Below, in pieces: positions 1 to 64,000 of a stretch of DNA of 64,000 nt; the first letter of the stretch is position 1, and each line of letters begins with the position of its first letter. The position numbers were made by a program, and so were the translations under genes. Source of the stretch: Octopus sinensis. Taxonomy: Eukaryota. The notes below the pieces were generated by a model. That model did not search any database, was not told the origin of the DNA, and was given only the letters and a program-made list of their open reading frames with translations. The DNA lies in NCBI RefSeq assembly GCF_006345805.1, contig NC_042997.1:20522001-20586000 (forward strand), given 5' to 3'.

Positions 1-559
1 ATAAAAGACAAACAAAATATTTTCATGAAAATACACCATAAAAATCAGGGCATTTAAAATAGAATTTAAATGTGTCAATAAACGTGCTGGTATGAAAGGT
101 GGCATATTTTTAATGTGTATTGTGTGTTAATACACATTTTTATATGTGAGAGATATTTGTCTAATGTTAATAATCAGCAAAAGCATGAAAAAAATCGCTC
201 ATCATCCGGTCTTTAAGTGAGGTTTGTAAGTTCAAAGTATCATGTATTTGTTATTTGTGAAAGTGCATGTATTTTGATAGGACAAAAGGCATAATTTATG
301 ATATAAGATTAAATTCTGTTGACAAAACATGCCTCTGTTGATCATGTTAGCAAAAATATGATGCATGAAATGGAATACCATAATTAGTAGCATTTGTTTG
401 TGATTTGTGTGAGATTGAAGCTGGCAATCTATTAAGTACGTTGTTCAATTAATCTGTAATAAATCTTTGATTCTAGGATTTCATAAAGGACCAAAGATTC
501 CAGAAAGTAGTTAGTCAATTCAGCTCTTTAGTGGAATTAGGATAATCAGTAGTAGCTAA

Positions 560-2615
560 AGGTTATGGAAAAGAATGGGAAGCAAAGAATCATGTTAGAA
601 AGATAAAAAGGAAGCATGACACCAGGTTTACCTAGCTAGGACAGAAGCAAAAAGGAAGAGGTTTGCTAATGGCCTACAGTGTGAAGATCGGAGACTTGAG
701 GTGTTCCAGATTGTGTCAAAGAGAATCAAGATATTGTGATATTGTGGGAGAGAAGTATGTGCAGATGGATAATGGTATGCTTGCACTTAGTGACCCAGAC
801 AAGAAAAAGGTGTGGAAGAATTACTATGCAAAACTATTGAATGTGAAGAATGAATGGGGTAAAGGGAATCTCCCTCATATGAACCCACAGAGGGACCAGC
901 TATCCTAGTAGCTAGCAGTATGGTAGATAAGGCAATTAAAGATATAAGAACAGGGAAAGTCCTTGGTCTATCTGGAATCACTGCTGAGATCCTCAAAATA
1001 TCTGGTAAAGTAGGATACAAGATAGTCAGCCATATACTTAATCAGGTTATTTAGGAAGGCATAACACTGGTGTGGTAGCATTATTGTTAGCTGCTACAAG
1101 GGTAAGGGAGATGCCTCAGATAGAAGCAATTATAGAGGCATGAAACTCCTGAACCAGGTGATGAAAATTATGGAGAGAGTTACAGCCTAATTAATTAGGA
1201 GCAGAATTAGGCTAGTTAAAATGCAATTCGGCTTAACCCCTGGGAGAAGCAATATTAAGGCTAGTTTCATTGTCAGGCAGCTGCAAGAGAAGTACTTAGC
1301 TAAGAATAAACCATTATACTTGACACTCATTGATCTTGCGAAAGACTTCAACAGAGTACCCTGCTGTGTGATATAGTGTTCTCTGTAGGAGCTCAGGGTT
1401 GATGAGAGGCTGGTGAAAGCTGTACAGGCAATGTACGGAGATACTGTTAGTAAGGTGAGAGTTAACCACGAGTACAGCTCAGTCTTAACCACAAGCATTC
1501 AAGGCTCAGTCTTTGTACCTTCCTGTTCATCATTGTCCTCTAGGTCATAACAAAGGAATTAAAAACCAGCAGCCCCTGAAAACAGCTATATGCTCATGAT
1601 ATTTCCCTCATAGCAGATTCTATATCAAAATTAGAAAAGAAATTCCAGGTGTGGAAGCAAAACCTGGCAGGAATTCTATATGGTGAACTAAGTGTAAGCT
1701 ACCGACATACAAAAGGTGCAGTGGAATAATAGGAAGGTCACCAGAAAAGGTAGTGTTCATATGTGGAAAATGAGCATTTGAGCCATAAAAACTACAAACA
1801 CTCAGGAATTTGATTTTTTCAATTCAGAGACTCATAGAGGTAGCAGATAATTTCTGCTACATAGAGGATCAAATTAGTAGTGGGGGAGGATGTACAGAAA
1901 GTGTGTTAGCGAGTAGAAGAATAGGATGGAGAAAATTCAGAGAGCTTCTTTCTCTGTTGGCAGCCAAATGTTTCTCTCTCCAAGTGAAAGGAAGATTGTA
2001 TGATGCATGTATATGGACTACAATTCTACATGGCAGTGAGATATGGACCTTGAATGCAGAGGACATGCAAAGGCTAGAGAGGAATGAGACTAGTTTGCTC
2101 TTCTGGATGTAGAATGTAGGTGTACAAGTTCGACAGTGCTGATATATTGAGAGAGAAGTTAGGCATAAGAGGAATTAGATGAAATTCTAAGAGAGAAGAC
2201 TGTGTCGGTTTGGTCATCTGATGTTGATGGAAACTGACAGCTCCACAGAAATGTGCTGATCTCTCAAAGTGGATGGAACACACAAAAGAGGGAGTCCCAG
2301 GAAGACATGGAATGAAGTACTGAAGGACACCCTCAGGACACTGAGCATTTCAGATGAGATGACAAAGCACTGAGATACCTGCTGTCTTGCACCCTTCCAC
2401 CACAGCAGAAATGTTATGGACACATCCCCTGATGAAGTGGATTCGCTTTGCAAGAGCCATGCTCTGGTGCCACGTAAAAAGCTCTTTTTCAGTGTCATAT
2501 AAAAGCACTCATGCCAGTGCAATGTTAAAAGCACCTAGTGCACACTGTAAAGTGGTTGGTGTTAGGAAGGGCACCCAGCAGTAGAAATCAAACCAAATCA
2601 AACTAGAACCTGGCA
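560..2615 (+). mobile_element. Decayed RTE-clade LINE (ORF2 RT remnant plus start of 3' UTR)
   Basis: Interrupted frames give KVWKNYYAKLLNVKNEW, YRGMKLLNQVMKIMERV, QFGLTPGRS..FIVRQLQEKYLAKNKPLYLTLIDLAKDFNRVP, LYAHDI (YADD-like), then YIEDQISSGGGCTESV..GWRKFRELL..KGRLYDACI. The 3' UTR motif ggttggtgttaggaagggcacccagc is at ~2555-2580. Many stops and frameshifts. Confidence 0.9.
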
Positions 2616-3240
2616 GGTCTTGACAGATACGTTTATATCGATTGGGACAGTCATATCAATGAGGAGGCATGATTTTTGTTGAAGTCTTTTAACATAATGT
2701 CTGGTCTATTTGCATCTATCTTTCTATCAGTTTGAATGATGAAGTTCCAGAGGAGTGAGATGTGATCATTTTCAAGCACTGGAGGAAGTTTGTGTTCCCA
2801 CCAGTTTTTATCATGTGACAGGTCCAGATTTTTGCAAATTACCTAGTGAATATATTGTGCTGCACTATCATGCCTGTCGAGATACTCTGTGGGCACAAGG
2901 AGACTGCACATGGAGGCAACATGATCAATGGTTTCATTTTGTTGTTGACATACACAACATGTTGGGCTGCCTACACAATCCTATGCTAATGTTCTTTATT
3001 TCATTGCTAAGTATACGTAGAATGCAAAGGTCAACCTTGCTCCCCATAGCAACATAAATAGTTAATTGCCATTCGTTTTCCCCCAGTATGTATTAACACG
3101 GAAAGTATTATGTTTGAATTCATTATGATGGCAATTCTGTCCTTGGTAATGCTTAACTGAACTCAAGTGCTTGTAGGAAGAGATTTCTTGGAGTAAATAA
3201 TATCATATGACATATCAAAGCGACCTCAAACCTAAACCAA
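2616..3240 (-). mobile_element. R4/Dong-like (RLE) non-LTR retrotransposon C-terminal fragment
   Basis: Minus strand reads CCVCQQQNETIDHVASMC (CCHC knuckle), then YLDRHD..WWEHKLPPVLENDHISLLWNFIIQTDRKIDANRPDIMLKDFNKKSCLLIDMTVPIDIN (PD..D restriction-like endonuclease), with one internal stop. Confidence 0.85.
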
Positions 3241-3361
3241 TAGATATGCAGAAGTATGATAATTGAATAGTTTAAGAAAATTAAAGACAAGCTCAAAATA
3301 CAAATTCATTCAGTTTTACGTTGAGATTTACCTTGAACTCAAACATCTTCTGTTCATCCAT

Positions 3362-3576
3362 CATACATATATGTACGTAAGTACGTACGTATGTATGTAT
3401 GTATGTATGTATGTATGTATGTATGTATGTATGTATGTATGTATGTATGTATGTTTGTACGTATGTACGTATGTATGCATGCATGAATGCATGTATGTAT
3501 GCATACATACATGTATATATATACATATATATATATACACATACATATATACACACATATATATATATATATATAG
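3362..3576. repeat. (TATG)n/(TA)n microsatellite
   Basis: Direct reading. Confidence 0.95.
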
Positions 3577-3627
3577 ATAGATAAATGAAAGAATGGAGTC
3601 GAATGACGATTTAACAAAATTCCTTTA

Positions 3628-3710
3628 TTCTCGACATATGTTTCGAAGACTGCATATTCTTAATTCCGAAGGAATAAAGGGTGCATTATGCCGTCTTCTC
3701 ATCAGGAAAG
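3628..3710 (-). ncRNA. Type I hammerhead ribozyme motif (intact core)
   Basis: Minus strand: TTTC-CTGATGA-GAAGAC[~42 nt]GTCTTC-GAAA-CATATG-TC^GAGA. Stem II is 6 bp, stem III is palindromic, stem I is short. Confidence 0.8.
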
Positions 3711-4225
3711 ACAAGGAACTTATGTCAGCATCATGACGAACAAAACTTTTAGATGACTGCCCACACGGAATCCATAGTGATAATGAGTGTTTCTTTAAAA
3801 TATTCCGTTATAAGCAGTGACGTCAACATTGGTTGGATGGATAAGATTCTAAAAAGTTCAAGAGTTCAAAAATGGTTGGAAGGGGCAGGTTCTAAGAATA
3901 GGGGGTGACAGAGTGCAAGTCGTATGTATGGTGATGCATTGTTGTTTGCTTTTGCCAATGAGATTGAGTGCCTATGTGTGCGTATGTATATAACTGCATT
4001 CGTGTCTATGTGTGTGTATATCTGTCACCCCCCCTATTCTTAGAACCTGCCCCTTCCAACCATTTTTGAACTCTTGAACTTTTTAGAATCTTATCCATCC
4101 AACCAATGTTGACGTCACTGCTTATAACGGAATATTTTAAAGAAACACTCATTATCACTATGGACTCCGTGTGAGCAGTCATCTAAAAGTTTTTGTTCGT
4201 CATGATGCTGACATAAGTTCCATCT

Positions 4226-4308
4226 CTTTCCTAATGAGAAGACAGCATAATGCACCCTTTATTCCTTCAGAATTAAGAATATGCAGTCTTCGAAACATAT
4301 GTCGAGAA
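4226..4308 (+). ncRNA. Hammerhead motif, core-mutated copy (CTAATGA)
   Basis: Mirror copy of 3628-3710 with a G5>A change at 4233. Confidence 0.6.
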
Positions 4309-4505
4309 TAAAGGAATTTTGTTAAATCGTCGTTCGACTCCATTCTTTCATTTATCTATAGTAAAAAAACACACAAATTTCCACACGAAAGCACTTGATT
4401 TCTGCCCTTGGCATGTAGCTTCAACCGTGCTTTCTAACGTAAATTTGCTACCCGGGTATCGGTTAACCGAATTATCCATACTAGGATAATTCATTCAACT
4501 ACTTA

Positions 4506-4508
<3 letters not shown>

Positions 4509-4547
<39 letters not shown>

Positions 4548-4641
4548 ATATGTATGCATATACATACATATACTTATATATATATAATATATATATATAT
4601 ATAGATATATATAAGTACATACATGCATATGTATATATATA

Positions 4642-4698
<57 letters not shown>

Positions 4699-4805
4699 AC
4701 ATATTTATATATATATATATATACATATTTATATATATATGCTCATACATACATATATATATATATATACACACATGTGTATGTGTATATATATATATAT
4801 ATACC
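4509..4805. repeat. (TA)n microsatellite
   Basis: Direct reading. Confidence 0.95.
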
Positions 4806-5454
4806 TTTTTGCATAAGAAACTGAAAATGGATAAAAATTCACGTACAGATGTTTTTTTTTTAAAGACATTCAAATTCATACATAGAAATTCCTACCTACA
4901 GCTGTTTCTATGCACAATTCTTTAATTTCAGAAATAAAATTCCATTTTCAATCCAGTGAATTGGATATATCCTCAGGGAGAATTTCAAAAGGAAGTTATT
5001 TTACAACGTGTAGGCTAACCTACGACAAACTCAGAAGTGTTTGTTTTTTCTTAGCACAAGCATTCCGTGATTGTCACGTATATACAAAAATGAACACATT
5101 CAACACATTCTTGCTCTTGCCAATATGATACATAACAGTTCATTGATGGTGTTATGATAGTTAAGATATAGACATTATCAAAAGAAAAAAATGGTAGATA
5201 AAACTAGTGAATAGGTGAGAATGTTGTAGATTAATAGAGAGAGCAGCTAGACACATCAATTTGTCGAGCATATGCCTGTCAATAATACTACAGATTAACA
5301 AAATATATCATATCAAATTCCACCCAACTCCACCCAAAAGTGCTACATCAATCAATGTTTACTCAAATACACGGTCTATATGTATCAAGTAAATACAAAC
5401 AGAACCCACATATTGCCAGATTTTACCTACAGAAAATCTATCTATATACACATA

Positions 5455-7050
5455 TTCCTAATCAGTTATCGGTCAGTGAATCAAACGCAATTTCATGCCT
5501 TTAACGATAATATCACTTCCCATCTGGTGACACTGATAGGAGCTGCCGGGAATATTGGACTGAGAACAGGCAAGCAATACATGGATATATCTTGACTAGC
5601 GTAACACCATCAACTTTAGTTCCTTGACTAATTAAATGTAATTGAATTATATATATATAATAGAAGTGGCTGTGTGGTAAGTAGTTTGCTTACCAACCAC
5701 ATGGTTCTGGGTTCAGTCCCACTGCGTGGCACCTTGGGCAAGTGTCTTCTACTATAGCTTCTACTATAAGACCAAAGCCTTGTGAGTGGATTTGGTAGAC
5801 GGAAACTGAAAGATGCCCGTCGTATATATGTATATATATATGTGTGTGTGTTTATGTTTGTGTGTCTGTGTTTGTCCCCTCAGCATCGCTTGACAACCGA
5901 TGCTGGTGTGCTTACATCCCAGTAACTTAGCGGTTCAGCGAAAGAGGCCGATGGAATAAGTACTGAGCTTACAAAGAATAAGTCTTGGGGTCGATTTGCT
6001 CGACTAAAAAGGCGGTGCTCCAGCATGGCCGCAGTCGAATGACTGAAACAAGTAAAAGAGTAAAAGGGTATATGCACAAATGAAAAGCAGACACAGACGA
6101 ACAGAAAACAGACACAGTAGGTCACCAATTCTTCATCAGTTATTAGTTAGTGATTCAAATATCATTTATGATAATATTTTACGATAATATTGTTTTTCAT
6201 CTGGTGGCTCTAACTGGAGCTGCCAGGAATATGGAACCGACAAACAGTACACAGGATTTCCCTCTTAGCATTACCCGTACTTCACCTTCAAGCCCTAAGG
6301 TTACATTTTGTTTGTTTATCCTTTACATTAATTAATGCAATGCATCCTTGGTTTTATTTACAGTGAGTTGTTTATATATTCGTGCAACTTCTATTTGTAG
6401 TTTTTCGTCTTTTTCCTCTTTTCACTCTCTGTCTTTTCCTTTCTGTCTCTTACTCTCTCTCTTGCTCTTTTTCTCTTCTGCTTTCTGTTTCTCTCTCTGC
6501 CTGATATCAACACGTGGTCAGCCTTTTTTTTTTTTACTTTTTCCCTTTTCACATCAGCCATTGAAGCAACTGGTCATAATTTCTGTAGTCGCTACTTCAA
6601 CATGCTTCGCTGTCTGTTGCACTTCTGTTCCAATCCTTTAGGATTTCCCTCTTAGCATTACCCGTGCTTTGCCTTCATCTCGCCCATCATCTTGAATTAC
6701 ATTTATTCATTTTCTTATATTCACTTCTGTATCACTTGTTATCCACATATTATTTGTCTGTCCTCAGTCCAATATTCTCAGCAGCTCCTGCCGGTGCCAC
6801 CAGATGGGAAGCGATATTATCGTTAAAGGCATGAAGTTATGTTTAACTCACTGAGCGATAACTGACGAGGAATTGGGACCTTCTGTGTCTGTTTTCCATT
6901 CATCTGTGCATTTACTATAATTTACTATATGTTTTTCAACTTGCCACCATCCTGTGTGCTTTTCGTTTGTGCATTTCCTATGCGTTAACTTTTTAATCAA
7001 TGGAATGCAACGCACCTTTGGTTTTATTTACAGTAAGTTGTTTACATATA
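5455..7050. mobile_element. Patchwork of an old PLE-like repeat (direct and inverted fragments), interrupted by a SINE
   Basis: 5455-5595 and 6070-6240 are reverse-complement relatives of 6735-6980. ggatttccctcttagcattacccgt recurs at ~6254 and ~6641. Only half HHR cores remain (CTGACGA ~6862; CTGATGA on minus ~6133). Confidence 0.5.
5662..6066 (+). mobile_element. tRNA-derived SINE family A (CORE-like)
   Basis: A box gtggctgtgtggt, B box ggttcagtccc, ccttgggcaagtgtctt core, internal (TG)n, tail cagcatggccgcagtc..gactgaaacaagtaaaagag. Confidence 0.85.
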
Positions 7051-7065
7051 TATATGTGTATGTAT

Positions 7066-7106
<41 letters not shown>

Positions 7107-7110
7107 CACA

Positions 7111-7795
7111 CACATTATTTACATTATTTACATTGGACGGATATGTGTCCTCATCTTGTTAGTTGTTACCACAATGTTTCGGTTGATTTACTCTCCAGCC
7201 TTCATCAGGTGACCTGGTAGAATTTCGAACACAACCCTGGCGGTTTTACTCGAAGGAGATATCTGCAAAGTGTTGTATTACTTTTGAATACTGTCCTATC
7301 ACATGGACCGCATATCATTTGTATTTTTTCTGTGAGGCCTACGGTAGACAGACTGTGGTCAATTTATGGGTTTCATCCTCTCTTCTCATCTTAATTGGAG
7401 TGGATAGTATGTTTTTGAATAGCTGTTACTCAATAGATTGTTACATAGCTTGATCATTTCTTCATGATGTGTATCAGGATCACTTCTTATATTCTTTGCT
7501 CAATGTTTTAGGCACTCTCTTTACACTGTATGGATGGTGGGAATTGAAGTTGAGGTATCATCCAGTGAAGTTTGGCTTGCAGTGTATGGATGTCATGAAC
7601 CTATACTTAGTGCATGTTATTAATACATCCAGGATTGCGAGCTGATTGTTTGTTTTCTTCCCCATTGTGAACTGTATGGATGGTTTTATTGAGTTCACAT
7701 GCTCTAGCAGTACTTAGAATCTTCCTGGTGGGGCCAGAGTATAAAGGTTTCATCAACGTATCGAAACCAAACGGTTGGCTTTAGTGGTGTTGATC
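7111..7795 (-). mobile_element. Poseidon-type Penelope RT/thumb remnant joined to an HHR-bearing pLTR
   Basis: Minus strand reads KPTVWFRYVDETFILWPHQ, HVNSIKPSIQFTM..LAILDVLI, YLNFNSHHPYSVK and GLTEKIQMICGP..TVFKSNTTLCRYLLRVKPP. The pLTR at 7111-7230 matches 42521-42670. Confidence 0.8.
7169..7212 (-). ncRNA. Minimal hammerhead motif (degenerate)
   Basis: TCAC-CTGATGA-A-GGCTG..CAACC-GAAA-CA-TT^GTGG. Confidence 0.55.
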
Positions 7796-8052
7796 TTAAA
7801 GAATTCCAAATCTCTAAAATATAGAACAGTATTATCTTATCAGTATGGAGCCGACATTAGACTTCAATGGAGACATACAGAGAAACTCCATCAGAAACTA
7901 GCTCGTCTTTCAAACCATCTAACCTTGCTGTGTAGATGATGAAATTTAATATGTACTCAAAGTATGAAGTGTCATTGTTGGGCCAAGGCCCAATGAAGAG
8001 CCCTGCACAGGAGCTGACTTAAAAGCTGCCCAATAGGGTGGTTTTTAAGCTA

Positions 8053-8105
<53 letters not shown>

Positions 8106-8115
8106 AATATGCGCG

Positions 8116-8164
<49 letters not shown>

Positions 8165-10444
8165 GTATGCATATATTTATAGGGCTTCTGGAGATTGTCA
8201 CCAAAATGAAAAACGGTGACCTCATTATTGAGGCCAACAATTTAATGGAGATATTAGAGAACATTGTAAGGAGTTTGCTGGAATTCATGTAAGGGATGAA
8301 CCTGAGTTAGTAAGTTTAAAGAAGAGACTCCTTTTAAACCCGATGGGTACAGACTTCAATTTATTTCATAAATACATTAAAATTTCAAGATAAAAGGACA
8401 GCTACCATTAATTTCAAATTCTAGTGAAAGCCCAGTTTCCTTCAAGTTGTGTAGGCCATTCATTTTGACAACAATTAAAAAACTGTCAGTGATCTGAAGA
8501 AGCTCTTGCTTGCCTTCTATGCATGCAAACAGGAAATTTACAACTGGATCAAAATTGTAAATAGTTTAAATTTATACAAACACTCATACACACATGCACA
8601 CACAGCTTTCTTCTCATTTTAGTGAAAGGTTTCTAATATGAGAGAGACTTTGCAATATTTCTAGGAGGTCAAGAAAACAGCTGAGGATTCTGGAGGGTTC
8701 AGTCCACTGCTATGAGTTATTGGAGTTTTGATTGATGAGTAATCTATCAGCTATGAGTCTAATGTACCTAGGATGAATAGGACCAAACACTTATTAATAA
8801 TTAATGCATGATAGTTTAATCACGAAAATATACTAATTATATAGATAGATTTAATTAAAAACAATTGAGTCACATTTACATGAGATAAATATATAATGAC
8901 TAATTTAATAGCTTATAAAATTAGGAGAGGTGTTTACAAATGATAATAAGTCTCTGTTTTTAATCATATCCAAAATATGCCTTGAAAGAGCAAATTTTAC
9001 AAAAATTATTGCTTACAGTAATAATGAATAAAATCCCTTTAACAATAATTAGTATGCTGGTGGTAGCATAAAAGTTGAGTTGAATGTAAATTCTTACTCA
9101 ATGTGTAGTGTTTAGAATAGATTAGAATTAAAAGACTTGCTGAAAGCTAAGCATATGAAGTTAATGTTGCCAGTATTGAATGATTGTCTTAATTATTATA
9201 AATGAATATTTGGCTCTTCATTTGTCTTCATCAGTAATGTATTCAGTCACCTATGGATTTTTTCTATATCCAAAAAGCTCAGACTGAACAGATTTGCTAA
9301 TTTTTCTGCTGAAATTATTTTCTGTGTTATCTTGATTTGGGATCAGCAAAATATTCAAAATTTGCATAGACATTTTCTTTTAATATGCAGAAATCAGTGA
9401 TAAGTAGAATTAAATTTGTAGCTTCACTTGATTTCTTTTGTGTTATAGTGCAAAGTCAAGGAGTCATTGCCCCAAACAATTGTATCCCTCTGAAGCTGAA
9501 GAGCTCTTGATCATTTTGAATTTAATTTCCATTTTCAATGTAAAATTTCTCACTGTTTTTCCCTGCAGCAGCTCTTAGAAAATCTTTATAGAGTCACAGC
9601 ATATCAATCATATTTTGTTTCGAGCAAAACAATAAATCATTTGCATACACTCAGAAATCAGTCTTTCTAAATAATTTGGACGATCATCTATGTTTGTCAA
9701 AAGAACTTGTAACAAAAGAAACTAGTTTCCTCCTCTTGGTTCAGAGTAAATCTAAAATTGATTCGAAACAAGAAACAAGAAGCTAATAACAGAAGGCAAA
9801 AATCCAATGCCCTTCTTGCATCTTTTTTTTAATTTAAATTTGAAAATGCTAATGACACAAGTGGAGAGCTGACAGGATACTTTGTCATGCACACACTTCT
9901 GATGATCAAATATCAGTTCAAATTCTTCAAAAATTGACTTTGAATTTTAGCTACTGTTTGTGTAACAATGTAACAAGAATCCATTGAATTTGTTACATCT
10001 CCTCTCCTTATGAAATTGGCTTTTTTTCTAGTCAGTAAAAACAAAAAAATCTTTCTTTTTCTCATATTTCAAGAGTTGACAATCATAAATGAAATATAAT
10101 TATATTTGATATTTATACATTTCATACATACCTGCCTGTGCAATATTACAATGCAGTAAAATCTCTTAACGAATTAATCGTAGTGATGCTGTATAATCCA
10201 TTGGGTTGCTTTTAATACTTCATATAAATATACATATACACACACATGTGTGTGTGTGTGTGTCTGTATATATACAGAAATACAAATCTCTCAAATCTCT
10301 GGGCCTGATGAGTTATTTCCATGGACAAGACTTAAGTTGCATAGACCCAAATCAAACTGTCACTAAATATATAATTCCTGCCAAATCTGCTGAGTCCCAC
10401 TTTTTTTCATTGTCCACTCACTCGTACATATGTATATATATTTT

Positions 10445-10840
10445 TCATTTACCTGTTTCAGTTATTTGACTGCAGCCATGCTGGGGTACCATCTTGAGTG
10501 GAGTTTAGTAGCAAATCCACCCCAGGACTTACTTTTTAAAGCCTAGTACTTATTCTATTAATCCTTTTTTGCTGAATTGCTAAGTTACAGGGAGCTAAAC
10601 ACACCAACACCAGTTGTCAAGTAGTAGTGGGGAACAAACACAGACACAAAACACGCATACATAGATATATACATATATATATATATATATGATGGGTTTG
10701 TTTCAGTTTCCATTTACAAAATCCCCTCACAAGACTTTGGTCAGCCCAAGGCTATAGGAGAAGGCACTTAGCAAAGGTGCCACATTGTAGGACTAAACCC
10801 AGAACCACATGGCTGGGAAGTAACCTTCTTACCACACAGT
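10445..10840 (-). mobile_element. SINE family A
   Basis: Reverse-complement match to 5662-6066. Confidence 0.8.
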
Positions 10841-10894
10841 ACATATATATGTGTGTGTGTGAGTGCATGTGTATGTGTGTGTGTGTATGCATAT

Positions 10895-11640
10895 ATCATC
10901 ATCATCATTTAACGTTCACTTTCCATGCTGGCATGGATTGGATAGTTTGACTGAAAATGGGCAAGCCGGCCGGTGGGTGGGGTGCACCAGGTTGCAGTCT
11001 GATTTGGCAAGGTTTCTATGGCTGGATGCCCTTCCTAACACCAATCACTCTAAGAGTGTAATGGGTGCTCTTTTACATGTCATCAGCACGGGTGCCATTG
11101 ACCTGATACTGGCATGAGCCATGACTATGGTTTCACTTGGCTTGACAATTTAACACAAGCACAGTATATCACCAAGGGTCTTGGTCACCTAACTCTACCT
11201 CCATGAGGTCCAACGTTCAAATGGTGCTTTTTACGTGCCACCAGTATGGGTGCCAGTCAGACAGCACCAGCATTGGCCACAACTACGATTTCACTTGGTT
11301 CAACAGGTCTTCACGAGCACAGCATATCACCCAACGATTGAAGGGTGCTCTTAATGGGTCAGTTATTCAACAATGGCATTGGCCACAGCTACAATCTGAT
11401 TCGACTTAATGTCACTGTCTCCACGAGGCCCAGTGCACAAATGGTGATTTTTACATGTCACCAACATGGGTGCCTGTCAGACAGCACTGGCATCTCCCAC
11501 GACTATGATTTCACTAGTTCAACAGGTCTTCTCAAGCACAGCTTATCACCCAATGACTGAAGGCTGCTTTTAAAGGGCCAGTTAAATAACAATGATCTCA
11601 CTTGGCTTGACAGGTCTTCTCAAGCATGGCATGTTCCAAG
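10895..11640 (-). mobile_element. Non-autonomous RTE-tail element with internal duplications
   Basis: (CAT)n tail, gctggatgcccttcctaac motif, repeated ggtgctttttacgtgccacc modules. The same 3' end terminates the RTE LINE at 43305-44577. Confidence 0.75.
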
Positions 11641-11769
11641 TGTGAATTTGTCTGTGTTAACTACATCCCAAAGATGGAGCCTTGTATCTTTGTTGGAAAC
11701 CAGCTCCCTCCTCTGGAAGATTCATAATAATTAAAAAATAGGAGAGACATACTTATACATATATATATA

Positions 11770-12255
11770 CCATCATTATCATCATTTAATGTCCATTGTC
11801 CATACTGACATAGGTTGGACAGTTTGACCAGGGATAGTAAACTGAAGGGTTGCATCAGACTTAAGTCTGATATGGCATGGTTTCTACAGCTGGATGCGCT
11901 TCCTAACTCCAACCACCCCAAGCACCAGTTACGTGACACCAGCACCAGCCATATTGCCTCCATGAGGCCAAACGCTCGAATGGTGTTTTTACATGCCACC
12001 AGCATGGGTGCTAGTTACATCACACTGGCGTCTTCCTAATTGCCTCTGTGAGGCCCAATGCTTGAATGGTGATTTTTAAGTGCCTCCAGCATGGGTGCTA
12101 GTTACGTAACACCAACATCAGTCACATTGCCCCTGTGAGGCTTAATACTCAAATGGTACATTTTATGTGCCCCCAGTATGTGTGCCAGTTATGTGACACA
12201 GGCATCGGCCACATTTCTTCCATAAGGCCCAACACTTGAATGGTCCTTTTTACAA
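11770..12255 (-). mobile_element. RTE-tail element with four ~86-bp tandem units (11926-12250)
   Basis: Units start cYagttac at ~11926, 12011, 12098 and 12185. Confidence 0.75.
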
Positions 12256-12349
12256 GTCTATCTGGCTCTACTTTTCTCTTTATATATGATGTTATATATG
12301 CATACATATATGTGTACATATATATATATTCATATACATAAATATTTTT

Positions 12350-12588
12350 TTATTCTGTTACATACTTCAGTCATTTGACTGTGGCCATGCTGGAGCACTG
12401 CCTTAAAGGGTTTTAGCCCATGAAATTGACAAGCTTCTCTCAGTTTTTGTCTTCTAAATTGACTCACAAGACTTTGGTTGGGGCCTAGAGTATAGTTGAA
12501 AACACTCACCAAAATTGTCATGCACTGGGAATGAACCCAGAACTATGTAGAACGGAAGCAAGCTTCTTACCACATGACTACACCTGCA

Positions 12589-12590
<2 letters not shown>
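12350..12590 (-). mobile_element. SINE family A, internally deleted
   Basis: Tail and head present, middle missing. Confidence 0.7.
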
Positions 12591-12638
<48 letters not shown>

Positions 12639-12889
12639 CATACATACATATATATATATAGGTCCAGGTGTGAAGGCATATGATTAGGGTATTGCATTTG
12701 TGAATGTAATATTGTGTTCTTAAGCAAAACATTTCATTTCATGGTCCCAGTCTACTTAGCTCACATGAGTAATCCTGTAATGGACCAGTGTCCCATCATG
12801 GGGGGAAATATATATGCCACAGAATCCAGGTAACCAGCCTTATGAGCCAATGGATTTGGGAAGGACAATTGATCCTTCTTTGATAGGGA

Positions 12890-13170
12890 CTTGCATGGTT
12901 ATGTGGTAAGAAGTATATATTCCTCAACCACATGTTTTGGGTTAAATCCCACTGCATGGTACCTCAAGCAAGTGCCTTCTAGTATAGCCCTAGACTGACC
13001 AAAGAGTTATAGATGCATTTGGTAGCTGGAAACTGAAAGATCATCATATATATATGTGTGTGTGTCCTTGTATTTTAGTGTGTGCCTCCACCACTTGACA
13101 AACATTTTGATTACATCCCCATAACTTAGTTGTCCCACAAAGAGACTGATAGAAGAAGTACCAATCTTAC
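12890..13170 (+). mobile_element. SINE family A, diverged
   Basis: Similarity to 5662-6066. Confidence 0.65.
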
Positions 13171-15408
13171 CAGAGTTGTTTGTTAGTAAGAAGTAATGTC
13201 AAGGATTTAGGTTGGATTAGAGTCCATAGAAATCAGAGAAGGAAAGGGAGAATTATCCAATGAGTTTAATATTATTTTTTGGTGACTAGAGTATGTCAGA
13301 GTGTGTTGTGTTATCAGAATGTCACACTAAACCCATCAAGGACCTAATTAGAAATGTAATCATTTAACGAATAGATTGAATTAAAATGATAAATTAGGAT
13401 TTTATTAATAGAAAGTGGCCTTTAACACGAAGTAATTATTCTTTTAACAACCTGTCAGTTTCTTCTGTTTGATGTTAGATGTGTGTTTTTAACATAGTGG
13501 CATCATACAATAAATACTGATCAATTGGTGAATGACAGTTGTGACATCTTTTTAAGTTTGGCTTACTGAAGTTCTCATTCTATTTACTTTGTTAATCTCT
13601 TTGAGAGAAGCATAAATGTTCAAAATTTCCATCCTTAACTCTTCTAAAATGCTGCACATCATATCTATATAGAAAAGCATTGTACTATCAAGCAGTATCT
13701 AGAAATGGATATGTTGTTTTAGAAATAAGAAGTGAACTAGCATAGTGGACTCAGTGTTTGTCAGTTACTTCAGAATATAGGCTATAATGATTGGTATGGT
13801 TGTCACACATATATATAGAGAGAAAGATATTGTAAATAAAACTGATTCACAATAATCAACGTTGTTTACTTCAAAATAACAAGTTAAGACTAAATTTAAA
13901 GCAAAAGGAATATACATATCATACATCTACATATATGTGTGTGTGAGTGTGTGTGTGTGTCTTTTTGATCAACAAATTTGGATATTTTCTTCAACTGAAC
14001 TCCTAAGAAATCAACATTGGAAGAAGAAAGAAGAAAAAGAAATTCAAAGTAAATTCAATATTTATTTGCTGTGCATCTCTATAAATCACTGTGTTTTTCA
14101 TTCACATCATTTTGACAAAAAGATTTTGTTTTTGCCCATTAGTCAAGTAAATAACAGAGAGACAATTTCAATAGTAAAATTCCCAAGGATAATTTTACTA
14201 TTTTACTTTTATGTTTTATAAGACTTAAATGAATTCAATAGTCTAATGATAATGTGAATATAAAACTAAATTGGTGGAAATACTGCTTTGTTTTAGATTG
14301 AGAAAAAAATTAATAAATGAATAGACAAAATAAAATAAAGTAAAGCATTTTTCTCAAAGAAGTAAAATATAAACTCTCCTTCTATTTCATTGCATTATGA
14401 CAAGAAATGATTTAAAAGCCCTTTTGATATTAGATAAAAGAATGCAATATCACTCTCCTGTATTTTTTGACTATCTGTTTGTACACATTGTTGCATTTAA
14501 ATACATTTAAGATTTCACCAGTGTTAGAGAACATAAAACAGTGGTAACATTTACCTCTTGAAACTAGCAAGAAAAGAATAATTTCTCTATATCATGTCGA
14601 GAAAATATCATTGATATATCAAGAATATTATCATAGATTATATTCTAATGCATTTCAATATCTAAGACTATCAGCTCTAGCTAAGCAAATGTAAGCCAGA
14701 GAAAATTTGGTTGGAAAGAAGCACTTCAGATAAAGACAACCAAAAAAAAAAAATTAAAATGTCTATAATAAATTATAAAAATCTGAATGTAAATACAAAG
14801 AAGCTTTCTGCTGTAAGATGCGGTAAAAACAGTAATTGATCGTTTCAATCTGATCAGAAAATAGAATCGCATCAAATGGGAACTGATTTGTTTTTAAGGT
14901 TGCCTCAGCTAAATACTTTTAAATTGCCAAAATGTTTCTAATCTGTTGAAGAAGAAATGCACTTACTCTGTGCTTGACTGGCTACTTCATTGAAATAAGG
15001 CTATGAGCTCAATGGATTCTTGCTCTTTCATTAATTGTAAACTTGGCTAGGGATAAAAAGGAAGAACCAAATGTACATTTGACCCAGAATATGTCACACC
15101 TTTTGAAGCGGATACTAAAATCTTTCCTGTTAAAAACAGCTAATTGCCTGCCATCAGTTGAATATTTATAGCATCATTTAAGCCAACATCAAAAGAAGAT
15201 ATCTCCTTTGATGACAAATTCACTAGATTGTTAAGCTTCAAATTTATGTTGCTTGAAATGTTATTTGTTATGCTATATAAATTTCTACACTGCAGCTTTC
15301 AATATGTACATAAGAATTATCTTGTTCCAAATACATGTAGAAAAACTGCATTTAGCAGATAGCTATAAGCTTTCAAATTTATTCCCCCCATTTATTATCA
15401 TGTCATTT

Positions 15409-15410
<2 letters not shown>

Positions 15411-15449
<39 letters not shown>

Positions 15450-15474
15450 TTCTCTCTCTCTTTTTTTCTCTCTC

Positions 15475-15506
<32 letters not shown>

Positions 15507-15560
15507 ACTCTTTCTCTTTCTCTCTCTTTCTCACTCTCTTTTTCTCTCGCTCTCTTTTGC
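15411..15560. repeat. (CT)n-rich pyrimidine tract
   Basis: Direct reading. Confidence 0.95.
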
Positions 15561-16179
15561 CATCTTTTTGAATGAAACTTTTAAAAGAGTATCTCATCTA
15601 TTAAACAACTTACACTACATTATGGTAAACAATGATTTTACACTAACCTATTGGAAAATGCAAAATGATGAACATTTATACTACATGTTTAGTTAAGCTG
15701 GTGTGTATTAAACACAGATGTAATATATTTAACATGAAAGATAAAGTGCATTTAATAATATATATTTCCTTTAAATTATTGTAATATACTTTAGCATAGC
15801 AATGAGTCATACATAGAGGAGAGTTTAAAGAAAACTGAACTGGCTTATAAAAGAAAATACCAATAAAACCTCTAAACTTTCTTGAGAATTCTCCGTAGTA
15901 ATGGGTATATAAATATATGTAATCATGACATATAACCAGATGTCTGTGTGGTTAAGAAGCTTATTTCTTAATCATGTGGTCTTGGGTTCAAACCTACTGT
16001 ATGGCAACTTTGGCAAGTATGTTCAACTCAGCTCTGGGCCAACCAAAGCCTTGAGAGTGGATTTGGTAAACAGAAAATGAAAAAAGCCTGTTGTGCATGA
16101 GTGTGTGTGTTTGTATATATATATATATATATTATATATATATATATAAGTTTTTTCATTCTCTCTCTGTTTATTTTCT

Positions 16180-16300
16180 CTTATTCCTTTTTGTTGAAGA
16201 GCACAGGCTCAAAACGTAAATGGCTTTTATCATTTTCCTGAGCATCAAACTAATACACTTGCTTGTTGTTCACAAACCTGTCTTTGTCTTTTTTTCTATA
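16180..16300 (+). mobile_element. PLE pLTR fragment with degenerate variant hammerhead
   Basis: Reverse-complement relative of 62720-62845: CTTT-TTGTTGA-A-GAGC-ACAG-GCTC-AAAA-CG-TA. Confidence 0.5.
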
Positions 16301-16309
16301 AATTTCATA

Positions 16310-16697
16310 TATCATCATCATCATCATCGTTTAACGTCTGTTTCCTGTGCTAGCATGGGTTGGACGGTTCGACCGGGGTATGGGAAGCCAGGAAGCTGCA
16401 CCAGGCTCCAGTCTGATCTGGCAGTGTTTCTACAGCTGGATGCCCTTCCTAATGCCAACCACTCCGTGAGTATAGTGAATGCTTTTTATGTGCCGCCGGC
16501 ACAGAAGCCAGTCAAGGCGGCGCTGGCATCGGCCACATTCAGATGGTGCATTTTACGTACCATTGACACAGGTATCATAACTATAATTTCTATTTGATAT
16601 TTATTTTGATGTTGATGTATTTGACTCAATAGGTCTCCTTAAGCACAGCAGGGCACCCTACAATCCAAGGAAAGCACAGCAGGTCGTTCTGCAATCC

Positions 16698-16700
<3 letters not shown>
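16310..16700 (-). mobile_element. RTE-tail element
   Basis: Family match and (CAT)n tail. Confidence 0.85.
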
Positions 16701-16730
<30 letters not shown>

Positions 16731-18052
16731 TCAGGTGATAGATATAAACAAGTGATTCAGTTGCACATGTGGTGTCCTTCATTTACAATATCCTATGGAA
16801 ACATGTCCAGCCACTGAGAAATGTTACACTGCTTGGAAACAGGTGAGGGTTGGTGATAAAGTTTTCTCACCAGCTACTCTTCTGCAGCCTCTAACTGTAT
16901 AAATTTGCCTCAGTGAATTTTCTTTGACCTATGCAAGCAAGGAAGTTTGGACATTAAAGCAAAATGAACAAAAACAAAGTGATTGCATAATAATTGTATT
17001 TACTATTTCGTGAAATGTTGATTAATTAGCATATTTTTTGTTATTTTCATCTTGTTATTTGAATTGAAAACATAAACAATAATACTTTGGAAGACGAAAA
17101 CAAATATTGAAGGAACAGATAACATTGAAGTTAAAACAAGGAAACGGTAGAAATTTACTTGAGTAGCAGAAAATTGTTACCATTGTGAATTATTAAATTT
17201 TTGAAATTTCAAACAGAACCAGTCAATGAATGTAATGGGAAAGAATGGCAGGAAAAAAGCAAAATCAATAAGACATTATGAATTAATTGAATTTCTCTTC
17301 TGATGGAAATTTAAAAAAATAAACAAAATAAAAAAAAAAGAAGAAAAAAACAGAGAAACAAAAAGGACAAAAAACAAACACAGTCACTAATGTCAGCTAA
17401 TTTTTCCTTTTACATCTTTGATCAGATATTTTTGGAAATATGAGAAGTATACGTATAAAAGAGAACACTTACCAATTTATATGCAATATGGTAGTAATAA
17501 AGAAATCTATAAAACTATCACCAAGTTTAACTGGTTGTTTAAAAAAAGGCAGCAAGGAAAGTAAAATTATATTTCATTATATTAAAAGCTATAATTTTTC
17601 TTTCACATTAAATGACTTCTCTATTTATTTTTAACATTTTATTGGCCATAGACAATTTTTTTCCATAATATATTTTCCAAGCAATGAATAGAAATTTGGT
17701 ATGTGATTGGAAAATATTTATGAATTAAAACAAAAGAGAAATGAAATTACATAAACATATCTCACAAATGTTCTTATATTGTTTTATGTATTTCATTTTG
17801 TAAGCTTCTGTTTTTGGCTTCGTTTATATTTTAGTTTAATGATAAACATGTATTTTGTTGTTCCAAAAATTTTCAGCAAAATATCTCAACCTGATTCTAA
17901 TAAGTATAGACAAACGCTTTCTCTCTCATGTTTTTCCTTAAAGTACAAATAAAATTATAAAAAAATTTTGAATGTGGCTTTTAAATTTAGAATGGAATAT
18001 TTGGAAGGAAGAGAGGACAAACATCAAGCTTGACTAACTCTTAGTCTCTAAT

Positions 18053-18203
18053 GCCCTCCTCCTACTCTTTCACCGCCACCTCCTCCTTGTCACCATCCTC
18101 CTCCGCCTCCTCCTCCTCCTCCTCCTCCTCCTCATCATCATCATCACCATCATTATCATTAACTTCATCATCATCATCATCTTCATCATCATCATCATCA
18201 TCA
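18053..18203. repeat. (TCC)n/(TCA)n tract
   Basis: Direct reading. Confidence 0.9.
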
Positions 18204-18815
18204 CCCATTTCATTTCCATTTTTCTACGCTAGCATGGATTAAACAAAATTTTATCAAAGCTAATTTTCTACTGCCAGATGCTCTTCCTGTCATCAACTAT
18301 AACTGTTTTCTATATGAGGTATTTTTTTCCATTCTGTTGATCATCACAAATCAACTAAACTACTCGTATGGACCATTTGTTCTCCGGTGAAAGTAAATGA
18401 TGTCATTGCCTTTTACAATAATAATGCTGGTATTGGCATACAAAATTGAAATTTATGCATACATGCTCACACATATTGTATTCACACATTCTTACATACA
18501 TAAAAACATATAGACACAGATATAAGGCTTCCTTGCAAGCTTCCATCGACCAGTTTGATGGACTTCATTGCAGTTTCCATTACCAATTTCTCTTAGGTGC
18601 TGCACAATAGAACTAAATCTAAGATCATGTGATTGTGAAGTACACTTCTTAACCCCACAATAATGCCCATACTAACCAGATGTTTTTAGCATAATAAAAT
18701 CTCAGTGCCATTTGTAGAACTAAATAATCAGTTCATTTTCTTATTTGTTTTATGGTTTCTAAGAAAATGAACAGATTATTTAGTTCTACAAATGGCACTG
18801 AGATATGACTTATAC

Positions 18816-18849
<34 letters not shown>

Positions 18850-18906
18850 ATAAGTCAGTAAATGGTGGGGTTGTGTTAATCACACATGGAGAAATGATAG
18901 GAGATG

Positions 18907-19302
18907 GGGGGATGGATGGAAGCACTCCGTCGGTTACGACGACGAGGGTTCCGGTTGATCCGAATCAACGGAACAGCCTGCTCGTGAAATTAACGTGTAA
19001 GTGGCTGAGCACTCCACAGACACGTGCACCCTTAACGTAGTTCTCGGGGATATTCAGCATGACACAGAGAGTGACAAGGCCGGCCCTTTGAAATACAGGT
19101 ACAACAGAAACAGGAAGTAAGAGTGAGAGAAAGTTGTGGTGAAAGAGTACAGCAGGGATCACCACCATCCCCTGCCGGAGCCTCGTGGAGCTTTTAGGTG
19201 TTTTCGCTCAATAAACACTCACAACGCCCAGTCTGGGAATCGAAATCGCGATCGTATGACTGCGAGTCCGCTGCCCTAACCACTGGGCCATTGCACTTCC
19301 AC
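18907..19302 (-). mobile_element. tRNA(Arg)-like SINE family C with TSD
   Basis: Minus strand has A box tggcccagtggttaggg, anticodon-like ggacTCGc and B box tttcgattccc. TSD gataggagatg at 18896-18906 and 19303-19313. Confidence 0.85.
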
Positions 19303-20269
19303 GATAGGAGATGAAAAATTATAATATGGCAGAATGCTAAATTGAAAGTAAATTTTAATAAAAATGGGTGTATGAAAAATTAAAAAAGAAAACATAATAA
19401 ATCAAACCTGGCTTTCATTGCAAGGCAAATTTTCAAGATTTGAAAGGGGAAAAAATTTTTGAGTGGAGGGTCAAATTAATTTCATCAACCCCAGGAATTG
19501 ATGAAGTTATTTAAGAAGAAAATAGCCCAGCTGTATTAGACTACTTAAGAACATGAATCCAAAAATATTATAGAAGGCATTTATGCTCTAAACTTGTGTT
19601 TCTCGACCATTTTTTACCAATGGGCCCTTTTTGGTTAGTATGATTCTCTGGTGATGTTTAAAAACTAGTTTTATTGATACTTCTTTAAAAATTCCTATTT
19701 TGTTGTTCACAAATTGACTTGAGTATGTTGTACTATATAAAAACTGTTTGTTGTGATACATAAATGTAAAACTAAACTTTACATGGACTCTTAAAATGGA
19801 ACTGTAGATCCACAGAAAGAATTATCATTAGTATTTTGGGGGCATCAGTAGAATTGCATGGTTAAGAAGTTCAATTTTCTATGGTTCCAAGTTTGGTTCC
19901 ATTGTGTGGCACCTTTGACAAGTGTCTTCAGTCAGAGGACATATTCTCAGTAAAAACCAACCACACCCATATGTTCACACACAAACTTTGGTGATGTTGC
20001 AAATTATCTTTCTTTGATCAAATATATTTTCTACTGAGAAACACCTTTTCATTCTACTATTTTTGTCTGTCATTTTCTTGACATGCTTCATCAATCACAG
20101 AACCATTACCCAGTTTCTTAATTTCATTCATTTTACCTTTCTCTGTCTCTTGTGGAAGGACCTGCTTCATTTGTACAGCTGGAAGTTAATTACCTTACCG
20201 CTACCCAATTTGTTTCCATTATTTTCATTCCTGAAATTTTTTTGGTTATATTACCCATAGAAATGTGAA

Positions 20270-20590
20270 GGCTTGCAGTTTAGTGGTTAAGGTATTTGGC
20301 TCACGATTGTAAGATCATGGTTTCAATTCCAAGCCGTGAGTTGCATCCTAGAGCAAGACATTTTACTTCATGTTGCTTCAGCTCATTCAGTCGGCAAAAA
20401 TTAGTAGTACCTACATTTCAAACAGCCAGTCTTGTCAAATTATGTATCATACTGAATTTCCCTGAGAACTACGTTAAAGGTATGCATGACTGTGAAATGC
20501 TCAACCACTTTGACATTAATTTCCTAAGCAGGCTGTTCCATTGTTGATTGGATCAACTGGAACCCTCATTTTCACAACCAACAGAGTACC
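20270..20590 (+). mobile_element. SINE family C variant, diverged
   Basis: Head and 3' half similar to 18907-19302. Confidence 0.65.
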
Positions 20591-21822
20591 AGTTAATGTA
20601 GAACCCATCTCCACATTACACTGATAATGGACTGAAATAGAACTAGTATTTCAATCTACAATGACGCATAAAGCTGTTAAGTATTTTTCAAATTTCCAGC
20701 AATTGTAAGGAGTTAAAAATATTTCAGAAAGTGGATGGTAAGTTGATCAAAAACAACAAAGGGTTGAGAGGGCTGTTTTGTCTTGTCAAGGGCATGGAAA
20801 CTTCTCTAGTGCTGGTGCCATGAAAAACACCCAGTGCACTCTGTATAGTGGTGGAAATCAAGCAAAAATAGAGACAACTGAGTGAGATGGTGCCCTCCAA
20901 CCCATTTAGGATAATAGTAGCTGAAAAGAACTATGTCTTACCATAATGAACTGGCCAAACCCTGCCATCATGGAAAGTAGACATAAAATATTGATAGCCA
21001 CCCAGGTATGTACAATAAAGTAATGCAAAAATTTAATGGAAAATCTTTAAAGTATGACCTGGTAAAAATGCACTTACCTAACTAGATTGTTCCACTTTCT
21101 CTTTTTACTGTTTAATCACGGGGAACAAATGCTATGATCTTTTGTGTTTTAAGGCTTTCAATACTTATAGAAGGATGGAAGGAAGTTATACTAAAGGCAT
21201 TCAAGCACCAAATGAAAGTGGCATGTTAAACTGGGTCACAGATTAAGTCTGCTCAAGAACTTAGAATGCAAAGCAGAAGAAACACTGCAATACACTTTGC
21301 CTGGTGAGCTAACAGTTCTATCAATCCATCGTCTTGGATTGGTGCTTAAAGACAAGATTGATCTCAAAATATTTGAACTTAGATTGCAGAGATCTGGAAG
21401 AAGTCTTATAAATCATTTTGCCCTACACTTTAACAACTCTACAAGTTTGTTGCTTGTCGTCACTTTGCTAGATTTGATATAGAAACAGAAAATGCAGACA
21501 ATGAATTTTATTTGCAAGATAAACTAATCTGTGTGGATCTTGAATCTAAATCATTGACCAAAAGTTAAAACTTTAATGATTAGCAGAGCAGTGTAAATAA
21601 CGCAACAAAACACCTTGAGATTTTTGCAGCAGATGAGCCATTTATATCTACATTCTTAAGTTCATATATTGCTGAAGGGTAAAGTTCATATATGGTTGAA
21701 GGTTAAAGTTTTTTTTCTTAAAACAGGGAAACAGAGACTGGATCTGGAAAGGCAAGGTGAAATACTACTAACACTAATGTTCAACCAAATATTAATGCTC
21801 TTGCTAATATATGGCAACCATA

Positions 21823-22036
21823 AGGTGGTGAGCTGGCAGAAACATTAGCATGCCTGGTGAAATGCTTAGTGGTATTTTGTCTACCTTTACGTTCTGAGTT
21901 CAAATTCCGCCGAGGTTGACTTTGCCTTTCATCCTTTCGGGGTTGATAAGTTAGGTACCAATTGTGTACTGGGGTTGATCTAATCGACTACTCCCACTCT
22001 CCCAAAATTTCGGGCCTCATACCTAGAGTAGAAAAG
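21823..22036 (+). mobile_element. tRNA-derived SINE family B (Nin/Deu-like domain)
   Basis: gagctggcagaaac..gagttcaaattcc..gactttgcctttcatcctttcggggttgataa..gtacca, with an imperfect TSD ending gcaaccata on both sides. Confidence 0.8.
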
Positions 22037-22910
22037 AATACATAGCAACCATATCTCATCCGTTAATGATGTCAGCTAATTCAATAAAAAGATATGGTAA
22101 TTTATTTTACCAAGTTAATGTTGCCTATATTACTCACAGTACTTCTTCTATCAATAATATTATTTTATAATTGTCATAGATATTAACATTATTATTCATT
22201 TATGCCTGAGGTTAATAATGAATCAGCAGTTCCATAATGGATACAATTGTCAAAATATTTTGTGAACATTTCTTTGATTTAAAGCGTTTTGTTGTTTAAG
22301 AACTTAGCCTTTATTTAATGATGTTGTCCACATCTGGAAAAACAAATTTGAAATTAGATGTGCACATTGTAATATTCAATATGAATTAATAACAACTTTT
22401 CCTGTATTTGGAATCAGCTTGTTAGGATCTAGGCATTTCTTAATATTCTCTGTAGTAAACATTCACATATTATAACGAGTTGTGTGTAAGTACCTACAGC
22501 AAGTATAGTGAGATGCTAAACTTAATTTCCTGTACATTTAACCTTTAACATAGTAATTAGAAATAATTGAATTGTCATTAACTAACCATAATAACTTTGA
22601 GCTTATCACTTGACAGCCAATGTATTGGCCTGTACGAATGCATCAGCCTTTGGTTTGTAATATAGCTTGTTATAGTGATAAATGAATAAGGCTATGGTTA
22701 CACAGAAATTAACAGTAAAATATGTATATATTTATATACATACACCCATGCATATATATATATATATGTGCACACACACATATATATTTATTCTTACATT
22801 CATACATACATACATATGTGTGTGTGTGACCTGTGGAAAGTCTGAGTGCTAACACAATAGAATATGTGATGGTTTTTGGTGAGCAGCACAGACTTTTATG
22901 ATTCTGTAAG

Positions 22911-22949
<39 letters not shown>

Positions 22950-22980
22950 ATAAGTTTAAAGCTTATAAGTGATCACTGTC

Positions 22981-23140
22981 CAGTGACTGAATAAAATAGT
23001 CTAATGTTGGGGCAAATAAGCCCTTGATGGAAAGAAGTAGGGTTCTCATATGTGTGGTGTGTTCCACATGTATGAGAATCCTACTTTTTCCTGCTGAAGG
23101 CTTATATGCCCCAGTATTGGACTATTTTTTTCAGTCATTG
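22981..23140. repeat. ~160-bp imperfect palindrome (MITE-like)
   Basis: Arms of ~77 bp around a ~6-nt loop at ~23058-23063. Confidence 0.7.
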
Positions 23141-23159
23141 CAAAATGACACTTTAAATG

Positions 23160-23545
23160 ACAGATTTAACGTCTGCTTTCCATGCTAGCATGGGTTGGAC
23201 GATTTGACTGAGGTCTGGCAAACCAGACTCCAATCTTATCTGGCAGAGTTTCTACAGCTGGATGCCCTTCCTAACGCCAACCACTCTGAGAGTGTATTGG
23301 ATGCTTTTATGTGCCACTGGCACAAGGGCCAGTTTGGTGGTACTGGCAACAACAATTGATTAATCTTAATAAGTAGTATTGGTTTCAAATTTTGGCACAA
23401 GACCAGAGAGTTTGTGAGAGGGAGTAAGTCAAGTACATTGACCTTAACGCTCAAGTGGTTCTTATTTTATCAACCCCAAAAGGATGAAGGCAAAGTCAAC
23501 CTCAGTGGAATTTGAATTCTGAACATGACAATGGCCAAAATGTCA
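23160..23545. mobile_element. RTE-tail fragment followed by SINE family B fragment
   Basis: Family matches. Confidence 0.65.
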
Positions 23546-23624
23546 CTGTGGGGTGTGTCCTGGCCAGGTTCCTCCTTTGTCTCACCAGGGTGTTCTCCTG
23601 TACATTGCACCCGATTCTCATGCT

Positions 23625-24026
23625 CTCTTTACTTGTTTCAGTCATTTGACTGCGGCCATGCTAGAACACCACCTTTTAGTTGAGCAAATCAACCCCAGGA
23701 CTTATTCTTTGGAAGCCTAGTACTTATTGTACCTGTGTCTTTTGCCGAACCACTATGTTATGGGGACGTAAACACATTACCATCGGTTGTCAAATGATGT
23801 TGAGGGGACAAACACAGACACACAATCATATACACATACATATATATATATATACATATATACGACGGGCTTCTTTCAGTTTCCATCTACCAAATCCACT
23901 CACAAGGCATTGGTCAGCCTGAGGCTATAGTAGAAAACACTTGCCCAAGGTGCCACGCAGTGAGAATGAACACAGAACCCTGTGGTTGGTAAGCAAGCTA
24001 CTTATCACACAGCCACTCCTGTGCCT
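23625..24026 (-). mobile_element. SINE family A
   Basis: Full-length family match. Confidence 0.85.
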
Positions 24027-24116
24027 ATAATCATTCATAACATTTTTCCATCTTAGTAATAAAATAATTATTTCATATACTAAAATATGGTTGAAATAAC
24101 TTCAAACTAATGCAAT

Positions 24117-24162
<46 letters not shown>

Positions 24163-24182
24163 TTCAATAAATAAGATAAGTG

Positions 24183-24616
24183 AACGTGACACGTAAAAGC
24201 ACCATCCGTTCGTGTTCGTTGCCAGCCTCGGCTGGCCCCTGTGCCGGTGACACGTAAAAGCACCGTCCATTCGTGGCCGTTTGCCAGCTCTGTCTGGCCC
24301 CGTGTCGGTGGCACGTAAAAGCACCATCCGCTCGTGTTCGTTGCCAGCCTCGGCTGGCCCCGTGCCGGTGACACGTAAAAGCACGATCCGTTCGTGGCCG
24401 TTGTGCCAGCTCTGTCTGGCACCTGTGCAGGTGGCACGTAAAAAACACCCACTACACTCGCGGAGTGGTTGGCGTTAGGAAGGGCATCCAGCCGTAGAAA
24501 CACTGCCAAATCTGACTGGGCCTGATGAAGCCTTCCGGCTTCACAGACCCCAGTTAAGCCGTCCAACCCATGCTAGCATGGAAAACGGACGCTAAATGAT
24601 GATGATGATGATGATG
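24183..24616 (+). mobile_element. Young RTE-tail element with alternating ~60-bp A/B tandem units
   Basis: gtgRcacgtaaaagcacc recurs 5 times with alternating spacers; ends in (GAT)n. Confidence 0.85.
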
Positions 24617-24829
24617 AAGTGAAAAGGTAGAATTGTCACGTACTTTGCTATATTTTGATATTTTTTCATCTTCCCTTCCGTCTTTCCGCTTAAATTTCTG
24701 CTCTCCTCACTCTCACTTTATTGTCTTGCATGTATCTCTTTCTATCACTATGTCAATCTCACTCTCATTTTCTCTCCTTCTCTCTTCCTTTACATCTGTC
24801 ACTTTTTGAGTCCCTTTCCTTAACATTAC

Positions 24830-25110
24830 ATAAAAGATCTTCAATATCCTTCCGAAATACCTGAGAGACCTGCTCAGTGTGGATATAAATGTCTTTAAAA
24901 CAAAACTGGATCTCTTCCTGTCAAGGGTTCCAAATGAGCCTACCTCACAGCAGGAAACACAGATGAGGGCAACGGCATTAAACACCCCCATTGACCAAAT
25001 GCCACATATCAGAGGAGGTTTGAAGTAATAGTGTAGCTCAGTCAACGGCAGAGCCCTAGTATGACCGCAGCTTTGAAGCTTAAATATTTTAAAGAATATT
25101 AAAGAATATA
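24830..25110 (+). mobile_element. CR1/L2-group LINE 3' end
   Basis: KIFNILPKYLRDLLSVDINVFKTKLDLFLSRVPNEPT..GGLK*, then a 3' UTR hairpin gccctagtatgaccgcagctttgaagct. Confidence 0.7.
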
Positions 25111-25120
25111 TGTGTGTGTG

Positions 25121-25155
<35 letters not shown>

Positions 25156-25220
25156 AATTAACAGAATGAGAGAAAAAATCGAAGGCTGTGAACAGTTTAC
25201 AGAACATTTATAAAGTGTGT

Positions 25221-25268
25221 GTCTTACAGCTGTTTCCGGGATATTTTGTATATCCTTTCATCAGAAAC
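25221..25268 (-). ncRNA. Type I hammerhead motif
   Basis: GTTT-CTGATGA-aaGGATAT..ATATCCcg-GAAA-CAGCTG-TA^AGAC. Confidence 0.65.
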
Positions 25269-25528
25269 GGTATGGATGAAGATATATATAATATATCCCA
25301 GAGACCGCTGTAAAACCTTCTCTTTATAAATGTTCTGTAAACTATTCACTGCCTTGGACTTTTTTATCTTATTCTGTTAATTATTATATATATTCATGCT
25401 AATATATGACCCACGTTGGACTCCTCATTTCATATCATTATCGAACCAGGAGCTTAACTGTGGTCTGTCCATAGCACTTAGTATTACCTGACACCTTTGA
25501 GTCTTCTTGACAACAATACCTCTCTGCG

Positions 25529-25577
<49 letters not shown>

Positions 25578-26926
25578 TATATATATATACATATATACAC
25601 ATACATACATATATATATGTATGTATGTTGCAACCAACCATATACACTTGTCGATGGAACCCTGAAAGGTCTTATACATAGGCAACCTAGGCCCCCACAG
25701 ACATTCATTTAACACTAGGTCAAAAACAAAAACAACTAAAACAGCTAACAACAACAGGCTTCACCACCCACATACCTTCTCCAAGAATATAGATAGCACT
25801 CCTTTATATAAAATCTTTGATAGCACTACACCCAGATCCCCTAAAAAACAAGCAGCGGATGCTCTATTCTGTGGTACACACCCCCATTCTCGCTTAACAT
25901 TAAGAACTTAGCTAAATCCTTCTTTAAAATACTAGACTCTAACTTGCCTCAGCAACATAAATGTTATTCGATCTTTAATCAATCCACCCTGAAACTATCT
26001 TATTCTACCTCACCCAACTTCGAATCTATTGTAGCAGCCTCTAATAAGCAAAAGCTTTCTCTTTACTATCAAAACTCACATAACTACAACTCTAGTCATA
26101 CGAACACTCAGCACACACACAGCTCCAGCACAGATATCCTTACATTGGACCACAACCACAACCACAACCACAACCCAACCCATCCTACTGACACTACCAG
26201 CAACACCACCACAATCTCTACAACCCTTACAAATAGTACAATTAATAACAACAATAGTAATAATAGCAATGATGGTAATGATAATGTTAATAATACTAAT
26301 AATATAGAATCTTCTACCCCCTTCTCTAACCTCTCCTCTGACGATATTACCTCCTCTATTCCTGAACACAGCCCCCAAAATTCACCAAATTGTAATTGCC
26401 GTCTTGGAAGCATCTGCCCGTTACAAACCCATTGCAGAAGATAAAATGCAATTTACAAATGCACTGTCCTTAATCTATTACACAACTCTACAGCCATATA
26501 CATTTTAAGCAACAATATGCCGCTTACCTTCATTCTTTTAGATACGATAAACATAGTAAATCTACAACACTTGCCAACCACATGCATCATTTCAAAAATA
26601 CAAATATACCCTATACTCTATCATGTTCCATACTGGACTCAGGGCTTCCCTACCGAGGTCAACACTCAACCTGCAAACTTTGCCTGAAGGAGGCACTTCA
26701 CATATTAAAGCACAACTCTCCAGCACTGTTAAATAAACACCAATTTTAGATACTATTGGATTTTACTCACAAGGTATTGGAATCTTATATGTATACCATT
26801 CTACCTAAATAATGGATCTACAAATGCAATATCTCTGAATATCTCACATCTATTTTCATTCCTCTACTTCACTCCCTATTTCATATCTTATCTAAATTAA
26901 CTATGGCTTAACCATTTTCTCACACC

Positions 26927-26973
26927 GTCTCTGATGAAGGGATATAATAAATATCCTGAAACAGCTGTAAAAC
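26927..26973 (+). ncRNA. Type I hammerhead motif
   Basis: GTCT-CTGATGA-AGGGATAT-aataa-ATATCCT-GAAA-CAGCTG-TA^AAAC. Confidence 0.7.
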
Positions 26974-27029
26974 CTTCTATTTATAAATGTTTTAAAACCT
27001 TCACACCCTTGGTTTTTTATCTCATTCTG

Positions 27030-27073
<44 letters not shown>

Positions 27074-27096
27074 TATATATATACATATATATATAC

Positions 27097-27128
<32 letters not shown>

Positions 27129-27852
27129 CTGATATAATCCACTAATATATAATTCTCTTCTGTTTTTGTCCAACACAAGAGATGACTGACAAAGGAAGGG
27201 CTGAAGACAAACTGAATAGAGTCTCTGAATGTATATGTATAGCAAATTGGCTACACACATTGATTGTTAGGATTATGTTTGTTTGCCTGTGTGTATATGT
27301 GTTTGTGTAAAATATATGTATGTATCCACCAATGAAAGTGGGATGGTGAAAATTCAATGGTGAAAACAAAATCAAACAATTCTTCAACCCAGTGTGAGTA
27401 TATGTGTGTATGTGTGTGTGTGTAAAAGGGAGGTATGTGAATGTTTGTGTTTGTGTGTATATGTATGTTTGCATAAAATATATTTATATATAATATTTGA
27501 GTGAGTGTATATGTGTTTGTGTATGCTTATTAAGAGAGATTCATAGAAAATACAATTACAGTCACACACTCATTTATGCATACATACATATATATATAAA
27601 CAGAAACACTTAAAAAGGAAGGAAGGGGCTGTGTATAAATGTATACATATGCACACACACACACACACACGTACACATATTCACACAAAGTTGAAGTGCT
27701 GTTTGATGTTTTATCTCTATTTTGTACCCATTTTATGTATAAAATACTACAATTAGCTGTCATTTTTTACGGCATTTTTGATGGCACAGGGCCAGCTATT
27801 ATATATATAATATATGTAAATACATATGTTACATATATAATATATATGTACA

Positions 27853-27890
<38 letters not shown>

Positions 27891-27949
27891 CATACATACA
27901 TACATACATACATACATACATACATACGTGCATACATACATACATAGAT

Positions 27950-28349
27950 TGTGGCTGTGTGGTAAGTAGCTTGCTTACCAACCACATGGTTCCAGGTTCA
28001 GTCCCACTGCGTGGCATCTTGGGCAAGTGTCTTCTGCTATAGCCCCGGGCCGACCAATGCCTTGTGAGTGGATTTGGTAGACGGAAACTGAAAGAAGCCT
28101 GTCGTATATATGTATATATATATATATAATATATGTGTGTGTATGTGTGTGTGTTTGTCCCCCTACCATTGCTTGACAACCGATGCTGGTGTGTTTACGT
28201 CCCCGTCACTTAGCGGTTCGGCAAAAGAGACCGATAGAATAAGTACTGGGCTTACAAAGAATAAGTCCCGGGGTCGATTTGCTCGACTAAAGGTGGTGCT
28301 CCAGCATGGCCGCAGTCAAATGACTGAAACAAGTAAAAGAGTAAAAGAG
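27950..28349 (+). mobile_element. SINE family A (young)
   Basis: Full-length family match. Confidence 0.9.
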
Positions 28350-29429
28350 TATATATATATATTTATATATATACATATATATATTAAGCCATATGATAGT
28401 TGCATTGGTCACCCAATCAAATGCTACTGGACATCTCTAAGAACTCACACATGGCACTGAAGATGGAAACGTATAGAGTATTAATGTCATGTAAATCTGA
28501 ATAAACTTGACCAGATCATGATGATGATGATGATGATACATACATGCACACGCACATACACACAGTTGCACTCACATATATGCACATATGCACACAGGCA
28601 CATGCTTAGGAGACCTCCAGTTATAGCAAAATTTTCCATGCAATGTCTACTATGAATAAATTATAGCAATTATGTGTATAGCTTAATGCAGTAGTGATGA
28701 TTTTGGTGGTTATATAATGGTAGTGGTATTTACAGTTGCGTATCAGAAAGCATTACTATGAGAAAGGGATATTAGATAGAGAGTGAAAGGGAGCAAGAAA
28801 ATGAGGGAAGGAAAGAGAGGGGAAGGGTCAGAGTGAGCGAGAGTGGTCTTTATTATCAATAAGTTACAGCTGGTCTTTTGACGTGCCCATCTACATAACC
28901 CTTAAGAAACGTTATTGATTCTTTGCACGGGATGGGCTGGCCATATCCAACATTATTAAATAGATGTCACAAAAATCTGAACGAGATTTAACCCCTACCA
29001 AACATGTATTAATGAGCCATTGATTTATTAAGGTATATACAAACATCTATATAAACACACATATGTGCACTGACTGTGAAAGTGAGAGAGAAAGGGAGAG
29101 GGATATAGAGAGGAGAAAGAAGAGTGAAGAAAGGTAAAGAGAAACAGAGTGAGGAGGGAAGATGAGAGATTGAAACTGACTTATCTCATTTAACGGCAAA
29201 AACATTTTGACTGCATACAACTTACTATCTATAAGCAATGGCACTTTATAACTGGCAAAGAATTTGCTAACTTACACTGCTCTGTTCTAAGGTTTGTTAT
29301 GAGCAGCTAAAGTAGAAATACACATCACTAGAACTGTTATTATTCCTGATTTCTAACATACCAAATGATAGGAGGGGAGAAGAATGGTCAGTTGAAAAGA
29401 CAATAGTATATTACTGGTATTCATTCTAC

Positions 29430-29689
29430 CGTGGAGGCACGTGGTTTAGTGGTTAGGGTGTCAGCATCATGATTGTAAGATTGTGGTTTTGATTCCAGAA
29501 CCAGGTGATGCATTGTGTTCTTGAGCAGAACACTTCATTTCATGTTGCTCCAGTCCACTCAGCTGGCAAAATGAGTAACGCTGCGATGGACTGGCATCCT
29601 GTCTAGCTAGGCAACATATACGCCATTGAAACCGGGAAACTGGGCCCATGAGCATGGCTAGGCTTTAAAAGGGCACATTTATTATTTAT
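29430..29689 (+). mobile_element. SINE with family C-like head and a different body, TSD-bounded
   Basis: TSD tattcattctac at 29418-29429 and 29690-29701; A/B boxes present. Confidence 0.75.
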
Positions 29690-29894
29690 TATTCATTCTA
29701 CTAATCATTGATCTTTATGTGGGTGAAATGTTTAAGTTCATTACTAAATACAGCAACAATAACTGCATGGCATTCTACCATTTCCCATGTTACTTCCCTC
29801 ATATATCATTATTATTACCATCAACCTCTTTCTCTTCCTCCTCCTCCTCCACCACTACCACCATCACAACCACCAAACTGATATCCTAAAATCA

Positions 29895-30170
29895 TTGATA
29901 CTGGTGCCACGAAAAAAAACGCTGGTGCTGGTACAACATAAAAAGCGTTAGTGATGGTGCCACATAAAAAGCACTAGTGATAGTGCCATGTAAAGTGCAC
30001 CTATTACACTCTGTAAATTGATTGGTGTTAGGAAGGACATCCAGCTGTAGAAAACAAGTTAAAACAGAATATGGTACCTGATGTGGGCACCAGCCTTACC
30101 AGCTCCTCTCAAATCACCTAACTCATGCCAGCATAGAAAACAGGTGTTAAATAAAGATGATGATGATAAT
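29895..30170 (+). mobile_element. RTE-tail element with ~28-bp tandem modules
   Basis: tggtgccacataaaaagc repeated about 4 times. Confidence 0.65.
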
Positions 30171-30222
30171 TATAATGATGATGATTATTGTTGTTGGTGA
30201 TATTGTTTTTGCTGTTGTTGTT

Positions 30223-30386
30223 AGGTGCAGGCATAGTTGTGTGGCTAAAAGGTTTGCTTCCCAACTATATGGTTCAAGGTTCAGTCCCACTGTGTGGCAC
30301 CTTTGGCAAGTGTATTCTACTATATCTCCAGACCTACCAATGCTTTGTGAATGAATTTGGTTGGTGGAAACTGTGTGAATGCCAGT

Positions 30387-30455
<69 letters not shown>

Positions 30456-30720
30456 ATGTGTGTGTATGTGCGTGTATGTGTGCTCACATGCACACACATG
30501 TTTTTGTTTGTGCCTGTTTGTCCCTGCCATCACTTGACACCTGGTATCGGTTTGTTTATATCCCTGTAGCTTAGAGTTTGGCAAAAGAAACCAATAAAGT
30601 AGATACCAGACTTAGAAAGTAAGAACAAGAATCGATTCAATAAAATAAAACACTTCAAGGCAGTGCCCCAGCATGGCCACCATCCAATGATGGAAACAAC
30701 TAAGAGATAAATGATAAAAG
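30223..30720 (+). mobile_element. SINE family A with expanded (GT)n
   Basis: Family match. Confidence 0.75.
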
Positions 30721-30799
30721 GGCTATTATCTTTATCATCCTCCTCTTCCTCCTCCTCCTCCTCATCATTATTATCATTATAATCATTATTATTATTATA

Positions 30800-31325
30800 A
30801 TGGAGTGAGAGAGCAGCATGTGCCATCGAAGTGACACTGGGGTACAAATATACAAAGTCCAGTATACCCATCATGACTACCTACCTGATAAAAGTACGCC
30901 AGGAACAGGCATCACAACCACATGTGCACGACATGGTGACCTCATATCATGATAGATAGCACATGACCTTGCAGTTAGGGCCCAGTTAGAATTTTCTTCA
31001 TGTCAAGTAGCCCATCCTACTCAAAAAGGTACCTGAATAAGGGTTGCTTAAAGATGATTAATGAAACACTCACGTTTCCAAGGGTGGATTATTCAGAACC
31101 CCAAAGAATCCTTCTCAGCACTTGGCTATAATACTCCCTCACTACTCTTGCTCATGATCAGAAATATACATATTGTCAGCCACTAAAAGACATACTCAAC
31201 TGGTTATGGTCAAGCATTTGACAAGAAAATCTGTGGTATTGTTGTAGACCATCTTTTACACCAAGACAAGACATGTACATGATAACACTTCCAATCACTT
31301 AAGATCAGAAACCATGAAAGCCAAA
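30800..31325. repeat. Probable interspersed repeat abutting (ATT)n (possibly Dong/R4-associated non-coding end)
   Basis: Distinct, more GC-rich block starting exactly at an ATT microsatellite. It is single-copy in this window, so the class is uncertain. Confidence 0.3.
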
Positions 31326-31494
31326 GAAGATTGTGAATTAGTGAAAATTTGAGAAAGCTGGATAGTTAATTAGTTTAAAATATATAATTTGCTTATTTAC
31401 CAGCATGCCATACTAACACTTGACATGATGTTCCACTGGTATTTAAGAGAGTTTTAAAGTGTATTATAAGAGAAAGATGTACAAATGTATTGTT

Positions 31495-32010
31495 GTATTG
31501 TGACCCCCTTCGGTCATGAATGACCATGGGATTGCACCTAGAAAGTTACCCTCCGAGGCACATGTCTGGGCAAGGTTGTTTATGGAAGACCAACAGTCGC
31601 CCACGCATACCAGCCTTCCTTCTCCATGCCACTGATGTTATCCAAGGGAAAGGCAAATGTCGATACAGCTTGGCACCAGTGATGTTGCAGCTCATTTATT
31701 AACGTGTGAGTGATTGAGCACTCCACAGACATGTGTACCTTTAACGTAGTTCTCGGGGAGATTCAGCGTGACACAGAGTGTGACAAGGCTGGCCCTTTGA
31801 AATACAGGTACAACAGAAACAGGAAGAAAGGGTGAGAGAAAGTTGTGAGGAAAGAGTACAGCAGGGTTCACCACAAGCCCCTGCTGGAGCCTCGTGGAGC
31901 TTTAGGTGTTATTGCTCAATAAACATTCACAATGCCCGGTCTGGGAATCAAAACTGCGATCCTACGACTGTGAGTCCGCTGCCCTAACTACTGGACCATT
32001 GCGCCTCCAC
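31495..32010 (-). mobile_element. Chimeric SINE: family C head/body with an RTE(BovB-like)-derived tail
   Basis: 31697-32010 matches 18985-19302, while 31495-31696 is a different module ending in a (CAA)-like tail. Confidence 0.7.
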
Positions 32011-32650
32011 AAATGTATAATCTGCAAGTATTTGTACAGTTGTACAACCTGAGTGCTGAGGTATGGTTTTGAGTGAGGCTCGAGGTGTGCTGTAATTCAC
32101 AGGAATTCTGAAAAGGATATTTTGATGATGTATCACTTTGTAGATGGTTAATTTCCTTACAATAAATTTTATTGTCCATTTAAAATGTATGCACCAGATG
32201 GGTTCCTGCAATTTTATTTGAAATTCCACTTACATAATTCTTTACTATTTTAAAAGTATTCATATTCATGATTTCCTTTCAAAGTAGAAAACTGTAGAGA
32301 GGAAAGGAGAAAAAAACAATTAAAGCCGCAAATAACACCATGCTAGAAACGTAGAATCCCAATGTAACTTAGTCTGGTGACCAAAGGTTTTGAATGATCA
32401 TAACAAACTTGACATGATGGTTGACCACTCACTTATAGCTATTTTGACCCCATTAAAGCAAACCATTAGAAGAATGATTGTATAAATAGATTTTCTATAG
32501 ATTGAACACTGATGTGAGATGTAAGATGAGTTTCTAGATGTTATAATTCACCTGAACTCTAACATGAACATCTTTGCCAACATTTTATCATGCGAATATA
32601 TAATTTTTGTTTACTCTGTTTTATCTTATTTACATATGTGATTGTGTGAT

Positions 32651-32684
<34 letters not shown>

Positions 32685-32692
32685 GGAGGGTT

Positions 32693-33080
32693 TATTGTTT
32701 ACTTGTTCCAGTCATTTAACTGGCCAAACTGCGACACTGCCTTGAAGGGTTTAGTCAAACGAATTGACTCTACTATGTACTTTTAAGCCAGTTACTTATT
32801 TTGTTGGTGTAACTGGGATGTAAGCAAGCCAACATTGGTTGACAACAGGTGGTGATGGACAAATGCAAGGACACACAGATACAGAGATGTATACACAACA
32901 CACACACACATATATGGTGGGATTCTTTCTGTTTCTGTCAATCAGATCTACTCGCAAAGCTTTGGCTGGTTTGAGGCTATAGTAGAAGACACTTGCCCAA
33001 CGTGCCACCTAGTGGGACTGAACCTAAGACCATATATTTGGGAAGTAAGCTTCTTTCCCCACAGCCATGTCTGTGCCTGT
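32693..33080 (-). mobile_element. SINE family A, diverged
   Basis: Family match. Confidence 0.75.
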
Positions 33081-33239
33081 TGAGTGATCATTCAGTTTAA
33101 AGTTTGATTATTTTTAGACATACTTCATATGTGTATATGTGTGTGTGTATGTGTGTGTATGTGTGTGTGTGTGTGTGTGTGCATGTATGTGCATGTATGT
33201 GCATGTATGTGTATGTATGTATGAATATATATCAGCCCA

Positions 33240-33705
33240 TCCGAAGCACCTTGGATTGCAGAACGACCTGCTGTGCTTACCTTGGATTGCAGGGTGACCT
33301 GCTGTGCTTGAGGAGACCTATTGTGTCAAGTACATCAATATCAAAATAAATATCAAATTGAAATTGTAGTTGCGATACCTGTGCCGGTGGCACATAAAAA
33401 GTACCCTCAAAACGTGGCTGATGCCAGTGCCACCTTGACTGGCTTCCGTGCCTGTAGCACGTAAAAAGCACCAACCGATCATGGCCACTGCCAGACTCCC
33501 CTGGCACCTGTACTGGTGGCACATAAAAAGCACCCACTACACTCATGGAGTTGATGGCGTTAGGAAGGGCATCCAGCTGTAGAAACACTGCCAAATCAGA
33601 CTGGAGCCTGGTGCAGCCTCCTGGCTTCCCAGACCCCAGTTGAACCATCCAACCCATGCTAGCACGGAAAACGGATGTTAAACAATGATGATGATGATGA
33701 TGATA
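33240..33705 (+). mobile_element. RTE-tail element
   Basis: Family match and (GAT)n tail. Confidence 0.85.
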
Positions 33706-34704
33706 ATATATATATATGTATATATATATATAAATGTATACATCCATCCATACATACATACGATCATATATATATATATATATATATATACTGACACAGC
33801 TGTATATATATGTATGTATGTAAAGTTAATATTTGTTTTTAAGTATAGTTATGTCTAAAAATAGTCAAACATTAAACTGAACAATCACTCAATATCTTTC
33901 AGTAAAATAAAATATTTATTTTATTCTTACAAGGAAAAAAAGTTGATTGACAGTTACTTTGATCGGTTATGCAGCCTTCATTGGACTGTAAATTACTTCA
34001 GTTTTTTTCAAGTTTTATACGTATATATATTTATTTGAAGCTGATCTTGTGGAAGGAATAATGTAGCTGCAAAGTAGGTGCTGTGTAATAATGTATTTTT
34101 GTGGTATATAAAGAAATATTTTTAAGGACTGTTTAATGGGGCTTATGGGAAGAAAGAGTTTTTAAGGAAAGTAGTAGTCTAAATAGGTGAAGGGAAACAA
34201 TAGAAAGGGAGAGACAGAAAGCATATATTTATAGGTTGGGATAGATAGGTTTGGATAGTAAAATGGTTTTTTTTTTTGTTTGACTGTTAAAGCTATCTTG
34301 AAACTCTTTGGGTGGTGATTGGAATTATTGTTATTCCTAGGATTCAATTTCATCCTGTACATAAAAGCTGAAAGTTAGATTTGTATATAAGTACTGGTCA
34401 GAGATAGATAATAGACAGGTCACTTTCAACTGTTTTTTGTTGGAAGCTTTGTTGAATGTAACCAAGTCATTTTGGCTAAATTGCTTAACTTTTGTGTATG
34501 ATAGCTAAATGTATGTGGGACAAATGGAAATTGTATATAAGCATAGGTCAGTGACAGGTTAAATTTAGTGGTTCAGGAATTGTTATTGCTTTTAGTACCA
34601 GAACATAGGGATAACCGTTCAAGGATATTCTATATATAATCACTGCATAACATTCCTGTTTTCTTGCCAGGGAGCAAAATTTAACACTTCACTTACCTTC
34701 AGTT

Positions 34705-34928
34705 GCTAGGCAGAAACGTTAGTGCTTCGGACAAAATGCTTATCAGTATTTCGTCTACCATTACATTCTGAGTTCAAATTCCACCGAAGTCGACTTTGCC
34801 TTTCAACCTTTCGGGGTCGATAAATTAAGTACCAGTTATGCACTGGGGTTGATGTAATCGACTTAATCACTTTGTCTGTCCTTGTTTGTCCCCTCTATGT
34901 TTAGCCCCTTGTAGGCAATAAAGAAATA
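34705..34928 (+). mobile_element. SINE family B
   Basis: Family match. Confidence 0.8.
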
Positions 34929-35643
34929 CGATATTTGCACAGAGGTGATCTTCATGAAGTATCATTGGATGGCTTTTAATTCTTCCATTAGGTTTAATCA
35001 TTTGATGACAAAAGTTGTAAGTAGTATTCAAGATGGCTGGAGTCAATGGCTTCTACTCTCTCAAATTCAATTGTTAGCAAGGTGGTGAAAGGTGCAAGTG
35101 GCAAAGGCCTTGGTAATATCAGTCTTCTGGGTTAATAAGAGCCATGATAAAGAACACCAAGAAATACAAAAACAAGTTAAAGTTGACTGCTACATTATTT
35201 CACCACTAAAAGAAAATATGACAACTGGTATACATGGATAATTCTGTTTATTTAAATACATAGGTTCACAAAACTTCTTGAAGATAAACGTATATGGGTA
35301 AAATTCAAAATATAGTGACAAGGAAATTTGACAATTCTCTCCTCACTGAATCTGCAAAGCGGAATAAAACTGCTCTCCTGCTGAAGATCTGAGCTGACTT
35401 GTGGATACCCATCTAATTGAGGAATTAGTGGGAAAAGCTTCCGCCAATTTAGCTGAAGCTGATGCTGGTGTGCTTGACTAGTCTATCACATTAAGGGGTG
35501 GACAGCCTGCATAAAGCTAGATAGACTTGACCATCACATGATGAGACAACAAAATGAGTGCCTAACGATAAAGAGGCAAAATGTGGGTATCTAAAGGGAA
35601 AGAGCAAACATGCTTGCTACAAATTCTTCAAGAATCCATCTTG

Positions 35644-35872
35644 TTTCTTTATTGCCCACAAGGGGCTAAACATAGAGGGGATAAACAAGGACAGACAAAG
35701 GGATTAAGTCGATTACACCGACCCCAGTGCATAACTGGTACTTAATTTATCGACCCTGAAAGGATGAAAGGCAAAGTCAACCTCAGCAGAATTTGAACTC
35801 AGAACATAACGGCAGACGAAATACCGCTAAGCATTTCGCCCAGTGTGCTAACGTTTCTACCAGCTCACTGCC
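35644..35872 (-). mobile_element. SINE family B with 17-18 bp TSD
   Basis: TSD cttcaagaatccatcttg at 35626-35643 and 35872-35889. Confidence 0.9.
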
Positions 35873-36084
35873 TTCAAGAATCCATCTTGCCAGCCTTTTG
35901 CAATTTGTTGCTATTTTAGTAATGAGAGAAAGAAAAGATGCATCATTACACTTATTTACTCCATGTCAGGCACTGCCTGTGATTCTGGAGTCACAATCAC
36001 TCCAGGTCTTTTGTATCCTGCTTCTGGAGATTTTGTGGGCTCAAAATTTTCAAGCATTTAATTGCATGTCATTATCTTCATCCC

Positions 36085-36560
36085 ACATCATCATCATCAT
36101 CATTGTCATTGTCGTCGTCGTCATCATCATCCTCATTAACATCATCCGCTTTCCATGAGTCAGACGGTTTGATATGGAGCAGGTTAGCTGGAAGCTGTCC
36201 AGACTCCAGTTGTCTATTGTGACGTGGTTTCTATGGTTTGATGCCCTTCCTAATGCCAACAACTTAACAGAGTGTGCTGTGTGCTTTCTATGTGCTACTG
36301 GCATGGGTGCATTTGTGCAGCACCAGCACAGGTGCGTTTACACAACACTGGCACAGATGCATTTATGCAGCACTGACACAGGTGCTTTTTATGGGACACT
36401 GGTACCTGAAGAGACAAGCCTGTATGTATGGAAGACAGCGATTTTACTTAGGTTGATGCATCTCATCAAGTACAGCAAATTGCCACATTTCCCAGTCCCT
36501 TGTCATTTCCTCAGTGAGGGTCAGTATCTGAAAATCTTTACTCATTACTTCGTTTCACAT
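36085..36560 (-). mobile_element. RTE-tail element reaching the ORF end, diverged
   Basis: Family motifs. Confidence 0.65.
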
Positions 36561-36859
36561 GTTAAGTGTTTGTGTGTGTGTGTGAAGGAAAGAGAGAAAA
36601 AAGCTCTCAATACTAATATGAAAACAGAAGGTGGGGGTGAGGGGATTCATGTCAGGTAACAAAAGGCTGAAGTATGATTGTGGGACAAGCACAAGTGTTT
36701 GCCTACAGAAGAGATATATGACAGAGAGAAATAAGAGGAAGGTAGTGATAGGGTGCTAAAACAAACTCACAAAGAACAAAAAATAATTGAGCATAAGAGG
36801 GAACAGAGGGGATGAGATAGCAGATGCTTTCAAAAGCGCCTGACGGGGGAGTAAGCAGG

Positions 36860-37360
36860 TGGACCAGAGGTTAATGCAGTGAGTAATAAACTAGGGTAGG
36901 GTGCAGATGATGGGAAATATCAGTATGTATAGGGGTAAGGTGAGCGAAATAGGAGAGGCTCTGGAAAGAGAATACAGCAGAAAGAATTTGGAAGATGTGC
37001 AAAATATAGAAGCAATGGAGAAGATATGGAAATATGTAAGATGTGTCATGATGGTAGATATGGATCATATTGAGAATGATAGAAAGCCGATAATAGAAAG
37101 TGTTTAGAATGGTATATAGCAGAGGGGAGAGAGAAGGAAGATGCTGAAGGCATTGAAAGGAGGTAATTGGCTAAAGTAGTGTTGGCAGGGATGATGAGGA
37201 ATGGAAGTAATTCCAGAATGAGAAACGGTTTGGGATAGGATGTAATATGTGCTGATTCTTCTTTGAGGTGAACATAGCAGCCACATTGTTCTACAGATGG
37301 GGGAGGATGAAAAATGGGTGGGGAAGGATGCTTAACATGTCACAATAGATTACAGGGGAA
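36860..37360 (-). mobile_element. Highly decayed CR1-group LINE 3' region
   Basis: Purine-rich + strand; minus-strand fragments weakly resemble the SFFPRT..WN.LP..FP C-terminus. Confidence 0.3.
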
Positions 37361-37494
37361 AGGTAGAGGACCTCACGTGTACATGCCTAACCAAATTATT
37401 TCAGGTTATCATTTTTGTTTAAAGGGCATGTCTTCTTGAGCACAGCCAAATGCTAATCATTTGGATCTTTTGACATATATGTGAGTGTGTGTGT

Positions 37495-37546
<52 letters not shown>

Positions 37547-37750
37547 GTGTGAGCATGAGGGTACAAGTTTGTAGTTTCATTTTCTATACTAGTAGTGTGT
37601 GTTGTGCTTTTTGAGCAAAACACTTCATCTCATTCTGTTCTGTGGTCACATAGACTCCTGATGTGTGATACACCATGCATGCACCTGTTCAGACAAAGTC
37701 AGTTTGATGGAGTGGGGAGCTAGTGTATAGCACATACATTTGATCACTAC

Positions 37751-37789
<39 letters not shown>

Positions 37790-37862
37790 ATAATATGAGG
37801 GAATATTATTTCACACTTACAGGGAAAAATTCAATTTAGAAATACTAAATCAAATTTCACAA

Positions 37863-37893
<31 letters not shown>

Positions 37894-37927
37894 CAAATAG
37901 GAAAAAAGCAACAAGAATGGATTAAAA

Positions 37928-38015
37928 TCTCGGTACGATCGTTTCGTACGAGGACATCTTTAATAAGCTACAAAAAATGCAGTGAATACAGATGGCTCGT
38001 ACTCGTCAGCCGAAA
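37928..38015 (-). ncRNA. Type I hammerhead ribozyme motif (canonical)
   Basis: TTTCGG-CTGACGA-GTACGAG[~43 nt]CTCGTAC-GAAA-CGATCG-TA^CCGAGA. All three stems pair. Confidence 0.9.
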
Positions 38016-39232
38016 AAACATCAGAGAATTCCCAAACATCAAAAGGGGTAGATACAAAAGAGGTTGTAAGATTAACTGCATTGAAGAAAGTTTGATTCAT
38101 GGAGATCCGATGAAAGGTTTTAAACTTACAGAATTTGTGCATGTCTACATATAGCTCATATTGAATTTTTAATCAAGTTGTGTGAAGAAATTTTCGGATA
38201 CAGTCATGCAAAATTTCTGAAAATCCGAGTAAGAGGCAAAGTGACTGCCATATCATGTAGAGGAAAGTCTGAGTAAAAGCAAAGTGACTGTCATATCGTG
38301 TAGAGGAACAGATTGTTATTGAAATTTACAAGAATCGCAGATAAGTTCGATTCTTGGAGATCCGATGAAAAGTCTTGAACTTACAGAATATGTGCATGTC
38401 CTTATAGTTCATAATCCAGTTTTGTGAAGAGATTTAGGGTACAATCATGCGAAAAATATCAGGGAATCCGAATGAGAAGCAAAATGACAGTCTTATATTG
38501 TGGCGGTTCAGGTTGTTAATGAATTTTACAAGAATCACAGAAAGAGGAGGAAGGAAGTAGAAATTTAATCAGTTACTGCTATTTAAGCTATCAAAGAGAA
38601 AGGAAAGGGGAAGCTAAGGGGATGGGCACAAGTTGATACTAACAGAAAATCTAAGCTTGTTTAGTGCAAAATTCGAACTGAGGTCAACAATTTATTTCTT
38701 TATTTATAAATGTTACTATTAATAGATTGTCAGGTTACAATGAGAGGTCATTAGCAAGGAAAGAAAAATGGTGTTGTTTTTAAATGAAATCAAACAATTA
38801 TATTATTATTATACTATACTATAATACACTACACTATATTATATTATATTATTTTATATTATATTATATCACATCACAATACACTACGATAGGTCTGGGA
38901 TTAGCAGAATTAATTTTTAGTGTAAAAGAAATTAAGAGATTTAACTAACTAATATTTATATATGGGTTAAAAAATAGACTAAGAAATGGAGATAAAAATA
39001 GAGCAAAATTTAATTTATTAATAATATGGTCCAATAGAAATAAATCAAATAATTTAAATCAATAAGTATTAAATAGTACCATCAGAGAGAGAAATTATAA
39101 TCATAGCTAGTTAGATCTTATCTTGCTAGTTAAATATATAATATACTATGTAGGAGTGATATGTAAGTCAAAGTGAATTTTATGCAAAATGATTCCAGTA
39201 TACAGTTATCAATTGAGATATCATTTAAAATA

Positions 39233-39439
39233 TCATTTAAAATATTTAAGAGTCTTAACTCGAGCATGTATACAAGAATTTCCAAGTTCAATTCTGCTGT
39301 TTAATTGAATTTCTCCATTATTTCTATACATTAGTATTTCAAATGCTTCCATGGAGCAAAGTTGGCAGCCTACTCTGCTATTTTTATAGGGTTTTGCTCT
39401 TCTGACTAATTCCCAATTAAGGTTATATTTGATATTTTT
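39233..39439 (-). pseudogene. C-terminal 68 aa of a Naiad-type GIY-YIG endonuclease
   Basis: KNIKYNLNWELVRRAKPYKNSRVGCQLCSMEAFEILMYRNNGEIQLNSRIELGNSCIHARVKTLKYFK*, matching the W..PY..CxLC..E..I..LN.R.E..C.H pattern. Open frame, 5'-truncated. Confidence 0.85.
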
Positions 39440-39875
39440 CGCATGATTGTACCCTAAATCTCTTCACAAAACTGGATTATGAACTATAAGGACATGCACA
39501 TATTCTGTAAGTTCAAGACTTTTCATCGGATCTCCAAGAATCGAACTTATCTGCGATTCTTGTAAATTTCAATAACAATCTGTTCCTCTACACGATATGA
39601 CAGTCACTTTGCTTTTACTCAGACTTTCCTCTACATGATATGGCAGTCAATTTGCCTCTTACTCGGATTTTCAGAAATTTTGCATGACTGTATCCGAAAA
39701 TTTCTTCACACAACTTGATTAAAAATTCAATATGAGCTATATGTAGACATGCACAAATTCTGTAAGTTTAAAACCTTTCATCGGATCTCCATGAATCGAA
39801 CTTTCTTCAATGCAGTTAATCTTACAACCTCTTTTGTATCTACCCCTTTTGATGTTTGGGAATTCTCTGATGTTT

Positions 39876-39963
39876 TTTCGGCTGACGAGTACGAGCCATC
39901 TGTATTCACTGCATTTTTTGTAGCTTATTAAAGATGTCCTCGTACGAAACGATTGTACCGAGA
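39876..39963 (+). ncRNA. Type I hammerhead motif (mirror copy)
   Basis: Same as 37928-38015 but stem III reads CGATTG. Confidence 0.8.
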
Positions 39964-40137
39964 TTTTAATCCATTCTTGTTGCTTTTTTTCCTATTTGTA
40001 ATCACCCCACTTGTCGTATGGTTAACACCATATAGATTTCCGGTGCATCCTAGTTAAGGACCATATTCATGTGAATTCTTTAGAATTCACTAGAATCTCA
40101 ATTACTTAACCGTATATATATATATATATATATATAT

Positions 40138-40463
40138 AAATTAGGAAAAAAAAACACCTTTTATCAATTCAATAATAAAAACTAAAATTATACCATTTAG
40201 AAAAATTACATATTTGAATGGCAGTGCCCCAACATGGCCACAGCTCGTGAGCTGAGACTAGATAAAATTTTTTTTAAATATATAGAAAGATTAAATATAA
40301 GATAAAACATATAACAATGATTAAGAAATGTGCAAAATAATAAATAAAACGTATATATTTAGTAATATAGATATATATCTTTCTATATATATGTAATTTT
40401 TCTAAATGGTATAATTTGATGTTTCATTATTGAATTGATAAAAGGTGTTTTTTTTCTAATTTT
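40138..40463. repeat. Inverted repeat (~75-bp arms) between (TA)n tracts, enclosing a SINE/LINE tail
   Basis: 40138-40213 pairs with 40389-40463. Confidence 0.65.
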
Positions 40464-40973
40464 TATATATATATATATATACACACATGTATATATGGAT
40501 GGACATGTATATATATGTGTGTATAAGTAAATATGCACACATGTATACATAGTGCACCAGACTATTGATAAAACAAATCCCAGAAAAAAGCCCTGATGTA
40601 AAACTAAATAGATCAAAGAAACAAATCATTCAACAAAAGCTTCCTCAGCCCCAATGACTGCCATAAGACAGCTGCAGAAGTGACAGCATTCCAGAATAGT
40701 GTGGTTCCTTCCTACTCCTCCCAACATGCCCACGATATGGGCAATGATTACAGAAAACGATAATAACATGGGTTTGAAATTTTGGTGGAGGAGATAAATC
40801 TATTAAATTAAATCTAGTACTTGACTGGGATTTTATTGATTTCAGAAGTTAATAGGAAAAGTAATCTTGACAGGATTTCAACTCAGAATGTAAAGGACTC
40901 GAACAAATACTTTAAGACAATTTTCCCAACATTCTAGCAATTTTGCTGACTCGCCACCCTTAAACCATTTCTA

Positions 40974-42236
40974 TTAAATCATTAAGAATGAAATGTCTGA
41001 TTTTGAACTGAAAGTTTATTTTACTTTATCTCAACAAAAAGCAATGCAGTTAATCAAAGTATGCACCTAAATTATCAACACAATTTTGCCATTTTACCAG
41101 GTAGCGTATTTATATTGGCACCGAAGAATTCTGATGAAATCACGAAAGGCTGTTTTTGCATCTTCTTCAGATTTGAAGTTTTTTCCTTACAAAAGTTGTC
41201 TAATGCCTGGGAAACATGATAGTCAGTTAGTGCAAGGTCTGGTGAATATGGTGGATGACAGAGTATTTCCAAGTTCAGTTCCTGTAACTTGATTAGCGTT
41301 CTTTGTGCAACATGGGGTCAAGCATTGTCTTGCAAGAGAATTGGTCTGTCTCTGCTGACTCAATTTTTTAATTGCAAGTTCATTCATTTCATCCAATTGG
41401 TTGATGTATACATCTGTTGTAATTGACTTACCAGGTGTCATGAAACTGCAGTGGAGGACACCAACACTAGACCACCAAACAGATATCATTAGCTTGTTTT
41501 GGTGAATATTCTTTTTTGGATTGTGTTTTGGCACACTTCGTCTCTTTTTAACTACTGTTCAGAACACTTGCTTTTGTTGAAAAGAATCCATTTTTCATCA
41601 CACTTAACAATATGATGCAAATATGGTTCACTTTTATGCTGTGACAACAAAGAACATCAAGTTTCAAGACAACATATCATTTGATGCTCATTGAGCTCAT
41701 GTGGTATCCATTTGTCCAGCTTCTTTACCTTACCGATTTGTATCAGATAGTCCAATACAGTTGGAATCAAAATATCAAACCCTGCTGCTAACTCATGCAT
41801 AGTTTGAGATGTATCTACTTCCACTCCAGTTCCAGCTCATCATTATCCATCTTGGTCTCAGATCTACAATGGGGCTGATTTTCAAGAGTAAAGTCACCAG
41901 ACTGGAACTTCTTAAACCATCGATGTAAAGTGTGCTCACTTGCCACATCTTCACCAAATATCTCATTGATGTTTTAAGCTGTCTGGGATGCATTGGTTCC
42001 ACAATAGAACTCATACTCATAAACAAGACGAATTTCTGATCTATCCATGGGTTCACAAAAGTTGATTTACAAGAGAAAGTTCACAATATAATCAGACACC
42101 ATGAATTGCATTTCGAAAAGAGATGATGTAACTCTTGACGTTGTAAAACAAAGAATTGTCAAGATAAAACATTAGAGTTAACGACTGTCGAACTTGGTGC
42201 ATAAGAAAATCAGACATTTCATTCTTAAGGACCTGA
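40974..42236 (-). mobile_element. Full-length decayed mariner transposon
   Basis: ~31-bp TIRs (ttaagaatgaaatgtctgatttt core) and TA TSDs. Transposase remnants WIPHEL, EKWILF, LMISVWW and HPPYSPDLALTDYH. Confidence 0.92.
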
Positions 42237-42520
42237 TAACAATAGCACAAGGCCAAAAGTTTAGGAGGAGTGGTAAGCTGATTATGCTGAACACAGTTCT
42301 AGACTGGTATTTTATTTTATCGACCCTGAGGGGATTGGAAACAAAATTGTTCTCTGGTTTGACAATTCTACCAATCATTATCTAAAAGATAATGATGAAA
42401 GTAAGAAGACTGATTTATCAAAAAATAATATTGATTGATTATTAATGATTTGTGTCAATACAAGATTTAAACAGAGAGTTTTGAAGAATTGTTATTTCCT
42501 ATAAGTACTCACAGTTTTCT

Positions 42521-42773
42521 ACATTATTTACATTATTTACATTTGACAGATATTTGTCCTCATCTTGTTTGTTGTTAACACAACGTTTCAGCTGATATAC
42601 CCTCCAGCCTTCTTCAGGTGTCTTGGGGAAATTTAAAACCTGGGTTCTCATTCCTAAGGTATTTTTCGATGTTATTTTTATTATTGTTGTTGTTGTTGTT
42701 GTTATTGTTCTGTCGAATGTAAATAATATAAATAATGTACATAATTCCATATCTCTTAAATATAGAACTGTTA
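42521..42773. mobile_element. HHR-bearing PLE-derived element with inverted tail piece and 12-bp TSD
   Basis: TSD tcacagttttct at 42509-42520 and 42774-42785. Confidence 0.85.
42578..42621 (-). ncRNA. Minimal hammerhead motif
   Basis: ACAC-CTGAAGA-A-GGCTG-gagggtatat-CAGCT-GAAA-CG-TT^GTGT. Confidence 0.75.
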
Positions 42774-43304
42774 TCACAGTTTTCTGTTCATTACTTTAAT
42801 TTGAAACATTTTGGCATGAAGATGAAGGTCTCAAGAAACTAGTATCAATAATTGTTATTGTTACGTTTGTATTGCAAAAATCGAATGAAACAGGCTAACA
42901 GATTTAGACAAAGAAACACGGAAAAACAAATGGAAGGAAAACTATTGATCATTGTATAAATCGAATTAGTAAAGTATTGAGGGCTAGAAAATGTTAAAGA
43001 AAACAATTAGTGTGATTGAAGGGAGACACTCAATAAGAAATCTGTGACATAGGCAAATGTTTCTGAAAGTGGTTTGTAGTGAAAAAAAAAACCAGAATTT
43101 AGGATTTTGTGAAAAAATTCTGGTGTGTCATGAGATGAAATATCTTTTGATAAATTTCATCATTTTCTAAATAAGTGATATTTTCATCTTCTGCTACAAA
43201 TAAATTCTCTCTAAAAAAATGTTTGCCTCCTTTAGTGTCTTATTGAAATAACGATGATAACTTTCTGGCCAATAATATGCATACATACATAGATACATAG
43301 ATAC

Positions 43305-44577
43305 ATCACTACCTGATCTAGAGAAGAAGTTTCAGGTTTGGAAACAAGGTCTAGAATCAAAGGGCCTTAGAGTTAACCTAGCAAAAACCAAAGTCATAGT
43401 AAATAGAAAGGCAGACAAATCACAAATCCCCTCAGGTAGATGGCCCTGCTCAATCTCTAGAAAAGGTTTAGGTAGAAACTCCATAAGATGTATCCAGTGT
43501 AAGCTTTGGACACATAAAAGGTGCAGCAACTTCAAAGAAGTTTAACAGAGAAACTAACTTTTGCATGTGGAAGGTGCACGTGCATAATAAATGCTGAACT
43601 TGAGCAGAAAACAGACTCCATCAACTGCCAGGGGGAACAAGCTAGAGGTAGTAGATAGCTTCCGGTATCTAGGTGACCAGGTTAATAAAGGAGGTGGATG
43701 TTCCGAGAGTGTAGCTGTGAGAATAAGTTTAGGTTGGGCAAAGTTCAAAGAGCTCCTACCCCTACTGGCAAAAAAGGGCCTCTCTCACAGAGTGAAAGGC
43801 TGATTGTTTGATGCCTGTATGTGAACAGCTAAGTTGCATAGCAGTGAAACATAAGCTACAAAAGCCAAGAACATATGTAGGCTTGAGAGAAATGAAGCAG
43901 TATGCTTCACTGGATGTTCAATGTCAGTGTGCATGTTCAACAGAGTAAGCATCTTGAATGAACAGTTAGGCATAAGTGGAATTGGATGTGGTGTGCAAGA
44001 GAGACAACTGCACTGGTATGGTTATGTGATGCATTTGGACAAGGACAGTTGGGTAAAGAAGTGCTGATCTCTAATTGTGGAGGGAACCTGTGGTAGAAGT
44101 AGACCCAGGAAGACATGGGATGAGATGGTGAAGCAGATCTTCAAACTTTGAGCCTCATAGAAGCAATGACTGGTGACCAAGAGCTTTGGTGATGTACTCT
44201 GCTTAAGAGGATCCATCAAGCCAAATGCACCTGTACAGGTGGTACATAAAAAAATCAACCTTCGAATGTTGGGCCTCACGGAGGCAATGACCAAGACCTT
44301 TGGCATTATGTTGTGCTTGAGAAGAAGACCCATCAAGCCAAGCAAAATCACAGTTGTGGCAGATACTGGTGTCATGCAAAAGGCACCCGTGTCAATGGCA
44401 TGTAAAAGCACCCATTACGTTCTCAGAGTGGTTGGCATTAGGAAGGGCATCCAGCAGTAGAAAACCATGCCAAATCAGACTGGGGCCTGGTGCAGCCTTC
44501 CAGCATGCCAGACTAGTCTAACCATCCAATCCATGCCAGCATGGACAATGGATGTTAAATGATGATGATGATGATGA
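43305..44577 (+). mobile_element. 5'-truncated RTE LINE with PHD-like Cys/His cluster, 3' UTR and (GAT)n tail
   Basis: LEKKFQVWKQGLESKGLRVNLAKTKV, WPCSISRKGLGRNSIRCIQCKLWTHKRC, LEVVDSFRYLGD..GWAKFKELLP and GRSRPRKTWDE. Confidence 0.9.
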
Positions 44578-44654
44578 TACATACATATATACGTATATGG
44601 ATATATTGGAGGCACAGTCATGGATGTATATTTAAGAAGTGTGTGCATATGTAT

Positions 44655-44691
<37 letters not shown>

Positions 44692-47559
44692 TACATCGCA
44701 TCGCATCACATATATGTATATTCTTTAGCACCACTTCTACTTCATATTTGATAAAATGTATACATAGATATGTATGTATAAATGTTCTTTTTTGTTTTTA
44801 AGTATTTAAATTCATCCTTTGATGAAAAGCTATGTCACATTTTAAACTTCAGAAATGTCTTGCAGAACTTTTTTCTTCCACTTACAAATTATATTTGAAA
44901 TGTGCAAGTCAGTTGGTTGATTTCTAATGTATGCATATATGTCATTATTCATTTTGTTTCAATATTTCTTACCAATAGAGAAAGAGCTGGTTTCTAACCT
45001 TGATCCAAGGTTCCTTCACTGGAATAACATCAACAACAGGGTATTTTGTTTGTATCTATGTAGGTATGTATATATGTGCAGATTTGTATGTATGTATGTG
45101 TGTGTGTGTGTATGTATATGCGTGTGCGTGTTTCTGTCTTCACATCATGTATAGGTGAAAATAAGTGTCACAGTCATATGAACAATTTTATTCATTTCCA
45201 GTATTGTGCAAAAATACAATAATTGGTGAGAAAATATCTTACTTGGAAACAAGTAAGAGCTGGCTCCTGGAATCTCATCTGGCAATAGAAAATCTGCCTG
45301 TGTAAACTTTGTTCAACCCCTGAAAGCATGGAAAAAATAGCTGTTGAAATGCTGCTTTTGATGCTACTGCTGCTGCTGTTACTGATGATAATCCCATATT
45401 TTGACAAAATTGTGTAAATTCTGCAAGATAATAATTTGGGAACCACAGACTTAAGTAACACATTTTACATAAATGCTTTTAAATTTACAACAAAGCCCAG
45501 AATAAAAATTTCATTGCTTAGTTTCAGGTCAGATTAGATTGAGCAGATCTATGATCAAAGCCATTCCAACCATAACCATCACGTCTGTTGTTCTCAGGTA
45601 TAATGCACCTAGGACTACACTATCCAAATTGTCCTTTTTTTCTTTATTTTTTTCCTTACCGAGCTGTTAGGATCTACTATGAGGGAGATTTGACTACTTT
45701 TTCTAGTAGGTAAAATAACCACTTAAAGGCTCCCTTGTGACGTAGGAATAAAATTGATGAGTATATTAATGATAATATACATTCCTTAAGATATCTAGTT
45801 TACTTCTAGTACTTGTTATAGTCTATACTTGATTTTAGCAATTATCGTTAGATTTATTGTTCTGTTACCTTATTTAACCTTTGTAATTGTAATCTTATTT
45901 GGAATTCACCTTTCAAGTAGAAATCAGGAAAACGTGAATCTGAATATTTAATGGCATTTCAACAGATTCAAGACTTTGTTTTCTGAATGACAGTTGTAGC
46001 TATAGAAGACATTTTACTAAGGACTTGGAAAATATTATTGAAAATTTATATCTAATTAGAGAAAGAACCTTAGCTTCATAAATGATTGCTAGTAATAATT
46101 CTAAATGGAAATTAATATTTCTATCTTACACGCAGCAAATCCTTCTAGCTATGATTAACAACTTGCCATTTTTGCATGACTAAGAAGCAATAAAATTAAT
46201 ATTGAATCTTACTTTCCTACTTAATTCTGGGATTAATGTTTACATATAAACACTGATTACTTGAGTGACAATCGCATAGTACTGGACCAACATTACCATT
46301 GCATATTGACTTATAAAAGCCTTTCTGCAGCCATATTGACTTTGTGCAATTTTTGCTTTATATCAACATTACTGACGAACAAGAATATTGAGTATTGAAT
46401 TTCGAACAATGAATATTAACATTGATCTTTCAGTAGAGTTCACCAATTCTTGCTATCTCTTATTCAAATATAAAATGTCTTGGCATGAAGTTTAAGAACA
46501 ACTTTTTCTTTGTTTTTGTTTTTCTTTGTTTTCTTTTTTCCATTTTAACATTTTGATACAATGCAAATATTGGGAAATTCTTTATATTGAAAGTCAACAA
46601 GATTAATGAATAAACTTGGTGCTATTGAAAGCTGATATTTTCTTTCTATTGATGCTGATACTGTAGATATTGAACAAATAATGCTGTGTAAAATCATGCT
46701 GTAATTAAACATATTTTTGCTTCAGTTCACAAAACTAACATTTTACCTATGAATCTTCTTATACCTAACTATGTCAACAAAATATATAAATTGAATGCAA
46801 TTAAATCATTGTTGTACTTTCTCAATGAAGCTATGCACTGAAACCATACAAAAAACATCTAGTTACTTCCACAGTAAATGTTCATTGTTCTCTTTGCCTC
46901 AGTCCACATAACTGAAAAGTAAATATTTGATAATCTTTATAATATTAGAAAAAGTGCTTGACTACAAATTATCCCTCAGGAATAAGGAAGTTTCTAGCCA
47001 CTAAAACAATTCTTAAACACAGAAAACAATGACCCAGTGTCCTAATTACTAAGAAAGGTACCCACTATAGATTAAACAATTTTCTATGATATATTTTGTA
47101 CATACAATCAATGTATAAATATAAAGAGTGAATAAGAACTCAGTGTCAGGGTTATAACCTAAGTTTTCTAATTCTGTCACAAGACCAATAATTTTGAGGG
47201 AAATGGCATGTTGGTTATATAAACCTCAGTATCTGATTGGTATTTCATTATATAGACTCAGAAATGATAAAAGTCAAAATTGACCTCAGTGGGATTTTAA
47301 CTCAGTATGTAAAAATCAGGAAAAAGGCCATGAAACAAGATGTCTTTTGCAGTAATGACTCTTCCAGCCCCCCCACCACATATTCTCTAATTAATAGAAT
47401 GATTGACATCCAAAAATTCTTGTCTTAAACTTTCCTAAAATGAATTAACTACAAATTTAATTTTTGAAATCTCTAGGATATTCTTTCATAATCAGGATTC
47501 CATAACATGTTGTTGCTAAGGGTTTGGAGGGAAATTATGATGAAAAATCTAATCATGAC

Positions 47560-48082
47560 TCTCTTTACTCTTTTACTCTTTTACTTGTTTCAGTCATTTG
47601 ACTGTGGCCATGCTGGAGCACCGCCTTTAGTAGAGCAAATCGACCCCAGGACTTATTCTTTGGAAGCCCAGTACTTATTCTATCGGTCTCTTTTGCCAAA
47701 CCGCTAAGTGACGAGGGCGTAAACACACCAGCATCGGTTGTCAAGCAATGCTAGGGGGACAAACACACACAAACACACACACATACATGAATCAGTTTCT
47801 GACTGAAGAATGAAGGCTCTGAATTACTGTCCGTTTTTCCGTGTTTGTCAATTCGTGAATTTCACGTCCTTTATATATAAGTTTTATTATATATATATAT
47901 ATATATATACATATATACAACAGGCATCTTTCAGTTTCCGTCTACCAAATCCACTCACAAGGCATTGGTCGGCCCGGGGCTATAGCAGAAGACACTTGCC
48001 CAAGATGCCATGCAGTGGGACTGAACCCGGAACCATGTGGTTGGTTAGCAAGCTACTTACCACACAGCCACTCCTGCGCCTA
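47560..48082 (-). mobile_element. SINE family A with a ~100-bp insertion in its microsatellite (47790-47885)
   Basis: Family match on both sides of a foreign segment. Confidence 0.85.
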
Positions 48083-48543
48083 AGGTAATATATTTTTGAG
48101 TTATTTTTGTGTTTAATTCTAAATAGTAAATTATATTGTACATGCACAGCATACCCACGAGTGTAAACAAGTTCTTGCATCTGTTAGTAACCATGTGACA
48201 CTATGGGAAAGATATCTTCTTAATAGAGAGTTGTAAAGAAATTTGGTTTAAATAGAATGTTGAGTAATATGGAGCTTCTTAAAACTTCATTTTGACATCT
48301 AATGGATTTAGCACAGCCAAAATTTTTAAAGATGCCTTTATAATTTGTCTAATCACATATGACATCTCATTTCATCAAAGAGAAATATTAATAAACAAGA
48401 TAATTTCTATGTAGGGATACCGTATGAATAAAAAGGTTGGGAAGCTCTACTCTTGAATTAACAAACTATGCTAATGTGGCATGTTGACATAATCAGTCAC
48501 TAACCTGCTTCACATTATTCATAATGTATATCTGTATGTATGT

Positions 48544-48579
<36 letters not shown>

Positions 48580-48675
48580 ACACACACACACACACACAAA
48601 CACACATATATATATATTTATATATATAAATATAAATATATATATACTGTATATATGTGTGTGTATATATATATG

Positions 48676-48955
48676 ATTTATAAGTAAGGGCAAAAGAAAA
48701 AATTTCTAATGCCAAAATAACCCAAAAAAAAGACACATCGTCAATAACCATTGCTGCCTTCTTTGAAACATGTGCTTGTAGTGATAAATTACATGGTTAT
48801 TGACATTGTGTCTTTTTTTTCGGCATATTTTGGCATTAAAATTTTTTCTTTTGCCCTTACTTATAAATTGTTTATAAATTTAACCTTTAAAGGTATTTTT
48901 TAATATACTGGCCATTGATAGAATTTTTTTCGAAAAAATTCTATCCTATATTAGA
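48676..48955. mobile_element. Short fold-back element (arms 48676-48751 and 48793-48868) with hairpin tail, between (TA)n tracts
   Basis: Same layout as 3577-4508. The tail contains a gatagaattt..aaattctatc hairpin. Confidence 0.6.
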
Positions 48956-48962
48956 TATATAT

Positions 48963-49026
<64 letters not shown>

Positions 49027-49499
49027 TTACTTTAAAAACTCTTTACACATTACAATCCATACTTATTTTCATATCAGAGAAAAGTGCATGTACCTCAACT
49101 TGAACCTACAGCTCAGGTAAATGCAGTACAATCGCTGCCTCACTGAGCTAAAAAACAAAACATCAGCAATATACATATCACACATTATTTAAGATATTTA
49201 TCAATCATTTATCTTACAATAAATATTGTGTAAGTACTGTGTATATGATATAATAAATGTTGTGTGCTTAATAAATTATGACTTTGATCATGTTCCATAA
49301 AGTATTGTATATACAGACTATAGAGAAATAAAAGATATATTTATATACACCTATATGTATACATAAATTCCAATACATATATAAATGAATATAGAAATAA
49401 CGATAAATAAATAATGTGTGTGTGTGTGAGCATTTTTGGAAGTTTTCGATAAATGATGTTTCTCAGATATCAATCCAAATATTGCAAAACCTCAAAATA

Positions 49500-50765
49500 C
49501 GAGGTCTGATCAATAATTATCCAGACTATAAAAACAAGACTACAACAAATACCAATTTGCCATTTAATTTCCTTCAAAATAGTGTCCTTCAGAAACCATA
49601 CACTTAATGCGGCAGTTTCTATTGATGGAAGCATTCCTGGAACTCATTTTCTGGGATAATCAGTAGCAGCCTCATCACATTCACTTTGATTTCCTTGATG
49701 TTCTAAGATCTTCTTCCTTTCAAGCAGGATTTGATTTTTGGAAAGAGGAAAAAGTCACAAGGGGCAAGAACTGGAGTAAATGGTGAGACCTGGGGAATGT
49801 TGTGCCTAACCAAAGTCTGCTGCTGAATGGGCAGGTGCATTGTCATGGTGCAATTGCCACTCACGAGACTCATGCAATTGTGACCTTTTCCAATGAATAG
49901 CATCCCACAAAACGTCACAGTAGTACTCCTTGTTTACTGCCTAACCAGGTGGAGCATCCTCATGGTGAACTATCCCCTTGTAGTTGAAGAAAACATTGTT
50001 TCAACTCATTCGTGTTTTCTTCAGTCTCGGAGAGGTTGTGGTCTTCCTCTGTGAAGACTGAGGCTTTGCTTTGGGGTCATAGCCATAGACCAACAATTCA
50101 TCGCCCATTAGGACCGTTTTCAAAAGTTTCCATCATTCGCGACTCAATCAAGGAGATCTTGTGCAACTGAAACCTGAATGCCTTTTTGGTCAGCTGAAAA
50201 CAGTTTTGGCACAAACTTGGCAGACACACGTCTCATACCCAAATCTTCAGTGATAAAAGATTGAACTGAACCGTAACTAATCTGCACATCCTCTGATAAC
50301 CCACGGATGGTTATTCAATGATTTTCCCTCACAGCTGAATGCACATCTGTGATGTTTTTTCAATTCTGTTGGTTGCGGGTCTTCCAGAATTTTTATCACT
50401 ATCAACATTTTTTCAGCCATCTTGGAAACGTCTGAACCACTTGTACACTTGTGTGTGGCTTATACGTTCCTTTCCATATATTTTCTACAACCTTATGTAG
50501 GCCTCTAAGCAGGTATCACCAAGCTTTTGGCAAAATTTGATGCAGATTCTCAACTCAACTTTCTCTGTTATGGTTAATGCAATGATCACATGCTACACAC
50601 GTTCCTTCCAAGCACTATTGTAAACAGCAAAAATTAGTTAGAACGTTGAAACTTAGTGCCCATGCACAGCAGAGTTCAAGGTCAATCTGTATCAAACGGC
50701 TCTACTTTGTATGCTTTAGCTTCATTATTATGGCAACAGTCCAGATACTTATTGATCAGATCACG
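49500..50765 (-). mobile_element. Full-length decayed mariner transposon (second subfamily)
   Basis: 28-bp TIRs cgaggtctgatcaataattatccagact and its near reverse complement, TA TSDs. Remnants WQLHHDNAPAH and LAPCDFFLFPKIKSCLKGRR. Confidence 0.92.
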
Positions 50766-50799
50766 TATGCAAGGTTATGTTCTCATTTGTATTCCCGGG

Positions 50800-50990
50800 T
50801 CTTCTCACGCACAGCATATTTCCAAAAGTCTCAGTCACTAGTCATTGCCTTGGTGAGGCCTAATGTTCAAAGGTCGTGCTTCACTACTTCATCCCAGGTC
50901 TTCCTGGGTCTACCTCTTCCTCAGGTTCCCTCAACTGCTAGGGTGTGGTACTTTTTCACACAGCTATCCTCATCCATTCTCGCCACATGA
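50800..50990 (-). mobile_element. RTE ORF-end fragment
   Basis: VEGT*GRGRPRKTWDEVVKHDL. Confidence 0.75.
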
Positions 50991-51018
50991 CCATATATAT
51001 ATATATATTTATATATAT

Positions 51019-51079
<61 letters not shown>

Positions 51080-51526
51080 CGTTTCATTTATATTTTTTGC
51101 AATATACCTTTAAATTTATGCTTGTATCCTATGTTAATCTATTCCTTTTCTAGCAAGTATGACACAATAATGAATATAAACAAGAGGTTTCTTAAATAAT
51201 GTATGGGTAAGCAAAGTTAAGGAAATACTGTAAAAAAAAAGCAGCATTGTTAAAGGGAAGAGTGACAATTGCTTGTATTAAACCTGTCTTTGCAAAACAA
51301 GAGAAACCCACAATCATGTAACTCTTGGAAACAATTTGTTGAGTCAAAAGTTTTGCAACACTTTGGTGACTTGTTTGTCTTGTTTGTCATGTTACAACAA
51401 CAGCAGCCTGGCATTCAAAGTAGAGCCCATCATGTTGTATTGTCTGAAGTCACCTTTCTTCCAGTTCTTTAATACCACACCAATATCAGTTCTTGACCTT
51501 TGAGACGAAGAACCTCTTCACTGAAG

Positions 51527-52628
51527 TACAGTTCTATATTTAAGAGATGAGGAATTATGTACATTATTTACATTATTTACATTCTTTTATTTGTTTCAGT
51601 CATTTGACTGTGGCCATGCTGAAGCACTGCCTTTAGTTGAGCAAATCAACGCCAGGACTTATTCTTTGTAAGTTTAGCACTTATTCTATCCGTCTCTCTT
51701 GCAGAACTGCTAAGTGAAAGGGACGTAAACACACCACCATCAGTTGTCAAGTGATGTTGCGGGGACAACACAGACACACAAACATATACATATACACACA
51801 CACACATATATATATGACAGACTTCTTTCAGTTTCCATCTACCAAATCCACTCACAAGGCTTTGATCAGCCTGAGGCTACAGTAGAAGACACTTGCCCAA
51901 GGTGCCATGCAATGGGACTGAACCCGGAACCATGTGGTTGGTAAGCAAGCTACTTACCACACAGCCACTTCATTATTTACATTCGACAGATATTCGCCCT
52001 CATCTTGTTTGTCGTTAACACACTGTTTCGGCAGATATACCCTCCAGCCTTTGTGTCTTGTTAGGAAGGGCATCCAGCTGTAGAAACACAGCTAGATCAG
52101 ACTGGAGCCTGGTGCAGCCTCCTAGCTTCCCAGATCCCAGTCTTGGGGAAATTTCGAACCTGGATGCTCCTTCCTAAGGTATATTTCAATGTTGTTATTA
52201 TTATTATTATTATTGTTATTATTATTATTATTATTATTATCATTATTATTCAGGTCACTGCCTGAAATCGAACTCTGATTCTTGTGGTTAGTAGCCCGTG
52301 CTCTTAACCACTATGCTATATGCCCAGGCATATGGCATAGTGACCTGAATAATAATAATGATAATAATAATAATAATAATAATAATATAATAATAATAAT
52401 AATAATAATAATGATAATAATAATAATAATAATAATAAGAAGAAGAAGAAGAAGAAGAAGAATAACAATAATAACAACAACAACAACATTGAAAAATACC
52501 TTAGGAATGAAAACCCAGGTTCGAAAATTTCCCAAGACACCTGATGAAGGCTGAAAACATGTTAACAACAAACAAAATGAGGACAAATATCCATCAAATG
52601 TAAATAATGTAAATAAAGTAAATAAGTG
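51527..52628. mobile_element. Palindromic tRNA-headed, HHR-pLTR-bearing element with 13-bp TSD and nested insertions
   Basis: TSD ctcttcactgaag at 51514-51526 and 52629-52641. The arms diverge from ~52326, and the tRNA-like head lies at 52258-52326 on minus. Confidence 0.8.
51585..51970 (-). mobile_element. SINE family A nested in the above, 14-bp TSD
   Basis: TSD cattatttacattc at 51571-51584 and 51971-51984. Confidence 0.9.
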
Positions 52629-52899
52629 CTCTTCACTGAAGCTTTCACCTCCTCTTGCTTGATGAAGCATTACAAGTACGGGAAATGAGCCATGGATCAG
52701 AACAAGAACAATTCAGGAGAGCAAGGTCCTGACTATTTGCTGGTTGTGGCTGGCATCAGTTTGATTCCCCTAAGTTCCTGGAGTTTATTCCGGGTTGTGT
52801 GAGCTCTATGTCTCGCATTGTCTTGTTGTAGAAGGGTTCACTTTCTGTTAACTAATGCTGGGGTGACCTGACAAATGAAGTGAGTTCATGGCTTGCAGG

Positions 52900-53355
52900 A
52901 TGGCCTACTGTGCTAACCTTGGATCATAGAATGACCCGCTGTACTTGAGGAGACCTACTGAGTCAAGTACCTCAAGACCAACATCAAAATAAAAATCAAA
53001 TGGAAATTGTAGTTAAGATATCCATGCCGGTGGCACATAAAAAGCACCATTCAAACGTTGCTGATGCCAGCGCTGCCTGACTGGTGCCCATGTCGGTAAC
53101 ACATAAAAAGCACCAACCAATCGTGGCCATTTGCCAGCCTCCTCTGGCACCTGTGCCGGTGGCACATAAAAAGCACCCACTACACTCACAGAGTGGTTGG
53201 CATTAGGAAGGGTATCCAGCTGTAGAAACACTGCCAGATCAGACTGAAGCCTGGCATAGCCTCCTGGCTTCCCAGACCATGGTTGAACTGTCCAGCCCAT
53301 GCTAGCATGGAAAATGGACGTTAAATGATGATGATGATGATGATGATGACGATGA
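52900..53355 (+). mobile_element. RTE-tail element
   Basis: Family match. Confidence 0.85.
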
Positions 53356-53599
53356 ATGGCATATACTCACTCCAGCTGTTCAGAATACAGGTTAGCATCG
53401 ATGGTTTAAGCATCCAGAACAATCTCATAATGAATTATACCCTTATAATTCCACCAGATGCAGAACATTACTGGATTTCAAATTTCCATTGTTTTGTGCC
53501 AGGGTCCAGAAATTGGCCCTTCCTTAAACACTGCTTATGCATGTTTGGAATGCAGAAAAATATCTCACTTGGATTACTACTTGTGCTTTAGTTGGCCCT

Positions 53600-53935
53600 C
53601 ATCATCATCATCATCATCGTTTAATGTCTGTTTTCCATGCTAGCATGGGTTGAATGATTCGACTGGGATCTGGGAAGCTAGGAGGCTGCACCAGGCTCCA
53701 GTCTGATCTAGCTGTGTTTCTACAGCTGGATGCCCTTCCTAACACCAACCACTCCATGAATATAGTGGGTGCTTTTTACGTGCCACCGGCACAGGTGCCA
53801 GGGGAGTCTGGCAGTGGCCATGATCAGTTAGTGTTTTTTATGTGCCACCAGCACAGAAGCCAGTCAAGGCGGCGCTGGCATCGGCCACCTTCGGATGGTG
53901 CTTTTTACATACCACCAGCACAGGTATCAAAACTA
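53600..53935 (-). mobile_element. RTE-tail element
   Basis: Family match. Confidence 0.85.
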
Positions 53936-54289
53936 CTGAATGTTGGAAATATTTTCTCAAATTCCCACACAACAGGACCAAATGAAACCACAACTCTGTG
54001 GTCGTGAAGCAAGCTTCTTAACCACAAAGTTGCTGTCATTTATAGAAATACATTTTATGTGTTGTATTTAAATCACATTTATAGATGTTCATTTCATGTA
54101 TTGAAATTACTTTGCGAACACAATTCTGATAGTGAAACTGGGTAACAGTATTGTGACAAAAATATTGACACCTCATAAATAAAATAAAAATACAAGTTTT
54201 GTCAACTTTTAGATGACTAAAATGACTCTCCTATAACATAAATACTTCAGTCAGTTTCAATGAATGATTTCAAATCAAGTCCTACTTAC

Positions 54290-55094
54290 CAGACATGTAA
54301 AACTCCAAACTTTCATATGCTGTTTTCATATAAAATGATTGCCAAAGTAGATTTATCAGAATTGGAAAATATACTGTAATTCAAATATATGACTCAGGGA
54401 ATTAGCTATGCTGATGCTAGTTCAGTGATGTCTGATAGTTTTCTTTTAAGTAATTTCTGAACGATGGTGACTGTACCAGATGTATTACTCTGATTTTCAA
54501 ACAATCGCACTAATGCCGTTGAAGGAGACATTTTAATAATAATGTAACTTAAGATCAGAATCAAATAACTGCACAAAATTGTTATGCAGAATTCCAAAGA
54601 AATTGCCATTTTCTGTGATAATGGTCACTGCAAATGCTCTACAGAAGAATATCTAATATTCCAGGAATTCGATTCTAAAAGCATGCAATATAAAAGGAGT
54701 TGAATATTTCTTTAGCAACCATAGAAATTTTCAGCAGTAAAATTTCCTTTGACAGAAAAAGAAAACTAGTTAATGTATGCATGGAAAATGCTAGAAAGTT
54801 AGAAGCAAGGGCAATTTCTGAATCAGTGACATATTTTTCCAATTTCCCCATTTCTGATCACCATAGACTAATACATCCTGTTTTCATCTGTTTCTCCCCC
54901 TTCCAAAATCTCTACCTGGATGTAACTATTTTCTAACAAATACACTGCAAAAACTCAATGAAATGTGTACCTTCCATTTCCTCTAAATTTCCGTCCTACC
55001 ATTTTTGGTGTTGCTTTAATCGGAATACTTCCTGCATTGCCAATCAACACTTATTTATCTTGCAGCAAAACTTCAGCCATTGCAATTACAATAT
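54290..55094 (-). pseudogene. Exon-like non-repetitive block, possibly a decayed P-element/THAP9-type transposase
   Basis: Bounded by a strong acceptor (ttttcttatttcAG) and donor (G|GTAAGT), but has stops in all frames. Weak collinear motifs: LASNFLAFSMHTLT, SICSD, KMSPSTAL..TSGTVTIV, FYMKTAYESLEF. Confidence 0.3.
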
Positions 55095-55109
55095 CTGAAA
55101 TAAGAAAAT

Positions 55110-55208
55110 TACATGTATACATACATACATACATACATACACACACATACACACACATACATGCACACACACATATATGTATTTATATATATCTATATAA
55201 ATAGATAG

Positions 55209-55243
<35 letters not shown>

Positions 55244-55530
55244 TATAGATATATATGTATACACAATTACACAGATATACACACATACATTTATTCTTAT
55301 TTCTATGTGTATTTGCGTGTATATATTTAGATAAATATATATATATAATATATATATATATATATAGATAGATAGATAGATAGATAGATATAGATAGATA
55401 GACAGATAGATAGACAGATAGATAGATAGATAGAGATAGATAGATATACACCTATGTACTCATACATATATACATACATGTGTATGTATGTGCGAACATG
55501 CACACACATATATATATACACACATCTCAC
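55110..55530. repeat. Compound (TACA)/(TA)/(GATA)n microsatellites
   Basis: Direct reading. Confidence 0.9.
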
Positions 55531-56390
55531 TCTCTCTATGTATGTGTGTGGTGGGAGGTTATATGTATGTATAAGTATAGCGTAACATATGCTCTTTCCA
55601 TTGTTATGAAGAGATGATCTACGTAGGTGTAAAGGCATACATAACATATATTGTTGTGTGTTTATTTCATTTATTTTATATTCATGCAAACATATATATG
55701 TATATCAAACAATACAGAAGAGTGAGAATATATGTGTTTTCAACCCACACACACACATGCAAGCATATATACAGCCATACTCAACAGCATGTATATGTAT
55801 GTATGTCCATGCACACATATTCGTCTATAGTCACACTTTAATTTTTGTTTATTTGCTTATTTGCATAGTTATAAGAATGTTCTTGATATCATTTCTTACA
55901 TTGTTTACAACACAAAAGCAGCTCTGTCTCATGAAATGAACAAGAAAATTAAGTTATAGAACTCAACAGACAGCTTAATTTAAAAGCAAAATATTTGAAA
56001 CCTTTCACATAGTGTTTCACTAATGAACTCAAATCGTGAAATTTATCTTCATAGTTTTTGTTTCTTATAAATATATTTTAGAATCCTAATTGCATTCAGA
56101 TCATTATATCAACATTTTATATTATTACAACTATGTCTCACACTTTAAACTCTCATCATCATCATCAACATTGTCACTGTTTTAACTATACCTGTGTGAA
56201 GTAGGTGACAGTATGTTGAGGCCTAGTTTTCTGTGACTGGATGCCCTTTCTATTGTCAACCTCTACTTTACTTGCTTCCAAGTGAGGTAATATTATTTCA
56301 GTGTTACAAATAACAAACAGACTGGACCTGTTTTTAGATGGAAAGCTGGAAAACAGTAAATATGAACTCACTTGCACAAAGACATACATG

Positions 56391-56430
<40 letters not shown>

Positions 56431-57474
56431 AACAGACAAAGAGACAGAGAGACAGATGGGTAGATATGCTTCTATTCTTTTACTTGTTTCAGTAATTTGA
56501 CTGCTACCAATCTGGAGCACCAAGATTGGTAGTTGGGATGTAGTTAACACAAATTCACATTTGAAACTTGAGAAAAGTCTTGCATATTTTTACTGTTCCA
56601 CTTACAGACTGCACTTGTAATGAACGAGTTAGCTGGTCAATTTCTCTTTCTGAAAATCCCAGTTTATCCAGATTCTCCTTTTAACATTTACTAACAAAAC
56701 CTAGTGCTCCAATTATTATTGATATGAATATGTATATATGTATGTTTGTATATATGAGTGTATGTATGTATTTACCACAGCTGTCCAACTAACAGGAATA
56801 TGAAACTCTAAGGAAGAGTCCTGTGATAATTTTGCAGCTTTAATAAAACTATATTACTCTACCACTGGTATTCAAGTATTATTTTTTTCCACCTCGTTTT
56901 GCACTTGTGTGCTCACCTGCGTGTGTATGTGTGTGTGCGTGTGTGTGTGTGTGTGTGTATTTGTATACATGTGTGTATGTAGTTATATATGTCTGCAAAA
57001 AATGTATATGAATGACAGAGACAGTTTTAATTCCAAGAAGTAATACTTATCCCCACTTAAACATAGATGTTCTGTGAGAACAAATTATACTGCACTAAAT
57101 ATCATGACAGAAATTCTCATATTGGCTTTTGGTGTAAAATGCACTCTTGTTTATATCACTAGCAGGGAGACAAATTTCTGCCAGCTCCCTTGGTGAGCCC
57201 ACCAAATCAGGTGATTTCAATCTTCCTTGATTTCATCAATGATGAATGCTTGAACACTAGAGACAGCAATGTCTCATCTCACTGCCAGCAATATATAGAA
57301 AAACAGCAGTTGAACAGGCACTGGTGTCACGATTAGCCAGTGAGTTTGTTAAAAAAAACATATATTAGTGACAGAAGCAGTATTGATATCAAGAAGTAAA
57401 ATTTATCACCACTTAAACAAGGATATTCTGTTAGATCAGACTATAATGCAGCAGATACCGTGAGAATATGTATA

Positions 57475-57665
57475 TCATCATCATCATCATCATCAATATT
57501 AAGCATTTGTTTCCCATGTTGGCATAGGTTGGACAGTTTGATAGGGGCTCTCTAGGCAGAAGACTGCACCAAGCTCCACTGTCTGTTTTGGCAGGGTCTT
57601 TACAGCTGGTTGCCCTTCCTAACACCAACCACCTTTCAGAGTGGACTGAGTGCTTTTTACATGAC
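57475..57665 (-). mobile_element. RTE-tail fragment, diverged
   Basis: Family motifs. Confidence 0.65.
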
Positions 57666-58167
57666 ATATATATATAGTGGGTTCTTCCTTTAGCTTTGAC
57701 ATCAGCAGGTCCCACAATCAATAGCCATTAGACTGCCTATGCAGATGATTGATTTTTCAGTGGAGAAGTCTTATGTAAGATGAACCACACTTTTTGGAGA
57801 TGCTGATAGCAAGCAATCAGTGCAAATGTTTGCCACAAACAAAATGAACCACATATTTCAAGCTTTTCTATAAGAATTATCCATCATTTGGGCTAGTTGC
57901 CTTCTCCATGGTTCAGTCTAACCCTGTGATTCTCAAAGTGGGCAGTACTGTTCCCCTATGTGCAACAGAAAGATCAAGAGGGTGTTGAAGAAAAGTGGGG
58001 TGGCCAAAAGAGGACAATGGATGTAACAACCCACATACCCATCCCAAAAACATAGGTTAATTGGTTAAAAGTTTTATTTGTGAAATTTTTTTTTTGAATT
58101 TGCTGCAGAAAGTGGTCTACATTTATGATGCTGAGTAGGTGAGAGGGTAGCGCTAAGAATATACATA

Positions 58168-58372
58168 CATGTGCCGGTGGCACGTAAAAAGAGCCCACTA
58201 CACTCACGGAGTGGTTGGCGTTAGGAAGGGCATCCAGCTGTAGAAACACTGTCAGATCAGACTGGAGGCTGGTGCAGCCTCCTGGCTTCCCAGACCCCGG
58301 TCGAACCGTCCAACCCGTGCTAGCACGGAAAACGGACGTTAAACGATGATGATGATGATGATGATGATGATG
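58168..58372 (+). mobile_element. RTE-tail element (short, young)
   Basis: Family match and (GAT)n tail. Confidence 0.85.
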
Positions 58373-58774
58373 ACACACACACTTACATATCTATAGCTGA
58401 AAGGAACAGAATACAGAAAACAAGTTATTGACATTTTAGATATTTCATTACTTATCACTTCCCAATTATTTTTCACTTAAGCTACATTTTCTTTCTTGGT
58501 TGAAGCTTGATTCTTTTGCAATATATTACATTAGGCTTCAGAATTCAATATATTTCTTCTGATGAAATGATCTGTGATTGATTTGAATGATTATTGAAAT
58601 GTATGTAACAAAATATCTTAAACATTAATAACTGTTTCTGTCTTTTGCTCCTTTTATTTTTATACAGATCTTGTTACTATGTTTTCATCTGAGTCCATGT
58701 CAATGATGCATCATAGAATGCATATAGGATTCGGAGTTTAGTGAAACCTAATTCCCGTGGTAACTTGTTACACA

Positions 58775-59000
58775 TTTATCACCTCGAGAGGGGCTTTCTC
58801 CGTCCGGGTTGCGGATCCGTGGAACAAGCTGCCAGACGAGATGGTGAAGATGCCGACGACTGCTAGGTTCAAAGTCTCCCTTGACCTCAAGTGGCCTGAA
58901 CTCTTTACATGAACACCACCCTGTACATAACTCCGAGTCCCCTTACATGGCCTTACTTTTTGCTTTTTGAGCCAAAAAATTAACAAACTAACTAACTAAC
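58775..59000 (+). mobile_element. CR1-type LINE 3' end
   Basis: AFSVRVADPWNKLPDEMVKMPTTARFKVSLDLKWPELFT*, a short UTR and a (CTAA)n tail. Confidence 0.85.
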
Positions 59001-59007
59001 ACATATA

Positions 59008-59220
59008 AAGGTGGCAAGCTGCCAGAATCATTACCACCCCAGGGAAATAACAGCATTTCTTCCAACTTTATATTCTGACTTAGAATGCTGCCCGGGTCAA
59101 CTTTGCTTTTCATCCTTTCAGGGTCGATAAAATAAGTACCAGTTGAGTATTGGAGTCAATATAATTAAATTACCCACACCCATGGAATTGCTGGCCTTGT
59201 GCCAAAACTTGAAACCAACT
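59008..59220 (+). mobile_element. SINE family B, diverged
   Basis: Family match. Confidence 0.7.
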
Positions 59221-59299
59221 ATATACATAAATATATGCATACATATACATTACACACAAGTACAAACATACATACATGCATATATGTAAATGTATGAGA

Positions 59300-59351
<52 letters not shown>

Positions 59352-59384
59352 ATGTGTATTTCTGTGTATGTATATAAATATATA

Positions 59385-60822
59385 TCTATATATATAAAAC
59401 TGTAGTTGTGTGAGTGTCTGTCCCCTTCGATTTAGATTCCTAACTACTCCCACATTTTGCGGTGCAGTTTAATCAAATTCAGGTATCTTATAGTCGTGAT
59501 TCATATCGAGCCCGTCTGGCTATTAGCGCACGTCTACAATGAGTCTACGATTTTAAAAATAATTTAACATCATTTTTTATTCCATTTTAATGCATATTTT
59601 TTCGTGTGTCGATGGCGGCGGAGTTGGCATCCACGCTCACAGCAGCACCTGTTTGCTTCTCCCCTTCTTCCCTCCCTCATGAAGCTGTGGGGAAGGGAGT
59701 GTAAGGAAATCAACGTCGTAAAGCGTTGTCAAGGAGACCAGCATTCTTTTAGAACAACGACTTCATGGCTTGAAGACACTGAGTCAACGATTTAAAAATA
59801 AAATTACCATCATTTTTTATTCCATTTTTAATGCATTTTTTTTGCTATAACTCTCTAAAAATGCTTATATAGTTATTTCCCTTACAAACCCGAGCAACGC
59901 CGGTCGATACTGCTAGTATATCTATATATATAAAACTGTAGTTGTGTGAGTGTCTGTCCCCTTCGATTTAGATTCCTAACTACTCCCACATTTTGCGGTG
60001 CAGTTTAACCAAATTTGGGTATTCATATCGAGCCCGTCTGTGTATTAGCGCGCGTATACGATGAGTCTACGATTTTAAAAATAATTTAACATCATTTTTT
60101 ATTCCATTTTAATGCATATTTTTTCGTGTGTCGATGGCGGCGGAGTTGGCGTCCATGCTCACATCTGCACCTGTGTTGCTTCTCCCCCTTCTTCCCTCCC
60201 TCGTGAAGCTGTTGGGAAGGGAGTGTAGGGAAATCAACGTCGTAATGCGTTGTCAAGGAGACCAGCGTTCTTTTAGAACAACGACTTCATGCCTTGAAGT
60301 CGCCAAAACAGAAATCGATAAAAAAGCTGAAACAGATCCACAAAAACAGCAAAAACCGCCACACAGGGCAGGTTTCCTGTGAAAAACAATTTGCTCAACC
60401 GAATGTTTTAGTTGTTGCACAAATCTTTATATATAAAAGTAAGGTTGTGTGTCTGTCTCCTACGATTTAGATTCCTAACTACTCCCACATTTTGCGGTGC
60501 AGTGTAACCAAAACCGGGTATCTTATAGTCGTGATTCATATCGAGCCCTCCTGGGTATTAGCGCGCGTCTATGATGAGTCTACGATTTAAAAAAAAATTT
60601 ACCATCATTTTTTATTCCATTTTAATGCAATTTTTGCTATTATATAAGGGAAGTAACTCTCTAAAAATGTCTACGATGAGTCAACGATTTAAAAAAAAAA
60701 TTACCATCATTTTTTATTCCACTTTTAATGCATTTTTTGCTATTTTTTTGCTATAACTCACTAAAAATGCTTATATAGTTATTTCCCTTACAAACCCGAG
60801 CAACGCTGGGTGATACTGCTAG
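59385..60822 (+). mobile_element. Head-to-tail cluster of three non-autonomous Helitron-like units (59385-59916, 59921-60423, 60424-60822)
   Basis: 5' TC starts after A, 3' cccgagcaacgcYgg hairpin followed by CTAG then T at 59916 and 60822, no TSD, shared 5' ~200 bp. Confidence 0.85.
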
Positions 60823-60999
60823 TATATATATTAATCAAAGGTAAAAAATAACAAATGGAAATTGTCAAAACATAGCAAGCAGGAAAAGGATGATAGCATA
60901 ACAATGGCAGACAGGACAAAACATGATATACGAATCATTCGCAACCAATTGCTTCTTTAGTCGGAGTTGGGAATGTCCACAGAGAAAGAGTGAGAGAGA

Positions 61000-61017
61000 G
61001 AAAGAGAGATAGAGGCC

Positions 61018-61094
<77 letters not shown>

Positions 61095-61105
61095 CAGACA
61101 GATAA

Positions 61106-61138
<33 letters not shown>

Positions 61139-61140
61139 TA
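61000..61140. repeat. (GATA)n/(GA)n microsatellite
   Basis: Direct reading. Confidence 0.95.
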
Positions 61141-61463
61141 ATTCTGCAGCTGCATAAGTCTGCATAATTCTGCTGCTGCAATTAATTGAGAGCAGACACC
61201 CATTCTTCATTCTTAACACTCAATCATATCTATTTTTACAACTAGCTCTCCCTACTTTTCTTGACCACTTCTTACATTCCTGTACCACTGACCAGTTTCC
61301 TTCCTAATACTATGTCTCTCACCCACTTTCTCTTTCTCATTGTCTTACAACTTTTAACCACTCATTCTCACCTATCAGCCTCCTTTTTCTCATTATTTTA
61401 TATCATACTATAGTTATATGGCATAATTTTAACTATATAATCATTATCCACTTATATGATTTA

Positions 61464-62014
61464 TTGGGTTGTCTGATTTTTAAAGGAAAGAAAAAAAAAT
61501 CAAGAAATACCTGCCATTACATTTTTAATCAACCAAATATGAACCATTTTGTTGCTCAATATGTCTCCATCTTTCTGTTAACTTGAAAATACTCTCTTCT
61601 CAGAATTGAGGTGGTTTCATGGCAAAGAATTCAAGGTATCTTTTTATGTCATTCAAGGAATTGAAATTTTTACCATTATGACCATTCTGCAGAGACCTGA
61701 ATAAGTGGAAATCCAAAGGAGCAATATCTGGTGAATATGGAGGATGAGGTAACACATCTCAGCCAAGCTGCAGCAATTTTTGTCTGGTTCGCAAAGCATC
61801 AAGTGCCGAAAATGAACTTTCTTATCTTCCATTTTAAAGGGTTACAGAATTAACACAGGTTATAGGAACATAAACCTTCTTCCACGAAAAGACAGCTTAA
61901 ACTGTGCTCTAAATGGAGGTGTAGTCAAATCCTATTTTATGGCCTCAACCATGTTCTAAAATAAGTCGAAAGGTAAGCTACTATAAATCGGCACAAACTT
62001 TCCGGACAACCCAA
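61464..62014 (-). mobile_element. Internally deleted mariner (third subfamily)
   Basis: TIR ends ttgggttgtc / gacaacccaa with TA TSDs; remnant HPPYSPDIAPLDFHLFRSLQN. Confidence 0.88.
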
Positions 62015-62261
62015 TATTTTGCTGCTCTTCTCTCTTTTTTATCGCAGCTTATCACTTTCCCAAAACCACTTAGTACCCTTTGAAGGGCATCCAGATGTAG
62101 AAACCATGCCAACACAGACTTTGAAATTTAACACAATCTTCTGATTTGTAAGTTCCTGTCGAAGTGCCCAACTCTAGTCCACATTTAGTGGACATACATA
62201 TACACATGCTTAAGCACTTACTTACACATATATGCACACTTTGGAAATAGTAATAAATGAA

Positions 62262-62485
62262 AAGGGTGGCAAGCTTGCAGAATCATTAGCATGCCAGGCG
62301 AAACATAATCTGCTGTTATGTTCTGAGTTCAAATACCACCAAGGTCGCCTTTGTCTTTCATCTTTTCGGGGTCAATTAGACAAGTACCGGTTGCACACAG
62401 GGGTCGATGTAATTAACTTAATCCCTTTGTCTGTCCTTGTTTGTCCCCTCTATGTTTAGCCCCCTGTGGGAAATAAAGAAATAAA
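62262..62485 (+). mobile_element. SINE family B
   Basis: Family match, flanked by a repeated aataaatgaaa. Confidence 0.8.
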
Positions 62486-62719
62486 TGGCAATAAATGAAA
62501 GAGAAACTATGAATGCTATAAAATAGAGTATTAATTTAATTTGGTCATGTGACACCAATACTTGCACCTGTTTTGATCCCACTCCATGTCACCTTGGATA
62601 AAATATCTTCTATTAAGTTGACAAAAACTTTCTCTCTCTCTCCTCCCCTCTTTCTCCTCTCTCCATCTCTCTCTCTCTCTCTCTCTTTAAATATATATAT
62701 ATATATATATGTAGTTGAA

Positions 62720-62845
62720 ATTTACAGGAAAACGAAAGAGGAAGACAGGTGTATAAACAACATACAGGTGTATTAGTTTAACGCCCGGGAAGGTGAGAAA
62801 ATCTTTTAAGTTTCAAGCCTATGCTCTTCAACAGAAAGGAACAGG
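62720..62845 (-). mobile_element. PLE pLTR fragment with variant hammerhead (62803-62838)
   Basis: CTTT-CTGTTGA-A-GAGC-ATAG-GCTT-GAAA-CT-TA^AAAG, next to (TA)n. Confidence 0.55.
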
Positions 62846-63444
62846 AGGTGATATATATAGCTAGATAGAAAGAGAGAGAGGGAGAGGGATTGGTGCAGTC
62901 ATTTGGCTTGTCAAACCATCCAGCCCACGCCAGCATGGAAAATGACCAGTAACTGATGATGATGATGATGTATGTATATGTGTGTGCATGTATAAACACA
63001 CTTGCATATATATATATATATATATATGCGTATGTGTGAGTGTGTTAGTGTGTGTGTATGTATGTATGGCCATACCTATTTGCTTACACATATTTGTATA
63101 TTAATTACACAAACACACGTGAGGGGCAATATCCTATTTTTTTTAGTCAGAATTTGACACTTTGAAACAAATATCCATCCATTAACTTTCTCCAGCTCTT
63201 TATGAATTCCATAAAATTTTTTTTATACCTTTTATGCTAGCATTCCAAGCTGCTGTGCTCCCTAAAATGGAAGGTCACACTTAATCTAATAGCCTCTAAT
63301 ATACTTAACTTAGCAGTCCGCACAAAAATGTTGGATCCCCCTTTCAAGGCTAGAAAACATTAGAAAATGTACCTGTAATGTTATGCAATACATTATATGC
63401 TATCAAAAGCATATTTATAGTGATACTCCTACCACACTTGCATT

Positions 63445-63885
63445 CATCATCATCATCATCATCATCATCATCGTTATCATCGTTTAATGTCCGTTTTCCA
63501 TGCTAGCATGGGTTGGATGGTTCAACTGGGGTCTGGGAAGCCAGGAGGCTGCGTCAAGTTCCAGTCTGATCTAGCAGTGTTTCTACAGCTGGATGCCCTT
63601 CCTAACGCCAACCACTCCGTGAGTGTTGTGGGTGCTTTTTACGTGCCACTGGCACAGGGACCAGATGAGGCTGGCAAACGGTCACAAACGGTTGATGCTT
63701 TTTATGTTTCACCGACACAAATGCTAGTCAGGCAGCACTGGCATCAGCCACGTTTGGATGGTGCTTTTTACGTGCCAATTGCACGGGTATCTTAACTACA
63801 ATTTCCATTAGATTTTGATTTTGATGTTGGTGTTGACATACTTGACTCAATAGGTTTCCTCAAGCACAGTGGGTCACTCTATGCT
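63445..63885 (-). mobile_element. RTE-tail element
   Basis: Family match. Confidence 0.85.
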
Positions 63886-63968
63886 ACAGTAAATACTAAA
63901 GATAAAAATGTAACCTATAAAGGGTTTTCCTTTGTCAATATGTTATAATCGCTTCTTGTTGAATTGTG

Positions 63969-64000
<32 letters not shown>

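What the first reader, a model, noticed from the sequence alone, without database searches (positions are those of the whole stretch)
37892..40112. Very young Naiad-like insertion with two mirror-image canonical hammerheads carrying an enlarged stem-II loop
Seen: the ~570-bp arms differ at only a few positions. The HHR has a 6-bp stem I, a 7-bp stem II with a ~43-nt loop, and a palindromic stem III (CGATCG). The GIY-YIG C-terminus is still open, and the arm/ORF junction shares ~10 nt of microhomology (tgatattttt, 39430-39439). Inference: a recently active family. Transcription from either direction would meet a ribozyme and could also fold into ~570 bp of dsRNA. Some Naiads are known to encode selenoproteins, but no UGA-for-Cys is visible in this fragment.
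Basis: partly seen in the sequence, partly recalled or inferred. Interest (0 to 1): 0.72.

Follow-up and report, generated by a model that had tools for sequence, protein, structure and literature searches.

The report
Octopus Hydra retrotransposon, long-armed mirror hammerheads
This is a cut-short copy of an abundant Penelope-like jumping gene of the Hydra type (not a Naiad), in what is likely an octopus genome, joined head-to-head to an inverted copy of its own end; the layout is known, but its predicted self-cutting RNA has an unusually long folded arm, and its two ends stop 112 bases apart, as in nearly all such insertions checked, likely because copying starts once at each of two fixed sites.

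Summary
The inverted 570-bp arms (3 substitutions, 1 indel) and both hammerhead motifs are real. The Naiad reading is wrong. Longer copies show reverse transcriptase first and GIY-YIG last, with the DKT, CxCX5C, CxxC and CxH motifs and no in-frame UGA: the Hydra clade of Penelope-like elements. An inverted 5' copy with two opposed hammerheads is already listed for that clade. The '43-nt loop' is a predicted three-helix stem II of 57 nt (published Hydra motifs: at most about 26 nt); about 12 motif families in the DNA fetched have 43-99 nt. The family ends at two sites 112-117 nt apart (published tails: 30-40 nt). In 29 of 30 inverted insertions one outer end is long and one short, and the arms share private variants. 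Either arm can be the longer, which excludes simple snap-back here and favours two coupled primings. In read-through RNA the antisense arm comes first, so folding predicts the ribozyme is locked in dsRNA; contigs from runs guessed to be RNA carry T>C clusters over the motif, likely A-to-I editing. The copy is of median age for its family. The scan noted long stems and paired ends before on other DNA.

The parts
37868..37893 (.). (TA)n target, left flank
   Evidence: sequence; nearly all family ends abut (TA)n
37892..38461 (-). Left arm: 3' end (pLTR region) of the truncated body, stopping at the short terminus (unit position 4611 of 4723)
37928..38015 (-). Type I hammerhead motif, family-typical copy: core 38009-38003, stem II domain 38002-37946 (57 nt), GAAA, palindrome CGAUCG, predicted cut between 37934 and 37933
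   Evidence: cleavage not tested
38462..39232 (-). Unduplicated 3' UTR of the element
   Evidence: matches unit L012
39233..39436 (-). Last 67 codons and stop of the GIY-YIG endonuclease, with CxxC (CQLC), conserved E and N, and CxH (CIH)
39430..39436 (.). Head-to-head junction, 7-nt microhomology shared by both arms
39430..40000 (+). Right arm: inverted 5'-truncated second copy of the 3' end
39876..39963 (+). Second hammerhead motif; stem II domain 39889-39945; stem III CGAUUG (C to U at 39954); predicted cut after 39957
40001..40112 (+). 112-nt tail between the short and the long terminus; in tandem copies it leads straight into the 5' UTR and the ORF start 55 nt later
40113..40138 (.). (TA)n target, right flank
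   Evidence: sequence

Best explanation
This is a 5'-truncated copy of a Hydra-clade Penelope-like retrotransposon joined head-to-head to an inverted copy of its own 3' end in a (TA)n repeat, likely made by two coupled reverse-transcription primings, with hammerheads that are predicted to cut only as dimers and to be locked in double-stranded RNA at this locus. Shown: clade motifs; a 4723-bp unit with a 1105-codon ORF; two fixed 3' termini 112-117 nt apart; one long and one short outer end in 29 of 30 inverted insertions; shared variants between arms; short junction overlaps. Inferred: the element's protein, likely a dimer, nicks both strands of the TA repeat; one strand primes at the distal start site and the other at the proximal one, on the same RNA or on RNAs of one source copy; both cDNAs stop early, their 3' ends anneal by a few bases and each completes the other. 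The ribozyme likely serves the full-length tandem transcript (trimming or circularising it as a dimer through the palindromic stem III); the long stem II is a folded, length-tolerant arm whose role is untested. This truncated copy cannot encode the enzyme; if read through, it likely gives about 570 bp of dsRNA that is edited rather than cut.
For: Clade: RT then EN in L011, L012, L013; RWR, DKT, CxCX5C, CxxC, CxH; no CCHH; 41% identity over 487 aa and 40% over 128 aa, in the same order, to a 729-aa relative of the same layout; closest named proteins are from Octopus and Argonauta. Two termini: distances from the predicted cut cluster at 34-48 (26 of 65 ends) and 148-165 nt (39 of 65). Pairing: 30 of 30 junctions join a long-type and a short-type arm; in L019 the long-type arm runs on into a full unit, so by outer ends 29 long+short, 1 short+short, 0 long+long. 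In the set chosen with a tail-free query 10 of 10 are long+short while the other ends are 10 long and 10 short; families D and E 3 of 3 each. Which arm reaches further 5': short-ended 14, long-ended 13, equal 3; here the short-ended arm holds the unique centre, so a hairpin cDNA could not have supplied the tail. Arms of one insertion differ at 65 of 8849 sites (0.73%) against means of 1.1-5.2% between insertions and share subfamily and private variants. In vitro, an anole element cuts and extends both strands, starts at two sites that match its tail, and is predicted to be a dimer (PMC11167929). Monomer stem III has pairing probability 0.0 and stem I at most 0.14; eight different perfect 6-nt palindromes stand at stem III across families. 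Whole-insertion fold sequesters the motif on both strands. Three 30-letter contig ends over the motif, from 2 of 4 runs guessed to be RNA (two studies), differ from the window by T>C only: 6 of 6, 5 of 5, 6 of 6 (one search read).
Against: No cleavage, priming or transcript was shown. Shared variants could come from gene conversion between arms or from two RNAs of one source. L019 is short+short; L011 (long+short, rearranged inverted arm) and L030/L007 (non-overlapping 5' inversion) fell outside the automated count; tandem family B could not be scored. Copies were the best-scoring 40 per search out of about 900-2300 candidates, so they lean young and close. The T>C clusters are single contigs of uncertain RNA status, not assigned to this locus, with no matched DNA. 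In the anole work the ribozyme was dispensable for insertion and no RNA ends mapped to its cut site. None of the long copies read (L011-L014, L017, L019, L020) had a fully intact ORF.
Confidence: 0.7

Rival explanations
1. Snap-back: one cDNA primed at the long terminus folds back by microhomology, copies itself, and is cut or joined at the short terminus.
For: Explains identical arms and long+short pairing with one priming; fits the 13 of 30 insertions whose long-ended arm is the longer; Craig et al. ascribe the tail to endonuclease resolution of an intermediate.
Against: Cannot give the 14 of 30 insertions, this one included, where the short-ended arm holds the unique centre while the other arm carries a tail absent from it, unless a second template is used.
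Confidence: 0.15
2. The long stem II is a selected functional module (docking site for the element's protein, or a switch that permits cutting only when protein is bound) rather than tolerated bulk.
For: Unrelated sequences fold into similar rods in families A, B, D, E and G (z -2.3 to -8.3 for the best copies); helix, small loop, helix recurs; the anole hammerhead is protein-assisted.
Against: Length runs from 43 to 99 nt and includes simple-repeat expansions in family G; some families fold no better than shuffles (z 0.0 to -1.2); Hydra family F in the same genome has a 21-nt stem II and the same long tail.
Confidence: 0.3
3. The locus was co-opted or acts as a bidirectional ribozyme terminator for host transcripts.
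For: One intact core faces each direction.
Against: Antisense arm precedes the motif in both directions and sequesters it; the right copy has a weakened palindrome; the layout is routine for the family; no host gene was recognised in the window's long ORFs (a weak test).
Confidence: 0.03
4. A Naiad element, or an assembly artefact.
For: Naiads also insert in (TA)n, form inverted copies and occur in Octopus; the junction was not bridged by any listed contig.
Against: Domain order, motifs and hammerhead contradict Naiad. The arms differ at 4 places, one has a tail, and 30 distinct junctions obey one rule.
Confidence: 0.02

Closest known systems
Hydra clade of C-terminal EN+ Penelope-like elements, including Hydra-1_Obim and Penelope-13_HM (Craig et al. 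2021, PMC8557442; seen: passages, section 11, parts of the supplement)
   Same: RT then GIY-YIG; DKT; CxCX5C; CxxC and CxH; no CCHH; (TA)n target; canonical hammerhead near the 3' end; Penelope-13_HM is listed with a 5'-truncated inverted copy and a hammerhead on each strand.
   Different: Unit 4.7 kb and ORF 1105 aa with two Asn-rich inserts of about 150 and 220 aa (listed elements 1.1-3.0 kb); RWR for RWK; stem II domain 57 nt against loop 2 of 3-10 nt in all 26 Hydra rows of File S2; tail 112-117 nt against 30-40 nt.
Metazoan PLE hammerheads and non-LTR retrozymes (Cervera and de la Pena 2014, PMC4209133, parts 1-2 of 4; 2020, PMC7229834, passages; bioRxiv 10.64898/2026.07.22.740005, part 1 of 5)
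   Same: [quoted passage not shown]
   Different: A multi-helix 43-99 nt stem II is not described in the parts read. Two spike-moss PLE-X motifs in File S2 of PMC8557442 have 28- and 35-nt loops, so a long arm has a precedent outside animals.
PAc Poseidon element of Anolis (Frangieh et al. 2024, PMC11167929, parts 1-2 of 4)
   Same: Both target strands extended; two internal start sites that define the tail; AT-rich target; predicted dimer.
   Different: Its sites are close together and no difference in start site between strands was seen in vitro; here the sites are 112-117 nt apart and the two arms use different sites in 29 of 30 cases.
Twin priming of LINE-1 5' inversions (recalled, no call)
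   Same: Two target strands prime two cDNAs that are joined by microhomology.
   Different: In L1 the two cDNAs cover non-overlapping parts of the RNA; here both cover the 3' end, giving an inverted duplication.
Naiad elements (PMC8557442)
   Same: Penelope-like, (TA)n target, inverted copies, tail at one end.
   Different: N-terminal endonuclease with CCHH, DKA, no canonical hammerhead, some with selenocysteine: none of this applies.

Membership tests
Hydra clade PLE | Single ORF, RT followed by C-terminal GIY-YIG endonuclease | tested here: met
   L011, L012, L013 ORFs; order matches P0005. Pfam names no domain.
Hydra clade PLE | DKG modified to DKT; RWK motif | tested here: met
   PADKTG and RRIRWR (K to R) in L012
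Hydra clade PLE | Linker CxCX5C; CxxC and CxH around conserved E and N; no CCHH | tested here: met
   CNCRIKSKC, CQLC, CIH; a shared 1-nt deletion removes CxH in some copies
Hydra clade PLE | Canonical hammerhead in the 3' repeat; insertion into (TA)n | tested here: met
Hydra clade PLE | Generally shorter than 3 kb | tested here: not met
   4723-bp unit; the paper says 'generally', so this is a typical trait and not a defining one
Hydra clade PLE | Groups with published Hydra RTs in a tree | not tested
   Published sequences were read by eye in the supplement; no tree was built
Naiad | N-terminal endonuclease with CCHH, CxC linker before RT, DKA | tested here: not met
Naiad | No canonical hammerhead | tested here: not met
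   intact core in nearly all copies listed
Naiad selenoproteins | In-frame UGA at conserved Cys | tested here: not met
   0 TGA, 19 TGY in L012; no SECIS search was run
Type I hammerhead ribozyme | Core CUGANGA, GAAA, UH; G10.1-C11.1; three helices | tested here: met
   stem III needs a dimer
Type I hammerhead ribozyme | Loop 1 / loop 2 tertiary contact | not tested
   not looked for; geometry differs from the canonical 4-bp stem II
Type I hammerhead ribozyme | Self-cleavage | not testable with these tools
   only contigs were available

The most novel reading that the evidence does not exclude
Penelope-like elements make their inverted repeats by obligately asymmetric twin priming: one protein dimer holds one RNA at two start sites 110-155 nt apart, each subunit primes from one target strand, the distal polymerase displaces the proximal cDNA, and the two cDNAs are joined end to end. 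Octopus Hydra elements would carry this as an enlarged docking region (long tail plus long hammerhead stem II), and their long-armed hammerheads would be a large class that standard RNA searches miss.
Probability: 0.35. Interest if true: 0.7.

Novelty: new variant of a known kind. Interest (0 to 1): 0.42.

Why it matters
How Penelope-like elements form inverted repeats and one-sided tails is open. The long+short rule, the shared variants and the even split of which arm is longer give a sharp prediction that the published in vitro system can test. The long-armed hammerheads escaped Rfam here and exceed published Hydra motifs, so animal ribozyme counts likely miss them. Thousands of such insertions would be a source of near-perfect dsRNA in an animal known for heavy A-to-I editing. 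The locus itself is an ordinary dead copy.

Tried and rejected
Rfam found no hammerhead; Pfam found nothing in the fragment, the full ORF or two relatives. No RNA holder was listed on record; this is no evidence on expression. Contigs of 4 runs laid on 38470-40420 were too fragmented to bridge the junction. Contigs of 4 runs guessed to be RNA cannot show molecule ends, so cleavage, circles and a 5' intron were not testable; the RT half was covered in one run only. The end-pairing count for tandem family B is void because its units run on past the reference. A young Hydra family (L206-L213) showed no CUGANGA motif within 2.4 kb of its endonuclease or in longer stretches; not resolved. No host gene was recognised in the window, and the scan held no nearby notes. 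Paper searches for a long PLE stem II, for hammerheads in octopus and for twin priming in Penelope gave nothing beyond the papers cited; most subscription papers are not in that library, the Terminon paper was not held, and the supplements of PMC4209133 and PMC11167929 were not read and may show long helix II variants or strand-specific start sites. No age in years is given because no rate came from a call.

Full report
Observation. The window holds an inverted repeat at 37892-38461 and 39430-40000. Over 571 columns the arms differ by three substitutions and one A-run indel. Each arm carries a type I hammerhead motif, on the minus strand at 37928-38015 and on the plus strand at 39876-39963, with core CUGACGA and GAAA, a 6-bp stem I, a 7-bp basal stem II and a GUA cleavage triplet. 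The palindrome CGATCG is in the left copy only. The 43 enclosed bases fold into two more predicted helices (z -4.7). The junction microhomology is 7 nt. The right arm continues for 112 nt of family sequence. Rfam missed both motifs.

What it is. The stretch belongs to a family with roughly 900-2300 first-look candidates per search in the own genome, 40 scored each time. Longer copies give a 4723-bp unit (L012) with a 476-bp direct repeat in front that differs from the 3' copy at 2 sites, and a 1105-codon ORF with reverse transcriptase first and GIY-YIG last. It has RWR, DKT, the linker CxCX5C, and CxxC and CxH around the conserved E and N, and no CCHH. These are the marks of the Hydra clade (PMC8557442 section 11). 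Naiads have the endonuclease at the N-terminus and lack canonical hammerheads, so the Naiad label and the selenoprotein lead fall; L012 has no in-frame TGA. The closest named proteins are from Octopus and Argonauta, so the host is likely an octopus. The family differs from listed Hydra elements by its size, from two Asn-rich inserts in the ORF and a 1.3-kb 3' region. The layout is known: Penelope-13_HM is listed with an inverted 5'-truncated copy and one hammerhead per strand. None of the seven long copies read had a fully intact ORF. Seven of 24 arm pairs are identical, so the family was active recently, and this copy (3 of about 560 sites) is at the median.

The long stem II. All 26 Hydra rows of the published table have loop 2 of 3-10 nt; two spike-moss PLE-X rows have 28 and 35 nt, and those searches used descriptors that may disfavour long loops. 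In 1.0 Mb of fetched loci a descriptor without a length limit found 221 motifs, redundant loci included, and 0 in shuffled DNA. They fall into about 12 sequence families with stem II domains of 43-99 nt and two with 16-25 nt. Four long-stem families (A, this one, 57 nt; D, 54; E, 55; G, 62-99) lie downstream of a Hydra endonuclease; family B (51 nt) is a 533-bp tandem repeat with no endonuclease match in its loci. Most fold as rods, some no better than shuffles (z from -8.3 to 0.0). Stem III shows eight different perfect 6-nt palindromes although the descriptor asked for only two of three pairs; monomer folding gives it no pairing. This fits the dimer model of PMC4209133, where such motifs cut weakly. 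The scan had noted long-armed hammerheads in this genome several times; my reading was reached before that look-up.

The two ends. Family A ends either 34-48 or 148-165 nt after the predicted cut (65 ends). Families B, D, E and F are also bimodal, with gaps of about 125-155 nt; published tails are 30-40 nt. Family F has a short stem II and a long tail, so the two traits are not tied. All 30 head-to-head junctions of family A join a long-type and a short-type arm; by outer ends 29 are long+short and L019 is short+short. With a tail-free query the count is 10 of 10, while unpaired ends split 10 to 10. D and E give 3 of 3 each. Junction overlaps of 1-11 nt occur in 22 of 30; the rest abut or have inserted bases. 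Arms of one insertion share subfamily and private variants (0.73% apart against 1.1-5.2% between insertions). The short-ended arm reaches further 5' in 14 cases, the long-ended arm in 13, and 3 are equal. A hairpin cDNA cannot make the first class, which includes this locus, because the tail is missing from the strand that would be its template. Two primings, one per site and per target strand, explain both classes. The anole element cuts and extends both strands, starts at two sites that bound its tail and is predicted to be a dimer; the coupling of site to arm is my inference, and a note of this scan reports a similar rule with a 68-nt offset in another genome.

What the locus does now. It lacks the polymerase. 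In a read-through RNA of either strand the antisense arm comes first, and the minimum-energy fold places the entire motif in the inter-arm duplex. Three contig ends over the motif from two of four runs guessed to be RNA differ from the window only by T>C, 17 of 17 changes in 90 letters, a pattern absent from the genomic copies. This is likely A-to-I hyper-editing of antisense RNA of some family member. It is not locus-specific and lacks matched DNA. Heavy hyper-editing in Octopus bimaculoides and of Penelope in a lizard is published (PMC5625713, passages).

Verdict. New variant in three measurable respects: long folded stem II, long tail, and the long+short rule. I found none of these in the papers searched (PMC3088659 and PMC7229834 seen as passages), with the limits given under Tried and rejected. 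Interest 0.42.

Noticed in passing
window 3577-4508: A second inverted Hydra-clade insertion (family D) with mirror hammerheads, 54-nt stem II with a UUCG-capped hairpin and a 150-nt one-sided tail; the plus-strand copy has a core change.
   Followed up: yes
window 25845-26734 (+): Decayed third Hydra family (F); its relatives carry a short 21-nt stem II hammerhead.
   Followed up: partly
L074 (and L061-L080): Very young 533-bp tandem repeat (about 99% identity, 968 candidates) with a 51-nt stem II hammerhead and no endonuclease match: likely a non-LTR retrozyme mobilised by Hydra elements.
   Followed up: partly
L159, L160, L162, L224: Family G stem II grows from 62 to 99 nt by simple-repeat and AT-rich expansion while its base helix is kept.
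   Followed up: partly
L206-L213, L233-L238: Young Hydra family with a long 3' region and no CUGANGA motif found; core variant or loss not resolved.
   Followed up: partly
L011, L012, L020, L021, L027, L029, L030: A shared 1-nt deletion near the ORF end replaces the CxH terminus by a longer hydrophobic tail in 8 of 20 matches (redundant loci included); may be a spreading subfamily or a recurrent sequencing error.
   Followed up: partly
L012:8030-8623: One diverged copy of the 3' UTR (28 substitutions, 10 gaps) is the same long contig in three runs guessed to be RNA from three studies and two organism labels: possibly a copy inside a host transcript.
   Followed up: no
L012 3825-4300 and 8548-9023: The 5' and 3' repeats share a C11.1-to-T change in the hammerhead that only one other copy-level match (the same locus) shows, as expected if both were copied from one template such as a circle.
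   Followed up: partly
L030 / L007: A non-overlapping 5' inversion (unit 20-856 inverted against 2908-4723), like L1 twin priming.
   Followed up: no
window 40141-40470: High-copy small element with about 70-bp terminal inverted repeats abuts the right TA flank.
   Followed up: no
window 38088-38263 and 38343-38496: Two about 170-nt direct repeats, 76% alike, inside the arm.
   Followed up: no
window 41075-41558 (-): Decayed mariner-type transposase fragments, named from recalled motifs.
   Followed up: no
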